Part shown: positions 1 through 64,000 of the stretch, in pieces
Layout: every line of letters starts with the position of its first letter
How positions within the stretch are numbered: position 1 is the stretch's first letter
Notes under the pieces: model-generated
Seen by the model: the letters and a program-made list of their open reading frames with translations, nothing else
The model's database searches: none
Told to the model about the DNA's origin: nothing
Made by a program: the position numbers and the translations under genes
NCBI GenBank assembly: GCA_965218095.1
Contig: OZ244587.1
Location: forward strand, 2,848,001-2,912,000
Direction: 5' to 3'
Origin: Candidatus Poribacteria bacterium
GTDB taxonomy: Bacteria > Poribacteria > WGA-4E > PCPOR2b
Length of the DNA: 64,000 nt

Positions 1-4
1 ATAT

Positions 5-646
5 TTGTCGCCCGATGCAGGGGATTTTGACCAGACCTATCTGGCTTTCTGCGGAAAGGCGAAAATTCGAGATGCTGCGTGGGGAGATTTGCCTCGCGCC
101 TCCGTGCTGTATAATCACCCCGAACCGCGATGGTTCATCAAAGACTATTTCACCCAGAGTTTCCGCGAGACCCGTTTTGAAAGCCACTTCGTGAGACTCA
201 TGCGACGGATCGAAAACTGGAATGGCGCGTTTGTTGTGCTGGAAAACCCTGAGGGGCGAGTTGTCGGCGCGGCAGTGCTGAAGCGATTTGATACCTTCCA
301 CGAACAGCATGTCGCCACGCTCAGTTCTCGCGTCTGCCCAAGCTATTTTGAACAAACGCCTGAACTCCTGACCGCCGCGGCGGAAAAAGCGAAACATCTG
401 TCAATCAATCTGCTACAGATTTACATCGCCGATTGCGATGACGACCAGAAAGAACTGGCGACAGCCGCCGGATTTGCCGAAGAAGCGCGTCTGCGGAATC
501 GGCTTCGCACTGGGGAGGGGTTGATGGATATGCTGGTCTACACATTGTCGCTGCCTGGCGCTGCACCGCCGCTGCGAAGTGAAGGCGATTATTATGGTAA
601 CAGAAAACCCTGGCATGCAGAACGGATTGCTGCTTCCCAAAATTGA
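5..646 (+). CDS. GNAT-like acetyltransferase, probably 5'-truncated by the window edge
   Basis: FVVLENPEGRVVGAAVL and AAEKAKHLSINLLQIYI...AAGFAEEARLR resemble GNAT/RimJ motifs. Confidence 0.55.
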   Translation: MSPDAGDFDQTYLAFCGKAKIRDAAWGDLPRASVLYNHPEPRWFIKDYFTQSFRETRFESHFVRLMRRIENWNGAFVVLENPEGRVVGAAVLKRFDTFHEQHVATLSSRVCPSYFEQTPELLTAAAEKAKHLSINLLQIYIADCDDDQKELATAAGFAEEARLRNRLRTGEGLMDMLVYTLSLPGAAPPLRSEGDYYGNRKPWHAERIAASQN

Positions 647-707
647 CAGATGATTCCCCGGCTGCATTAAATCCCACCGGCAAGGTGGAAAACGAATGAC
701 ACTCCCA

Positions 708-1601
708 TTATTCCTCACTGGATGCCACCCGCTCAAACCGCTGTCTAATTTCTGCCAGCATATCTTCAGGCAACCGGCCGCGTTCAACGGCGGCAAAGTT
801 GGACTCGAAGTGGTCAATGTTGGTGGTGCCGACAATGGCGGTGTGAACGTTGGCGTCGCACAACAGCCACCGCTGCGCAACTTCGACCTGGGGGAGATTG
901 CCCACGACTTTGGGCGCTAAAATCGTCTGGGCGTGGTCCCAAGCGACGCTACCGTCGGTGGGACGTGGTTTTTCATAGATGGCATTGACGATGGGCTCTT
1001 TGATGATGATACCCATATCCTTCTTGCGAGCGGCGGCAATAATGTCGGCAGGTTCCTGCCGAAGGACGTTGTAGGTGAGTTGTAGCGTGTCGTATTCGCC
1101 AATCTCAATCGCCTTGTGCGCCACGTCGCCGTCTGCTGACAGACTGATAAAGCGCACCTTGCCCTCAGCCTGCGCTTTCTTCAATCCCTCCAAGCCGTCG
1201 CCAAATGCCACATCGTCGTACTTGGGGCTATGCAGTTGGATGATGTCAATGTAGTCCGTCTTCAACCGCTGGAGACTGCGGTCAATCTGCGGTGCAATGG
1301 CTTTCGCTGAATAGTCCAGCGTTTGCACCCATTCGCCGTTTGGCTGAAGCACACGCCACGAGCCACACTTGGTGGCAAAGAAAAACTCGTCGCGGCGGTG
1401 TCTCACATACTTGGCAATAAGTTCCTCACTCCACCGATACGCCGCTGAGGAATCGATAAAATTGATGCCGAGATCGAGGGCGCGGTTGAGCAGCTGTCCC
1501 ACTTCATTTCCCTCCTCCGGGCGCGTCCAGCCGATTTCCCACGCCCCGAAACCGAGTCCTGAGACTTTCAACCCCGTCCGTCCAAGCGTCCGATATTCCA
1601 T
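708..1601 (-). CDS. Aldo/keto reductase
   Basis: LGRTGLKVSGLGFG, GINFIDSSAAY, SLQRLKTDYIDIIQLH. Confidence 0.95.
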   Translation of the reverse strand: MEYRTLGRTGLKVSGLGFGAWEIGWTRPEEGNEVGQLLNRALDLGINFIDSSAAYRWSEELIAKYVRHRRDEFFFATKCGSWRVLQPNGEWVQTLDYSAKAIAPQIDRSLQRLKTDYIDIIQLHSPKYDDVAFGDGLEGLKKAQAEGKVRFISLSADGDVAHKAIEIGEYDTLQLTYNVLRQEPADIIAAARKKDMGIIIKEPIVNAIYEKPRPTDGSVAWDHAQTILAPKVVGNLPQVEVAQRWLLCDANVHTAIVGTTNIDHFESNFAAVERGRLPEDMLAEIRQRFERVASSEE

Positions 1602-1868
1602 AGTGTTTTCCTCCTATCCAATTTTTGCACAAAGCTACAAACTGGGTGTTACCGAACGCGTTCGTGCAAAACGATACCTTCATAAGAAAAAACGAGCCCC
1701 CGAATTCATTCGCCTGCTTGTGCAACGGCAGCAGATAGGGTCAATCCGCAATTGACTGACCAGCCCTCAGTTAAATTTGGGTATTATACGAGTTTTTCAC
1801 TTAGCGGTTAGAGCCAGGATATGCCTGATTTTCCCCTACAACTGAAAAAATCGTATTAACCTTTGGTG

Positions 1869-2710
1869 CTAGGTTCTGTTGACATTTGAGTATAAGGTTG
1901 TGGCATAATAGAAGAATGATGCCAATAACCTTACCCGATGACCAATGGAAAAAGATATACTCGTTTCTTCTAACTTGTCCCACCATCTATGTTGGCAACG
2001 AAGCGACAACACGCCGCTTTATCGAAGCTGTTCTCTGGGCGACCCGTAACGGGGCTCAATGGAGACTTCTGCCAGACACCTATGGTAAATGGAACACCCT
2101 CTATAAGCGTTTTGCTCGGTGGTGCGACAAAGGTATCTTCACACAGATCCACCCCCACTTCGCCGCCGACCCCGATATCGAGTCGCTTATTGTGGACAGT
2201 ACAATCATTCGAGCGCACCCGTGTGCGGCGGGCGCCTTAAAAAGCTGGCGCCTTAAAAAAAAGGGTGGCACTGAAAACCAAGCGTTAGGCTGCTCTCGCG
2301 GGGGATTCAGTACAAAAATTCACATCACAGTTGACGGCCTGGGTAATCCCCTAAGAATACATCTGACGCCCGGTCAAAGAAACGACATAGCGGAAGCAGA
2401 AGGGTTGATACTTGGATATAAAAGCGAGTATGTGATTGGAGACAAGGGATATGACTCCGACAATTTTATCGCGGTTATTGAGGCGAATGGAGCGATTGCG
2501 GTGATACCGCCCAAAAGTCATCGTGTGGATCAAAGAGATTACGACAAACATCTGTACAAAGAGAGACATCGGGTTGAATGTTTCATCAACAAGATAAAAT
2601 GGTATCGTCGTATCTTCTCTCGGTTTGAGAAGCTAGCTGTCCGTTATTTTGGATTTCTCAGCTTTGTCTCCACTCTTATATGGCTCCCTTGAAATGTCAA
2701 CAGAACCTAG
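1869..2710 (+). mobile_element. IS5-family insertion sequence
   Basis: IRs GGTTCTGTTGACATTT (1872-1887) and AAATGTCAACAGAACC (2692-2707); CTAG at both ends; transposase inside. Confidence 0.92.
1886..2692 (+). CDS. IS5-family transposase as a single fused ORF (likely start ATG ~1917-1920)
   Basis: GAQWRLLP..YGKWNTLYKRFARW, VDSTIIRAH, GDKGYDS, YKERHRVECFINKIK. Confidence 0.93.
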   Translation: MSIRLWHNRRMMPITLPDDQWKKIYSFLLTCPTIYVGNEATTRRFIEAVLWATRNGAQWRLLPDTYGKWNTLYKRFARWCDKGIFTQIHPHFAADPDIESLIVDSTIIRAHPCAAGALKSWRLKKKGGTENQALGCSRGGFSTKIHITVDGLGNPLRIHLTPGQRNDIAEAEGLILGYKSEYVIGDKGYDSDNFIAVIEANGAIAVIPPKSHRVDQRDYDKHLYKERHRVECFINKIKWYRRIFSRFEKLAVRYFGFLSFVSTLIWLP

Positions 2711-2891
2711 CACCATTGGTTAATAAAATGCATTCAGAAAAAGCCACAATATCATAACACAGGAAGCGATTGAAAATTTCAAGGACCGAAACTTGTTACC
2801 CTTTACCAATCCACAAACTGAACTGACGGCAAAACTAAACATCATATTATCCTCCTCAGAATTTTAAGCACCTCAACTTCGTGCAGTGAAG

Positions 2892-3000
2892 CTAGGTTCT
2901 GTTAACATTTCATCGTAGTCAAGTAAGGGGGAGGTTGCCCACCCCTACGGATGCCGTGTCTCGAATTACGCACATGCCTCACATAAATGTCAACACATCC
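2892..3000. mobile_element. MITE with IS5-type ends
   Basis: CTAGGTTCTGTTAACATTT...AAATGTCAACACATCC match the adjacent IS5 IRs; non-coding. Confidence 0.75.
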
Positions 3001-3118
3001 CAACACTTTAGTCTCATTTGGAAACACCCGAATCAAATAGTAGATGATTATAAAAATAGATTTCGATGGCATTGGAAAACCAATCAACACCGACCCATTG
3101 ATATTGACTCAAACTGCA

Positions 3119-3940
3119 TCAATGTCCACTACGCTCGCGAATTACTCCTGTTTCTGCGTCAACTACTGCGTGTGCACTCAAGCCTAGATCGCCCGTCTGA
3201 TACTTAAACGGAGGAACGACTTGAGGAGGCTCAACCGGAACTTTTATAGGGAGAGGAGGAGGATTGGGAGAAGGAGAAGGATTACCTCCGTAAAGGACAA
3301 TATACCATACGGGCCACAATTCTTCCTTTCCGCCTCGAATCTGTTTGTAGTAAACATAGAAACCCTCAATGTTTTTAGTACGGGGATCAAAGCCAGATTT
3401 CTTAATCCACTTCTCATACGCTTCAAAAAAACTTAACTTGGGAAATTTCTCAGGCACCATATTTGTGATAGATTCCTTTTCCCGCAGAGTTCCCTTCATC
3501 TTCAGATACATACCTCGCCTGCGTACACTCTCTTGATATTTCGGATCTATCCCGGACATCCACTGGGAGACGATTTTTAGAACAGCTCCAGTTTCGGGTT
3601 CAACGAACACATCAAATGCACTGATATAGGAGTGCGGCTTCAGTCTTTCACCGTTTCCCATCATGACGTTTGTATACGAAACTTTCCAGAGAGGCTGATT
3701 CTCAATTTTATGATACAAATGAGAATAATCTTCTTCGATCACAACTCGCTGTACTGTAATAACAACATCAGCAAACTTAGGCAGCTGGTCTAATCCTGAA
3801 AAGCGGTTGGCAATCTCAAGAACAGCCCGATGATCCCGAATAGGCAATTCATGGCTCTTGCTGAACGCCGTTCCGCATAGCAACTGTGCTAATACTGCAA
3901 CTCCTAGCATGAAACTTGGATATACACAACGATTATTCAT
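3119..3940 (-). CDS. Hypothetical secreted protein with a Pro-rich C-terminal part
   Basis: GGAGG RBS before ATG 3940; signal-like N-terminus; PepSY-like motifs (VFVEPETGAVL, VVDAETGVI). Confidence 0.7.
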   Translation of the reverse strand: MNNRCVYPSFMLGVAVLAQLLCGTAFSKSHELPIRDHRAVLEIANRFSGLDQLPKFADVVITVQRVVIEEDYSHLYHKIENQPLWKVSYTNVMMGNGERLKPHSYISAFDVFVEPETGAVLKIVSQWMSGIDPKYQESVRRRGMYLKMKGTLREKESITNMVPEKFPKLSFFEAYEKWIKKSGFDPRTKNIEGFYVYYKQIRGGKEELWPVWYIVLYGGNPSPSPNPPPLPIKVPVEPPQVVPPFKYQTGDLGLSAHAVVDAETGVIRERSGH

Positions 3941-4180
3941 GATGCGACCTCCTGATTTAGGGTGTATTTGACTCACTAAGATCCATTATATTCGACCACT
4001 TTATCGTATTGAAGTTGCCACCTATAAGCCCACCAAGGGAAAATGGGAGCTGGCAACTGACCCCGGATTCCGACCTCGATCCCCCGAGTTCCGAATGGCA
4101 AAGCCGAATACCCTATCACCCAAACTCGACCAACTCCAACTTTGAGCCCGGTCTACAAATGCCAACGGTTCTTGGATCGG

Positions 4181-4684
4181 TTACTCGGGCGGTACGAATT
4201 TGATTGCACCTGATTTTGTCAGTTCGTCTAGCTTTGCTGAAAGATTTTCAACCTGCCATCTGAGCACGGGTAAGGGCCAGGTTGCCAGTTTCTCCTGTTG
4301 CTCCGGGTCATCAAAACCGATTTCCGCTAACTTGTCCAGTAACCATTGTCTCTCAAGTTCATCGCTTAGCTCTTCCCACATTTCCTCTGTTGCTTGGGAT
4401 GTTATCTTCGGCTCGCCCGTGCTGGTGGAATTTGAGTCAATTGACGGTGACGCTTGTGCCTGATTCTCCAATTCTGGCGAATCACGGAGGGCAGGCGGTT
4501 TCTCTTGAGAATCTATGGTCTGTTTCCCTAATGACGGGTCTCGATCAGGAGACATATAAATCTTGTGGGTGGAGTTTTCCTGAATGGGGCTAATTGGAGA
4601 ATGCAACAGAACAATACCGCCACCTAACACCATCAATACCGCTATTACAGTCACCACTGTTTTGGGAGAGATCTTTTTTTTCAT
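4181..4684 (-). CDS. Hypothetical membrane-anchored protein
   Basis: GAGG RBS, MKKK followed by a hydrophobic helix. Confidence 0.65.
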   Translation of the reverse strand: MKKKISPKTVVTVIAVLMVLGGGIVLLHSPISPIQENSTHKIYMSPDRDPSLGKQTIDSQEKPPALRDSPELENQAQASPSIDSNSTSTGEPKITSQATEEMWEELSDELERQWLLDKLAEIGFDDPEQQEKLATWPLPVLRWQVENLSAKLDELTKSGAIKFVPPE

Positions 4685-4805
4685 CGTTTCCTCAACTGGA
4701 ATAGCTGAATATCTACGATGGCAGTTTAATAGAAGCCACCTTATCGACGAAATGAGCAAACGACACAAAGAAGACCAAAGCGCATCTGGCATTCAACCTC
4801 AGCTA

Positions 4806-5633
4806 CTAATTAGCCGAACTCCACATTTTTACCTTATTGCCGTTTGACGAATACTCAAAATTAGAATCATTGCCACTTACGGGTGAAAATTGATCTCCGG
4901 GTATAGTCTTGACGTTCCCTGTTGATGTCCCCCGGTATTTGGTTGCACCAAATTCAAAGGGATCGCTGCTAGTCCCCGGCAGTTCAATGGTAGAATTCGT
5001 ATCCCAAAAAGCTTCAATCTGCTCGTGAATCCAGTAAATCTCGGTATTGTCGGTCCAGTTAAAACTAGGTGCACCGGAACCGGTCCAAGCGGAACTATTC
5101 TTATCCCACGTTATTGATTCGGAATTACTACCAAAATGGAAGTCAACGCTTTGTCCGTTTGGAGTCATCTTAAAAACCGTGTTGTCGGTGACAGTATGAC
5201 TGTAGGTCTGAAGTAAACTTCCTTTTAAAGGACCACTGCGGTAACCGAGTTCAGCGAAAACTTTACCATCGCTATCTACCCCAATCTGATACCAAACCGT
5301 CGTAGTAGTTGCCCCACTGCCAACTGTGCTGACAGCGAGCAACCCCGCAGCTTTGCCTGCCGCAGAATCATTCCCAGGAACCGCACCCCAGGTGCCCTTT
5401 TTTATTTTGGTTTCGACATAACTTATCTCTTTCTTCACTCCCACAGTAGGAACTCCCACTGACTTACGTAATACCCCAAGTTTGTTGCCTGCTGCCTCGA
5501 TACTGCTGAAAAAGTTAGTTGTCCCCATAAAAAGGAGCAGCATAATCATACTAACCGCAATTGAAGCGGTTAGAGATCGAACCTTACGACCTGTTATCAA
5601 ACCATGACCGAAATTACTCAATAACCTTGGCAT
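4806..5633 (-). CDS. Hypothetical secreted beta-rich protein (weak glutamic-peptidase G1/neprosin-like pattern)
   Basis: AAGGAGG RBS; N-terminal hydrophobic segment; WYQIGV and YWIHEQ. Confidence 0.65.
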   Translation of the reverse strand: MPRLLSNFGHGLITGRKVRSLTASIAVSMIMLLLFMGTTNFFSSIEAAGNKLGVLRKSVGVPTVGVKKEISYVETKIKKGTWGAVPGNDSAAGKAAGLLAVSTVGSGATTTTVWYQIGVDSDGKVFAELGYRSGPLKGSLLQTYSHTVTDNTVFKMTPNGQSVDFHFGSNSESITWDKNSSAWTGSGAPSFNWTDNTEIYWIHEQIEAFWDTNSTIELPGTSSDPFEFGATKYRGTSTGNVKTIPGDQFSPVSGNDSNFEYSSNGNKVKMWSSAN

Positions 5634-5743
5634 ACCAGCCTCCTTAGGATTTGTTAAGTTCCAAAACATAGAAATTTCTAAACCGTCCCTGTTTCCTATT
5701 ATTAAAACAGGCCGGGTCGAGGAATTTCATCTCGACCTCCAGA

Positions 5744-5883
5744 TTAGGGCGTGTTGACATTTCGCGCGAATTCGGCAAACGTTGTAATCATCGTGCAACC
5801 CGCCAAAAACCCAGGCTGTTGTCCTAAATCGCCTCAAGGTGCATCAGGATTGGTTCAATCCGTCAAATGTCAACAGAACCTAG
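5744..5883. mobile_element. MITE with IS5-type ends
   Basis: TTAGGGCGTGTTGACATTT...AAATGTCAACAGAACCTAG; the right end is identical to the IS5 right end. Confidence 0.8.
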
Positions 5884-5953
5884 AACTTTGTGAAAAACAT
5901 TTATTGGTGCCCAAATATCGGCATTAGTGCAGATGCAATCCCTTTCTCTGAAA

Positions 5954-6808
5954 CTACGGGGAAACCGACTGGACGCAACGAAAACCAAAGTTATAAACAT
6001 TGCGACTTGGCTTCTGAGCGAAGCCCTGTCGGTGTGCACACCTAAACCAATTCGCTATCTCATACCAAGACCCGCCACGCACGACACGCCGACTATGAAA
6101 TCCTGAAGAAGGGCCTTTCGGGCTCCGTTTTGGGGAGTTTTGATAGTAATCTGGACGATACCAATCATAGCACCATTCCTCGACATTTCCCTCCATGTCG
6201 TAAAGCCCATAGCCGTTTGGCGGATAGCTCCCTACAGGCGTTGGGTGCCCAACGTTGTTATTGTAGTTTGTCTTCGTTTCGTTAGGGGGGTCATCTCCCC
6301 ACGGGTATTTCTTTCCTTCCAAACCACCCCGCACGGCTTTTTCCCACTCCGCTTCGGTTGGTAGGCGCTTTCCAGCCCACTCGCAATACTTCACCGCTGA
6401 CCCCCATGCAACGCCTATAGCCGGTTGATTGGGTTGGCCAAATCCGGGAAGTTCCAGGCTCCAATGATCCCGTTTACCACGTCCCGTTGCATCTAGGAAC
6501 TTTTGGTACTGCACATTCGTCACTTCGTAGATATCCATGTAAAACGCATCCACGTAGACGGTGTGGACGGGTTTTTCGTCATCTTCCCCCTCGTCACTAC
6601 CCATTTGGAACTCGCCGGCAGGAATCAGCACCATCGGTGTGCCATCTTTACCCGTGATGCGTTTCGGAATCTTCCCCTGCGCCGATTCGCTCTGAGGCTC
6701 TGTCCCTTCATCGGAACTGAGCACCATCGTCAGGAAAATTGAGAAAAACAGAAAAATCAATGAACACAAAGAAATGGCTAAGATACTTTTGTCTTTCATG
6801 GTAAACAC
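5954..6808 (-). CDS. FGE-sulfatase (SUMF1/EgtB/PvdO) domain protein with N-terminal anchor
   Basis: [47 protein letters not shown]. Confidence 0.93.
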   Translation of the reverse strand: MFTMKDKSILAISLCSLIFLFFSIFLTMVLSSDEGTEPQSESAQGKIPKRITGKDGTPMVLIPAGEFQMGSDEGEDDEKPVHTVYVDAFYMDIYEVTNVQYQKFLDATGRGKRDHWSLELPGFGQPNQPAIGVAWGSAVKYCEWAGKRLPTEAEWEKAVRGGLEGKKYPWGDDPPNETKTNYNNNVGHPTPVGSYPPNGYGLYDMEGNVEEWCYDWYRPDYYQNSPKRSPKGPSSGFHSRRVVRGGSWYEIANWFRCAHRQGFAQKPSRNVYNFGFRCVQSVSP

Positions 6809-6898
6809 CCTCCTCTTAGGTTTCGCATCGTCCCAACATGGAAACTATGCCATCTTTAAGCTTTTCTTTCAGAATATCCATTATATGATAGTATATCA

Positions 6899-7840
6899 AC
6901 CAATGGTGCTAGTTTGGAATTTGGTGGAAGTCAATGGGCATAACAGAACACCCTGGCTTCGCTTTGGTCCTCGCTGGATTGAGGTCATGAGACGATTTCC
7001 TTGATTCTACCGTTAATCCAAGTGTTAGACAATTCTTGATTAACGGGAGGAAATCCAGACTCATGCCCCTTATAGATTTTATCACACAACACCAGAAAAA
7101 CCAAAAGCATACCCAAGCCAATCTCTATCCCTCTGAAGTGGTAACCCTCGCCTTACTTTTTGCACTCAAAGGCGTTGGCAACCGAGCCTTCTACCGCTGG
7201 ATAGAAAACAATTACAAACCCTGGTTCCCCAATTTACCCGAGCGAACCCGCTTGTTTCGCTTGTTCAACAATCATCAACATCTGACTGATATTTTCATGG
7301 CAAATCCTTCACTCATCGGCGTGATTGACACTTATGGTATCGAACTGATTCACCCCCGCCGAGAATGTCGTTCTGAGCAGCAAATGGGCCGGAAAGGGAT
7401 ATCCAACCAACGCTGGATTGTGGGGGGGAAGCTTTGTCTGCTGCTCAATCATCTTGGACTAATTGTCGACTGGGATTGTGATACTGCCAATGTGCACGAC
7501 GGTAGTCGCTTCCAACATCTTGTTGATGGGGTCTGTGACCAGATGGTTGTTTTGCCGATGAAGGGTTTGCCAAGGTCGATTGGTTTCCTTCCAACTTGCG
7601 TCTGTGCCGACGAGGGGAATGGAATTGTCGGATGCTGGTAGAAACTGTTTTGTCGATGTTGACGGTGGTGTGCCACTTTAAGAAAGTGATGCATCGTTGT
7701 TGGGCCTATTTCAAAACACGCCTCGCTTTCACGATGGCGTTGTTTAATCTCTTGGTGCAGTGGAATGGCTTTGAGGCTGACGCAGATGGGTTTATGCCTT
7801 TATCTATTGCTCAATTTAGTCTCTAACTAGCACCAAAGGT
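6899..7840 (+). mobile_element. IS982-like insertion sequence
   Basis: IRs ACCAATGGTGCTAGTT and AACTAGCACCAAAGGT flank the transposase; no clear TSD. Confidence 0.75.
7036..7826 (+). pseudogene. DDE transposase (IS982-like), frameshifted near 7550
   Basis: LPERTRLFR, IDTYGIELIHP, GGKLCLLLN, TANVHD; the C-terminus (RMLVETVLSML) is in another frame. Confidence 0.8.
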
Positions 7841-8182
7841 TATTATACATTGTAACAGATTACACGCCCTAAGGCGGCCTTTTTTTCGTGTTTTTGAGTC
7901 AAATCTCCAAAAATAGTAGGGATGATGTACTATCACTAAATGTGTGGTGCACTCTGGGGGTGGTAGTGGCTTCATCAGCCGAGAACGTATTGCGTAATAC
8001 CATTTTGGGTTAGTAATGAGATAGAAATTCCCCACGCAGTATTCGCTTGATTGTGATGGCTTCGTGTGTTAAGATATACAATCATATTATCCTTTATCTT
8101 CCTGTTCAGAATTCATTTTGTTGTTGTATACGGACACGAAATTATTTACAAACAAAATCGGTATTAGAAGGAAGAGACTCGG

Positions 8183-9997
8183 ATGAAACTACTAACATAC
8201 CTTGAGGAAAGCACATTTCGCATCGGGATTCTGACCGTTCGACCGGACACATCGGAGCCAGTTGTCATCGACATCCATGATGCAGTTTCTCTGCTTGAGC
8301 AGCAGGCCCATCGTATTTATTGGCGCACACCGTGGAAGGGACCGTGGGGAACCCTGACAGCCCCATCAGACATGCTCGATATTCTTGGCTACGGCCGCCA
8401 GGCAGTCATTGCCCTGGAGGACTTAGAGCGAACGCTCTGGAACCTTGCCCGCACGGTGGATGGCGCCTGGGTCGACACAGTGCTCAATACCCCTGAAGGG
8501 ATCCACTGGCAGCCACCCATCCCCGAACCCCCTTTCTACCCCTTCATCAGTGGAAACACCCAGGTGATGGCCCATCAGCGTACTCCTGTTCCACCGTGGC
8601 AGGTGCCTGCGACACGCCTGCGGCCGATCACCGCGATCATCGGGCACAAAGAACCCCTCTATGCCGATGAGAACGATAACGTGAGTTCCGATATGGAGTT
8701 GGGCATCGTAATTGGGCCAGAGGCGAAAAACGTCGGGGCAGACACCGCGATGGACTATGTCTTTGGCTATACCATTTGCAACGATACGCGGAACCCCATC
8801 TACGGGGCGAAGACGGCGCCATTTGGATCCGTCACTGGCGTCCGCATGGGGGGAATTGCTACTTGTGACAAAGGAGGGGATGGGTGCGGGCCAATCGGAC
8901 CGGTCATCACCACCGCCGATGAGGTGGGGAGTCCACACGATCTGGAGGCTACAGCCTGGTTCAACGGGAAGCTGCGCGTGCAAGCGCACACGAGTGCCTA
9001 CTACTATAACGTCCGGGATGTGGTCGCCCATTTTGCTCAACTGATGACCCTGCCCGCTGGCGCCATCATCGGTATGGGCGCCTGTGGCTACGATGGCCAT
9101 GCGGTACACGGCGCCTTCCGGCAACCGGGGCATAACGTGGCTGCGGTGGAATTCGACCGGGTAGGACGATTGGAACACCCGGTGGCCTACGTGGATGATC
9201 CGGAGCGGCAAGCGGCGGGCAAACAGAGCCGGTATCTTGCCCGCCGGGAGAAGTTGGGGTTAGGAGGCGTGGCGCAGCCAGATCTCACCCCGAGCGACAT
9301 CCCGGCGATCACGCGCAGCTTCTAGGCGCTCTCCGACAATGTTGGCAGCACACCGCTGCATAAGCTGCCAGCGCCGCATCTGTATCCACGTCACAGCCTT
9401 GCCGGGACCGATACCCTCTTGATTCTACCTCAACATGCACGGCGGTTGGAGATTAGTTGCGAACTGGCGGGCATCATCGGGCCACAACCTGTCTACCGGC
9501 CGCCACTGGCGGATATACCGGCGCTTCTGCTCGGGTTCGGTGTCATCATCTCTGTGATGGATATGTCGATGGTCGACTCCTTTCCTGGGGTGAAGACAGA
9601 CGGGGTCATCCGGTTTGCGACCTATCAGTGTCGCTACTCGGATGGGTGCAGCCGGATTGGAGGGGGCACCCCGATTGCCGGTGGGAGTGCGGCGCTGGCT
9701 GGTGCAACGATGGCCCTGCAGGTAGGGGACGCCTCCGGTGAGACGCAGTTAGTCGGTGAATACGGGACCTCGGTCGAAGAGGCGATTGCCTGGATCGCTG
9801 ATGGTATCACCCTTCTGCCGGGGGATGTGGTATCGCTCGGTCCAAGTAAGGCGACGCTAACCATCCCGGCTGAAGATCGGCTGGCTCCCGGCACCACGGT
9901 CGTGGCGTCTATCGCTGGGATAGGGGAGATTCAGGTAGAGTTGGTCGATCAGCGCGACTTGAGCATCAAGCCATGGCCATGGCCGTTAATACCTTGA
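8183..9997 (+). pseudogene. Two-domain fumarylacetoacetate hydrolase family protein interrupted by in-frame TAG (9323-9325)
   Basis: ELGIVIG..YVFGYTICND..GPIGP..TLPAGAIIG; the second FAH domain (CELAGIIG, TLLPGDVVSLG) continues in the same frame. Confidence 0.8.
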
Positions 9998-10110
9998 TGA
10001 TGATGCGCCGGACCTGTGGTTCCAGCAACCAATGAGATTCACTTATCAAACAACCGGGAGTTACGCACTTCATGAAGAAGCCGAGATCAACCGCGTAACT
10101 CCTAACAACA

Positions 10111-11010
10111 ATGAAGGAGAAGTCAATTATGGGACACAAGTATTCCGTAATTCTTTGCACCCTGGCTGGGAGCGGAGGCGACGTTTGGGAGAAACCGCGT
10201 GAGGTGCTTGAGACGATTGCCGGTGCGGGTTATGATGCCGTTGACATGGATGCAGAGCCGGACAAAATAGACCCACGGCGGTTCAAGGAAGTCACAGACA
10301 TCGCCTTCTCCCTTGGTCTGAAAATACCAGCACTCATCGGTGCCTGGGCCACTTGGCACGCCGGAGAAGGCAGAGACCTGGCATCGAGCGACGATTCAGT
10401 ACGAAGCCATGCCGTAAACTATGCCAAAAAGTGCATTAATCTGGCTGCCAGTTTTGATGAACCACCCCTATTTGAAATTGTCCCCTGTCCTGTTCAACCG
10501 GAGTACCCGGTTTCCAGTGTGCCACGCGACATCCTCAGGCACAACTTCATGAAAGCTGCCACAGAGATTGTCGCATACGCCGGGGATAGAAACGTCTCCG
10601 TGGCAATCGAGCCCGTCAACAGGTTTGAGGCCCATGCGGGCTTCTTAAATAGCATCGAGGAGGCCATGAGCATCGTCGAAGAGATCGGCGCAAAAAACCT
10701 GGGTGTGCTCGCCGACTTCTTCCATGTCAATATCGAAGATGCGGCGCTCACTGATGCGTTGAGGCTGGCGGGCAGTCGGCTGATGCACATCCACTTGGCC
10801 GATAGCAACAGACAGGCGCCCGGCACCGGGCATATTGATTTTTTACAGGTGATTCGAGTGCTGAACGCCATCAATTTTACGGGCTACATGTCCCTCGACA
10901 GCGTGCCGGCCAAACCGGATTGGAAAACATTAGTAGAGGAATCCATCCGCTTCATGAAGCAGATGGAGCAGACAGCAGCGTTGCAGCAGAGCATCGCCGA
11001 GATGCACTAA
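10111..11010 (+). CDS. Sugar phosphate isomerase/epimerase (xylose-isomerase-like TIM barrel)
   Basis: IEPVNRFE, ADFFHVNIED, HIHLADSNRQAPGTGHIDF. Confidence 0.92.
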   Translation: MKEKSIMGHKYSVILCTLAGSGGDVWEKPREVLETIAGAGYDAVDMDAEPDKIDPRRFKEVTDIAFSLGLKIPALIGAWATWHAGEGRDLASSDDSVRSHAVNYAKKCINLAASFDEPPLFEIVPCPVQPEYPVSSVPRDILRHNFMKAATEIVAYAGDRNVSVAIEPVNRFEAHAGFLNSIEEAMSIVEEIGAKNLGVLADFFHVNIEDAALTDALRLAGSRLMHIHLADSNRQAPGTGHIDFLQVIRVLNAINFTGYMSLDSVPAKPDWKTLVEESIRFMKQMEQTAALQQSIAEMH

Positions 11011-11057
11011 TACCGATCTAGGATTGAAATTCCGATAATGAGCGAAAGGAGGATTTT

Positions 11058-11627
11058 ATGATGTTGCGTTTGCTACTGGTGGTTTTGCTTCTCGTTATAA
11101 GTGTGACCTTGGCGGGCGCACCGCAGGCTGACAAGCCGCCGAATGCACTGCCAGATTTAACGCCGCGGGTGGCTGAACCGAAAGCCGAGCCGAAATTCCG
11201 TGTTGAGATGGTAACAGATGATGATGAGGTCGATTTAGATGCAGCGAGCTACATCAAGCGGGAATTACGCAGTTTGGGGGATGTAGAAATCGTTTATGAG
11301 GGGGCAGAGTGGAAATTGCAAGTTCTAGCTAACGAGGATAAAACGAAAAGTGGTCGTAAAATAGGATATTCCATAGCAGTTGCCTTTACAAGGCGTATAC
11401 GCGATAGCTACCCTAATGTGTTTGACTATAATGAGTTACGAAAGTTACTATCTACCGATGTCGTATTTGATTTTGTAGAAATAAGTGTTAGTTATGAGTT
11501 TCAGTCCCTTTACCTCGGGGGTGGGGGTACTGCTGAATTGGACTTAATATGTAAGAATCTTGTCACCACGTTTGATATAAAGCATCTTGAACCAGAGCGT
11601 AAGAAGCGTGTTGAAAATGTCCGCTAA
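11058..11627 (+). CDS. Hypothetical secreted protein (cassette-like)
   Basis: AAGGAGG RBS, signal peptide; stop TAA lies inside the left arm of site 11617. Confidence 0.75.
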   Translation: MMLRLLLVVLLLVISVTLAGAPQADKPPNALPDLTPRVAEPKAEPKFRVEMVTDDDEVDLDAASYIKRELRSLGDVEIVYEGAEWKLQVLANEDKTKSGRKIGYSIAVAFTRRIRDSYPNVFDYNELRKLLSTDVVFDFVEISVSYEFQSLYLGGGGTAELDLICKNLVTTFDIKHLEPERKKRVENVR

Positions 11628-11657
11628 GGGTCGTTATCGGACATTAAGGAGGATATT

Positions 11658-11732
11658 GTGAAAAGGATAAAGGCAATTGGACACTTGTTGTTTAGTTTTC
11701 TTGGGCGCATATCGCGCTGTGAGCGTGTTTAG
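11658..11732 (+). CDS. Possible 24-aa peptide
   Basis: AAGGAGG RBS and GTG directly after site 11617-11644. Confidence 0.3.
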   Translation: MKRIKAIGHLLFSFLGRISRCERV

Positions 11733-11813
11733 TGAACCCTCGTTGTCACCGTAACTGTTTTTGAGGCTCAATCTTAACCCACCCCTGTGTAAAATTCATT
11801 GGAGGAAAACGCT

Positions 11814-12317
11814 ATGAGATTCTTTTTTTGTGTGATTGTGATATTGTTGTTGATTGTTGGTTGTGAAAGTTCCGAACAAGTGAATGAGATGGCACCTGAG
11901 CCAGAAGCGAGTGACATGGCACCGGAGCCTACCCCTGAAAATAACTGGGTGGTTGAGTTTATTAAGCCTGAGTGTTGGGCGGCTGTCCCGTCCAATGTGG
12001 ATTGGGAATTGATTGCAACGCTCCAGCGGAATCCGTTAAAGCCCGGAGCGTTTTATATTTTTCCAGAACAAAAGGAAGCAATCAACGTTGCGTACCGTGA
12101 AGGGAAGCATTTCATCTTTGAAATAGGGCGTGAGTACAAAGAAGATTTAGGCTCTAAGATCCGGCACTACATTATACAACCAGAGATACCTTACCAAGAT
12201 AAAGATAAAAATCCTTTGCTGTTGCATTACGAGAAGGAAGGAGGTTTCAAGGACGAGCATCACAGATACTTCTTTATTTCAGTTGGTTGGTACGCATCTT
12301 TGAGGAAGGATCTATGA
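11814..12317 (+). CDS. Hypothetical lipoprotein
   Basis: GGAGG RBS; lipobox LIVGC; short MAPEP repeat. Confidence 0.75.
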   Translation: MRFFFCVIVILLLIVGCESSEQVNEMAPEPEASDMAPEPTPENNWVVEFIKPECWAAVPSNVDWELIATLQRNPLKPGAFYIFPEQKEAINVAYREGKHFIFEIGREYKEDLGSKIRHYIIQPEIPYQDKDKNPLLLHYEKEGGFKDEHHRYFFISVGWYASLRKDL

Positions 12318-12455
12318 TGATGGAGATATATGGAATACCCCAGAGGTAGGCTTGGTTGACCATCCTAAAAGCGGTGTTATCGGACAGGGAAATAGTTTCA
12401 TCGAGGAATGGGTGCGGTTGTATATTTATGTTAGTCGTGATTAGAAAGGAGAGAT

Positions 12456-12818
12456 TTGATGCCAAAGAAGAAAACTGGCGAATTGACAGTGGTTCATACG
12501 TTTGCTATTAAGCCGTCGCAGTTGAAGGAAATTAGACAAGCGGCATTTGATAGAGATATGTCTATCTCGAAGTATATTTGTAATGCGCTTCGGTACTATC
12601 AGACGGGTTTGATTCTTTTGACTGATGCGGCAAATCTATCGTTTGTGTTAGGGACATTGAAATATATGCCTCGCTATCCTTTAGACGATGTGAGAGTGGG
12701 CGATTTTGTCCTTTATGCGTCTGATGCCCCACTGGAGGCAGACGTAACCCATGCGGCGTTGGTTCAGGGTGTTCAACGGGTAGGCGATAATTTCCGTCAG
12801 CAGATAATTTCTCGTTGA
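12456..12818 (+). CDS. Putative ribbon-helix-helix DNA-binding protein
   Basis: HTFAIKPSQLKEIRQAAFDRDMSISKYICNAL fits the RHH pattern; AAGGAG RBS. Confidence 0.55.
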   Translation: MMPKKKTGELTVVHTFAIKPSQLKEIRQAAFDRDMSISKYICNALRYYQTGLILLTDAANLSFVLGTLKYMPRYPLDDVRVGDFVLYASDAPLEADVTHAALVQGVQRVGDNFRQQIISR

Positions 12819-12941
12819 TATCCATTGCTAAAAAATGTGACAGAATTGTAGGTGGTGAAACCGTCTCAATAAAGCGTTTTTATTGAGAAACCATGCGCTT
12901 GACCTCTCGGAACGGAACGGTCGTCAAGGACATATTAACGC

Positions 12942-13067
12942 TTGATTTTTTGTATTGCGAAGTTGCATGAGGAATCTCTGAAGTCGAACAAGTCCGTGTC
13001 AAAGATTATTCGTGAAGGGCTGGATCTCTATTTTGAAAGAGAAAGGAAGCGCCGGGTATTGCGGTAA
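12942..13067 (+). CDS. CopG-like RHH small protein (41 aa from TTG, or frameshifted from ATG 12893)
   Basis: IAKLHEESLKSNKSVSKIIREGLDLYFERERKRR; below the ORF-track cutoff. Confidence 0.5.
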   Translation: MIFCIAKLHEESLKSNKSVSKIIREGLDLYFERERKRRVLR

Positions 13068-13136
13068 TACCCGACGGCTTCCGGATGCTATTTGCGAGTT
13101 GCAGCGGGTGGTGTCGGTGCGTATTCCGACGGCTAC
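13035..13136 (-). ncRNA. Candidate ~100-nt counter-transcript RNA
   Basis: Minus-strand TTGACA (13172-13167), 18 bp, TAGAAT (13148-13143); ends in hairpin 13045-13082 plus TTTCTCTTTC. Confidence 0.5.
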
Positions 13137-13552
13137 TCTATTATTCTACAACACTTTCGGCTTTGGTGTCAACCCCAAAACTACTAATAATGTTCGGCAA
13201 TAAACATTGTCGGGCGTTCTTAATTGTGCTAAAATTATGGTAGAAAAGTTTTTGGTGGAGGTTGTTTACTGGTCGCAGGATTGGCGTTATCCTTTAATAC
13301 GCATTATCGGACATATTCCTGTATCTAACCGCTTGTGCCAAGGTATCAAGGCATAATCGAAAGACAGACGCTCGCCTTACCAGAGCCAAAGCCCAAACGA
13401 CGCTTTTTCCGATGGTTGTAGCCCTCACTATGCGCGGACGCAAGCCCTTTGTGATGAGTGGTTCGTGGACATTGCGGACCGAGAGTCCAAGGATATCCGG
13501 TAACAGGTCTTATCGGATATTTTTCTGATATAAATATAGGAGAAATTCTATT

Positions 13553-14124
13553 ATGAGCAACAGAATCATGACAGGCAAAAATAGCGAACTCAAAAAAGTT
13601 GTCGCGTACACAGACGGAGCTTGTAGCGGCAATCCGGGACCTGGTGGCTACGGAGTTGTCCTTCTATACGACAAACATGAACAAGAGCTATCCGAGGGGT
13701 TTCGGTTAACAACCAATAGTCGCATGGAAATGTGGGCTGCTATAGCTGCACTAGAAGCCCTCAAACCCCAGAAGTGTGCAGTAACAATATACTCGGATTC
13801 AGAATTCTTGGTTAATAGTGTATCACAGGGCTGGGTGTATAAATGGAAAGAAAATGGTTGGAAAAACAAAAATATCAAAAATAAGGAGGTTCCGAATACC
13901 GACTTATGGATGCTACTATTAGAATTGTGTGAACAACATTGCTACTATTAGAATTGTGTGAACAACATGAAGTTAAGTTCGTGTGGGTGAAAGGTCATGA
14001 TGGCAATCCCGGTAATGAGCGTGCGAATCAATTATCAAAGAAAGCGTTAGATCGAGAAAATTTAGGCATTGATAAAATCTATGAAGCAGAGAAAGTTCAA
14101 ATGCCTCAGCCGACTTTGTTTTAA
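13553..14124 (+). pseudogene. rnhA: Ribonuclease HI, frameshifted by a 29-bp tandem duplication
   Basis: YTDGACSGNPGPGG, TTNSRME, YSDS, WVKGHDGNPGNERANQL; duplication 13911-13939/13940-13968. Confidence 0.9.
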
Positions 14125-14259
14125 TCTGCGTAATACAGCTTATGGCAGTTGGCATTCTTTCGCGAGGGAGAAGAGTGTATGGCGTACCTGTCAACTGCCG
14201 CCAAAAATAGTCCGATAAATGCCATTATCGGACAACCTTCCAAAAAGGAGGGATAGACC

Positions 14260-14550
14260 ATGAACCAAAAAACCCTTTTGATAGCCATAGCGACCTTGAT
14301 AGTGGCAATCTTTGCCTTTGCTCAAGTCTACATCATTTTCACAGTTACAACTATCAATGACCGAATCAATAGCGTGGACCAACGGCTAACACACCTTGAG
14401 ACCCGCTTTGATAAGCGATTTACGGCTATTGACCAACGTTTTACAGACCTTGAAACCCGCTTTGATAAGCGATTTGATCTCATTGAAACCCGGCTCGATG
14501 CGCTCAACCAGAACTATATTGATCACCTAGCACACCATATCAAGAAATGA
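14260..14550 (+). CDS. Small membrane-anchored coiled-coil protein with an 18-aa internal repeat
   Basis: AAGGAGG RBS; TM helix followed by DQRxTxLETRFDKRF twice. Confidence 0.75.
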   Translation: MNQKTLLIAIATLIVAIFAFAQVYIIFTVTTINDRINSVDQRLTHLETRFDKRFTAIDQRFTDLETRFDKRFDLIETRLDALNQNYIDHLAHHIKK

Positions 14551-14915
14551 GTAAGTTGAACCAAAACCACAAGGGAGATATACGTCCCCACGACCCTTTG
14601 TGGCGAAACTTCAAAAGAGGGGGATTTGACAGGAGGCCATTTATGTTTTTGCGTGTTGACGGAGGAGATTATGAAAATGTGATCAATTTAGATAACGTTG
14701 TTAATATCGCAACTCGTTTAGTATCCGAGGGCAACTGTTCCATTCAGGTTTTTATGGTGGATGGTCAGGAATTCACAATTTTCAATAGCGATGAAAAGCG
14801 GTGTATGGCGGTTACTGAGGCGCTTTGGGAATTTATTTTTAATGCTACTCAAGGAGGACCTTCGATAAGCCTAAGCTCTCTTATTAACAAGGCTATCATG
14901 AAAAATATCCGATAA
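14547..14915 (+). CDS. Hypothetical protein (alternative start ATG 14643)
   Basis: AGGAGG before 14643; stop TAA lies inside the left arm of site 14905. Confidence 0.6.
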   Translation: MSKLNQNHKGDIRPHDPLWRNFKRGGFDRRPFMFLRVDGGDYENVINLDNVVNIATRLVSEGNCSIQVFMVDGQEFTIFNSDEKRCMAVTEALWEFIFNATQGGPSISLSSLINKAIMKNIR

Positions 14916-15351
14916 TGAGATGTTATCGGATATTCATTCGATCAATAGTAAAATAAACCCCTGTCAACCGCTGAGCTAACAAAAAGCGAAGTGTCCGATA
15001 GGATCGGCGAAGATACTGTTATGGTAGGGTTTTGACGATGTACCTTTTTGAAAATCGCCCTTTTCAACTTGAACAACAACACGAAAATAGACATCTGACA
15101 GAAAGCAATGCTCCCAATAGAAACCGATAAATTAGTCCTATCGCTCCTACAGAGCTAGACAATGTAACGGAAGACCGCTATCTATAGACATTTCGACCCT
15201 ACGGGTCAAAAATCTACCCCTATTAGGGAGATATAGAGGGGGGCTTATCAACCGTGCCAAACGGGAAAAAGCAAACCTAAGAACCAGTATAAGAGTGAGG
15301 GGGGAAGTCTTGGTCGGATGGATATGATGTGGGCTCTTTGGTGTTTCAACC

Positions 15352-15754
15352 GTGAACCTGGCAGGAAGATGGGAAGTGAAAGAGAATATGCCAACAGGAA
15401 GAGTGACTCTTGCCACGAGCGTGGGTGATGGGGAGATTTATGCCATTGGAGGACACGGCGTATTACGGGTGGACATCGGAGGAGATCGCAATGACAATTC
15501 GTTCCATAACGACATTCCTAACGCTTCTTGGCGCCATCGCGTTAATCGGTTGCGCCGATAATCCCACAGACTTGGAAAATTCAGCACAGCTCGCGGACAC
15601 GAAGATTGCTTTTTTGTCGGACCGCGATGGCAACCCTGACATCTATGTGATGAACGCCGACGAGTCTAATCCCGTCAACCTCACCAATCACCTAGAAGAC
15701 GACTTTTCTCCCTCTTGGCTTCCGGCGGACTCCAACGCTAACATGGGACATTAA
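15352..15754 (+). pseudogene. Juxtaposed fragments: a Kelch repeat stub and a truncated TolB/PD40 lipoprotein
   Basis: WEVKENMPTGR..GEIYAIGG; ALIGC lipobox; IAFLSDRDGNPDIYVMNAD..PSW. Confidence 0.6.
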
Positions 15755-15804
15755 CTCTGATGGTCCACTATCAACGGGGGATTCGCTGATCCTGAAGCCT
15801 AGGT

Positions 15805-18800
15805 GTGACAATGAGAATTTTGTCAAATAAAATCGACGTCATGAAGCAATTCTGCTGGATTTTCGCCTTATGTGCTGTATCGGGCGTCACAATTTTCGGC
15901 GTGATTGCACAAAGAAGCCCCGCTCAGTCTAATGAAAATACCCACCCACTTGTGCGAGATGTTCGCATTATTCCTGCGCCCATCACGGAATCAGTCAATT
16001 CCCAGGAGAAGTTGACGATATCGACGCCCCATACATCCAGAGATTGGCAGTCCATTATCAAATCCGTAGGCATCCAACCCGATTCGGAAAAATGTGTCGA
16101 TTGTCACTTCGAGGGACAATCCCCGACACAAGTACATCCGGGAAACCATCTGCGCCTCCATTCCCCTGATATATTTGGCTGTATCCTTTGCCATGGTGGG
16201 GATGCGCAAGCCACCGAGACGCAAGCAGCGCATTCCTCTGCGAAGGCATTTCCCTTCATGAGGGGACGCCAAATTGAAGCGAATTGTGGCAAATGCCATA
16301 CCGAGCCTACGGTGCCGGGTGCGCATTCGCTCTCCGGTGGACGATTTGTCCTCAATAGATACGGCTGCGTGACCTGTCACGACCTGCCCATAGAAATTCC
16401 GGCCGCACGATATGCCCCCCGTCTTGATTATATTGGCAATAAAGTCACCAGGGAATGGCTGGGGGATTGGCTTGAAGATCCAACGGTTTATCTTCCGAAA
16501 TCGAAGATGCCCAAAATTGAGGGAGTGCACGCGAGTGAGCGTGACGCAATTATCGAATTTCTTCTGACCTTACGGAATGATGCGCTATTCCAACCGATTG
16601 CTGGGAAAGGAAACGCCGGAAATGGAGAGAAGCTCTTCACCGCGGAAGAATGTCAATCGTGTCATGCCGTACAAGGCGTCGGTGACAAGATTGGTCCCGC
16701 ACTGGATCGGGTTGGGGAGAAGGTGAACCGCTTGTGGCTCATGAACTACCTCCGAAATCCGGCAAAGTTCCATCCAAACACGAAGATGCCGGAGTACGAG
16801 TTTTCAGATCAAGCGATCTTGGATCTCACCGAGTATTTACTGACGCATGTTTCCGATGGGGTAACCGTTTTGGAAAAATTTCCAGATGTTTCGCCCAACC
16901 CGACTAAAGCCTGTGAAGGGTTCAAGCTGTACATCAATAAGGGGTGCGCCCAGTGCCACGGGATTACGAAATATATGAAGGTGAACATCACCGAGCAGAT
17001 CCGGAAAACAGAGATTCACGAAGTGATTGAGCGGATTCAGACACATCGGGGGAGGGGGGCCAAAGTCCCAGAAATCGATATTCCAGCATCGGATCTGGAA
17101 TTGATGAAGAGCGCCCTTTTAGCGATACAACAAAATGACATCTATAAAGATCTCTCATACAATTTGGCGGAAGGCACGTTGGGAAACCCAAATCGATTTT
17201 TAGAATCGTTCTGGCAGTTTCCAATAACCCCCCAAGGTGAGCCGCCAGATTATTACAATGAAACGGTCGCGAAACTTTCACCGGAGTCATGTGGAAGTTG
17301 TCACATCAAACAGTGGGAGGACTGGAAAACAACCCGTCATGCAATGGCGATGGGGCCTGGGGTTTGGGGCGGGTTAATCGGGGCCGCGCCCGATTTCGTC
17401 GAGAGTTGCTCGGAATATCACGTGCCATTGTCCGAACAACACGAATATTTGCCAGCGTCAGATGGAGGATACGCTGAAAATCAACAGTATGACGCACAAC
17501 TCCAATCGCACGGGATTACCTGTGCCGCCTGCCACCTTCGAGGACATCAACGCTTTGGGCCTTCTTTCTCGGAAACCGCGGCAGCGGCAAGTATCTTCGG
17601 TGAGGGACATCATGGGGGAGCAGTTGTGAGTCGTGCGTATCAGGATTCGGCTTTCTGCAAATCGTGTCACCAATTCGAGGAGGGTGAGGCGAGTCTGAAC
17701 GGGAAACTTCTGGAAAACACATACAACGAATGGCTCCAAAGCCCCCATGCCAAAAACGGTGAAACCTGTCAGTCGTGTCACATGCCAGGGCGCCAACATC
17801 GGTTTCGAGGCATTCATGACCCCGAAATCGTACGAAAAGCCGTAAAATTGAGTGTTCAGATGAAAAATCAGCGGGAAAGGATCGAAGCCGAGATTCAGTT
17901 GACGAATGAGGGAGCAGGTCATCACTTACCGACATACGCGGCGCCGGCGATTTTTGTCACTGTGCGACTGCTGGATTCGGCTGGAAATCCCATCCCCAGA
18001 ACAAAGCAGGTGCGGGCGATTCAACGCCGGGTGCCTTCAAGCCAGGACCGAGAAATATTCGATACTCGCATCCCCGCCGGAGGAACTTGGATCTATGATT
18101 ATAAAATCTCCCGTCCTGAACGCGCCGAAACCCTTGAGCTCTGGATTGATGTGCATCCGGACCATTTTTACAACGGATTTTTCAAGGCATACCGCGCCAA
18201 TAGGGCAGCACAACCGTACATTGATAAAGCCCTTGAGAGCATTAAACAGAGCCCGTACCTGTTGCTGACGAAGCACATCCCCTTGGATGTTTCTTCATCT
18301 CAAGAGACTGCAACCCAATCTCTTGAAACAGCAGAAAGCTATAACAATCTAGGGGTTGCCTACCAAAAGCGGGGGGAGTTGGAGGAGGCGATCGGAGCGT
18401 TCAAAACGGCGATCAGTATTGACCCGAACCTGGCAGAAGCACATGTCAATTTGGGGAATGGCTATGGCATGCAAGGCAGGCTCGACGATGCCCTTGTAGC
18501 GTTTAAGGAGGCAATTCGCATCGACCCAAACCTCGCGGGGGTGTATAGCATCTGGGACATATCTACGGTATGCAAGGCCGGCTTGATGAAGCCATTGTCC
18601 AGTATAAGAAGGGGATTGCTATCAACCCTGACTATACAACAGCACATTATAATCTTGCCTGTGCCTATTCTCTCAAAAATGAGAAGACTTTAGCTATAGA
18701 AACCCTTCAGAAAGCCATAACGCTAGATCAGAAATACATTGAAATCTCCAAAACGGATAGCGATTTTGATAATATCCGTGAGAGTCGAGAGTTTCAGCAG

Positions 18801-18824
18801 CTTATCAACTCAGTTGAACATTAG
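15805..18824 (+). CDS. Multiheme cytochrome c with C-terminal TPRs; frameshift ~18549 splits the TPR tail (18570-18824)
   Basis: 10 CxxCH motifs plus a degenerate CSEYH; TPR motifs YNNLGVAY, HVNLG, HYNLACAYS. Confidence 0.85.
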
Positions 18825-18847
18825 CCGCGTTTCAAAGGAGGCGCACG

Positions 18848-20305
18848 ATGGGAGCAAATGAATCTTCAGGATATGTTGTGGAGCCAGAAAAGCAAGTGCC
18901 GATTGCCTACGACGTGGATGTGGCAGTGGTAGGTGCCGGAATCGCCGGGCTATTTGCCGCACTTGCCGCAGGAAAGCAGGGGGCAAAGACCCTCCTGATC
19001 GATCGCTTTGCGAGTCTAGGCGGCAATATCGGACCGGCGATGATCGCCCTTGGATCGCTCTATGGCGAGGCAGACGTCACGCTGGTCGGTGGCTTATCCG
19101 GTCTTCCCAAAACACTGATTGACCGTTTGGAGGCCAAGCGCACTGTCCCGGGGACCAACTACGCAGATGAGACCAACCTTGTCTCATACCTCGGTGTCAG
19201 GATGGCCGAAGAATTTGGTGTGGAGCTGCTGCTTGCGGTGTGGGCGGCAGACCCGATCATTGAAGGCGACCAGGTCAGCGGACTGTTTGTCGAGGGCAAA
19301 TCGGGGCGGGTCGCGGTGAAAGCCAAGGTGGTCATTGATGCGTCGGCTGACGTGGACATTGCACGCAGGGCCGGGGCGCCGGTCATCACCGGTTCGCCCC
19401 CCGATCCGTCGTATGCACCGCTCGTCCACCCCCAGTACCGACGACCCGAATACCGGGTATGGAACGATACAGCACTGTTCTACATCACTGCCAACATTGA
19501 CTTTGAGGCTTATGAAGCGTTCACGGACAGCCAGGTGACACTCAGTGAGACGGATCGGGAATGGTTGAGACAATACCGGAATCTGGGCGGGTTTCCCCTG
19601 CCACTTTTGCCCAGATTGCGCCAGGCGTGGGAAAGCGGAGAATTTCAGCATGCAAAAGATCTCGAGCCAAGAGTTCATATTGAGAGTGTCGCCATTGGGC
19701 GGTTTGGTGATCGGCTTGGAAGGAGTTATATAAACGCCCGTGGCGAGATTCGCCGTGAAGATATGAAACAGCATTCACGACTGGAGGCCGCGGTGCGGGT
19801 GCATGCCTACGAAACCGTACAGTTCTACCGTAACCATGTGCCAGGCTTCGAGGGGGCTTACTTGCTGTTCACAGCCCCCTACTTCGGGGCGCGGGGCGGC
19901 CCCTGCATTGATGCAGAACAGACCATCACCCCCTCCGAAGCCTACACCGGCCAGAAATTCGACGATGTAATGTTTCGGAACATCCACGAGGGCCAGCAGA
20001 TGCATGGGGGCGAGAAATCAGGGTTCGATGTCCCCTATCGGATGATTCTTCCCAAAGGGGTAGATGGACTGCTGGTCACCGGACGCGGCTCGGGCTATAT
20101 TCGCCGTGGTCATGACCCCACAGGCATGCGCGCACGGCCCGCCATTATGGTCTTAGGCGAAGCGAGTGGCATCGCCGCAGCTCTGGCTGTGAAGCAAGAC
20201 GGTACGCCAAAGACTCTCAATGTCAAGGCCCTGCAACAGGAGATGCTGCGGCAGGGAGCGTTTCTGGGGGATGAGGCACGGCTCACTGAACTCGGGTTGC
20301 GCTAG
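18848..20305 (+). CDS. FAD-dependent oxidoreductase
   Basis: DVAVVGAGIAGLFAA, VVIDASADVDIA, VPYRMILPK..GLLVTGR. Confidence 0.9.
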   Translation: MGANESSGYVVEPEKQVPIAYDVDVAVVGAGIAGLFAALAAGKQGAKTLLIDRFASLGGNIGPAMIALGSLYGEADVTLVGGLSGLPKTLIDRLEAKRTVPGTNYADETNLVSYLGVRMAEEFGVELLLAVWAADPIIEGDQVSGLFVEGKSGRVAVKAKVVIDASADVDIARRAGAPVITGSPPDPSYAPLVHPQYRRPEYRVWNDTALFYITANIDFEAYEAFTDSQVTLSETDREWLRQYRNLGGFPLPLLPRLRQAWESGEFQHAKDLEPRVHIESVAIGRFGDRLGRSYINARGEIRREDMKQHSRLEAAVRVHAYETVQFYRNHVPGFEGAYLLFTAPYFGARGGPCIDAEQTITPSEAYTGQKFDDVMFRNIHEGQQMHGGEKSGFDVPYRMILPKGVDGLLVTGRGSGYIRRGHDPTGMRARPAIMVLGEASGIAAALAVKQDGTPKTLNVKALQQEMLRQGAFLGDEARLTELGLR

Positions 20306-20425
20306 TAAAGCGCGGCGTAAGTTTCGACCTCACTCCCGAAAACCGTGATCCCGATCGAAGATCGGGGTTTAGCATTGGGTGTCATATCGAGCATTCCTAT
20401 CAACCAGATGAGAAGGAGATCTCCA

Positions 20426-21349
20426 ATGCCTTTGAAAAAGAATTCAGAAGACCGTTCTTCAGTTGAGGAATCGCCAATGAAACGAGGGCTCACCCCCCAA
20501 CAAATCCAACAGTTCCATGACGATGGCTGTTTAATCGTCCGTGATCTGCTCCCACGCGAAGCGCTTCAGCCCTTGATCGATGAGCTCGTGCAGAAGGTTG
20601 ATGACTTGGCAAACGAAGCGGTGAGGCAGGGGCTACTCGATGCGGCGAACACGTTTGAGGACACGCCTTTTGAAACCCGTTTGGCGCTGGTGTCCGATGC
20701 TTGTTCGGAGCGCAACTGGCTGTGGCGACAGGTTCACGGCAAGCAACAAAAAACGGCGGGCATGTTCACACTTAGAACATGGGCGGCTCTACTGGATGTG
20801 GTGGAGTCATTGATAGGTCCTGAAATTCTAGCGCATCCGCAAACTGTCTTGCGCGTAAAGCTGCCGGACCAGGAGGAAACAGTGGTGCCATGGCATCAGG
20901 ACCTGGCATACCTTAAACCTGAGGAAGCAGGGGATACCTTGGTCGTTAACTTCTGGGTGCCTCTCGTCAGGGCCACCGCTGCCAATGGTTGTATGCAGGT
21001 GATGTGCGGGTCGCATCGATTTGGTCTGCTGCCACACAACTATCGGATATCCATTTACAAAGGCGTCGCCGATGCTAACTTGCCCCCCTGCGAAACGGTG
21101 ACGTGCGAAGTAAACGCAGGCGACGTGTTGATGACCATGGAACGGCTATTGCACCGATCGATTCCCAACACGTCGAATACCGTCCGTTGGAGTGTCGATA
21201 CGCGCTACAGCCGTATTGGTCTGCCCACAGGTCGTGAGAATGTACCCGGCTTTGTGGCCCGCAGTCGCAAGAATCCTGAGTGCGTCGCGCGATCCCATCA
21301 CGACTGGATTCGGCTTTTGACCGAAGCGGGGCTCGATCCGTTCCGATGA
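20426..21349 (+). CDS. Phytanoyl-CoA dioxygenase (PhyH) family protein, copy 1
   Basis: PWHQD, FWVPL..NGCM..GSH, LHRS.PN.S..R. Confidence 0.92.
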   Translation: MPLKKNSEDRSSVEESPMKRGLTPQQIQQFHDDGCLIVRDLLPREALQPLIDELVQKVDDLANEAVRQGLLDAANTFEDTPFETRLALVSDACSERNWLWRQVHGKQQKTAGMFTLRTWAALLDVVESLIGPEILAHPQTVLRVKLPDQEETVVPWHQDLAYLKPEEAGDTLVVNFWVPLVRATAANGCMQVMCGSHRFGLLPHNYRISIYKGVADANLPPCETVTCEVNAGDVLMTMERLLHRSIPNTSNTVRWSVDTRYSRIGLPTGRENVPGFVARSRKNPECVARSHHDWIRLLTEAGLDPFR

Positions 21350-22299
21350 AAAAGAATTTAGAAGACCGTTCTTCAGTTGAGGAGTCACCAATGAAACGAG
21401 GACTCACCCCCCAACAAATCCAACAGTTCCATGACGATGGCTTTTTGATCGCCCGGAATCTGCTTCCACGCGAAGCGATTCAGCCCTTGATCGATGAGCT
21501 TGAGCAGAAGCTCGATGATTTGACAAACGAAGCGGTAAGGCAGGGGCTGCTCGATGCGGCGAACACGTTTGAGGACGCGCCTTTTGAAACCCGTTTGGCA
21601 CTGGCGTCCGATACTTGCGTGAACCGTAACTGGCTGTGGAACCGAATTCAAGGCAAGCAGCACAAGACCGCCGGGATGTTCACACTCAGAACATATCCGT
21701 CTTTACTGGACGTTGCCGAATCATTGATCGGCCCTGAAATTCTGGCACATCCCCAATTTGCCCTCCGACCGAAACTGCCGGACCAGGAGGAAACAGTGGT
21801 GCCATGGCATCAGGACCTGGCTTACCTGACGCCAGAGGAAGCGGGGGATACATTGGTTGTGAATTTCTGGGTGCCTCTTGTCAAGGCTACTGCTGTCAAC
21901 GGCTGTATGCAGGTGATGCGTGGATCGCATCGATTTGGTCTGCTACCGCACAACTATCGGATAGCCATTTACAAAGGCGTCGCCGATGCCGACTTGCCCC
22001 CCTGCGAAACGGTGACGTGCGAAGTAAACGCAGGCGACGTGTTGATGACCATGGAACGGCTATTGCACCGATCAATTCCCAACACGTCGAATACCGTCCG
22101 TTGGAGTGTCGATACGCGCTACAACCGTATTGGTCTGCCCACAGGCCGTGAAAATGTACCCGGCTTTGTGGCCCGCAGCCGCAAGAACCCTGAGCGCGTC
22201 GCGCGATCCCACCACGACTGGATTGAGCTGTTAACCGAAGCAGGACGCGATCCGTTTCAATGGCATAATTATGATGAGGGAAAGGAGAAAACTTGTTAA
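21346..22299 (+). CDS. PhyH family protein, tandem copy 2
   Basis: Closely similar to 20426-21349; ATGA overlap. Confidence 0.92.
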   Translation: MKKNLEDRSSVEESPMKRGLTPQQIQQFHDDGFLIARNLLPREAIQPLIDELEQKLDDLTNEAVRQGLLDAANTFEDAPFETRLALASDTCVNRNWLWNRIQGKQHKTAGMFTLRTYPSLLDVAESLIGPEILAHPQFALRPKLPDQEETVVPWHQDLAYLTPEEAGDTLVVNFWVPLVKATAVNGCMQVMRGSHRFGLLPHNYRIAIYKGVADADLPPCETVTCEVNAGDVLMTMERLLHRSIPNTSNTVRWSVDTRYNRIGLPTGRENVPGFVARSRKNPERVARSHHDWIELLTEAGRDPFQWHNYDEGKEKTC

Positions 22300-22300
22300 T

Positions 22301-23569
22301 ATGAAACCCAGGACCGTTGAACTTGAAGATGTAGAGCATATCAAGGTTGCCTACAGCAAAGATACCTATCGGGGACATCCGCGCCACTGTGGCATGTTCA
22401 ACTTCGGTAATGGCGAACTGGCCGTTACCTACAACCGCGCACCCTGTGCCTATGAAAAGTCCGATGACGTCCATCACGACTTCCATTATATGGAGCGGTC
22501 GGAGCAGGTCCTGGCTCGCTCGTTGGACAACGGCGCAACCTGGCCCGAGCGCGAAGAGGTGCTTGTCTGGCAGCGGGGCGGGGCAATCGATAATCTGCGG
22601 GCGCGCCTGTGGCCTGAGGATACAGCCAGGGAGGAACTGGATATGTCTCAGCCGGAGGCCTGCTTCTTCTTCGGCCGGTCCTGGGCAGGCAAGGCCGTCC
22701 AGCTTTCAGCGCGAAGTGGGACAGTGCCTCTGTATGTGACCTTTTCACTACGCTCTATGGACAAGGGGAGAACCTGGGAAAGGGTCCCCACTCTCTTTGT
22801 GCCGCCCGCCCATGCAGAGACAGTACTGTTGAACGCACACCCCCCGGTGCGTCTGCCCGATGGGAGCTTCCTAGTGGTGCTGACCGCTGGCGGCGGAGGG
22901 AGTGTGAGTCAATACAAAGAAGCAGCGCTTTACATGAGCGATGACAACGGTCTGAGTTGGGAATATATCACCACCATCGCCCGCGATCCCACCGGTGTTT
23001 GGGGCTACACCTATTCGGCGTTGATTATGCTGCCTAGCGGCCGATTGCAGTGCTATACGATGCGGCAGAACATCAACGCGTCGCAAGGGAATTGGGCCTG
23101 TATGAACTATTCCGACGATGGGGGATTGAGCTGGAGTAAGGTGCGGCCCATCGGGCAACTCGGCTATTCCCCCTGGGTGGCTCGGCGGCGGCCCGGGCAG
23201 TATAGCCGACCGCGTGCCACACAGGATCCGTCGGGCCGCCTGATGCAGACCTACGAGCCGACGCCGACCGGGGCTGCTCTCTGCCGCTCACCCTACCCGC
23301 TCCTGCTGCGAGATGGTCGAATTGTGGTGCTGTATGGCCGTCGGAAGCCCCCCTTTGGCATAGGCGGTATGGTCAGTGAGGATGAAGGGAAGACCTGGAG
23401 CCAGGAATTTGTATTGCGGGACGATGCCAACTGTAGCGACCTGGGGTACCCGGTGGCTACAGAGTTAGATAACGGGCGTATATTCATAGCCTATTACTAC
23501 AACCTCGACGACGGTAACAAGTTTGGTGGGACACGTTTTATTGCCGGTAGCTGCTTCGGGTTAAAGTAA
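22301..23569 (+). CDS. BNR/Asp-box (sialidase-like) beta-propeller protein
   Basis: SLDNGATW, SMDKGRTW, SDDNGLSW, SDDGGLSW, SEDEGKTW, DLGYP. Confidence 0.88.
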   Translation: MKPRTVELEDVEHIKVAYSKDTYRGHPRHCGMFNFGNGELAVTYNRAPCAYEKSDDVHHDFHYMERSEQVLARSLDNGATWPEREEVLVWQRGGAIDNLRARLWPEDTAREELDMSQPEACFFFGRSWAGKAVQLSARSGTVPLYVTFSLRSMDKGRTWERVPTLFVPPAHAETVLLNAHPPVRLPDGSFLVVLTAGGGGSVSQYKEAALYMSDDNGLSWEYITTIARDPTGVWGYTYSALIMLPSGRLQCYTMRQNINASQGNWACMNYSDDGGLSWSKVRPIGQLGYSPWVARRRPGQYSRPRATQDPSGRLMQTYEPTPTGAALCRSPYPLLLRDGRIVVLYGRRKPPFGIGGMVSEDEGKTWSQEFVLRDDANCSDLGYPVATELDNGRIFIAYYYNLDDGNKFGGTRFIAGSCFGLK

Positions 23570-24071
23570 TTTGACTTTGTATGAGAGTTAGCAGATCTAC
23601 TTGTGGCTCGCCCCCCCAGCCCCCCCAATGCTTCCTTACTTTTACCCAGATCTTTTCATCCGCGCCATATCAGGCATGGGAGCGGGTTTCCACTTTCTCA
23701 CTTTCCCCTTTTTCACCTGAAACGCCCGAATTTTGGCTTAACTTGATACATAAGAATTTTTTTCTTGAAAAATCGTCTTTCATCGTGCAAAATTAGCACC
23801 GTGTGTTTATCTGGATAGAACCAGAGCTTTGGGAGTTTGCTAAGGAATATGAGCAAACACCTATTGTACATCAGCCGCACAACGGGTGCGAGAAGTATCT
23901 CGTTTCGCTTCGGGAAAGTGTTTTGATGGATTTATTTGCCAAGCGAAACGTTAAAATTGTCAAGTCATGAATTCTTCGTACCCCGCATGGGTCTGAAATT
24001 TTGTGAATCACTTTCTTTTTTTCAATTTTATTTAGACGTAGAACCTAATATCAACAATAGGATGATAAATC

Positions 24072-24941
24072 ATGAAACGCGCAATTGCGATTTGCAGTGC
24101 ACTACTTCTTTTTGCAGTGATTCCTATGAGCCATTCCAAGGAAGACATTCCTTTCCTCTGGCTAGACGCCACAAACAACCCCGGCGATGCCCAAAATAAA
24201 TGGGACAACATCGGGACGTCTGGTGGGGATGTCGGTCCTGGAGCGGATCTTGGAGGTGCGAATCCGTCTCTTGTAGAAAAGGAAGTCATGAATGGTAAAA
24301 TCAAGGCGTATTACTTAGGAGATGCCGAAGGAGAGTTCTTCGGCGACGATGCTGGTGACGGTCCCCCCTTCCATGTCGAGGACTATACCTTTGAGATGTG
24401 GTTGATACACAATGGCCCAGCCAGTGGTGGTGGTGAGCATCAGATTTCCGGTTGGTATGATTTCCCCGAACTCGCCCGTACGCAGTGGCTCTGTTATCGC
24501 TTCGTGCCGCCGGACACAGGGGCCATAAATACTTACATCAGCGGGGGTAAAACCGATAACGCCCAAAGGTTCTCCTTCGCGACCGGCGCCGATATCGGGA
24601 AGAATAAGTGGGCCCAGGCAGTGTTCCAGTACGACGATAATGCCAATACGCATACCGCCTTCGTGAATGGCAAGCTAGTCAAAAAGCGGGGCGTCGAGAA
24701 AAAACAGGACTTCGACCACAACATAGACGTAAGTGTGGCCACGGTCATGGCAATTGCCTTTATCGAGCCTAACAATCGGACCATGAATGGTGGAATCGCC
24801 ATCATCCGGGTGTGGGATAAAATTCTAGACGCTGCTACGATAGCGGAGCTCTTCGATGATCCCTATGGCCAACAGGTTTTTTCCGTTGATCCTGCCGATA
24901 AGCTCTCAACAACTTGGGGTGCGGTGAAGCGCGGGTTTTAA
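24072..24941 (+). CDS. Secreted LamG-like jelly-roll protein with VDPADKLSTTWGAVK C-terminal motif
   Basis: Signal peptide; YTFEMW, AFVNGKL, IIRVWDKIL. Confidence 0.85.
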   Translation: MKRAIAICSALLLFAVIPMSHSKEDIPFLWLDATNNPGDAQNKWDNIGTSGGDVGPGADLGGANPSLVEKEVMNGKIKAYYLGDAEGEFFGDDAGDGPPFHVEDYTFEMWLIHNGPASGGGEHQISGWYDFPELARTQWLCYRFVPPDTGAINTYISGGKTDNAQRFSFATGADIGKNKWAQAVFQYDDNANTHTAFVNGKLVKKRGVEKKQDFDHNIDVSVATVMAIAFIEPNNRTMNGGIAIIRVWDKILDAATIAELFDDPYGQQVFSVDPADKLSTTWGAVKRGF

Positions 24942-25019
24942 CCTTTAGCGAGGTTTTAACCTCTGGTGCGAATGCAGGTAAGCACAATACATGATGAAAT
25001 CAGATTCATGCGGTTAAGT

Positions 25020-25057
25020 GGGGCACGGTATATCTGCCGTGCCCCTTTTTATTTTTT
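25020..25057 (+). terminator. Intrinsic terminator
   Basis: GGGGCACGG...CCGTGCCCC plus T-run; paralogous copy at 35570-35607. Confidence 0.7.
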
Positions 25058-25093
25058 CTGAGTGGTTCATTGCAGAAGTCCGCATACGGTTTT

Positions 25094-25152
25094 ATACCGA
25101 TTTAGGTTTCTGATTTCCCACTAATTGGGAAATTTAAACCCTGATCCAGTAT
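25094..25152. repeat. MITE-like imperfect inverted repeat
   Basis: ATACCGATTTAGG..ATTTCCCA / TGGGAAAT..ATCCAGTAT; ends related to 31383-31526. Confidence 0.5.
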
Positions 25153-25346
25153 TCGGATTGAAACTTTCCATTTGATAGAGCCTCGGCAGCTTCAGCGGCC
25201 TTTTCGCTCTTGCCCCTATGTCTCCTTCCAACTTTGGGGCTTACCTTTACCTATACATCTCGGACGTGAAGGCGAAAAGTTCCCTCCCCCCTCGCATTTC
25301 AGGGGCGGATAGGTACGCCAAAAAGCAGGTGGTGACGGTCTCGGAC

Positions 25347-25450
25347 GCCTTGAACTGAAGTTCAGAGCCTGCTCCGATCTATCGGAGTCTCTAGCGAAGC
25401 GAGATTCCGTGAAGCGGAGCTCAAAGCTAAAGTCCACTCAAGTGGACTAA
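25347..25450. repeat. REP-like palindrome cluster
   Basis: TGAACTGAAGTTCA, CTCCGATCTATCGGAG and AGTCCACTCAAGTGGACT hairpins. Confidence 0.55.
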
Positions 25451-25721
25451 ACATGGGGGGGCCAGTCGTCTTGAGACCAATGCTACTAAGATTTGGGTTT
25501 GGTCATCTGAGCCACCAACTGGTTTCGGGCACCATCTCGGTTACCAACAAGGATGAGATAAGTTTGCGGGTGACCACGAATCGCTCGTGGTTCATAGCCA
25601 ACTTTATTGGGTTGTTTCTTGAGTCTGCACTTTGCCAGTTGTTGCAAGAGATATTCGTAACCGTTCAGGGGGAACAGGCGCCTGTGCGGCGTGGGTTTGT
25701 AAGGACTTGAAAAGCAAAAAA

Positions 25722-27269
25722 ATGAAGATTCCTGTCGTTCTCAGCACAGATCTCTACTATCACATCGGTGACTCAGATGACCATTTCGACGCCGCGTGCT
25801 ATCTGACCTGTTCTGAATTTGACCATCGGGGGATTCTCCTCGACCACAACGCGGGACGACGTGGACGGCCCCAAGACGGGCGCCATGTGCTTGCCAAGTT
25901 GATGGAGTTCAGCGGAAACGTCTGTCCTTTCGCCCACGGTCTTCAGAACTTTCACATGAAGGACGCGCGTGATAAGGCGTTGGATAACCCGTGCCAGGAG
26001 GGGCAGCAATTACTTCGTGCTGCGCTTGAAGGTCCCGGCAAACTCGTCATCATCGCTGTCGGCGCCTTCACCGACGTCGGCGTCGCTTCGGCTTGCTGGC
26101 CTGAGTTGATGAGGAACAAGGTCGAGCGGATCTACCTGGTTGGCGCTTATGCGGGTTATCACATTCACGGCCAGGAGCGGAACACGGCGGATGACCCGGT
26201 CGCGCTCAGGCTTCTCCTGAATTCAGGGCTTCCCGTCACCATTCTTCCCTGCGACATCACCTGTTGGCCATTCGATTTCTACCGGCTGATTGGCTCTCAA
26301 AATCCACTCTGCGACTTTCTCTCGAAGGAGGTCTTCTGGGCATACCTCGTTCGTGAACCAATGGGCGCCCCTGTCGAGCGAGTCGATCGATACGCGATTA
26401 TGGAGCAGTAAAAGAAGCTTTACAGCACACTTGCTTTTGCCATGGCCGCGGGGGATGCGCGGGCGACGGAGATGGCTGAGGTTGTGCCGTGCCGTGCGGA
26501 GGTTAACGAACAGGGGCGGCTTGCAGGTCTCGAAAAGCAGAGTCCCGGGGCGCACTTTGATCTGGTCGTTTCGACCAACAATTCGCTCATTGAAGCGTTC
26601 CTCGTTGAAAAGCTGAGTTCAGCGTCAGGGGGGGAGGGAAAAGGGGAGCGCGTCATTACCCCGGAACGGAAACTTATAGCAAGAGAGCACCCCTCCTCTC
26701 GGAAAGCCCGCCATAAGACGGTCGTGCGGATCGATCCAGGTCATTTTTACTACGGCGAGGCGTGCGAAGAGCGGACGCTTGAAGGCGCAATCGAAATGGA
26801 TGCGTACCCTGTAACCAATCACGAGTACTGGTGCTTCCTTTCGGAGATGGGACACCCCATGCCGCCCCATTGGCCGGGAAGAGTGCTAGAAGGGACCGAG
26901 AACGAGCCGGTTGTCAAGGTCACGTGGTCCGACGTTGTGGCATACTGCGATTGGGCTGGAAAGCGACTGCCGACGGAGGCGGAATGGGAGCGTGCGGCGC
27001 GAGGGACGGACAAGCGCGTCTTCCCGTGGGGCGATAAGGAAATCTCTCCTGTGCCCAAAGGCGGCGGGTTGCCTCCAAATGGGCCGTGGGATATGATTGG
27101 AAAGGTGTGGCAGTGGACATCGGACTGGTTTGATGCGTCAAAGCAGTACCGTGTCCTACGGGGTTCATGCGCCCGGCTGCCGATCTTTCCAATTTTCTTC
27201 CGTTACTGGGCGAAACCGGAGGCGCGTTCGGCATACATCGGCTTCCGATGCTGCCGGGATGCAAACTAG
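25722..27269 (+). pseudogene. Nucleoside-hydrolase-like/FGE-sulfatase fusion interrupted by in-frame TAA (26409-26411)
   Basis: STDLYYHIGDSDDHFD, VGAFTDV, ERNTADDP; the same frame continues to [18 protein letters not shown]. Confidence 0.7.
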
Positions 27270-27421
27270 GGGGATACCCAAAAAATAACGCATTTATAAA
27301 TAATTGGCTTGCAGATTCTTTGAATATGTGATATTATTGGGGTGTTACAAGCCTGTGATTCTGAAGTTTATTAAATCGTTGGCTTGTTTTACCTTTCCTC
27401 GCCAAAGTAAAGGACACCCCA

Positions 27422-27862
27422 ATGAGTGATTTTCTTAGTGTAGTAGCGGATATACTCATTATCATTGCTGCTGGAAAGTTCATTTGGAAACACATTCCCA
27501 GTAGTGACGATTTGTATAGTATCAGAAAGTCCTTCATAGACTTCAGAGATGAAGCAAAACAACTGAAAGAAGAAGTCGTCAATTTAAGAAGGGTAGAGCT
27601 TACCAACATCGCAGAGAATCTGAAAACTAGAGATGCAACTGCGAAGAAAACCGTACCTGTTGAAGATATTGACAAGAAACTTGATTCTTTTCAACAGTCA
27701 GTAACGAGAATGGACAGGTACATGACAACTACCCTTGCAACTCATGTAGCAGTCATCAAGTCAATAGATAGTATAGAGGGGCGTTATGCCCAAATGGAGG
27801 AACGATTTGGGCAAACCGAAACAACCCTCCGAAATGTTGCTAGAAGATTGCACATGAGATAG
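27422..27862 (+). CDS. IS passenger: membrane-anchored coiled-coil protein
   Basis: AAGGA RBS; N-terminal TM; heptad-like body. Confidence 0.7.
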   Translation: MSDFLSVVADILIIIAAGKFIWKHIPSSDDLYSIRKSFIDFRDEAKQLKEEVVNLRRVELTNIAENLKTRDATAKKTVPVEDIDKKLDSFQQSVTRMDRYMTTTLATHVAVIKSIDSIEGRYAQMEERFGQTETTLRNVARRLHMR

Positions 27863-27927
27863 ACATAAAACAGGCGAGGGGGTGTTATAGCACCCCCACC
27901 GCCACAACATGGCAAAGGAGACCCCCC

Positions 27928-28107
27928 ATGCCACGCATCAAATACATCAAGTCTTACAGGCGTAAAGACGGCACGCTTGTAAGTCCACATATACGGACAA
28001 CTGCTGATAACACCCTCTGCATCACGACTTATTCCAATGAAAGGAGGGATTATCGTGTTTATAAAAATACGCAAAACCTTTACGTTTATCGTACTCAAAA
28101 TCGCTAA
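27928..28107 (+). CDS. IS passenger: 59-aa basic protein
   Basis: AAGGAG RBS; MPRIKYIKSYRRKDGTLVSPHIRT resembles the YxRKDGTxVxxHxR motif of small basic proteins. Confidence 0.55.
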   Translation: MPRIKYIKSYRRKDGTLVSPHIRTTADNTLCITTYSNERRDYRVYKNTQNLYVYRTQNR

Positions 28108-28296
28108 ACGTAAGGGTAATCAAACGCCGTATAGCAGTCCTTATACGGCTACGCCTAAGCAATAACTCTTAGGCAATATCAGGGGGTGCTACACAAAGCA
28201 CTCCCTGATATTTTGTTGCTAGAGTGTCCGGCTCCCACCGGACACTCCCTTATGGGAAAACCTCTGAAAATATGACTCAGAAAGGAGGCAGATGTT

Positions 28297-28491
28297 ATGT
28301 CATCACAAAGGAAGGTGGATATTCAACGTGTTAAAGAACATCTACAAAAACATGCTGATAAAACCCACCGAATTGAAGAGAGGTTATTTACCTCTACTGC
28401 AACCGTAGAAGATTTAAGAGTTGCAATTCAGTTACTTAAAAATGACTACACACTAATTACAACCATTTTCAAAAGGTTGGAAATAGTGTAA
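28297..28491 (+). CDS. IS passenger: small hypothetical protein
   Basis: AAGGAGG RBS, 64 aa. Confidence 0.6.
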   Translation: MSSQRKVDIQRVKEHLQKHADKTHRIEERLFTSTATVEDLRVAIQLLKNDYTLITTIFKRLEIV

Positions 28492-28529
28492 TCTAATCCT
28501 TCTATGGAGTCTCCAGAGGTTTTCCCACC

Positions 28530-29411
28530 CTACACAAAGCATTCCCTGATAAACTTCTTGAAGATGTTCCGGTTCTTCCGGTTGTTGTACTTGTAACACG
28601 CCTCAGCGATGTAGAGCGAAACATGCTTGTAGTGGTGATGTGTACCATGAAACGCACGTTTCACCAGCGACCAGAACCCTTCAATCGTGTTTGTGTGGGT
28701 ATTACCGTCCACGTACTGCCAGTTCTTGTGTCTGATGACATGGTGAGGCATGAGCCCATCAACCGCCTCATACGATGAGAACTCATCTGTCATTAGAACT
28801 GAATCCTTCGGCTTCTCAATAACGCCTTTGATGAACCCCAAAACGCCCTTACGACTCAAACTCGTAGCTACACGCGCCACAACATTCCCAGCCCGTTCAA
28901 CAGCACCGATAACGGGCGTTTTCTTCGTGCCTCTACCTCGCTTGCTCGGTGGAGGCAAGTTCCCGTCCTTGTCTTTTCGTCGTCGGGGCTTACCGCCCAC
29001 GTAGGTTTCATCGCATTCAATAATTCCTCTCAGTAAAACCTTGCCCTTTCTACCCATCTCAGACCTGATTCGTTTCATCATGAACCAAGCTGAGGGTTGC
29101 GTTAAGTCCAAATGACGAGCCATTTGACAACTTGATAGGCTTTTCTTCGCATCGTTCATTAACAGGATAGCCATAAACCACTTCTGAAGTGGAATCTGTG
29201 TTCCTTGAAATATCGTTCCCTGTAACACATTGAAACTTGACTTACAAGTATGGCAATTCCAACGACCAATTATGCTAGCTTCATTCTTCGGTGCAACCTT
29301 TTTACTTTCGCAATATGGACACTCAGGTTTGCCACCCCAGCGGATAGTTTCTAAGTGTTTAATACAACTCTCTTGGTCAGAAAATCGTTCTACAGCATCA
29401 AACAAGTTCAT
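28530..29411 (-). CDS. IS1595-family transposase
   Basis: CPYC..CHTC Zn ribbon, IECDETYVGG, LMTDE, HTNTIEGFWSLVKR. Confidence 0.95.
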   Translation of the reverse strand: MNLFDAVERFSDQESCIKHLETIRWGGKPECPYCESKKVAPKNEASIIGRWNCHTCKSSFNVLQGTIFQGTQIPLQKWFMAILLMNDAKKSLSSCQMARHLDLTQPSAWFMMKRIRSEMGRKGKVLLRGIIECDETYVGGKPRRRKDKDGNLPPPSKRGRGTKKTPVIGAVERAGNVVARVATSLSRKGVLGFIKGVIEKPKDSVLMTDEFSSYEAVDGLMPHHVIRHKNWQYVDGNTHTNTIEGFWSLVKRAFHGTHHHYKHVSLYIAEACYKYNNRKNRNIFKKFIRECFV

Positions 29412-29532
29412 TCATCTCAACTCCTTTATTCATAAGGGTTTGATGCCTATATTGTATCAAATTTACACAAAACTTGCAAGCCTAAACCTTATAAGCGCGA
29501 AAAATAATGTGTTACGAAAGGAGAAACATACA

Positions 29533-31320
29533 ATGAAAAAAAGGGCGATTGTTTTCGTCGCGATTGCGGCGCTATTGTTGACGAGTTGGCCGCTTGCGCT
29601 GTCAGTTTCTACCATAGTCGCGGGATTCAACTGGGACGGCAAACAGCACCAGATTTCCCTGGGAGACCTTGAGGCGGCAATTGCAGAACTGGTGATATTC
29701 CGCCAGCAGAACTACAAAACCAGAGCGGGGAAGGCGGAATATCTGGACGAACTGATTGATAAGAAGCTGAAACACCTCGCCGCGCTTGAGAAGGGATTTG
29801 ATAAAGATGAAGCGTTGCTCGAAAAAGTGGAACGCGTAAAACATCAACTGATGATCAAACGGATAGCGGCGATTGAAGTCAATGAGAAGATCTCCTATAC
29901 GGAGGAAGACCTCCAGCAGTATTACGGGGTGCATAAAGATAAGTATGTGAAAGATGAGCAATGCCGGGCGACCTGTATCAGCATGACAGATAAAAACCGA
30001 TCGCAAGAAGTATTGGAGCTCATCAAAGGTGGTGAAGACATCCTTGATGTGGCGCAGGAGCTCACGAAAACAGAGGAACTGGTCGGTCCCGGATCCCGAG
30101 GAGCAGGAGACACGGGTTTCTTTTCTCAAGATGATGCCCCCGCCTGGCGAGAGTTCATCAATGCCGTTTTTGAACAAGAGGTTGGCGAGATGACCGATGA
30201 GGTCGTCGAACTTGAGACCGGTAATAAGAAGTACTACCTAATTTTCCGCAAAGAAGAGTACAAACCTCCATACCAACACACGTTTGACGAGGTCAGGTCC
30301 TCGGTTGAGAATGCAGTGGAACGCAAGAAAAAACCGCAACGAATGGCGGAGTGGGTTGAAGAGGTAAAACAGGTGGGACAACTCAAAATCTATCCCGACC
30401 GCCTCCCTGAATTTCTACCGGATGAACAAGATGTAGAAATGCGTCCGGAAGGCGTGGTCATCGCGGAATTTGAATGGGATGGGAAACATCAAATCACGCT
30501 TGAAGAAATGTTGGAGGAGATTCGTGAACTCCCTGAATACAAACAAAAGTGGTATAAAGATAAGGAGACGTTCGAGGTACATATAAACCTCATGGCAGAG
30601 AGCCGTTTGGTACTCTACCTTGCCAAAGATCGGAAGCTTGATGAAGACCCCGAGGTCGTGAAGAACGTGCAAGACTATCTGCGGAAACGGATGATTGATA
30701 AAATTACCGAGCTCGAAGTCGATAAGAAGCTCACGCTGACTGATGAAGACTACAGACGCTACTATGAGGCGCATAAAAGCGATTATATCGAGCCTGACCA
30801 GGTGCGACTCACGTGCATTACCCTCGCAAACGAAGAGCGTGCAAAAGAAGTCCTCCGGTGGCTAGAGGGTGGAGAAGACATCGCTGAAATTGCCGAAGAA
30901 CTATCCGCGAGCGGAGAATTGCGTGACCTTGGGGACAAGGGCATACCCCCTGGCGACACAGGCTTTTTGAGTCGCATGGCGCTTCCTGAGTTACAACGTC
31001 TCACTGATGTCGCATTTGCTATGGAAATTGGCCAGGTAACTGAAGACATCGTCCCGATTGAGTTCCAGGGCCAGCACTACTATGCACTCTTCCGCAAAGA
31101 GGAATACCGAGAGCCTCGCCAAAAAACGCTCGATGATGAGCTCGTGCGCAGCAACGTGGAAAGCGACACCGAGATTGCGACGCGCAACGCACTTATGAAC
31201 AACTGGATTGCGCAACTTCGCGAACGTGCGAAGGTTAAAACCTATATCGACCATATTCCCGAGACGCCGGAGGACTCTGAAAGCGAATCTCCTTCCGCCA
31301 GCGATTCCAGTATGGATTGA
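29533..31320 (+). CDS. Secreted tandem PpiC/parvulin peptidyl-prolyl isomerase (PrsA/SurA-like)
   Basis: Signal peptide at 29533; two repeats with GDTGF..F..AVF..EVGE. Confidence 0.82.
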   Translation: MKKRAIVFVAIAALLLTSWPLALSVSTIVAGFNWDGKQHQISLGDLEAAIAELVIFRQQNYKTRAGKAEYLDELIDKKLKHLAALEKGFDKDEALLEKVERVKHQLMIKRIAAIEVNEKISYTEEDLQQYYGVHKDKYVKDEQCRATCISMTDKNRSQEVLELIKGGEDILDVAQELTKTEELVGPGSRGAGDTGFFSQDDAPAWREFINAVFEQEVGEMTDEVVELETGNKKYYLIFRKEEYKPPYQHTFDEVRSSVENAVERKKKPQRMAEWVEEVKQVGQLKIYPDRLPEFLPDEQDVEMRPEGVVIAEFEWDGKHQITLEEMLEEIRELPEYKQKWYKDKETFEVHINLMAESRLVLYLAKDRKLDEDPEVVKNVQDYLRKRMIDKITELEVDKKLTLTDEDYRRYYEAHKSDYIEPDQVRLTCITLANEERAKEVLRWLEGGEDIAEIAEELSASGELRDLGDKGIPPGDTGFLSRMALPELQRLTDVAFAMEIGQVTEDIVPIEFQGQHYYALFRKEEYREPRQKTLDDELVRSNVESDTEIATRNALMNNWIAQLRERAKVKTYIDHIPETPEDSESESPSASDSSMD

Positions 31321-31382
31321 CGAAGAAAAGGTCAGTAATAGGCGTATGTGGAATCTGACTTTCCCGTTTCTCCTTTTACTCC

Positions 31383-31526
31383 TAATACTGGATTACGAGT
31401 AAAATTTCCTATGCCGACCTCCCCCGGCCCCTCCTTCGCAAGGAGGGGAGAGAGGAGTTCTCCCCCTTGCGAAGGGGGAGTTAGAGGGGGTTGTGTTATG
31501 GGAAATTATTTTCCTAAATCAGTATA
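31383..31526. mobile_element. MITE-like element with internal GC-rich hairpins
   Basis: Ends ATACTGGATTA..ATTTCC and GGAAAT..CCTAAATCAGTAT; inner CCCCTCCTTCGCAAGGAGGGG and CTCCCCCTTGCGAAGGGGGAG. Confidence 0.6.
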
Positions 31527-31908
31527 ACCCGTTCAATTCCTTAAGTTGACATCTATGCTATGCCCCTGCTCCCCTCCCCACTCTCTCACCCCGATAGCTC
31601 CGGGCAGGCTCTGTCCCCTCCGCCCCAAAGTTGGGAACATTCGTCCGGAAGCGACTAGCGCTTAACTAACACCTTCTTTACACACCCACAAATTCTTTCG
31701 GCTTGATATTTATACCTCATAAAGTGTATAATTCAATCTATGAAAAGTTGATCAAGTTTGTACGCTTGGATAAAAGTGTACGATAAGGTATTGGCGTAGG
31801 CGGTATCAAGTATTGGGTCATGTCACACACGGACCGGATACGCAATACCATCGACTCAATACCTGTTTTTTTATCAAATGGCTGAAACCGACAAAGGAGG
31901 AATCTAAA

Positions 31909-32277
31909 ATGAAACGGCCAATTGGTATTACAATTCTCAGTCTCGTGTTTCTGTTTGCGATGAGCGGTTCGATGGCGCAAGGCGCCGTTGCCGGTGCGCA
32001 GATAGAGTTTATCGCTGACGAAGCCAACTTCGTCAACGGTGACTGGAAGAACAGCGGCGTAGCGGGCAAGAAACTGAAAGGTGGGAAGAAACTCGGGAGA
32101 GACACGCCGGTTTTCGCCCATAGTTTTAGGGAAACGGATTCGACCTTCAATGGCTCCATTCATCTTGTCCGAGTGTATGACCGGGTGTTGAACACTGACG
32201 AGATTGCCGAAAACCTCAGTGTTGAGCCCGCCAACAAACTCACAACCACCTGGGGGCGTGTCAAAACGCAGTATTAG
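31909..32277 (+). pseudogene. LamG-like protein with a large in-frame internal deletion
   Basis: N- and C-termini match 46668-47540; middle missing after RDTPVF; ends VEPANKLTTTWGRVK. Confidence 0.75.
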
Positions 32278-32845
32278 GTTGTGTTGACAAACTATCTGAA
32301 GATTGAGTGGGAGTTAGTTCCGTAGGGTGATGTAGTCAACACCCTCTAATGCCCCCTCAAGGAGGAATAAAGGGGAGTGTTGACCCTTATCCCATACGCA
32401 TCAACTTAACGTCCCGATCTATCGGGGCTAATAGCTCAAGTTGTCTCAAGACAACTCAATGCAGTTATAGTCCACTTTCAAGGGAAGAAAACCATCCTTC
32501 CTTTCCTTCCGTTCTTCCCTTCCGTTCTTCCTTTTCTTCCGCTCTAATGCCGCGTTTTTATTCAGAAACGGTATAAGTACTTACTTAGAGGTATCGGGAA
32601 CATCCATTGAAAACACAGCATGGGTAACAGTGTTTCCGTAGCGAGTGTGATACGCGTTGACAAATCGAGTGGCTGTGACCGATAATTAGTCGTTGGGAAC
32701 CTCCGTGGGAATCAGGATTGTTTGTGCCAGAACAACCTTAATTTTCCCATTTTTTTGGAAGTTTCTGACAACGCTGGATTATGCGGTTGATGGCGGCATC
32801 TTAACGGCTCAACCGTTCATAGGAGATTAAAACTAGGAGAAACCA

Positions 32846-33667
32846 ATGACATCTGCTTTATCCAACTATGACCTGGATCTGAAACTTGCCGAGTTGAAGA
32901 TCAACGGTTACATTACCTTTGAAGACTTGATACCTGTTGAGACAATCGATCGGATACGTGAAGCTTTTCTGCCATTTTTGGAAACGGTGAGGGCTCACAG
33001 CGACCCCGCAAGCGGCGTAAAGGTACATGGGCACAGCGATGACCGCCTTGTCGTAGAAGGCCGTTTGGGGCAGGTCAATCGTTACACGATGTACGTTCCC
33101 TGGGAGCCGCCGTTTGCCGATCCGGACATTTACGAAAATCCCGCGTTGCTGGCGTTTCTCGACCGGTATTGGGGCAGGAGTGACTATCTGATTACCTGCT
33201 ATCATTCAAACACTCCGTACCCCGGCAGTGAGTACCAGCGGTGGCATCGAGATGGTGGGGTTTCACGCTTAGTTCCGCATGTCGGCTTGGAGATCTGTCC
33301 GCAGTTCGGCGTCAAGTTTCCACTGGTGGATACCTCCGAAGAAAATGGGAGCTTCGAGATATTGCCCGCCACTCAATACCTTGCTGACCCGGAGTTGGAG
33401 GCGCGGTACGACGAGGTTCTGGAGAAGGGTGACTTTCCCACTAGGCGTCGTCTCAACCTGAAGAAAGGAACACTGTGGATTCAGGATCCACGCACGCTCC
33501 ACCGTGGTACGCCCAACGGCTCAGACCACCCCAGGCCGGAGTTGGTGATTTGCTACTCTCTACCCTGGTTCGCATTACGCGTTCCCATCGAAATGACTCA
33601 GGCAGAATTCGACAAACTCTCGGAGCGAGGCAAGCAGATGCTCGCCGGGTGCCGGATCGTCGGATGA
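32846..33667 (+). CDS. PhyH family dioxygenase
   Basis: QRWHRD, PLVDTSEENGS, LHRGTPNGSDHPRP. Confidence 0.92.
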   Translation: MTSALSNYDLDLKLAELKINGYITFEDLIPVETIDRIREAFLPFLETVRAHSDPASGVKVHGHSDDRLVVEGRLGQVNRYTMYVPWEPPFADPDIYENPALLAFLDRYWGRSDYLITCYHSNTPYPGSEYQRWHRDGGVSRLVPHVGLEICPQFGVKFPLVDTSEENGSFEILPATQYLADPELEARYDEVLEKGDFPTRRRLNLKKGTLWIQDPRTLHRGTPNGSDHPRPELVICYSLPWFALRVPIEMTQAEFDKLSERGKQMLAGCRIVG

Positions 33668-33705
33668 AGGCGGCGCCTTACGACTAAAGAGAAGGGCCAT
33701 CCACG

Positions 33706-34308
33706 ATGAACCGCATTGCACCAGAACTCACGGATATCCACCATATCAAACTCAGCTATAGCAAGGACCAGTACGACGGGCATCCCCGTCAGTGCGAAAA
33801 CGATGTAGTGGTGTGGGATTACAACTGCCCCCTGGAGGCGCATCGCGCCCGCTTGTGGAAGACCGACGGACAGGGCGTGGCCCGGGAACAAATCGATCTC
33901 GCCAGTCCGGACGCGGCGATTTACTTCGCCCGCTCGATGATCGGTCGGGCGGGTGACGACGGGAAGCCCACCCAAGAATGTTTTGCCTTCCGCTCTGGGG
34001 ACCGCGGACGGACGTGGGAAACCGTCCCGACACGGGTGTTCCCGCCGCCAGGGCTCAAACATGCGCATGTGGATGGCTATCCGCTGGCGAAGTTCCCCGA
34101 TGGCACGCAGATGGCAGTGGCGTACGTTGGCAGCAGTAGTGACTGAGACCTGGGCTACTCTGTTGCTACGCAACTGAATAATAGGCGCCTCTTCACCGCC
34201 TACTACTTCATGGAGGGCGATGGCAACAACTTCGGTGGGACACGCTACATCGGCGGGAGTTTCTTCCATCTACGCGAGTTTAGGCGTGGAATGTGGATTG
34301 GCGAATGA
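33706..34308 (+). pseudogene. BNR/sialidase-like remnant (internal deletions, in-frame TGA 34144-34146)
   Basis: Collinear pieces of 22301-23569: YDGHPRQC, RSGDRGRTWE, DLGY..TAYY..GGTRYIGGS. Confidence 0.8.
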
Positions 34309-34331
34309 GGTGGTAGGACGGAAGTTTTATC

Positions 34332-34360
34332 TTGACAAGTATCCGTTTTGTGTGTAAACT
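34332..34360 (+). promoter_or_regulatory. Sigma70-like promoter
   Basis: TTGACA-17 bp-TAAACT. Confidence 0.5.
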
Positions 34361-34640
34361 ACTTACTGAACTCATTGCGGGTAGTTTCTTGGAAGTCTAA
34401 TAGAGCGCAGCGAAGAATCTCCTCGTTAAGGTGCAAGCGATCCTTCACTTCGTTCAGCATGGTGGGAGAAGCGCGCGTTTTACTCGCTATAAGTTCACTA
34501 CAAGTAATAAATTCTTCATGCCCCGCATAGGTCTGAAAATTTGTTGAGTGTGTCAATTCTATTTAGGAGATAGAAGGGATATAAGGACGCGAAAGCGTCA
34601 ATGGCGCAGCGTCCAATATCAAAATTAGGAGGATATAATC

Positions 34641-35506
34641 ATGTTACGCGCAATTGCGAGTTTTAGCATCGTAGTTCTCTTTGCAATGACCGTTTCGATC
34701 GCACAAAGTGCCCTCCCGGAACCCTTCCTCTGGCTTGACGCCGCAAACAATCCGGGCGCTGACCAAAATAAATGGGACAACATCGGCACGTCCGGCGGGG
34801 ATATAGGTCCTGGGCAGGATCTTATCTGGGGAGAGCTAATCCGGTTCTCGTAGAGGAAGAGGTCCTGGGTGGTAAATTTAAGGCGTATTACGCCACCAAG
34901 GCCGCAGGACAGTTCTTCGGCGATGATGCTGGCGACGGTCCTCCCTTTCACGTCGAGGACTGGACCTTCGTGATGTGGTTGAGGCAGGATGGCCCAGGCC
35001 ATGGTGGTAATCAGCAACACATTACCGGGTTTTATGATTTCCCCGAGCCAGCCCGTACGCAGTAGCTGTGTTTTCGCTTCGTGCCGCCGGGGACGGGGGG
35101 CATAAACGCCTACATCAGTGGAGGTAAAACCAATAACGCCGAAAGGTTCTCTTTCCTTAGCGGTGTCGATATTGGGAAGAAAAAGTTTCGCTAGGTGGCG
35201 TTCGTCTACAACAATAACGCCGACACTTTCGCAGGCTACATGGATAGTCAGTTGGTCAAAAAGCAAAAGCTCGACAAACCGCAGAACTTTAACAAAGCGA
35301 TAGACATAAGTGTGGCTACGGTCTTTTTAGTTGCCTTTGTCGAGCCTAAGAATCGGAACGCACAGGCCTCAATAGCCATGATCCAGGTATGGGATAGTGC
35401 GCTAGACGCTGCCACGATAGCACGAACCTTCGACGACCCCACGCTATCGGTGCATCCTGGCGGCAAACTCTCAACAACCTGGGGCCGTGTGAAGGCAGGG
35501 TTTTAA
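34641..35506 (+). pseudogene. LamG-like paralog of 24072-24941 (frameshift ~34825; TAG 35063 and 35192)
   Basis: Shares WLDAxNNPG..NKWDNIGTSGGD and FFGDDAGDGPPFHVED; ends VHPGGKLSTTWGRVK. Confidence 0.88.
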
Positions 35507-35569
35507 CCTTTGGCCCTAATGCAGATGAACACAACGCTTGACAAAATCAGCATTCATGCGGGTTTCAGT

Positions 35570-35607
35570 AGGGCACGGTAGGTATGCCATGCCCTTTTTT
35601 ATTTTCT
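35570..35607 (+). terminator. Intrinsic terminator
   Basis: AGGGCACGG..CCATGCCCT plus T-run. Confidence 0.6.
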
Positions 35608-36028
35608 TCTCAGCTCTGCACGGATGCTTGATGAGCCTGTCTGTGTGCGGATACGCCGGGCAGGCACAGGCAGCAGACACGCACAGACCGGTTAGGCAAA
35701 AGTACAAAGTCAGGATTTCAGCGCATTGCTCCCATTGAAGAGACAAAATTACCTGCGTATTGGGTATTGCGTCAGACGTGATGCGTGAATGAACTCATTT
35801 CCTTTCTTCCCCTTTCCTCATTTTCCCATTCCCTTGTCTCCACGCCCTATACTCCCAAAGGTCACAGATATAATTTTGAGGTATCGACGAAAAGTGTAGT
35901 TTATGCCCTTGCCAGGTGTAATACCATTTGTAGTTTGAAATGAGACGATTCAGACTCGTAGCCGAATTCGTGAGAATTTGGTCAAGTCCGCTGATTACCA
36001 ATTTCCGCGACCAAGCGAAGAAGGCACT

Positions 36029-36410
36029 ATGGCAACGTATCCATCCAGAAGAAGACTGGGCGTGCGAAAAGTTCAAGTGCGGGACGTAGAGCACATCCGC
36101 GTCCACTACGATCCGAACCTCTACCTGTATGCCCCCAACTACGGCGGCATCTGGAACTTTGGCGACGGTGAGATTGCAGTGGCCTACCTGGTGGGGCCAG
36201 TGGATTACCAGGCCCCGCCCGTCCCTGTCCCGACGGGCCGTCACGCCCACCCGACCAACGAGCGCGGGGCAAAGGCCGGCGGCGTGATGCCCAGTCGCTC
36301 GTTGGACTACAGGCAGACCTAGCCCGACAGTGAGCGCACCTGGATCTGGAATAACGACCGGGCTCAAGATAAGATTCTAGACTGGTTACGCCCGGTCAAC
36401 CCCGATATGA
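36029..36410 (+). pseudogene. 5' fragment of a BNR/sialidase-like gene (TAG 36320, truncated)
   Basis: Aligns with the N-terminus of 37770-39035 (GGIWNFGDGEI; T*PDSERTWIWNND). Confidence 0.8.
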
Positions 36411-36464
36411 GCCTGCGAATTGATTCGCAGGCTCAAAACACTTTAATGACACCAAAGGAGATGT

Positions 36465-37421
36465 TTGTCAATGAAAGGGTTCGACTTGTTCCATCCCAAA
36501 ATTGCGCCCAAAGGCGTTGCGACACTCCTCAAGACGCCACTGCTCGACGACGGTCGGCTTGACAAGACTTCCTTCGTTCGTCAAACCAAGCATGTCGTCG
36601 ACGTTGGTACATGCCTTGCCATTACAGGCATGGTTGGCAGCGAAACCTATGCGCTCTCCGACGCTGAGCGTGTTCGTTGCTTAGAGCTCACGCTTGACAT
36701 CTGTGAGGGCCATGTCCCCGTGTGCGCCGCCGTTGTGGGCGTGTCGGTGCACGAGGTGGTTGCCGCAGCCGAGCGCGCCGCGGAAATGGGTGCAGATCTG
36801 ATCGCAGTTGTACCACCGCCTTGGACAATCAACGAAGCTGACATCGCGATTTGCGTCAAGGCGGTGGCGAGCGCTATTTCGCGCCCCATCATGGTGCACT
36901 CACTCGGTGGTGCGGGCGTGACATGGTCCGTTGAGGGCCTGGCGAAGCTTCCCATGGAAGCGCCAAACGTTCTTTACCTGAAAGAGGAGTCTGAATTTGC
37001 CTGGCGACGTGTCAGTCAGCTTCTCGAACAGCCCGGCGGGGAAGCCTACCGGCGCATCATGGTGGGGCCGCCGCTCGTGCTGGGCTATCTGGCCGGTGCG
37101 CGCCTGTTCATGTCGGCGGCGGATTTGATTGAAGGGTTCATCGCGGTTTTCGACGCCCTTGAGGCCGGTAATCTCGCGGAGGCGCGGCGTATCGACGCCC
37201 TCATTGGCTCGATCACGTTCTTCAAGCGATACATGCGCGGCGAATCCAGCAACAAGCTCATCATGCACCGGCGCGGGCTGTTCGCTTCACCCCTGAGAGC
37301 CTCGCCATCAGTGACAGGCGGGCTCAAAGATTTCACGCCGGGTGAGGAGGACGAGCTCACGGAATTGCTGCGTCCTCTCCTCCCCTACTTCGCCAAGTCC
37401 CCACCGAAGCCGCCGGCATAA
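36465..37421 (+). CDS. Dihydrodipicolinate synthase-family (class I aldolase) protein
   Basis: TPLLDDGRLD, SETYALSDAER, GADLIAVVPP, YLKEES. Confidence 0.85.
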   Translation: MSMKGFDLFHPKIAPKGVATLLKTPLLDDGRLDKTSFVRQTKHVVDVGTCLAITGMVGSETYALSDAERVRCLELTLDICEGHVPVCAAVVGVSVHEVVAAAERAAEMGADLIAVVPPPWTINEADIAICVKAVASAISRPIMVHSLGGAGVTWSVEGLAKLPMEAPNVLYLKEESEFAWRRVSQLLEQPGGEAYRRIMVGPPLVLGYLAGARLFMSAADLIEGFIAVFDALEAGNLAEARRIDALIGSITFFKRYMRGESSNKLIMHRRGLFASPLRASPSVTGGLKDFTPGEEDELTELLRPLLPYFAKSPPKPPA

Positions 37422-37769
37422 CTGCCTGATAAATACCTGACCATATTGCTTGATTGCAAATTTCTAAGTTAAAGAGAAAGTTGTTGACGGATGGTAAGGA
37501 CTTTTGCTAAACTAACGTGAGTTCGATAGTGCGCTCTGGAGGAGCTACACATGGACGCGAGTGTGTGAGGCTTCTTAGTCCCTCGCTTCCCTGTGCTCGT
37601 CCGATCCCATCGGACTTACGCAGAATTCTTCCGTCAGGCACTTCCGCCGACGTGTACTAGGGCTTCACGGCAGAAGTTTCTAGCCAGTAGGTTGGGATCC
37701 GATCACACAAACCTCCCAATAATTCCCACGCATTTCTGTCTGAAGCGTGCCAAACGAAAGGAAAAAACA

Positions 37770-39035
37770 ATGTCCGAGAAACAGATTATCAAATCGAGAA
37801 GAAGCGTCGGCATCAAACAGGTACAGGTGCAAGACGTGCATCACGTTCGCGTCTTCTACGATGAGAATATGTACGCCGGCCACACTAACCGGGGGGGCAT
37901 CTGGAACTTCGGGGATGGCGAGATTACGGTGGCGCATCTGCTCAAGCCCTGCAAATACGAGACAGACAGCGATGTTGGTCACTACTATTCAATGCCTGAG
38001 GGCGGCGTGATGCTCAACCGCTCATTCGACAATGGGGAAACGTGGCCCAAAAGTGAGAGGAACTGGATCTGGAACAACGATCAATCTACATATGATCTGA
38101 CAGAGTGGCTGCGGCCGGTCGACGCCGAGCAGCGCGAGCAGATCGACCTGTCTGCTCCGGATTCGATGATGCACTTCTGTTATACGCACTACTGTCGTGG
38201 CGGATATGGGGCACCCTGGCCATGGACGGGGTTTTGCGTGCGAAGCAAAGACCGCGGCCGCACCTGGGAGAAAAAGCCCACGCGGATCGAGGGTCCCGGC
38301 GGGGCGATGGGTCTCGGTATTCTCATCGTCAACCTAGGCCATGTCCGGTTTGACAACGGTGTGCTAGGCGTCGTCGGGACCGCATACGCTGACGACGGTG
38401 TTCGCCACACATGTTTCTACGTGAGCTACGACAACGGTCTGTCGTGGGAGTTTCTCAGCAGAATTATCGCCTCTGAGGAGGGACGGGATGCCGGTGGCGA
38501 CGAGCGAGGCCGCTACACCTACACAGGACTACATCTACTTCCGGACGGGAGGCTGTTCTGCTGTATGCACAGGATTCCTGGGAACCTACCATGCATCACG
38601 TACTCCGAAGATAGTGGGACGACCTGGTCACCACCGCGATTCATTGTTGGCCCCGAATCCTACTCGATTCCCGTAACTGCACCAAAAGCCGACTACCCAT
38701 CGGACATCCCCGGCCGCGTCCGTTATCGGTCGCCCTGCGCCCTTGTCCTCCGCGACGGACGAATCGTCGTCCTCTTTGCCAGGCGCGCGATGCCCGCCAA
38801 AGGCGGCAACGGCATTCTCGGTGTGGTCAGCGACGACCTGGGCGAAACCTGGAGCAAAGAGTTTGTGATCCGGGGCGATGACTACACTGGAGATTGCGGC
38901 TACCCGGTGCTCACCGAATTGGACGACAGCAGAATCTTCACGGCTTACTATTTCACAGAAAAGCAGAGCGATCAGCCGGAGCCCTTTGCTACCGCTGTGC
39001 GTCACATCGCCGGCACATTTTTCAAACTGGATTAG
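37770..39035 (+). CDS. BNR/Asp-box (sialidase-like) protein
   Basis: SFDNGETW, SKDRGRTW, SYDNGLSW, SEDSGTTW, SDDLGETW, DCGYP. Confidence 0.88.
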   Translation: MSEKQIIKSRRSVGIKQVQVQDVHHVRVFYDENMYAGHTNRGGIWNFGDGEITVAHLLKPCKYETDSDVGHYYSMPEGGVMLNRSFDNGETWPKSERNWIWNNDQSTYDLTEWLRPVDAEQREQIDLSAPDSMMHFCYTHYCRGGYGAPWPWTGFCVRSKDRGRTWEKKPTRIEGPGGAMGLGILIVNLGHVRFDNGVLGVVGTAYADDGVRHTCFYVSYDNGLSWEFLSRIIASEEGRDAGGDERGRYTYTGLHLLPDGRLFCCMHRIPGNLPCITYSEDSGTTWSPPRFIVGPESYSIPVTAPKADYPSDIPGRVRYRSPCALVLRDGRIVVLFARRAMPAKGGNGILGVVSDDLGETWSKEFVIRGDDYTGDCGYPVLTELDDSRIFTAYYFTEKQSDQPEPFATAVRHIAGTFFKLD

Positions 39036-39194
39036 GGTGGGTTGGAAGGAAAGGAAGGATGGAAGAAAGGGAAGAATGACCTTTTCCTCCTTCCTTTCTT
39101 CCATCCTTCCGTTTCGGATCAACCCACCATTTCAAACCCACAGGTATATAAGTGAAAAACTCATAAGAGGAAACTTTCCTTTTGAGGAGGAGTC

Positions 39195-39992
39195 ATGACA
39201 ATCGATGAGATATTGCTGCATTTGGATATAGATGGCTGGTATGTAGTCGAAGGGGTCATCCCTGAAGATGAAGTAGATGCGATACGCGAAAGCGTAGAAG
39301 CCGCGACAGTATCGAAGGGCCAAAGTCGAACATATACAGGGGTGGTTAGTGCGCGAGGCATCCTTGAATCCATCCTACCCTTCATGCATTACGTGAATGA
39401 CGAGCGCATATTAGGCGTGGCGGAGACCTGGTTCGGTCCCCATGTGCGGAGTTCTTTTACCAACTCCATCATCAACATGCCAGGAAATGAGCGGGGCGGC
39501 TGGCACGCGGACTGGCCGTTCAATCAAGAGAAAGCAGGGTGCATTCCCGCGCCCTATCCCGACGCGGTTATGCAGCTCTCAACGTTGTGGATGCTCTCGC
39601 CGTTCTCTGATGAAACGGGCGGCACACTCATCGTCCCCGGAAGCCACCGGACGACCAATAATCCGACGGGCGCCATGGGCGTGGATCGCTTTCAACCTTA
39701 CCGAACCGAAATGCAGGTCACAGGTAGCCCGGGCAGCGTACTATTGTTTGACAGCCGCCTGTGGCATTCGACCGCAGCCAATCACAGTGACAAGCCGCGG
39801 TTTGCGATGGTGGTGCGCTATGCGCCGTGGTGGCTCAATCTGGACGTGCTGATGCCGGGCTCGGAGGAACGCATCCGCATGGTGGACGAGACGGGCAAGT
39901 TAGAAAACGAGGTCCCACCAGTCCCGAGGCACGTTTATGAGGCGCTCCCGGACGATGTGCAGCCGCTGTATCGGCACTGGGTCAGGGGGTAA
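39195..39992 (+). CDS. PhyH family dioxygenase
   Basis: GWHADW, GGTLIVPGSH, FDSRLWHSTAAN.S..R. Confidence 0.93.
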   Translation: MTIDEILLHLDIDGWYVVEGVIPEDEVDAIRESVEAATVSKGQSRTYTGVVSARGILESILPFMHYVNDERILGVAETWFGPHVRSSFTNSIINMPGNERGGWHADWPFNQEKAGCIPAPYPDAVMQLSTLWMLSPFSDETGGTLIVPGSHRTTNNPTGAMGVDRFQPYRTEMQVTGSPGSVLLFDSRLWHSTAANHSDKPRFAMVVRYAPWWLNLDVLMPGSEERIRMVDETGKLENEVPPVPRHVYEALPDDVQPLYRHWVRG

Positions 39993-40038
39993 GGTTGTGA
40001 GCATTCTCTCAACGCTTTAGTGATCGTACACAACGTAG

Positions 40039-41958
40039 GTGGGAAGACCATTGGATAAAAATCAACGGGGAGAGGGTTCCTTTACAACGATAAAGCTCAT
40101 CTTTTTCGCCCTGGTAGTGATACCACTGAACACCCTCTGGGTGATACACACGGGTTATATCGGATACGGAATCAATTTCACCCGTTTCTCGTTTTTCATG
40201 AACGTGGTCTCAATCATCTTCGTCCTGTGCTTTCTGAATGTCCTCCTGAAGCGGTTTCTCCCTTCGGTTGCCCTGACCAAGACGGAGATGCTGCTCCTGT
40301 ATGCGATGTTAACCATCTCAACTGGACTCGCCGGCCATGACCTGCTTCAACACCTCTATCCTGGGCTGGGGCATGCCTTCTATTACGCGACGCCGGAGAA
40401 CGAGTGGAAAGTTTTTCACCCCTACATCCCCAGATGGCTCGTGGTCAGCGATATGTTCGTCCTCGATGGATATTACACGGGTGAAAGCACCCTCTATATT
40501 CAGAGGTATATCAGGGCGTGGCTCATCCCGTCGATTGTATGGGCGATAGCGACCATAGCGGCAGTGTTATTCATGCTCTGCACAACGGTTCTGGTGCGTC
40601 GTCAATGGATAGAGCATGAGCGGCTCTCCTACCCGCTGACACAAATCCCTCTGGAGATGATAGACAAAGGCGCGGGGCTTTTCAAGAGCAAGCTTTTATG
40701 GATCGGATTTGCCCTCGCCGCCGGGAGGACCTTGATAAACGGCCTTCACTATCTCTACCCGAATGTACCGGGCATCCTCGTTGAGGGGTTCTCGCTGCGT
40801 CTATACTTCACGACCCGTCCATGGGACGCCCTTGGCGGGGTTAGCGGAGCTTTTCATCCCTTTGTGATTGGTTTAGCTTATTTCATGCCGCTTGAGATGT
40901 CCTTCTCCATGTGGTTTTTCTACTGGATTTGGCGTTTTGAGCGGGTACTGGGAAGCGTCATCGGGGTGAGGGCATTGCGGGGATTTCCGTTCGAATGGCA
41001 ACAGGCCGTCGGCATTGGCGCTGCCATCCTGCTTTTTTCCCTCTGGATGTATCGGTTTCAGGCGTTGAAGATCTTAAGAAGCTTTTTCGGTCACACCGAG
41101 GGAGACGCCGCTGAGTTGAAGGGGTACAAATGGGCATTTTTAGGGCTTCTCCTGAGCTTCGGTTATCTGGTGGGGTTTATTACCTATGTGGGGATGAAAG
41201 TCTGGGTGGCTGCGATATTCTTCCTGATTTACTTTTCCATTTCGATGGTTATCACGCGCATCCGAGCGGAGGTCGGCTATCCGATGCATGAAGGCACCGA
41301 GACAGCGAGTATCGTGGTGACGATTCTGGGAACTCGCCCGATTGGCCCCAAGAGTTTGACGCTGTTTCCCTTTCTCTATTTTCTGACCACTGCTCACCGG
41401 AGCAGTCCACACCCTTATCAACTGGAGACGTTTAAGATGGCCGAGCGGATGCGGCTCAAGATAGATAGGGTGTTGATTTGGGGGATGGTTCTGGCGATTA
41501 TCATCGGCACGTTTGCCGCGTGCTGGGCGGTACTCCATTCTTCATATCAGATAAAAGGAGGCCCCCATGCCGGCACCGACCAATGGGCAATGTTCAATCG
41601 GCTGACGAACCGGCTTCTCTACCCCCAGCCTTCGGATGTCCCTTCCCTAATTGCAATAGGGTTTGGCGCCTTTATCGGATTCTTTTTACTTTTGATGCAC
41701 CGCGTCTTTATCTGGTGGCCGTTCCACCCGATGGGATATCTTCTCGGTGGGCCCTGGCCGTCGTCTGGAATCCTCTGGTTTTCGATATTCATAAGCTGGC
41801 TCTTAAAATGGATTATCTTGAAATTTGGTGGGTTAGCCCTTTATCGCAGGGCAAGCGTATTTTTCATCGGTCTTGTTCTGGGAGATTTCGTCATGGTGAG
41901 TTTCTGGGGCTTGTTGGGAACAATTCTCGGCAGAAATCTGTTTCGTCGGTTTATCTGA
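40039..41958 (+). CDS. Polytopic membrane protein (DUF6785/DUF6784-like putative transporter)
   Basis: Many TM helices; RRQWIEHERLSYPL, TRIRAEVG, WWPFHPMGY. Confidence 0.8.
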   Translation: MGRPLDKNQRGEGSFTTIKLIFFALVVIPLNTLWVIHTGYIGYGINFTRFSFFMNVVSIIFVLCFLNVLLKRFLPSVALTKTEMLLLYAMLTISTGLAGHDLLQHLYPGLGHAFYYATPENEWKVFHPYIPRWLVVSDMFVLDGYYTGESTLYIQRYIRAWLIPSIVWAIATIAAVLFMLCTTVLVRRQWIEHERLSYPLTQIPLEMIDKGAGLFKSKLLWIGFALAAGRTLINGLHYLYPNVPGILVEGFSLRLYFTTRPWDALGGVSGAFHPFVIGLAYFMPLEMSFSMWFFYWIWRFERVLGSVIGVRALRGFPFEWQQAVGIGAAILLFSLWMYRFQALKILRSFFGHTEGDAAELKGYKWAFLGLLLSFGYLVGFITYVGMKVWVAAIFFLIYFSISMVITRIRAEVGYPMHEGTETASIVVTILGTRPIGPKSLTLFPFLYFLTTAHRSSPHPYQLETFKMAERMRLKIDRVLIWGMVLAIIIGTFAACWAVLHSSYQIKGGPHAGTDQWAMFNRLTNRLLYPQPSDVPSLIAIGFGAFIGFFLLLMHRVFIWWPFHPMGYLLGGPWPSSGILWFSIFISWLLKWIILKFGGLALYRRASVFFIGLVLGDFVMVSFWGLLGTILGRNLFRRFI

Positions 41959-42184
41959 TAAGAAGGAAGAAAAGGAAAGAAGCTGCTCCTATCCTTCCAC
42001 TGTTTCCGCTCCTATACACACCGTTTGACGAGTTCGCGATAGTCGCTTTTCAACAACTGAAGTCGTCACTACAAAAGTAACAAGGTACTAATGGTTCATT
42101 TTTGAGTCCATATAGGGTTGGTAGACCTGACAGGTCTTGGCTAATAAACCCTATACGATTTTATGAGACCACCAAGATAAGTCT

Positions 42185-42289
42185 ATGACTAACGAAAAGG
42201 TTATCATCACAAAGGGCGATATCATTTCATCCTTACAACAACTCGACATCAACACCGGCGATTGCGTCATGGCCCATTCCTCGAAATGA
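42185..42289 (+). pseudogene. N-terminal stub of an AAC(3)-family acetyltransferase
   Basis: ITKGDIISSLQQLDINTGDCVMAHSS followed by a stop. Confidence 0.55.
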
Positions 42290-42382
42290 CACTGATGCTA
42301 GTGGGGGAAAACGAGACGTATGGGCTCGGCTGTGAATTCATCCTCGAAAAGTGAACCCATAACCAACGAAAGGAGTTTATTG

Positions 42383-43222
42383 ATGATCGATAGAACATGC
42401 AATTGCGAACCAACGCTGACAGATCAACAGGTAATCGAATTTTGCAGGAATGGTTTTACCATCCTCGAAGGGGTGGTGCCGGACGAGGTCAACCGCCGCA
42501 CCCTGAACTTCCTCGATGAGCATCCCGGGATAGAACCGGTCGAGCTCCTGGCCGAGGACTGGTTCGTCGATGGGGTTCTCAAAAACCCGCAAGCGGCGGG
42601 CGTGGTGCGGTCGCTCCTGGGCAAAAACTTCAAGCTGCCAATGATTCTGAGCAACCATCGTGTCCAGTGTCCCAGGACGCTCACCTGTGGTTGGCATCGC
42701 GACGGTGGAGCGATTGACACGCCGCGGATCGACTTTTTATACGGGTTCTATTACCCGCAGGACACGCCGGAAGAAATGGGCCCGACCGAGTTGGTGCCCA
42801 GTTCGCACTTCATCCGCATCAAACGCCGCTTCATGAGTCACTACGGCGGCATCCGCAAAGGGGTGAAGACCGTCGCGCCGGCAGGGTCGATTTTCATCAC
42901 CCATTTCTCGATTTGGCATCGCGCCATCTCTTCCACCGCCAGCGGTATCCGTAACCTGCTCAAGTATACCTATTGGCGGACGACGCCGCCGAAACGCGAC
43001 TGGGTCGTCGATCCGGATCTCGACTTTATGCAGGTGAAGTTCCGGCCTGACATCTCACTGGGCGAGACACACTACGACTCCATCCACGTTGCGCGGATGT
43101 TTCAGTGGCTATGTGGTCTGGGTGACGATTTTGAGTTCAAGGGCGGTCAATCCTGGCCAATGACCGCTGGAGGAGGTTACAACACAACCGAGGGACTACC
43201 GCCAGAACTGGCTCGGCAGTAG
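42383..43222 (+). CDS. PhyH family dioxygenase
   Basis: GWHRDG, YYPQDTPEEMGPT..PSSH, SIWHR. Confidence 0.9.
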   Translation: MIDRTCNCEPTLTDQQVIEFCRNGFTILEGVVPDEVNRRTLNFLDEHPGIEPVELLAEDWFVDGVLKNPQAAGVVRSLLGKNFKLPMILSNHRVQCPRTLTCGWHRDGGAIDTPRIDFLYGFYYPQDTPEEMGPTELVPSSHFIRIKRRFMSHYGGIRKGVKTVAPAGSIFITHFSIWHRAISSTASGIRNLLKYTYWRTTPPKRDWVVDPDLDFMQVKFRPDISLGETHYDSIHVARMFQWLCGLGDDFEFKGGQSWPMTAGGGYNTTEGLPPELARQ

Positions 43223-43341
43223 CATCCGAGCCATGCTCCCAAGGATACTTGTTTGATGATGAAGCAATAAGGCATTTCATTTCGCAATGAGTAGATTCAG
43301 GCTTGACATTTAAGATGGACATTTATACGGAGGTGTTTCGC

Positions 43342-46300
43342 ATGACAACCCTCAACCTCAAACCCACCCACAAACCCATCAAAGCCTATTATGAATCACT
43401 CAAGCAATTTGACCGGCTCGGCGTTACACATGAAACCGCTGTCCGATTGGCGTTCCAATCCCTGCTTGAATCGTGTGGACGACAGTTTGATTGGACGCTC
43501 GTTCCTGAACATTCAATAACCCCCCTTGATAAGGGGGGCCAGGGGGGTTCCGGTCAAAACAAGCGCATCGTCATTGATGGCGCGTTGATTGACGGTTTCA
43601 AGCTGATTCACGGCTATTGGGAGGCAAAGGATATCCACGATGACCTGCCCTCCGAAGTGCTACGCAAGTTTGAGGCAGGCTATCCGCGTGACAACATCCT
43701 CTTCCAAACCCCACAACGCGCCAGTCTTTGGCAGAACCATCAGCAGGTGCTCGATGCGGATCTGACCGACCCGACGCAACTGATACAGACCCTCGAAACC
43801 TTCTTTGCCCACCGTCCGCCAGAATATACCGAATGGGAGGAGGCGGTGTCGCAGTTCAAAGACAAAGTGCCCGACATCGGGAGCGGGTTGGCGGATTTAA
43901 TCCAAAAGGAACGGGGGACCAACCCCCGCTTTACCAGGGCGTTTGGGGATTTTCACGAGAAATACCGTCAATCGATCAACCCCAATCTCTCCGAAGCCGC
44001 TGTCGAGGAGATGCTGATTCAACACCTCTTGACCGAGCGCATCTTCCGCACGGTTTTCGATAACCTCGACTTCACCCGCCGCAATGTCATCGCCAATGAG
44101 ATCGAGAAGGTGATAGACGCGCTCACGTCTCAGTCGTTCAGTCGTCATGATTTTCTCCAAAGCCTTGATCGTTTTTATGTCGCAATCGAACGCACTGCCG
44201 CGACAATCAGCAACTTTTCCCAAAAGCAGGGGTTTCTCAACACGGTTTACGAGCAGTTTTTTCAAGGCTTTTCGGTCAAGGTTGCGGACACACACGGGGT
44301 CGTTTACACGCCCCAGCCGATCGTTGATTTTATGGTGAAAAGCGTTGAGCGTATCCTACAGACCGAATTCAATCGATCGCTTTCCGATTCCGGTGTTCAC
44401 ATCATCGACCCGTTTGTGGGGACAGGCAATTTCATCGTGCGGACCATGCGCGAGATTCGCAGAACCACGCTAGAGGATAAGTACACGACCGAACTTCACT
44501 GCAACGAGGTGATGCTACTCCCGTACTACATCGCAAGTATGAACATTGAGCATGAGTTTTACGAGGCGACTGGCACATATCAGCCGTTTGGGGGAATCTG
44601 CCTTGTTGATACGTTTGAACTGGCAGAGGACCGACAGTTGCCGTTGTTCACGCCTGAGAACACGCAGCGCGTTGAAAAACAAAGGGAGACGCCGATGTTT
44701 GTGATTATCGGCAATCCACCCTACAATGTTGGTCAGGTCAACGAGAACGACAACAACAAAAATCGGAAGTATGAGACGATGGATGAGCGGGTTGCGGAGA
44801 CGTATGCAAAAGACTCGACAGCGACGAATAAAAACGCATTGGCCGATCCGTATGTGAAGGCGATTTGGTGGGCATCGGATCGGATTGGAGAGGAAGGGGT
44901 TGTCGCCTTTGTAACGAACAACAGTTTTCTCAACGGAGTGGCGTTTGACGGGATGCGAAAACACCTCGCAGACGATTTCGACGCGGTTTACATTCTGGAT
45001 CTGAGTGGGAACGTCCGCAAGAATCCGAAGTTGTCAGGGACAACGCACAACGTCTTTGGGATTCAGGTGGGTGTGAGCATCAATTTTTTCGTCAAAAGAC
45101 GCGACAACGCAAATTCCCAAGCCGAAATGTTCTACGCTCGTGTTGATGAATTTTGGCGTAAGGAGGACAAGTATCGCCATCTCGATTCAAAGAAGCATTA
45201 CCAAAACATCGAATGGAAGCCGATAACGCCTGACCAGCGATACACATGGCTCACCGAAGGCCTCCACACCGAATTTGAGACCTTTATCCCGATGGGAAGC
45301 AAGGAAGCGAAGGCAGCGAAGGGTGAGGCGGTGGATGTGATTTTTAAGATTTATAGCCGCGGTGTCGTAACCTGCCGCGATGCGTGGGCTTACAACTTCA
45401 ACCGAAACACACTGGCTGAAAACATGAGCGGGATGATTGATGCCTACAATGAGCAGGTCTTCAAGTGGGAACATCGGGAGGATAGGGATGCAAACGTTGA
45501 TGATTTTGTGATTTCTGATGAGGCGAAAATCAAGTGGAGTTCAGGGTTAAAGCAGAAGTTGAAAAGCGGGCAGCTCGCAGAATTTGCAGATACAAAAATC
45601 CGACAATCGCTCTACCGTCCCTTTACAAAATCGAATCTCTACTTTGACCGAATGATAACTGAGCGTGTATACGTCTTTCCCTCCATCTTCCCTACACCTG
45701 AAACCGAACAAGGGAATCGTGTGATTTGTGTAAGTGGTATCGGAGGCAACAAACCTTTTCACACCTTGATGGCAGAAATGATTCCGTGTCTTGACAGTCT
45801 CGAAAAAACCCAATGCTTTCCCTTCTACATCTACGACGAGGACGGGACAAACCGCCGCGAAAATATCACCGATTGGGCGTTGGAACAATTCCGCACCCAT
45901 TACCGAGACGACACAATCACCAAGTGGGACATCTTTCATTATATCTATGCGGTGCTGAATCACCCCGATTATCGGGATCGGTATCAGGCGAACCTCAAGC
46001 GGGACCTGCCGCGCCTGCCGTATACGCCCGACTTTTGGGGGTTTGCCAAAGCGGGGCAACGGTTGGGGGAAATCCACATTGGCTATGAAGACCAACCCGA
46101 ATATCCGATTCGGTTCATCGAAAACCGTGAAGTGCCACTCGATTGGCGCGTGGAGAAGATGAAGCTGTCCAAAGACAAAACGCAGATTGTGTATAACGAC
46201 TTCCTGACCCTCGACGGGATTCCCCCGAAGGCGTTTGATTATCGGCTTGGGAATCGGTTGGCGTTGGAATGGGTGATAAATCAGTATCGCGTCAAAACGG

Positions 46301-46437
46301 ACAACCGGACGCAAATCGTCAACGACCCGAATCGTGCGGACGACCCGCAGTACATTGTCAAACTCATTGGGAAGGTGATTGCGGTCAGTTTGGAGACGGT
46401 GGAGATTGTGGAGGGGTTGCCGGGGTTAGGAATCTGA
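43342..46437 (+). CDS. Single-chain restriction-modification enzyme (N6-adenine MTase, type ISP-like specificity domain, no helicase)
   Basis: IDG..YWEAKD nuclease-like motif; VVYTPQPIVDF; DPFVGTGNF; IGNPPY; LYRPF; YRLGNRLALEWVI. Confidence 0.85.
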   Translation: MTTLNLKPTHKPIKAYYESLKQFDRLGVTHETAVRLAFQSLLESCGRQFDWTLVPEHSITPLDKGGQGGSGQNKRIVIDGALIDGFKLIHGYWEAKDIHDDLPSEVLRKFEAGYPRDNILFQTPQRASLWQNHQQVLDADLTDPTQLIQTLETFFAHRPPEYTEWEEAVSQFKDKVPDIGSGLADLIQKERGTNPRFTRAFGDFHEKYRQSINPNLSEAAVEEMLIQHLLTERIFRTVFDNLDFTRRNVIANEIEKVIDALTSQSFSRHDFLQSLDRFYVAIERTAATISNFSQKQGFLNTVYEQFFQGFSVKVADTHGVVYTPQPIVDFMVKSVERILQTEFNRSLSDSGVHIIDPFVGTGNFIVRTMREIRRTTLEDKYTTELHCNEVMLLPYYIASMNIEHEFYEATGTYQPFGGICLVDTFELAEDRQLPLFTPENTQRVEKQRETPMFVIIGNPPYNVGQVNENDNNKNRKYETMDERVAETYAKDSTATNKNALADPYVKAIWWASDRIGEEGVVAFVTNNSFLNGVAFDGMRKHLADDFDAVYILDLSGNVRKNPKLSGTTHNVFGIQVGVSINFFVKRRDNANSQAEMFYARVDEFWRKEDKYRHLDSKKHYQNIEWKPITPDQRYTWLTEGLHTEFETFIPMGSKEAKAAKGEAVDVIFKIYSRGVVTCRDAWAYNFNRNTLAENMSGMIDAYNEQVFKWEHREDRDANVDDFVISDEAKIKWSSGLKQKLKSGQLAEFADTKIRQSLYRPFTKSNLYFDRMITERVYVFPSIFPTPETEQGNRVICVSGIGGNKPFHTLMAEMIPCLDSLEKTQCFPFYIYDEDGTNRRENITDWALEQFRTHYRDDTITKWDIFHYIYAVLNHPDYRDRYQANLKRDLPRLPYTPDFWGFAKAGQRLGEIHIGYEDQPEYPIRFIENREVPLDWRVEKMKLSKDKTQIVYNDFLTLDGIPPKAFDYRLGNRLALEWVINQYRVKTDNRTQIVNDPNRADDPQYIVKLIGKVIAVSLETVEIVEGLPGLGI

Positions 46438-46532
46438 AGATTACCCCCTGCTTGCGGGGGGCTAGGGGGGTTGGGGGTGCCTCATTAAACACAGGACATA
46501 AAGAAACGTCTAACAGTTGGGGAGGTTCCGAT

Positions 46533-46625
46533 ATGAAATTCACCGCAGTTTTCAAAAAAGTCCCAGAAGGATACATCGGATTTGTTGAAGAACTGCCCAG
46601 TGCCAATCAACCCTTAAAGCCCTAA
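46533..46625 (+). pseudogene. HicB-like antitoxin stub
   Basis: GGAGG RBS; MKFTAVFKKVPEGYIGFVEELP.AN, then truncated. Confidence 0.6.
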
Positions 46626-46667
46626 TCTACTTATTGCATTTCATTTTCAATGAAAGGGGAATATAAA

Positions 46668-47540
46668 ATGAAACGGCTAAAAGGAATTACGATTCTCAGT
46701 GTCGCGTCTCTCTTTGCAGTGGCCGGTTCGATGGCGCAAGATGCTGTCCCCGGCGCCCAGCTTGAGCTGATCGCTTCCGAAGCAAACTTCGTCAGGGAGG
46801 ATTGGAAGAACCTCGGCATCGCCGGCGGGGTGTTGAGAGGTGGAAAGAAGCTTTTGAGAGACACGCCGGTTTTCGAGCCGGCCGCAGGTGGCGAGCTAGC
46901 GCGATTCACCGCCGTGGCTGAACGTCAGTTTTTCGGCAGTATCTTCGGCAGCTTTGCCAAAAACGCGATCTTCCATCTGCAGGACTGGACTGTCGAGCTC
47001 ATCTTGAAGCGCAATGGACCAAGTTATGGCAAGGCACACCATGTTGCTGGCTTCTATTTCGCAGCTTTTAACGGCTGGTGGATGAAAAACACAGACCAGT
47101 GGATCATGTTGGGCTTCATGGAGAACGACACGGGGAAGATGTAGATCGAACTCAAAGAGGCTAAGGACCGTGGGAAGGTTTACAAAAACATCGTCGATAT
47201 CAGGGTAAATCAATGGCATCAGATCTTGTTCACCTACAACAATGCTGCCAACAAACTTCAGGCCTGGATCGATGGTGTGAGGAAAAACGTGGTGAATGCG
47301 GCGCATCGTTTCGATGTCGAGGTGGATATGAACCATCACGCGGTCTTCTCAAGCGCGCACGAGGCGGATGTTGGCGTCGGCGACATTGAGGGAGTGACTC
47401 AGAACTTTAACGGCTCCATTCACCTCGTCCGGGTGTATGACCGGGCGTTGAGCGATGCCGAGATTAGCCCAAACTTTGCTGTTGAGCCTGCCAATAAGCT
47501 CACAACCACCTGGGGCCGCGTCAAGCAGCGTGTAAAGTAA
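46668..47540 (+). pseudogene. Secreted LamG-like protein with a single in-frame TAG (47142-47144)
   Basis: DWTVEL, QWHQILFTY, AWIDG, FNGSIHLVRVYDRAL, VEPANKLTTTWGRVK in one frame. Confidence 0.82.
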
Positions 47541-47594
47541 GTCGGTGGGCTTCAGTTGCTAACATTTTTTCTTGCATTGATAAGAGAGTAACCT

Positions 47595-48824
47595 ATGAGC
47601 AATCTTAAGATTCGAGACGTTCGAGTCATCGTTACGCAGCCAACGGCGAACCTCAATGTGGTAAAAATAGAGACCACTGAGCCCGAACTGTACGGCTTGG
47701 GCTGTGCCACCTTCACCCAGCGTGCGATCCTCGTCGAAGCCGCTGTTAATGACTACCTCCGCCCATTTCTCATCGGCAAAGACCCCGCCGACATCGAAGA
47801 CATTTGGCAGTCATGCAATGTGTCTCCATACTAGCGGAATGGCCCGGTTCTCAACAACGCCATAAGCGGCGTGGACCAAGCCCTGTGGGACATCAAAGGC
47901 AAAGTGGCGGGAATGCCTGCTTACGACCTGTTCGGCGGGAAATCCAGAGAGGCTGCTGCCGTGTACATTGTTCCGGGTGGGCAAGACCTCAAAGAGTATG
48001 AAGAAAATGTCTGGGCTTTTATCGAAGATGGTTTCCGCTGTTTCAAGATAAACGGTGCCGACCGGTTCTTCTCAGACGATTCTCCCCACAAAGGATGGCC
48101 CGTCATCACAAACAAGACTTCTGAGTCCGGCAGCATTTTCGATCCAGAGCGATCGGTACAACAGATAGTGTGTGCCTTTGAATACTTCCGGGATACGTTT
48201 GGTTGGGACGTTGATGTCCTCTATGATGTTCATGAGCGTCTACCGCCTATCATCGGGCTCGGCTTAGCGAAAGACTTGGAACAGTTCAAGCTCTTCTTCT
48301 TGGAAGATCTGTTTGCTCCAGAGGACAACGACTACTTCCGGATGGTACGTGAGCAGACGAGCACGCCTATCGCTATGGGCGAGTTGTACAACAATCCGCA
48401 CGAAATCATCCCGATGGTCAAAGACCGACTGCTAGACTTTTTGCGCGTTCACGTCTCTCAAATCGGCGGACTGACGCCGGCACGGAAGCTGGTGGCGCTG
48501 TGCGAAGCCTTCAACGTCCGAACCGCCTGGCACTGTCCCACGGATGTCTCCCCCGTTGGTCACGCCGCCCAACTCATGCTGGACTTGAATGTGTGGAATT
48601 TCGGCATCCAGGAAGCGGGGCCTTACCAGAGTGATCTGTTGAAGGAAATGTTCCCGGGAACCCCTGAAGTGCGCAACGGGTATATGTGGTCTAACGGCAA
48701 GCCTGGCCTCGGTGTGGATATAGACGAGGAACTGGCAGCGAAGTACCCGATCAAAGAACCCGCCCGTGCCAACTGGTCGTGGGGCAACGTAAGACTCGCC
48801 GATGGCACGGTGATTCGCCCATAA
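47595..48824 (+). pseudogene. Mandelate racemase/enolase-superfamily dehydratase (RspA/ManD-like) with in-frame TAG (47832-47834)
   Basis: [55 protein letters not shown]. Confidence 0.88.
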
Positions 48825-48916
48825 CCTCACGCAAAAGAAAAAAGCACGACTTTCGCCACGATGCACGAGTACCAGGGATGATTCATTTTATGTTTTACGC
48901 CTAATCATTTTACCGG

Positions 48917-48945
48917 TTGCAGTGTCTTAATGTGCGTGTTATAAT
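48917..48945 (+). promoter_or_regulatory. Sigma70-like promoter of ctpA
   Basis: TTGCAG-17 bp-TATAAT with an extended TG. Confidence 0.5.
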
Positions 48946-48981
48946 TACGCCAAATAAAACGACAAACATGAGGGGGTTGTC

Positions 48982-50481
48982 ATGATTAACTATAATAGAA
49001 GACACACTTTGCCTATCGTCGCTCTGGCTGTTGCTGTCATTATTTCACTCTTTTTCGTACCATTAGGAGAGAAAAATGCGTTAAGTGATCGCGATGATAG
49101 AAACGTATTCATGCTGCAGAAGGCTTTGAGCGAGGCGATTAAAAAGGCAGAGAGGAACTACTACAAGGACATCGATCGGGAAAAAATGTATGAGGGGGCA
49201 ATCAAGGGTGCGCTTGCCGCGCTCGATGATCCGTATTCTTTTTACCTGCCGCCGGTGGATCAGAAACGCGAAGCGGAAAACCTCTACCATGCAAAATTTG
49301 GCGGACTTGGCATTCGGATTTATGTGGATAAAGAATGGATCAAAATTTTCCGTCCTTTGTCCAATAGCCCGGCGATGCGAGCGGGATTGCAGGCGGGCGA
49401 TTATATTACCAAGGTTGATGGGGATGCAATTAATATTGGCGACTCGGGTGGACAGACGCTTGCGGATGTCGTCAACGTTTTAAGAGGCGAAGTTGGTACA
49501 GAGGTCACAATTACGGTACAGCGGAGGGGACATCCAGAACCATTTGATGTGACACTGACCCGCGGGGTTATCCCGATTTCTAGTGTTAAGAAAACGATGC
49601 TAAAGGATGGAATTGGCTATATCCAGATTGACAATTTCACCAGCAGAACGGGTGAAGAGTTCGGAAACGCGCTCAGTGCATTGCTTCATGTCGAGGGCAG
49701 GGGGATGAAGTCACTGGTTCTGGATCTCCGATACAGTCCAGGAGGACTCCTGTCAGCCGCCAAAGATGTAGCGGACGCGTTTATCTCTGAAGGTCTTATT
49801 GTGTCAACGAAAGGTCGGAAAATGAGATTTAACCGGGAGTACCCGGCAACCTCCCAGATCCTCTGCCCGAAGGATGTGGATGTGGTTGTGCTCGTGAATG
49901 AGTTTAGTGCAAGTGGTTCTGAAATTGTCGCGGGAGCAATCAAGGATTCCAGGCGAGGGGTCATCGTCGGCACGAAGACTTTTGGGAAAGGCGTTGTCCA
50001 GCAAAGATTCCCTCTGGAATCTTTAAAGATGGAAGGCGCCGTGTCACTCACGATCTCGACGTATTACACGCCGAGCGGGGTTTCGATTAACAAAACTGGA
50101 GTCACGCCAAACATTGTGGTTGAAGAGGACAAACTCGACACGGTGACGACGGTGATGCGACAAAAAATGCGCAAGGGGGAATATGTCAACAAGTTTGTCG
50201 AGGAGTGGATTGAAATGAAGGAAAAGGAAACAGAGGAAACTCCCAAAGACTTTTCTAAGCTAGAAGCCGATTTACCTCAGTTAATGGATACTCTCAAGGC
50301 AGAGGATATTGAACTTGACATTGAACTTGTCAAGATTGACGCCCGTCGGCTCTTCAACGCGAACGTCGGCATCGATCAACTTATCGATCTCGACCACGAC
50401 AATCAGTTGCAGGAAGCAATCGATCTTATCAAAATGGGTGGGGTTGAGAAGGCGCTCGCATCAACAACAGCAGATCTATAA
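48982..50481 (+). CDS. ctpA: S41 C-terminal processing protease
   Basis: LDDPYS, GGLGI PDZ, LDLRYSPGGLL, SASGSEIVAGA, TFGKGVVQ. Confidence 0.93.
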   Translation: MINYNRRHTLPIVALAVAVIISLFFVPLGEKNALSDRDDRNVFMLQKALSEAIKKAERNYYKDIDREKMYEGAIKGALAALDDPYSFYLPPVDQKREAENLYHAKFGGLGIRIYVDKEWIKIFRPLSNSPAMRAGLQAGDYITKVDGDAINIGDSGGQTLADVVNVLRGEVGTEVTITVQRRGHPEPFDVTLTRGVIPISSVKKTMLKDGIGYIQIDNFTSRTGEEFGNALSALLHVEGRGMKSLVLDLRYSPGGLLSAAKDVADAFISEGLIVSTKGRKMRFNREYPATSQILCPKDVDVVVLVNEFSASGSEIVAGAIKDSRRGVIVGTKTFGKGVVQQRFPLESLKMEGAVSLTISTYYTPSGVSINKTGVTPNIVVEEDKLDTVTTVMRQKMRKGEYVNKFVEEWIEMKEKETEETPKDFSKLEADLPQLMDTLKAEDIELDIELVKIDARRLFNANVGIDQLIDLDHDNQLQEAIDLIKMGGVEKALASTTADL

Positions 50482-50519
50482 ATCAAGATACCCGGTCGGC
50501 GGTGGTGGAATCTTTCCTT

Positions 50520-50555
50520 AGCGGTTGCGGCTTCAGGTCGTAGCCGCTTTTTTTT
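50520..50555 (+). terminator. Intrinsic terminator
   Basis: AGCGGTTGCGGC-TTCAG-GTCGTAGCCGCT plus T-run. Confidence 0.7.
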
Positions 50556-50843
50556 GCCCTAACTGCATGCGTGCAACTTCAATCGCAGTAGCCGATAATA
50601 GTACCTATCATCAAATGACTGACTTATTGGCTTGCTATTCTTGGCCGTGTTTCACGTTAATTTGTATTGACAAGCCGCCCCAATATGATAAAATAAAAGA
50701 TACAATGTTAAACTGAATGGCGGCACATTCTGATGGCGATCTAAATCCGGATAAAAAATCTTTTTGATGAATAAATTCTATGAATACCTACAAGGCAATA
50801 GGCGTTTCATAATTGTAGGCACGATTTCATTAGTTATGATTGG

Positions 50844-51540
50844 GTGTATTGTTGGATAAACAGAGGGTATACCTATACGGGTATATTTCTTGCATTGATG
50901 GGTGTGTCTTTGATATTCGCGGAGGTCTTGAAGGGGAAGTGGAAACACATTTGCTGCGCCGCTATTCTTGTGCTCGCTGTGGTTGTCTTCATCTTAGGAG
51001 GGATTAACCAGGACAAAACACCTACCATAGGGAAAGCAGCGGGTGTACAGCAGGAGACCGTGGATAAATCGTCAAGCCCAAACAAAGTGCCAAAGGGTAA
51101 AGCCTCAGTTTCAGTCCCCCGCCTGCACAACATGGCTGATATGATGAATCGGATTTTACCCCCCGAGCAACGTGAAAACCCAACGGTTAAAAAAATAATG
51201 GAGATTATGGCCTCCGATTCATTTCAGGAACAGTTTGGAACAACAAGATCCAAAGACGCTGGACGAATTCGTCCAATTCTTTGCTTCACAAGGTTTGCCA
51301 GAGTTATCAAAGATAGATTTTGATAAAGTAATGGCTGATGGCTACCGAATTATTGAGGCGGATTACAAAGCCAAAAACCCCGGTAAAGCTCCTGAGGATG
51401 AAGACGACGTGATGGCACGCCGATTGGCTGCAGCGATAGAGCAGTCCGGGCCGCTGGGGGGCATGGCTAAATTTATGAAGGATCCTAATAGCGATGGATT
51501 AACTGCGCCATTTCGATTACGGCGCTCTCATTATGCCTGA
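50844..51540 (+). pseudogene. Frameshifted, truncated hypothetical membrane protein
   Basis: Overlapping ORFs 50844-51323 and 51235-51540 read as one protein across a shift near 51235. Confidence 0.5.
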
Positions 51541-52041
51541 TTTCTCCAAATCTCTTTGCGCAGGTGAATCCATCCGATTTATAGACAAATCTTGAGGATC
51601 TAGAGGTCGGTGGTGACTGGATCTATGACGATCTTGAGCGGGGCATTGCACACGCAAAGGAGATCGGCAAACCACTGTTTGTCCTTTTCCGCTGAGTCCC
51701 CTGAGAGGTATGCAGAGCCTTCAATGGGCAGGTTGTCCGTCAAGATTCCGAGATTGATGCGCTCCAGAAACAGTTTGTCAGTGTCCGCCTTGTCCAGATG
51801 AAACGGGTGGATCTCGCCCAATTTCAATTCGACTGTGATCTCACCTGGGCGGTATTTTTTATGAACCCTATAAGCGGGCAAAACGCGCGGGGCTCAACAA
51901 CAGAGATATTATCGTCGAGGCTGACGGCAAAACGGGAGCGATGAGCCATGCTCATTAAACCTTTATCAGTCTGGCGATGAACTGCCAATCAAGGCTCTCA
52001 GAGAGAAGGATAAAATTTCCCTCACGATTCTACTGGAATAG
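51492..52041 (+). pseudogene. Remnant of a Trx7/PDZ-type (seleno)protein with a UxxUxxC motif
   Basis: Signal-like segment; WIYDDLERGIAHAKEIGKPLFVLFR-TGA-VP-TGA-EVC; FQFDCDLTWAVFFMN; PDZ tail AGLNNRDIIVEADG..GDELPIK; no start codon, TAG 51582, internal deletion. Confidence 0.72.
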
Positions 52042-52129
52042 AAGCGGAAAATATAATCCAACGTCTCCTTTTCCAACATTATCAGCGACCGGAAGAAGGA
52101 AAGGAAACATGGAAGGAAAGGAAGAAAGT

Positions 52130-52927
52130 ATGATTCACGTTATCGTTGATGGCGCCTGCGGGCGCATGGGTAAGATAATCACGCAAAGCGTTACGCAACA
52201 GGAAGATATGCAGGTTGTCGGCGCCATTGAATTTTCTGAACACCCACAGCTTGGGCAGGACGTGGGGGAAGTGGCTGGGATTGGGACGATTGATGTGCCT
52301 GTTACCAGCAATCTGCCAGCAATCCTGGGGGATGGGGATGTCGTGATTGAGTTCACAACGCCGAGCGCAACAATTGAACACCTCCAGAACGTCGTTGATG
52401 CCGGCAAGCGGATGGTCATTGCGACGACAGGGTACGATGAGGGGGAGCTCGCACGGTTGCATGAGCTCGCCCCACAGATTCCGTGTGTGATGGCAGCCAA
52501 TATGAGTGTTGGCATCAATGTCATGTTGCAAGCGATTCAGTTCCTTGCCAAGGCTTTTGGAGACGATTACGATGTTGAAGTCATTGAAGCACACCATAAT
52601 CAGAAAGTGGATTCACCAAGTGGTACTGCCCTGCGGATGGCTGAAGTCCTCGCTGAAACATTGGATAGGAATCTTCCAGAGGTCGGTGTGTATGGCAGGC
52701 GCGGAATTGTCGGGGCCCGCCCTAAGAAGGAAATCGGTATACATGCCATTCGAGGAGGAGACCTTGCCGGGGATCACACAGTGTTATTCGTTGGTACAGG
52801 TGAACGTCTCGAAATAACGCATCGCGGCCAAAACCGTGAACCGCTTGCACGAGGCGCCATCCGCGCTGCGAGGTGGGTGATGAGTGCACCGAAGGGGTTG
52901 CACGACATCCGGGAAGTGTTGTTCTAA
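52130..52927 (+). CDS. dapB: 4-hydroxy-tetrahydrodipicolinate reductase
   Basis: GACGRMG, EFTTP, IATTG, EAHHNQKVDSPSGTA, RGGDLAGDH. Confidence 0.97.
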   Translation: MIHVIVDGACGRMGKIITQSVTQQEDMQVVGAIEFSEHPQLGQDVGEVAGIGTIDVPVTSNLPAILGDGDVVIEFTTPSATIEHLQNVVDAGKRMVIATTGYDEGELARLHELAPQIPCVMAANMSVGINVMLQAIQFLAKAFGDDYDVEVIEAHHNQKVDSPSGTALRMAEVLAETLDRNLPEVGVYGRRGIVGARPKKEIGIHAIRGGDLAGDHTVLFVGTGERLEITHRGQNREPLARGAIRAARWVMSAPKGLHDIREVLF

Positions 52928-53000
52928 ATGTATGTGTGAAACACTGTGGGAGCGGTTTCATGACCGGGATCGGTTCAGAAGTCGAATTTCTGGTGTTGCA

Positions 53001-53666
53001 TCAACTTTCTCGCACTCGATTCAAGACGAAATTCATCACCTGGTTGATGGTCATGTTGGTTGTGTTTACAACAATCGCATCTTCGGCTGTTTGCAGCGGA
53101 CTATGCTCACGCGAACGATCCATCTGATCGCGAATCCGGATGTCTGCTTCAACTTGCTCCAGTGTCGTCTCAACACCTTTTCCCTGGTGTTCTGCCAGAC
53201 GGCGCCTCGCCCGTTCTTCGACTGGGGCATTGATGTAAAATTTAACATCCGCATCCGGGAATACCACGGTTGTTACATCGCGTCCTTCGATGATGATACC
53301 CCCTTTCTCACCGATCCGGCGCTGCTGCTTCACCAGCTTACGCCGCACTTCAGGAATCTTTGCAATGTCAGGGATGAGGCGCTCGATCTCCGGTGTGCGA
53401 AGGGCATCTGTAATATCTTCACCGTCCAGCAAGGTAATCCTACCGTTATCCGTAAAATCAATTCGACAATTCTTTGCCAGTTCGATCAACGCGGGGACAT
53501 CCGCCGGAGATACGCCCTTGCGGATTGATAATAGCGTCATCGCACGGTACATCGAGCCTGAATTGAGATAAAGATAACCTAACTTATCGGCAAGACGTTG
53601 AGCGATTGTACTTTTTCCTGAACCAGCGGGGCCATCCATCGCAATCGTCAAACGTTTGTTCATCAT
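53001..53666 (-). CDS. cmk: Cytidylate kinase
   Basis: DGPAGSGKST, SGSMYRA, EGRDVTTVVFPDA, RDQMDRSR. Confidence 0.96.
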   Translation of the reverse strand: MMNKRLTIAMDGPAGSGKSTIAQRLADKLGYLYLNSGSMYRAMTLLSIRKGVSPADVPALIELAKNCRIDFTDNGRITLLDGEDITDALRTPEIERLIPDIAKIPEVRRKLVKQQRRIGEKGGIIIEGRDVTTVVFPDADVKFYINAPVEERARRRLAEHQGKGVETTLEQVEADIRIRDQMDRSREHSPLQTAEDAIVVNTTNMTINQVMNFVLNRVRES

Positions 53667-54559
53667 CCCTCCAATGCATCCCTTAGCGTTTTCGAGTGCG
53701 TCAGGACATGCTCAATCTCAACATCGTCCCGATTTTTGAGCAGGGCTTTGAATTCGGTGAGATTTTCGATCACGGCATCAATCATCGGTAGAAGCGAATA
53801 CGCATTTTGCATGAAGATTCCCGTCCAGATCTCTGGTGAACCGGCAGCAATCCGTGTTGTATCACGGAAGCCGCTTGCGGCGAAATCTAATGCCCTTGCT
53901 GAGTCAACCCCGATTTCTCCGACTATATTTGTCAAGATGGAAGCGATAAGGTGAGGCAGGTGACTGGCGCCGGCGATGAGCGCGTCGTGGTCAGCCGGGG
54001 AGAAACAATAGAGTCGCGATCCAACAAACTTCCAGAGATCTATAATGACCTGCAATGCTTGCGGGTGGGTGTTGTCTGTCGGGGTTACGATGCACTTTGC
54101 ACCATCAAACAGATCCGCGCAGGCTGCTGTGACGCCCGTTTTTTCAGATCCAGCCATCGGATGCGATCCGACGAAATGCAGATGATGATATTCAAAAGCG
54201 GTCAAGAGGTGTTCGATTTGTTCAACAATTTGTCCTTTGACGCTACCGACATCGGTGATCAATAAAGGTCCGGCATCAGATATCCGGACTTCCCCGATAC
54301 GCTGAACCATTGCCGGGATGAAATCGACCGGTGTTCCAATAACTACCAGATCGGCGTGACGAACTCCTACCTCAAAGTCGGTTGTCGCATGGTCAATCGC
54401 ACGACGTTCACATGCGATTGCGAGCGTGCTCATCCGTCGGCCAAGTCCAGTAATTTCGCCCTGGAACCCTTTTGCCTTCAACGCCAATCCGAGTGATCCG
54501 CCGATTAAGCCAACGCCTAAAATTGTGATATTCTGAATCTGGTCAAAGTCATCAATCAT
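53663..54559 (-). CDS. tyrA: Prephenate dehydrogenase (start uncertain; ORF extends to 54634)
   Basis: GVGLIGGS, TDVGSVK, SHPMAGSE, SHLPH, GFRDTTRIA. Confidence 0.95.
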   Translation of the reverse strand: MIDDFDQIQNITILGVGLIGGSLGLALKAKGFQGEITGLGRRMSTLAIACERRAIDHATTDFEVGVRHADLVVIGTPVDFIPAMVQRIGEVRISDAGPLLITDVGSVKGQIVEQIEHLLTAFEYHHLHFVGSHPMAGSEKTGVTAACADLFDGAKCIVTPTDNTHPQALQVIIDLWKFVGSRLYCFSPADHDALIAGASHLPHLIASILTNIVGEIGVDSARALDFAASGFRDTTRIAAGSPEIWTGIFMQNAYSLLPMIDAVIENLTEFKALLKNRDDVEIEHVLTHSKTLRDALEG

Positions 54560-54576
54560 ATCCTCTATACGCCCAC

Positions 54577-54648
54577 TCTCCACCACCGCGCAGAGCCAGG
54601 TCTCCACCACCGCGCAGAGCCAGGTCTCCACCACCGCGCAGAGCCAGG
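54577..54648. repeat. Perfect 3 x 24-bp tandem repeat TCTCCACCACCGCGCAGAGCCAGG
   Basis: Read directly; no spacers. Confidence 0.95.
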
Positions 54649-54878
54649 GAAGACTGCCTCAATCGCTTAATCAAAGTTCATTGAAAGGTCGCGCCCCATT
54701 TTAGACATTTTAAGTGTTCCTTGAGTTTTTGTCAAGCCCTTTTTATGTTGCTAACTGGAGCGAACCGATCCCTCGACTTGAGATTTCTCCGCTGCGGTTT
54801 GTTCAGCAGTCATGATAATACCTCAATTTCAAGGCGTGTTGAGAATCCGTGGTCGCCAATTCTCAACACACCTTATGT

Positions 54879-55925
54879 TTATAGCTCCGGCGCCGGCACG
54901 CCATAGGAAGCCGCTGCTTCAACTAGGCGGTTCCACGTCTTTTCTTCGATTGGGATACCCGCTTTCATACGCTTCTTTCGGTTACGTTCCTCGAATTCCC
55001 CGGGGACATAGATTTCGTCAACGCCAGGCAGTCTTGCGGAGGACTTTACCCACTCTGTGAGGTACTCGATTTCCTGTTGGTAGACTTCGAGATCGATGAA
55101 ATCCTGAATCTTGATGGCGATCATCACGATTCCACTCCCACCACGCGTTGGTCTTTCACGACTGCAACCCGCCCACGAGAGACCACCGGCGATCGCATCG
55201 ATCATGAACCCTAAACCGGAACCTTTGTGTCCAAATTGAAAACCGCCGACCGGCATCACCGCCGTATCGTCGTGTCGATCTCGAAACGCATTCGGATCTG
55301 TGACAGGTTTTCCGTCCGAATCGATCATCCAGCCCTCTGGCATCTCCTCGTCGCGTGCGATTTTGACGAGTATTTTTCCTCCAGCAACAACACTCATCGT
55401 CATGTCAAGCATTAATGGTTCACCGTTTTTGCGCGGGACAGAGATGGCAATCGGATTGGGAGGCAGCCGCCGTGATGTGCCGCCAAACGAGTGCATAAAC
55501 CGACCGCCGCCATTCAGCAGCACGATGCCGATCATTCCCACCTTCGCGGCTCGCGGTGGATAAGTCCCCATCCGTCCGGCGTGCCCGCAGTGGTGTAGTC
55601 CAACCGCGCCGAATGTGTTCGTTTTCGCTTTTTCAACCGCCAAATCCATCGCTTTCTGCGCTGCGACCATGCCAAGGGCGCCGTTGGCATTAATCACTGC
55701 GGTTGCTGGCGTTTCACGGACAATCTCCATTTTATCCGCCGATGGGCCGCCCTTCATACCGTTGGCGTAGCTAGGGGCATGAATGACACCGTGTGAATCG
55801 TGTCCCATCAGGTTGGAATCCACAACGTGATCGCTGACGATCTGGGCATCTTCTTCAACGCCCCCGGCAGCGATGTTCATATCATAAACGAACTTCCTGA
55901 GGACTTCGTGATGAATCGTAAGCAT
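54879..55925 (-). CDS. Ldh_2 family (malate/L-lactate/sulfolactate-type) oxidoreductase
   Basis: GHDSHGV, GHAGRMG, NPIAISVP, LDMTMS, GHKGSGL, YVPGE. Confidence 0.92.
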   Translation of the reverse strand: MLTIHHEVLRKFVYDMNIAAGGVEEDAQIVSDHVVDSNLMGHDSHGVIHAPSYANGMKGGPSADKMEIVRETPATAVINANGALGMVAAQKAMDLAVEKAKTNTFGAVGLHHCGHAGRMGTYPPRAAKVGMIGIVLLNGGGRFMHSFGGTSRRLPPNPIAISVPRKNGEPLMLDMTMSVVAGGKILVKIARDEEMPEGWMIDSDGKPVTDPNAFRDRHDDTAVMPVGGFQFGHKGSGLGFMIDAIAGGLSWAGCSRERPTRGGSGIVMIAIKIQDFIDLEVYQQEIEYLTEWVKSSARLPGVDEIYVPGEFEERNRKKRMKAGIPIEEKTWNRLVEAAASYGVPAPEL

Positions 55926-55936
55926 GAAAAACCTCC

Positions 55937-56923
55937 TTACTGATATTTTTTACGATTCTCTAGTAATTGCAATTGTACAGTTTGATGTTCAGCCTGTTGT
56001 TTGACAAATTGTGTGATTGATATTTTACTTTTTAGAAATATTTTCGTGTAATCGATCACTTTGGCTGACTCGGGACGGTGAAATTCTGGATATAACGCTT
56101 CCCAATCTCGGTTACGGATTGTGACAACTTCGTCTAAATAAAAACTGACCCAGACATTTCCAACCTTGGAGTTCGATGCTTGTTGTTTCACTTTATCACG
56201 GGCGAGCGTTGCGTAAACTTGATCAAGTTCAAAACCGATGTAGTGCCGTCCGAGTCGTTTTGCAGCAATTGCTGTTGTTCCTGTCCCCAAAAACGGGTCA
56301 AGCACAATATCGCCTTCGTCAGTGGACATTAAGATGATGCGTTCTAATAAATGAATCGGTAACTGACAAGGATGCGGGTCGCGATATTTGTTGTGCTTTA
56401 TCCGATGAATATCTGTCCACGCATCCGAAACAAGCGGCCCAAAAGGATGCAAACTCCCCTTTTTTCCGCCATAGTCCTTATGCAGATAGTTGCATTTACG
56501 ACAACGTTTGTGTGGATAGCGAATTTCGTAAAATTTATTTTGCTTCGCATCTTTGGCATAAAACAGGATGCCGTAATGCGCGGGCTGAAGCGTTTTCCCC
56601 ATTGGGGCTGTGGGTGCGTCCCACGAAATCCAATGCTTAAAATCAGCGAACTTGTTCAAAAAGCCCGCATAGTACGTCAGCCATTTGGGGATGTTATGCA
56701 CAAAAATTGACCCTGTTCCCTTCGTAACGCGCACCATCTCCGAAATCCATTTTTCGCACCAGTGCAGATATTCCTCTAACTCAAGGCTATCCCTCATGCT
56801 GTTATACTTCTTCTTCAGATTAAAAGGTGGATCTGCAAACGTGATATTGACGCTATTGTCGGGAATTTGACGAAGCAATTGGAGACAATCCCCTTGAATA
56901 ATCTGATTGATATATGCTTCCAT
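55937..56923 (-). CDS. Beta-class amino (N4/N6) DNA methyltransferase
   Basis: FADPPFNL precedes HPCQLP and LDPFLGTGTT. Confidence 0.9.
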   Translation of the reverse strand: MEAYINQIIQGDCLQLLRQIPDNSVNITFADPPFNLKKKYNSMRDSLELEEYLHWCEKWISEMVRVTKGTGSIFVHNIPKWLTYYAGFLNKFADFKHWISWDAPTAPMGKTLQPAHYGILFYAKDAKQNKFYEIRYPHKRCRKCNYLHKDYGGKKGSLHPFGPLVSDAWTDIHRIKHNKYRDPHPCQLPIHLLERIILMSTDEGDIVLDPFLGTGTTAIAAKRLGRHYIGFELDQVYATLARDKVKQQASNSKVGNVWVSFYLDEVVTIRNRDWEALYPEFHRPESAKVIDYTKIFLKSKISITQFVKQQAEHQTVQLQLLENRKKYQ

Positions 56924-57327
56924 TATTTTTGAATTTCCTTTCTCAAAAATTTCTCAAATCGTGAGATTTCGTCCTTGTGGAAAGTGCAAACGCCTTCGTA
57001 AGCAACTACCAGCCGTCTCAAATCGTGCCTACAAACATACTATCTAACCACGCTTTGAGGCTCTCTAATGGCTCATTGGGGCACCACATTTTTTAATACC
57101 AGCTTTGATAATTCTGCATTATCAACCGCACGAATGAGCGTGATGAGTCGCTTGAAGGATTCATTGGAAAATCCGGTTAGAGCTAAGAGCGTGGTCAAGC
57201 CGTTTTCTTTTTCAAGTAATCCCTCAATAAGCTCTTTCCTTAAACCACTAGTTTCCACACTGTTTTTGAGAACAAGTAGCGTTTCCTTTATTGAATTCAA
57301 GTAGCCTTCGTATCTTTCCTCAAACAC
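56923..57327 (-). pseudogene. Remnant of a probable cognate type II restriction endonuclease (DpnII-like by recall)
   Basis: N-part LLALTGFSNE..RLITLIR joined to C-part *YVCRHDLRRLVVAY..TFHKDEISRF; its TAA overlaps the MTase ATG (TAATG). Confidence 0.55.
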
Positions 57328-57598
57328 TAACCTGACGGGGTCGTAAGAATCGCACGGGCTGAGTTCGGTAAATCGCCGAGATGGTTGAATATCTGCTTCT
57401 GTACCGGCTCCAGCGGTTAATCACCTCTCTGAATCGTTCAAAAGTGCCCATGTCAAGTGAGGTTTCTGTTGGTTTGACGTCACTCAGACACATTGTCATT
57501 ATAGCATTGCAAAACGGGAAACTTAAGAACATTATCCAGTTGACCAGGGTTATTGGGTTGAGGCGTGTGCATAATTCCGTGAGACTTCCCTTATTTTT

Positions 57599-58678
57599 CT
57601 ATCTAAACTTAGGTTGTCTCGGAGCGCGCTCTCTCTGCAACCGCAGCTTCGACCCCTTCAACGGAAGCTTGACCCGCGCCCCACTCTGCAAGTGCGACTC
57701 CATGAACGCAAAGATTAATTCCGTGCTTGCATGTGCCACGCGGACACCGCAGCGTGATGGCTCGCCGGTGTCGAGTGAGTGAACCAGATCTTTGATGAGA
57801 TTCGCCGTGCTGCTCGTGCGTTCAAACTCAGGAAAAGTCTCCGGTACGAAGCAATTCCCCCAACCGGGAACATCGACTTGGTGCCGGAGATGCCACTGCC
57901 AACCATTATTCCAGCATGTGACGCTACCCCTTTCACAGATTGCCTCCCACTCGCTGCTGCGCGGAGAGAGAAGGGCATGCGCCATGACGCCGTTTTCAAA
58001 CTGAATCATCCCATGGCCATTCGGATCTTCCCGGACAATATCTCCGTCGAAGATGTCGTCGTCATCAGTGAGATGCGCAGATACCCACAAAGCGCGGCGA
58101 TCGCTGTTCAGACGCAAGATTAGGTCGAATTGATGACTGGAACCGTTAAAAAGCGAGTGGTTCGAGTAAATGATTAGCGTCTTGAGCGCCCCCAACTCAC
58201 CGCTGTCGATAACCTCCTTCATCTTGTCAAAGCCAGTGTCCCAACGGCGATTCGTTCCCAAGTTGAAGAAGGCCCCGTTGCGCTCTACCGCTTCCACCAT
58301 CGCATCCGCTTCGTCCATCGAAGCCGCCATCGCCTTTTCCGCGTAGATTGCCTTGACCCCGTGCTCCACCGTGTGGATGATAACTTCGGCGCGGTGCTCC
58401 GGCTGCGTTGCCACACTCACGATGTCCAGGTTCTCTTTGTCGATGAGCTCCCGATAGTCGGTGTACTGCTGTTCTTTTGGCACATCGTACCGCTCTCCGA
58501 ACACCTCCATGACCTCTGTCCGCAGGTCTGAACAAGCGACGAGATCGGTCCGTTCCTCTGCATAAAAGCCCGCCGCGTGTGAATACGGCAGCTTAATTGC
58601 TTGATAATCCGGCACTTCATTGTCGATAAATGCGCCCATCCGGCTACAACCGATGACAGCGGCGCGGTAGGTTTTCAT
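57599..58678 (-). CDS. Gfo/Idh/MocA family oxidoreductase
   Basis: AAVIGCSRMG, DIVSVAT..H, YAEKAMA. Confidence 0.9.
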   Translation of the reverse strand: MKTYRAAVIGCSRMGAFIDNEVPDYQAIKLPYSHAAGFYAEERTDLVACSDLRTEVMEVFGERYDVPKEQQYTDYRELIDKENLDIVSVATQPEHRAEVIIHTVEHGVKAIYAEKAMAASMDEADAMVEAVERNGAFFNLGTNRRWDTGFDKMKEVIDSGELGALKTLIIYSNHSLFNGSSHQFDLILRLNSDRRALWVSAHLTDDDDIFDGDIVREDPNGHGMIQFENGVMAHALLSPRSSEWEAICERGSVTCWNNGWQWHLRHQVDVPGWGNCFVPETFPEFERTSSTANLIKDLVHSLDTGEPSRCGVRVAHASTELIFAFMESHLQSGARVKLPLKGSKLRLQRERAPRQPKFR

Positions 58679-58894
58679 TAGTTGTCCTCCATTGTGTCAA
58701 GAGTGATTATGATGTCCGATAATATGAACTGCCCTCTTTAATGTTAGCGCCAAAAATACTGTGCCCAAGTGGGAGTCAATGGTCACAACAGTTTCGTTGT
58801 CTTCAGTAGAGGAAATAAGAAAGGCTAGGAGTTGCAAGGAGCACCTTAATCTTGACTGACATATTCGTTCCTTCCATTCTTCCCTTTCTTTCAC

Positions 58895-60346
58895 TTATGT
58901 GTCAAATCCGTATTCCTTCCACCGCTTGTCCACAAGATCGACAATCTCCTGGGACATCTTGATTTCATCGGGCCACTCCCGCTGATAACCTTCCTCACGC
59001 CACTTGGTCGTTGCATCGATTCCCATCTTCGACCCTGCTCCTATCAGCGGCGCGGCGTGGTCGAGGACATCAACGGGGCCCTCAACAATGGTCACATCGC
59101 GCTTTGGATCAACGTTGCTACCGACGCGGAAAAATACCTCCTCCACGTTCTGCACATCGACATCTTTATCGACAACGATGATGATTTTGCTGAACATCAG
59201 TTGTCCGAGTCCCCACAGGCTGTGCATGATCTTCTTCGCGTGGAAGGGATAGCGTTTGTCGATTGAGACTAAGGCAAAGTTGTGGAACACACCGAACAGC
59301 GGCAGGTTCATATCGACCAGTTCTGGCAGTTGCGTTTTGATCAGCGGCAGAAAGATCCGTTCCGTCGCCTTGCCCATGTAGCAGTCCTCCATCGGTGGCT
59401 TGCCGACGATGATCGTTTGGTAGATGGGGCGCTTGCGGTGTGTGATGGCAGTGATGTGAAAGACAGGATATTCGTCCGCAAGAGAGTAGTAGCCGGTGTG
59501 ATCGCCGAAGGGGCCCTCCATGCAGATTTCGTCCGGTTCGATATACCCTTCAATCACAATGTCGGCGTCTGCGGGGACAAGCATATCGATTGTTTTGCTC
59601 TGCACCATCGGCACATTGGCTTTGCGGAGAAAACCAGCAAACAGGAGTTCATCGATCCCAGTCGGAAGCGGAGCGGTGCCGATATAGGACATGACCGGAT
59701 CACCGCCGATGGCAACCGCAACGGGCATCCGCTCACCCGCTTCACGGTATTCGCGGTGATGGGCGGCGCCATCATGGTGAATCTGCCAGTGCATCGCCAG
59801 GGTGCGCTCATCGAGTTTTTGCAGTCGGTACGTGCCGACGTTGCGCTGACCGGTTTTTAAGCTGTGCGTGAAAACCTGGGGCAGGGTGATATATTTGTCC
59901 GCATCAAGGGGCCAGCACTTGATAATCGGGAGGCGGTCTAATGAGACACGATCGCCGGTTAGCACCTCCTCCTGGCAGGCCCCGCGTCTGACCGTTTTCG
60001 GCGGAAACTTCGTCAGTTTCCCCAGAATGCCAAGGAGTTTTACCTTGTCGATGAGTGATTCCGGGGGACCGACCTTGATCATGCCTTCAATCTCGTCGGC
60101 GATTTCGTCCAGGTCTTCCACACCAAGCGACATCACCATTCGCTGATAGGAGCCAAAGGCGTTGATTAGCAGGGGCATTCTGCTCCCCTCGACCTTTTCA
60201 AACAGCAGGGCGGGGCCGCCTGCCTTACTTACCTGATCGGTGATTTGCGAAATTTCGAGATCGGGAGATACTTTGGCTTTGATGCGCTTTAATTCACCGG
60301 CGTCCTCTAAAGTTTTAACAAAATCTCTGAGGCTCGAATATGCCAT
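58895..60346 (-). CDS. ubiD: UbiD-family decarboxylase (likely menaquinone/futalosine-pathway type)
   Basis: GPALLFE, NVGTYR, EGPFGDHTGYY, VGKPPMED, KMGIDAT. Confidence 0.9.
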   Translation of the reverse strand: MAYSSLRDFVKTLEDAGELKRIKAKVSPDLEISQITDQVSKAGGPALLFEKVEGSRMPLLINAFGSYQRMVMSLGVEDLDEIADEIEGMIKVGPPESLIDKVKLLGILGKLTKFPPKTVRRGACQEEVLTGDRVSLDRLPIIKCWPLDADKYITLPQVFTHSLKTGQRNVGTYRLQKLDERTLAMHWQIHHDGAAHHREYREAGERMPVAVAIGGDPVMSYIGTAPLPTGIDELLFAGFLRKANVPMVQSKTIDMLVPADADIVIEGYIEPDEICMEGPFGDHTGYYSLADEYPVFHITAITHRKRPIYQTIIVGKPPMEDCYMGKATERIFLPLIKTQLPELVDMNLPLFGVFHNFALVSIDKRYPFHAKKIMHSLWGLGQLMFSKIIIVVDKDVDVQNVEEVFFRVGSNVDPKRDVTIVEGPVDVLDHAAPLIGAGSKMGIDATTKWREEGYQREWPDEIKMSQEIVDLVDKRWKEYGFDT

Positions 60347-60369
60347 TTTTTCACCTTGATAATTCGACT

Positions 60370-60507
60370 TTCACAGACTGTATCATTGAAATTACTCAGC
60401 GAGGTTGTCAAATCATATTCATCAATTTGAAAATCATCATCTTGATCGGCGTAATCGTCGAACCATTCTTCTGTCTCAGATCTATTTACATTGTCAAGGG
60501 TGATCAT
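60370..60507 (-). pseudogene. Possible N-terminal stub of a DUF262 (GmrSD-like) protein
   Basis: Acidic leader plus IDEYDLTTSLSNFN, then lost. Confidence 0.35.
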
Positions 60508-60604
60508 AGTTATTATCTTCCTTCAAATTAGTCAGCTTTCTAATTTTACCAGATTCATGGAGAGGCTTCAATTGAATTGATCACAATTTAGCTCGACTTC
60601 AGTG

Positions 60605-62971
60605 TTAAAACAGCATCTGATCCAAAATCGACAGCGCCGCTGCCTTATCCGGCTGTGTCCGACCGGTCATCAGCGTATGAGTAGGACGGACGCAAGATGG
60701 GCACCCTTCCTCACAATCACATTCAGAAATCAACTTGAAGGCGTGTAGCATGAGCTCGTCAAGCAGGTCATAGCCGCGATCGGCATAGCCTAAGCCGCCG
60801 GGGTGGGCATCATAGAGGAAAATTGCCTGTTCGCCCAGATCTGTGGACTGCACTTTGCCACGGATGCTCTGCGCCTCCGCCATTGCCCGCAGCGGCAGAA
60901 TAGACTCAAGCACATTTTTGATTCCCTCTAGCCCATCGTCATAGTTTAGACCTCGCCGCTGCTGAATCGCATCAACCACGCTGGGGGGTGGCGTCAACCA
61001 GAAGGCAACGGTGTCCAACTCCTGTTCAGGCATATCCAGGAGCTGCGTCCCCAAATTTTCTAGCGTATAAAACCGAATGCGAGTGAAGCCAACCATCTTG
61101 CGTATTACACGTGCTGTCCCGATTTGGACAGCGACACTCCGCCAAACCTTCTCCGCTTGTCTTTCCGTAATAGTGATCTCCTCTGAGAACCAGGGTTGGG
61201 TATAGTAATCCACGTTCACTGACTCGACATAGGCAACCTTTTTCTCCATGTCCAACTGTTTCACTAAGTAGGTTTCGGCTTCGTGCATATAGATTGCATC
61301 AGGATAAACCATCGCCAGCCCGTTGACCGCATTCACGCTGCCGATTACACGATTACCAACGATCTCCCGAATCTGGTAGGAACCATCCGTGATTGCCCGC
61401 AAATTGACATTACTCGCCGGATATTTTTCGCTCGCCCAGTAATATCGATCATCAACCCGCACCATTTCACCCACATGACACAACTCATCGAGTACGAGAA
61501 CGGACATCTGACCCGACAGTGCTGTATCCGCTGCTTCTATCGGCGCCTCATGAACTGCACAGCGCAAATGGTCTATAAGGATATGAAGATTATCGGGTGC
61601 AATGACGGCGCTCTCAGGGGATTGATTAAACAGATACTCCGGGTGACGCATCAGGTACTGCTCAATCGGGTCATCGTGAGCGATCAGTACAATCATTGAC
61701 GACTCAGATCTCCGTCCGGCGCGTCCGGCTTGCTGCCACAAACTAGCGATCGTGCCGGGGAAGCCGACCATCAGGCACGCATCTAATCCCCCCACGTCTA
61801 TACCGAGCTCCAATGCGTTGGTCGCCGTTACGCCGAGCAACTTCCCCGAAAACAGCAACGCCTCGATCTCTCGTCGATCTTCGGGAAGATAGCCCCCACG
61901 ATAGGCGCGGACGGCATCGGCATAAGTTGCATCCGTTTCGTGCAAAAGGTCACGGACATACCGATGGATTAGTTCTGCCGTTATACGTGCACGGGTAAAT
62001 GTAATGGTCTGGCATCCCGCAAGAATCAATTGTGTCATCAACGTCTGTGCCTCAATGTTCGCACTGCGACGCGCGCGATTGGTTCGGTCCACGTAAGGGG
62101 GGTTCCATAACACGAAGTATCGCTCACCGCGTGGAGAACCGTCGTCCTGAATGAGCGCTGCCTCCTGGTTGATCAGTTTCTTGGCTAACTCCAGTGGGTT
62201 TGCAATCGTCGCTGAACAGCAGATAAACTGCGGATGCCCACCGTAATAACGGCAGATGCGAAGCAATCGACGTATCACGTTTGCGACATGCGAACCGAAG
62301 ACACCGCGATAGGTGTGCATCTCGTCGATCACGATAAAACGAAGATTGGCGAAAAATCGGCTCCAACGCGGGTGATGGGGGAGGATAGCAATGTTCAACA
62401 TATCCGGATTGGTGACCAGCAGGTTGACTTCTTCTCGGATCTGGCGGCGTTGGTATTGCGGAGTGTCGCCATCATAGGCATGAAGGCGCAGGATACCTTG
62501 CAGGGCGGGGTGTCCCTCCGCAAGGTTTACAACGGCGCGGATCTGATCTTGGGCGAGGGCTTTCGTGGGGAAAATGTACAACGCACAGGTGGAGGGGCGT
62601 TCCAAGAGCGATTCCAAAACCGGAAGGTTGTAGCAGAGGGTCTTTCCGCTGGCTGTCCCCGTTTCGATGACAATGTTTTTCCCTGCCTGAATCCACTTGA
62701 TTGCTTTGACCTGATGCGTGTAAAGTCGATTCACGCCTATCCGTTCAAGCGCAAATCGCAGTGGAAACGGCAGCGATTCAGACAGATCTGCATACTGCGC
62801 CTCACGCTTCTCAATATTCTGAACGTGGACGATTTGATCTTGATATGTGGGTGAATTACGAATTGATTTAAGAAAGGCTAAGACATCTATAATGTTTGAC
62901 CCACCTTCGGGTTGATGCGTGAAACATAAAACGTGATTTGCTGATTCGAGGATTCGTCGAAACATCGACAT
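60605..62971 (-). CDS. DEAD/DEAH-box helicase with C-terminal DUF1998 (MrfA/YprA/Hrq1-like)
   Basis: GTASGKT, DEMH, SAT, ALELGIDVG, QQAGRAGR, CDCEEGCPSC. Confidence 0.93.
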   Translation of the reverse strand: MSMFRRILESANHVLCFTHQPEGGSNIIDVLAFLKSIRNSPTYQDQIVHVQNIEKREAQYADLSESLPFPLRFALERIGVNRLYTHQVKAIKWIQAGKNIVIETGTASGKTLCYNLPVLESLLERPSTCALYIFPTKALAQDQIRAVVNLAEGHPALQGILRLHAYDGDTPQYQRRQIREEVNLLVTNPDMLNIAILPHHPRWSRFFANLRFIVIDEMHTYRGVFGSHVANVIRRLLRICRYYGGHPQFICCSATIANPLELAKKLINQEAALIQDDGSPRGERYFVLWNPPYVDRTNRARRSANIEAQTLMTQLILAGCQTITFTRARITAELIHRYVRDLLHETDATYADAVRAYRGGYLPEDRREIEALLFSGKLLGVTATNALELGIDVGGLDACLMVGFPGTIASLWQQAGRAGRRSESSMIVLIAHDDPIEQYLMRHPEYLFNQSPESAVIAPDNLHILIDHLRCAVHEAPIEAADTALSGQMSVLVLDELCHVGEMVRVDDRYYWASEKYPASNVNLRAITDGSYQIREIVGNRVIGSVNAVNGLAMVYPDAIYMHEAETYLVKQLDMEKKVAYVESVNVDYYTQPWFSEEITITERQAEKVWRSVAVQIGTARVIRKMVGFTRIRFYTLENLGTQLLDMPEQELDTVAFWLTPPPSVVDAIQQRRGLNYDDGLEGIKNVLESILPLRAMAEAQSIRGKVQSTDLGEQAIFLYDAHPGGLGYADRGYDLLDELMLHAFKLISECDCEEGCPSCVRPTHTLMTGRTQPDKAAALSILDQMLF

Positions 62972-63181
62972 TCAACTTCGTATCTAGCTTAATGAACAGG
63001 GGGTGCCCAAAAAATGAACGATGTGGAAGCATCAACTCAGCAGAAATGGCTAGGAATTCGCCCATAGACGCGGTTTCCAGCTTTAATCGCCTTTGGCACA
63101 AAAGTTGCCCTGTGCATGCTTGCCGAAAATTGTACAATAACCGTGCAGTATCATACAAGGTAATTATAGGAGATACACCTC

Positions 63182-64000
63182 ATGAGAAATCACTTTCAGT
63201 TTTTGTGGATGTACTTGAGTATTTTGTCAGCCACTATAAATACCGTTTATTCCGAAGAGCCCGCCCCAAACGAATCCCCAATTCAGTTAGAGGAGATCGC
63301 CGTAACGGCAACCCGCCTTGAGAAGGAGACCTTCCGAACTCCCAACACCATCTCGGTTGTTCAACGACCGCAGATCGAACGGGTTAACGCCGACATCACA
63401 CCGAGAATTTTGCGCGAAACCGTCGGTGTGTGGGCGCAACAGACAACGGTCGGACAAGGCTCTCCCTTGCTGCGAGGACTCACTGGATACCAAGCCTTTA
63501 TTCAAGTTGATGGCGTTCGCCTCAACAACTCCACCTTCAGATCCGGTCCCAATCAGTACCTCTCGACAATCTCTTCAGATAACTTAGATCGGATCGAGGT
63601 GCTGCGAGGACCGGGGTCTATGTTGTACGGTAGCGGCGCAATGGGCGGTGTGATTAGCCTTTTCACGAAAGATCCAACGCTTGACGGTACGAGTGAGAGT
63701 TGGAATTTTCAATCTCGCCTATTTGGTCGCTATGCCAGTGCCACACAGGAGCGGCTCGGACGACTTGAACTCACAGGCACCCACAACCGACTCGGCTTCG
63801 CGGTAGGTGCTTCTGCCCGAAGGTTTGGCGATTTAGATGCTGGTAGCGGCTACGACCTCCACTACAAGAACCGCAAGTTTGAAATCGTCACCACTCGCCC
63901 GGCGGGCGTCGAACTCTTTGAAGATCCGCCGCGGGATGTCCCAGAAAAGTGGTTAATCGATACGCAAGCTCCGCTCGGGTGGAAGGCCTACGATGGAGAT
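63182..64000 (+). CDS. TonB-dependent receptor, 3'-truncated by the window edge
   Basis: Not in the ORF track (no stop). Signal peptide, EEIAVTATR, LRGL, VDGVRLNN, DRIEVLRGPGSMLYGSGAMGGVI. Confidence 0.93.
   Translation, partial: MRNHFQFLWMYLSILSATINTVYSEEPAPNESPIQLEEIAVTATRLEKETFRTPNTISVVQRPQIERVNADITPRILRETVGVWAQQTTVGQGSPLLRGLTGYQAFIQVDGVRLNNSTFRSGPNQYLSTISSDNLDRIEVLRGPGSMLYGSGAMGGVISLFTKDPTLDGTSESWNFQSRLFGRYASATQERLGRLELTGTHNRLGFAVGASARRFGDLDAGSGYDLHYKNRKFEIVTTRPAGVELFEDPPRDVPEKWLIDTQAPLGWKAYDGD

Follow-up and report, generated by a model that had tools for sequence, protein, structure and literature searches.

An array of Xer-type sites and short genes

The 64-kb stretch of DNA analyzed here (hereinafter the window) is part of the 6.35-Mb single-contig chromosome of a sponge symbiont of the phylum Poribacteria and contains, at 11028–15001, an array of about 4 kb in which modules of 0.2–0.9 kb are punctuated by short palindrome-like sites (Table 1). 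A prior interpretation made from the nucleotide sequence (hereinafter the sequence-only reading) had listed seven full sites and two half sites; all nine sequences lie where it placed them, but the full sites number six with an 11-6(7)-11 geometry, the one at 13190 being a decayed copy with about three mismatches per arm. As that reading had also noted, the spacers all differ, the array is AT-richer than its surroundings (42–45% GC versus 54–61% directly upstream), and there is no integrase in it: a PF00589 search found no recombinase gene within the window, all eight matches in the genome lying outside it.

Table 1. Coordinates of the array features within the window
Feature	Position	Strand	Remarks
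Half site AATTCCGATAA of left-arm type at the left boundary	11028–11038	+	without following right arm
Module gene c1, 189 aa	11058–11627	+	no family match
Full site ATGTCCGCTAA-gggtcg-TTATCGGACAT	11617–11644	+	recombination junction
Module 2 (ORF remnant and c2)	11658–12317	+	
Lipoprotein-like gene c2, 167 aa	11814–12317	+	
Site CCATCCTAAAA-gcggtg-TTATCGGACAG	12360–12387	+	degenerate left arm
Gene c3, 119 aa	12459–12818	+	no family match
Decayed site ATGTTCGGCAA-taaaca-TTGTCGGGCGT	13190–13217	+	
Site TTATCCTTTAA-tacgca-TTATCGGACAT	13287–13314	+	poor left arm
Full site ATATCCGGTAA-caggtc-TTATCGGATAT	13493–13520	+	
RNase HI gene	13553–14124	+	only PF00075 match of the genome
Full site TAGTCCGATAA-atgcca-TTATCGGACAA	14208–14235	+	
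Gene for membrane-anchored coiled-coil protein, 96 aa	14260–14550	+	
Conserved non-coding element, 73 nt	14563–14635	+	RBS at its end
Gene c7, 90 aa from ATG after RBS	14643–14915	+	stop TAA in left arm of last site
Terminal full site ATATCCGATAA-tgagatg-TTATCGGATAT	14905–14933	+	7-nt spacer, perfect inverted arms
Half site GTGTCCGATAG	14991–15001	+	57 nt past terminal site

The array begins with a half site 17 nt past the stop codon of a flanking AP_endonuc_2 gene. Its first gene, c1, codes for a protein with a hydrophobic signal-like segment at the N-terminus and has weak paralogues at 2,538,930 and 6,051,397 of the genome; like c7, it places its TAA stop codon inside the left arm of the site that follows, and an RBS and start codon come after the sites at 11617, 13493, and 14208, both as the sequence-only reading described. 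Behind site 11617 is a 24-codon ORF remnant (11658–11732) that is likewise kept after sites in the relatives G017 and G013. The next gene, c2, is shorter than its homologues of about 200–263 aa in G017, G013, and G022 and is thus truncated; in the same three relatives it is joined to the 5′ region of c3 in an intact unit, which site 12360 interrupts here, falling in what these relatives have as the 3′ part of c2 and leaving a C-terminal coding remnant of that gene downstream. The clean cassette boundaries envisaged earlier accordingly break down at this site, which cuts through a gene. Site 13287 is followed by an ORF-less stretch of 178 nt, and a perfect tandem duplication of 29 bp (13911–13939 and 13940–13968) disrupts the RNase HI gene. 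The coiled-coil gene is 85–89% identical to a copy in G009, where it stands behind a different site, with one further copy in G016 and four in tandem in G021. The 73-nt element, probably the leader of the following gene, occurs three times in the genome, each time near sites, and recurs in many arrays of a sister genus (g4), whereas for c7 itself no homologue was found. The closing layout of a full site with a nearby half site is also seen at the recombinase gene described below and at the ends of arrays in other genomes. Every spacer is different, with degeneration in some arms and damage to three genes; the array probably is old and now inert, and it may be a relic, since c2 is truncated, the RNase HI gene is broken, and a c3-like fragment is left.

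The clustering of sites in the window is far above chance. The pattern TCCGATAA-N6-TTATCGGA with up to three mismatches has five matches in the 64 kb, all between 11620 and 14232, against an expectation of 0.29, and none of 100 shuffles reached this count; the site at 14905–14933 escapes the pattern by virtue of its 7-nt spacer. Of TTATCGGA the window has 11 copies versus 2.2 expected, nine of them inside 11031–14930. Run over the whole 6.35 Mb, a position-weight matrix made from the window's own arms recovered only 12 full sites scoring 20 bits or more (control scans: 0, 1, 0, and 0), of which five fall in this 3.3-kb stretch. A single arm consensus, TTATCGGAYAT, is found on both sides of the spacer, and distinct XerC and XerD arm types are absent. 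It is the right arm that is conserved among the array sites, the left being poor at 12360 (2.4 bits, right arm 15.9) and 13287 (7.7 bits, right arm 18.3). Given these unequal scores the array sites lack true symmetry, and the label 'symmetric' does not suit them as a set, though it does suit the home site of the recombinase (below). Judged by arm quality, the window sites share a single orientation.

A Xer-like recombinase and its home site

A single-copy gene at 860,652–861,557 of the genome, 2 Mb from the array, encodes a Xer-like, Poribacteria-specific tyrosine recombinase of 301 aa with a PF00589 domain (1.1e-38) and SAM-like N-domains. Its best NCBIfam matches are XerC, XerD, and XerA (194.9, 192.5, and 180.8 bits). 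It is the only strongly Xer-like recombinase of the genome, no other full-length tyrosine recombinase scoring above 67 bits; its nearest solved chains are XerA and XerD. It nevertheless misses every named-Xer cut-off (XerC 335, XerD 330, XerA 220, and XerS 267 bits, the last with a score of 103.8). Across 12 orthologues R145, K172, H248, R251, H274, and Y283 are invariant, which we take to be the tyrosine-recombinase catalytic set R-K-H-R-H/W-Y.

Directly 5′ of its start codon are two half sites and a perfect full site, ATGTCCGATAA-gaatac-TTATCGGACAT. This arrangement recurs: of 37 Poribacteria loci, 36, with recombinases 55–82% identical, have two half sites and a perfect palindromic full site ahead of the gene, the full site, a putative cognate site, lying about 100–230 nt 5′ of it, and half sites stand 13–18 nt ahead of the start codon in all 37. 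The arms of the array match those of this conserved home site. The sequence-only reading had posited a single recombinase supplied in trans, and a gene 2 Mb away that carries exactly these arms at its own site bears this out; from this match we infer that the Xer-like enzyme would be the recombinase acting at the array. Among 40 relatives, 28 have an orthologue, 56–82% identical and in each case one strong match (E below 1e-100); none was found in the other 12, which are MAGs of 91–99% completeness, and seven of these, at 91–95% completeness, have at least one site (five in G001 and four in G033). In G008, G012, G026, and G035 the sole site with at most one mismatch is the one at the recombinase gene. 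The role of the enzyme at its own palindromic site is probably in chromosome maintenance. No clear terminus emerged from GC skew, ORF-strand bias, or k-mer skew, the bin at 850 kb ranking 23rd to 47th of 128, and profile searches found no clear FtsK domain (best PF01580 match 25.7 bits).

Exchange at the sites and rival explanations

Comparisons between related genomes recover the same module in more than one context, the crossover falling at the sites. At site 11617, homology to G017 (site 5730) and G013 (site 6535) starts at the right arm, and the three have mutually unrelated spacers and upstream contexts; L036, L100, and L103 are likewise homologous from the right arm onward, with unrelated spacer and upstream sequence. 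In all 18 site pairs that are homologous downstream but unrelated upstream, the homology switches inside the 28-bp site. G007, G020, and G023 have the left arm and four spacer bases in common and then three different contents. In the sister genus g4, the interval between serS and a rhodanese gene ranges over 15 genomes from 292 nt without a site to over 11.3 kb, and holds 0–6 full sites. Here 36 of 335 ends of homology blocks, non-independent as they come from kin genomes, are no more than 12 nt from an arm boundary versus 4.9 expected, with a maximum of 16 in 1000 randomizations; such site-associated ends make up only about 11% of the mosaic ends in this hot spot. Both the junctions and the g4 interval thus support the earlier proposal that the sites are exchange points between DNA contexts. 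Elsewhere in the present genome, a Type III R-M system is situated between two direct full sites, and a PD-T4-4/PDC-M47 defense pair is flanked by sites.

On these grounds of sequence comparison, we think it fairly probable that 11028–15001 represents an island in the chromosome, made up of five to seven small modules joined by Xer-type sites, at which a single Xer-like recombinase would have effected exchange. Encoded elsewhere, it would act on the array sites in trans, and site-specific recombination between sites of this kind would bring modules in or reshuffle them. Exchange would take place at or beside the boundary of spacer and right arm; a module would therefore end in a right arm on one side and a left arm plus spacer on the other. 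As the spacers of partner sites differ, only one strand pair would be exchanged, with replication completing the process, as in IMEX elements and integron cassettes; and since all six array spacers differ, array sites are unlikely to undergo ordinary two-step exchange with one another.

A rival that retains recombination but changes the catalyst invokes a second, mobile family of tyrosine recombinases, with the modules as parts of integrative islands that have Xer-like attachment sites. This family, whose four paralogues in the genome share about 25% identity with the Xer-like enzyme, adjoins three other site loci: a fragment (5,427,011–5,427,466) stops 11 nt ahead of the perfect full site opening the Type III R-M module, a hybrid site precedes the copy at 5,389,933, and the copy at 1,165,349 is 1.7 kb from the hybrid site bounding the PD-T4-4 module. 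Like mobile integrases, it is present in 0–15 copies per genome, many of them pseudogenized, and in two high-GC viral contigs a relative of it lies a few hundred bases away from a similar palindrome. However, its copy number does not track that of the sites: G014, G015, G036, G001, and G019 have 7, 9, 12, 5, and 2 sites with no match to the family at E≤1e-20, whereas 15 copies go with 4 sites in G021 and 11 copies with 2 sites in G029. Further, the window has no copy, and the array arms are letter for letter those conserved at the Xer-like gene. We accordingly regard this alternative as unlikely.

The remaining rivals dispense with Xer-type exchange altogether. That the palindromes are operators, through which a Xer-like or other dimeric DNA-binding protein regulates its neighbors in an array without recombination, would suit the half sites before the start codons of all 37 recombinase genes, a half site 18 nt before the start of the rhodanese gene in G017, which other g4 genomes share at that locus, and the several window sites shortly 5′ of an RBS. 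It is hard to reconcile with homology that breaks within the site in all 18 informative pairs and at 11617, with sites that overlap stop codons and bound variable DNA, and with adjoining genes that form no fixed regulon, and we deem it quite improbable. Even less credible is their being REP- or MITE-like repeats or RNA hairpins and terminators unrelated to any tyrosine recombinase: they are indeed short intergenic palindromes, with a terminator-like hairpin called at two of the seven, but 12 full sites in 6.35 Mb are few, a coding-strand T-tract is missing after five of the seven, all Rfam matches are below threshold (best E = 0.8), and 36 of 37 recombinase loci preserve the association with the sites. 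What does bring to mind a classical integron, or a CALIN (an attC cluster without integrase), is that the window has short, co-oriented genes, each with its own RBS, with repeats between them and no adjacent integrase. The attC sites of integrons are 57–141 bp long, with an R″-L″/L′-R′ structure and a GTTRRRY core, and the array sites, at 28–29 bp with a TTATCGG core, do not resemble them. The best recombinase of the genome attains 86.6 bits against a cut-off of 265 with the integron-integrase model TIGR02249 and 48 against 435 with PRK15417, upholding the earlier rejection of an IntI/attC system. Nor does the polarity rule hold across arrays: in the others, an ORF leads off the strong arm at 19 of 31 sites and off the weak arm at 18 of them, and cassettes can sit head to head, so that the co-oriented, ordered polarity first proposed is not general. 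An integron is thus the most improbable reading of all. Overall, the sequence-only reading stands as to sites of Xer/dif type, a recombinase in trans, and exchange, and falls as to symmetry of the array sites and general polarity.

Relationship to known systems

The array recalls integrons in its short, co-oriented cassettes with their own RBS and in repeats that contain stop codons, and the accessory half sites of the home site recall DR1 and DR2 of attI1. Unlike the integron (IntI, attI, attC), it has no IntI-type enzyme, no attC structure, and neither integrase nor attI in the array, and such arrays have no general polarity.

The recombinase itself may be compared with XerS/difSL, XerH/difH, XerA, and the Legionella XerL/dif system, the last of which came to light through a mobile element with a dif mimic (PMC5357621, PMC9765430, PMC2731167). 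As far as these accounts describe them, they too have a single Xer-like tyrosine recombinase and a near-palindromic 11-6-11 site, which for XerS/difSL is genetically linked to the gene. The Poribacteria system differs in a protein below the NCBIfam XerC, XerD, XerA, and XerS cut-offs, two extra half sites between full site and gene, and many further sites elsewhere on the chromosome.

IMEX elements (CTXphi, VGJphi, TLCphi, the gonococcal island GGI, and LME-1) share the lack of an integrase, a dif-like site of which one arm is good and the other degenerate, and dependence on the Xer of the host; they tolerate mismatched spacers through a single strand exchange that replication finishes, and degenerate arms stabilize the integrated state (PMC5357621). 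They integrate at the chromosomal dif and are phage- or island-sized, whereas the present modules are small and lie 2 Mb from the home site, the putative dif.

A close parallel in organization is with the dif modules of Acinetobacter: gene modules bounded by 28-bp 11-6-11 Xer-type sites, arrays without a dedicated recombinase for which the host Xer is presumed, one module in several contexts with the crossover centered at sites, accessory or defense-type cargo with some ORF-less modules, and site decay that fuses modules (PMC13141974, PMC6449649, PMC7399989, PMC12907356). Those modules have distinct XerC and XerD arms, alternate between C and D types, and reside on Rep_3/OrfX plasmids, and the pdif events tested had identical or near-identical spacers (PMC13141974); in Poribacteria there is one recombinase with one arm type, no obligatory alternation, a chromosomal setting in an uncultivated sponge-symbiont phylum, and unrelated spacers at partner sites.

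More tentatively, and on balance doubtfully, the single housekeeping Xer of Poribacteria might have become a general gene-capture system, functionally analogous to integrons and dif modules but of independent origin, in which small circular modules, and likewise phage-like elements with attachment regions of a full site plus a half site, would insert at Xer-type sites anywhere on the chromosome by one-strand exchange, whatever the spacer. This would give rise to hot spots, among them the serS-rhodanese interval of one genus and the present locus, that store defense systems and small secreted or membrane proteins for life in sponges. The array itself is best read as a set of Xer-dependent chromosomal modules, a single-recombinase variant of the Acinetobacter dif modules and IMEX elements, as opposed to an integron.

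Site anatomy and module genes of the window array

The sequence-only reading had placed sites and half sites in the window array, a run of small gene modules separated by such sites, and a sequence check of the region found them at the claimed positions (see table). Each site has the anatomy of a Xer/dif-type element of 28 bp, with two inverted 11-bp arms around a 6-bp spacer (7 nt in the 14905 site), a half site being one such arm. The pattern TCCGATAA-N6-TTATCGGA, allowing up to 3 mismatches, matched five times in the 64-kb window, always within 11620-14232, against an expectation of 0.29, and 0 of 100 shuffles reached five matches; likewise, 9 of the 11 copies of TTATCGGA in the window lie within 11031-14930. 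The right arm TTATCGGAYAT is well preserved in all six good sites (15.9-18.3 bits), the left arms of the window sites range from 2.4 to 17.7 bits, and the site at 13190 is decayed. A weight matrix made from the window arms retrieved 12 full sites at 20 bits or more from the 6.35-Mb single-contig genome (the window being its bases 2,848,001-2,912,000), five of them in the array; as the matrix was trained on the window, the scores of the window sites are circular and those of the sites outside it independent. The reversed genome gave no such site, and three first-order Markov simulations gave 1, 0 and 0.

The array has a GC content of 42-45%, versus 54-61% immediately upstream, and its ORFs are short and co-oriented, with a reliable family match for RNase H only. 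The products of the other module genes, namely c1, c2 (lipoprotein-like), c3 (119 aa), the coiled-coil gene and c7, had no reliable match in Pfam, NCBIfam or PADLOC; an Rfam search of window 10000-16000 returned a sole match at E = 0.8, and a terminator scan flagged two of the seven window sites. Relatives of these genes occur in other contexts in related Poribacteria genomes (given here as G numbers): c2 in G017, G013 (twice) and G022, and the coiled-coil gene in G009 (directly behind a different site), G016 and G021 (four tandem copies).

Coordinates of sites, genes and modules
Feature	Position	Remarks
Full sites	window 11617, 12360, 13190, 13287, 13493, 14208, 14905	read from sequence
Half sites	window 11028-11038 and 14991-15001	read from sequence
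RNase HI gene (PF00075)	window 13553-14124	between two sites
Coiled-coil gene	window 14260-14550	
73-nt conserved non-coding element	window 14563-14635; genome 2,540,694 and 5,434,244	hairpin, ends in RBS
Xer-like recombinase gene	genome 860,652-861,557, minus strand	301 aa
PD-T4-4/PDC-M47 pair	genome 1,160,396-1,166,314 (locus L002)	between full site and hybrid site ATATCCGATAA-gagaac-TTATCAACCGT
Type III R-M system	genome 5,427,483-5,433,044 (locus L003, 8484-14045)	661-aa methylase, 191-aa protein, 898-aa Res; exactly between sites

The window array looks old, because its spacers all differ, site 12360 lies within c2 and the RNase HI gene carries a duplication. This site falls inside the 3′ part of c2, which in three relatives continues to the start of c3, and a C-terminal coding remnant of c2 is found beyond the site. 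The RNase HI gene, the only one of the genome, has lost its reading frame to a perfect 29-bp tandem duplication (13911-13939 = 13940-13968), which a short-read contig of run X2 spans unchanged. In G016 and G003 RNase HI sits in a conserved, site-free context; we considered it as a captured core gene and set this aside, as the genomes are too rearranged for capture to be shown. The 73-nt element, which had no Rfam match, is present in three copies in the genome, all near Xer-type sites, with further copies in many arrays of a sister genus (g4); it may serve as a common leader or as a regulatory RNA.

Short repeats lie just beyond the array (window 14961-15113 and 15141-15220), with copies at genome 4,784,080 (88%) and at 4,362,497 and 4,419,768 (87-95%), and more in other Poribacteria. 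Elsewhere, arrays with a 66-bp period (genome ~628 kb, ~1,674 kb and ~5,600 kb) look CRISPR-like; their repeat contains ATGTCCGATAT, one base off the left arm of the site, a likeness that may be coincidental.

A Xer-like recombinase and its home site

Of eight genomic matches to the tyrosine recombinase domain PF00589, none falls in the window. The best (134 bits) is a Xer-like enzyme with XerA and XerD as its nearest solved relatives, which scores 194.9, 192.5 and 180.8 bits on the XerC, XerD and XerA models, all under the curated cut-offs, and 86.6 bits on the integron-integrase model (cut-off 265). No other full-length recombinase of the genome exceeds 67 bits with any of the Xer models. 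The putative catalytic residues of the Xer-like enzyme are invariant. Immediately upstream of its start codon there are two half sites and, beyond them, the perfect palindrome ATGTCCGATAA-gaatac-TTATCGGACAT (its home site).

Orthologues occur in 28 of 40 relatives (56-82% identity), and all 37 loci of the subfamily in public genomes (55-82% identity) come from Candidatus Poribacteria records; 36 of these loci keep the four-arm home layout. In the sole exception, G019, the full home site was lost with the 114 bp deleted between two half sites that form a direct repeat. The site pattern, at no more than one mismatch, occurs 0-19 times per relative (reversed-pattern control, 0-1); in four genomes with a single copy, that copy sits at the Xer-like gene, and 7 of the 12 relatives lacking a detected orthologue, among them G001, G033, G025 and G005, have at least one site. 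We infer that this enzyme is the single Xer of the clade and the palindrome its cognate site. The next relative, at 45% identity in a Moorellaceae genome (L096), has upstream a palindrome of the same design and other sequence, GTTCCTATAA-N6-TTATAGGAAC, along with half sites; as this homologue has its own palindrome and half sites, the gene-plus-site design is older than the phylum.

Cumulative GC skew (almost flat), long-ORF strand bias and 7-/8-mer skew flips (in which a repeat family near 3.1-3.8 Mb prevails) gave no clear origin or terminus signal in this genome, and a genome-wide search for the FtsK_SpoIIIE domain PF01580 returned one marginal match of 25.7 bits and no clear FtsK domain. 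Archaeal XerA acts without FtsK, and the Xer-like enzyme, if it resolves dimers, may do likewise.

Evidence for exchange of DNA at the sites

At several sites, comparisons between genomes, all of them kin, place the limit of homology inside the site. At site 11617, for instance, homology between the window, G017 and G013 sets in with the first right-arm base and continues downstream, while their spacers (gggtcg, atccgg and gtgcgt) and upstream DNA are unrelated; a module common to G003 (two loci) and G014 has the same junction pattern. Among 49 full sites in 26 loci, we found 18 site pairs, not independent of one another, with a homologous downstream and an unrelated upstream flank, and in 18 of 18 the switch falls inside the 28-bp site: near the spacer/right-arm boundary if the spacers differ, and in the outer left arm if the spacer is common. 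G007, G020 and G023 match on the left side up to and including the left arm and four bases of the spacer, beyond which all three differ in content. The integron-like polarity seen in the window does not generalise: in a crude test with mechanically called ORFs, the strong arm faced a gene start at 19 of 31 sites and the weak arm at 18 of 31.

In genus g4, a hypervariable interval adjoins a rhodanese gene (L025, L033, L116-L128; 15 genomes examined), with seryl-tRNA synthetase on its far side in 13 of the 15 and not reached within 11.3 kb in the other two. The shortest version, in G021, measures 292 nt and has no site, and the longest more than 11.3 kb; full sites number 0-6, and the contents differ for the most part. 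Of 335 distinct homology-block ends, 36 map to arm boundaries with a tolerance of 12 nt (4.9 expected; maximum of 16 in 1000 randomisations), which leaves the majority of ends away from any recognisable site. The conserved right-end module, comprising a site arm TTATCAGAYAT, ~80 nt and then a half site ATGTCCGATAA immediately ahead of the rhodanese start, is found in 10 of 19 genomes having a rhodanese match.

At the window locus, comparing window 9000-17500 with the 40 relatives found its flank genes at unlinked places, and 15 metagenome loci with an AP-endonuclease homologue (33-82% identity) had no neighbour genes in common with the window and one arm-like 11-mer in total at a 13-bit threshold; neither set yielded an empty-site allele. 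In contigs of run X6 the flanks have ~21-24x depth, with ~1-5% of positions differing from the window, and the array interior has 2-3x contigs or no cover, a hole that proves nothing and is not counted as evidence. A 304-nt contig of this run lies on 10811-11033 and adds 81 letters not lying on the window, which hints at the left half site as the point where a related strain diverges. A joint 13521/13523->14244 in runs X3, X5 and X6 was rejected as an excision product, its short side having just 23-29 letters and many differences; we read it as another organism's coiled-coil module behind a similar site.

Elsewhere in the genome, direct full sites at 5,427,483 and 5,433,017 bracket the Type III methylase, the 191-aa protein and the restriction subunit, and sites at 1,161,189 and 1,163,626 bracket the PD-T4-4/PDC-M47 defence pair (595 and 179 bits); a very similar hybrid site, GAGTCCGATAA-gaaaac-TTATCAACCGT, recurs in G016. 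These modules bring in the main rival to the Xer-like enzyme as catalyst, a second, mobile family of tyrosine recombinases (family 2; 45-76% identity among members, ~25% to the Xer-like enzyme) that is multi-copy and often broken. Members stand beside three of the site loci outside the window, among them a truncated one adjoining the Type III module and a 323-aa one 1.7 kb from the defence pair; their copy number does not track the sites, as G014, G015 and G036 have 7-12 sites and no copies, and G021 has 15 copies and 4 sites. As a separate observation, G019 (L009/L034) has, one megabase from xer, two inverted full sites with the same spacer around 4.4 kb carrying DUF6785/DUF6784 and an FG-GAP/T9SS-tail protein, a segment that may be invertible.

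Site anatomy, linkage to the recombinase gene and junction positions are observed. With the Xer-like enzyme as the preferred catalyst, it would bind the two arms of each site and synapse two sites; one strand pair alone, cut where the spacer meets the right arm, would be exchanged, with replication completing the event. Two observations prompt the proposal of a single exchanged strand pair: partner sites have unrelated spacers, and homology begins with the right arm. Such an exchange, completed by replication, is described for IMEX elements (PMC5357621). Degenerate left arms would then stabilise inserted modules.

The combination of a full site and a half site 57-100 nt away recurs beside the recombinase gene, at the ends of arrays (window 14905/14991 among them) and in three phage-like contigs, and we speculate that this layout may mark primary attachment regions. 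Exact GTCCGATAA-N6-TTATCGGAC occurs in six viral contigs (~1 expected by chance, a rough estimate), three of which have a full and a half site beside phage-like genes, a lead only. These IMG/VR contigs (L131, L133 and L134) encode Prim-Pol/DUF3987, a Sak annealing protein and methylases, with the half site ~70-90 nt past the full site and no recombinase detected in the fetched part; they may be Xer-exploiting elements of Poribacteria.

Relation to known Xer systems

To our knowledge, Xer-dependent module shuffling has so far been documented essentially for Acinetobacter plasmids with XerC/XerD. If our reading is true, such shuffling also takes place on a chromosome, with one recombinase, in a candidate phylum that has not been cultivated, and this would suggest that the machinery of dimer resolution has been hijacked for gene shuffling repeatedly. 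The reading would further define a Xer subfamily not described before, whose site is a simple palindrome and whose home region, with its four arms, is unusual. The 28-bp site would also provide a sequence handle on the flexible gene pool of sponge symbionts in metagenomes, including defence systems. Full-text literature searches found no paper joining Poribacteria with a tyrosine recombinase, incidental co-mentions only of Poribacteria and integrons, and nothing related for Xer, dif-like, gene cassettes and chromosomal together.

Other Xer systems that work with a single recombinase and a site linked to its gene have been described (PMC5357621; PMC9765430), but the Poribacteria enzyme stays below their equivalog thresholds. 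Among known systems, the closest counterpart is the dif module of Acinetobacter, with 28-bp XerC/XerD sites in alternating orientation on plasmids and crossovers centred on sites with matching spacers (PMC13141974; PMC6449649). The Poribacteria array has the module logic in common with it, but differs in its one recombinase, one arm type, chromosomal location, unrelated spacers and phylum.
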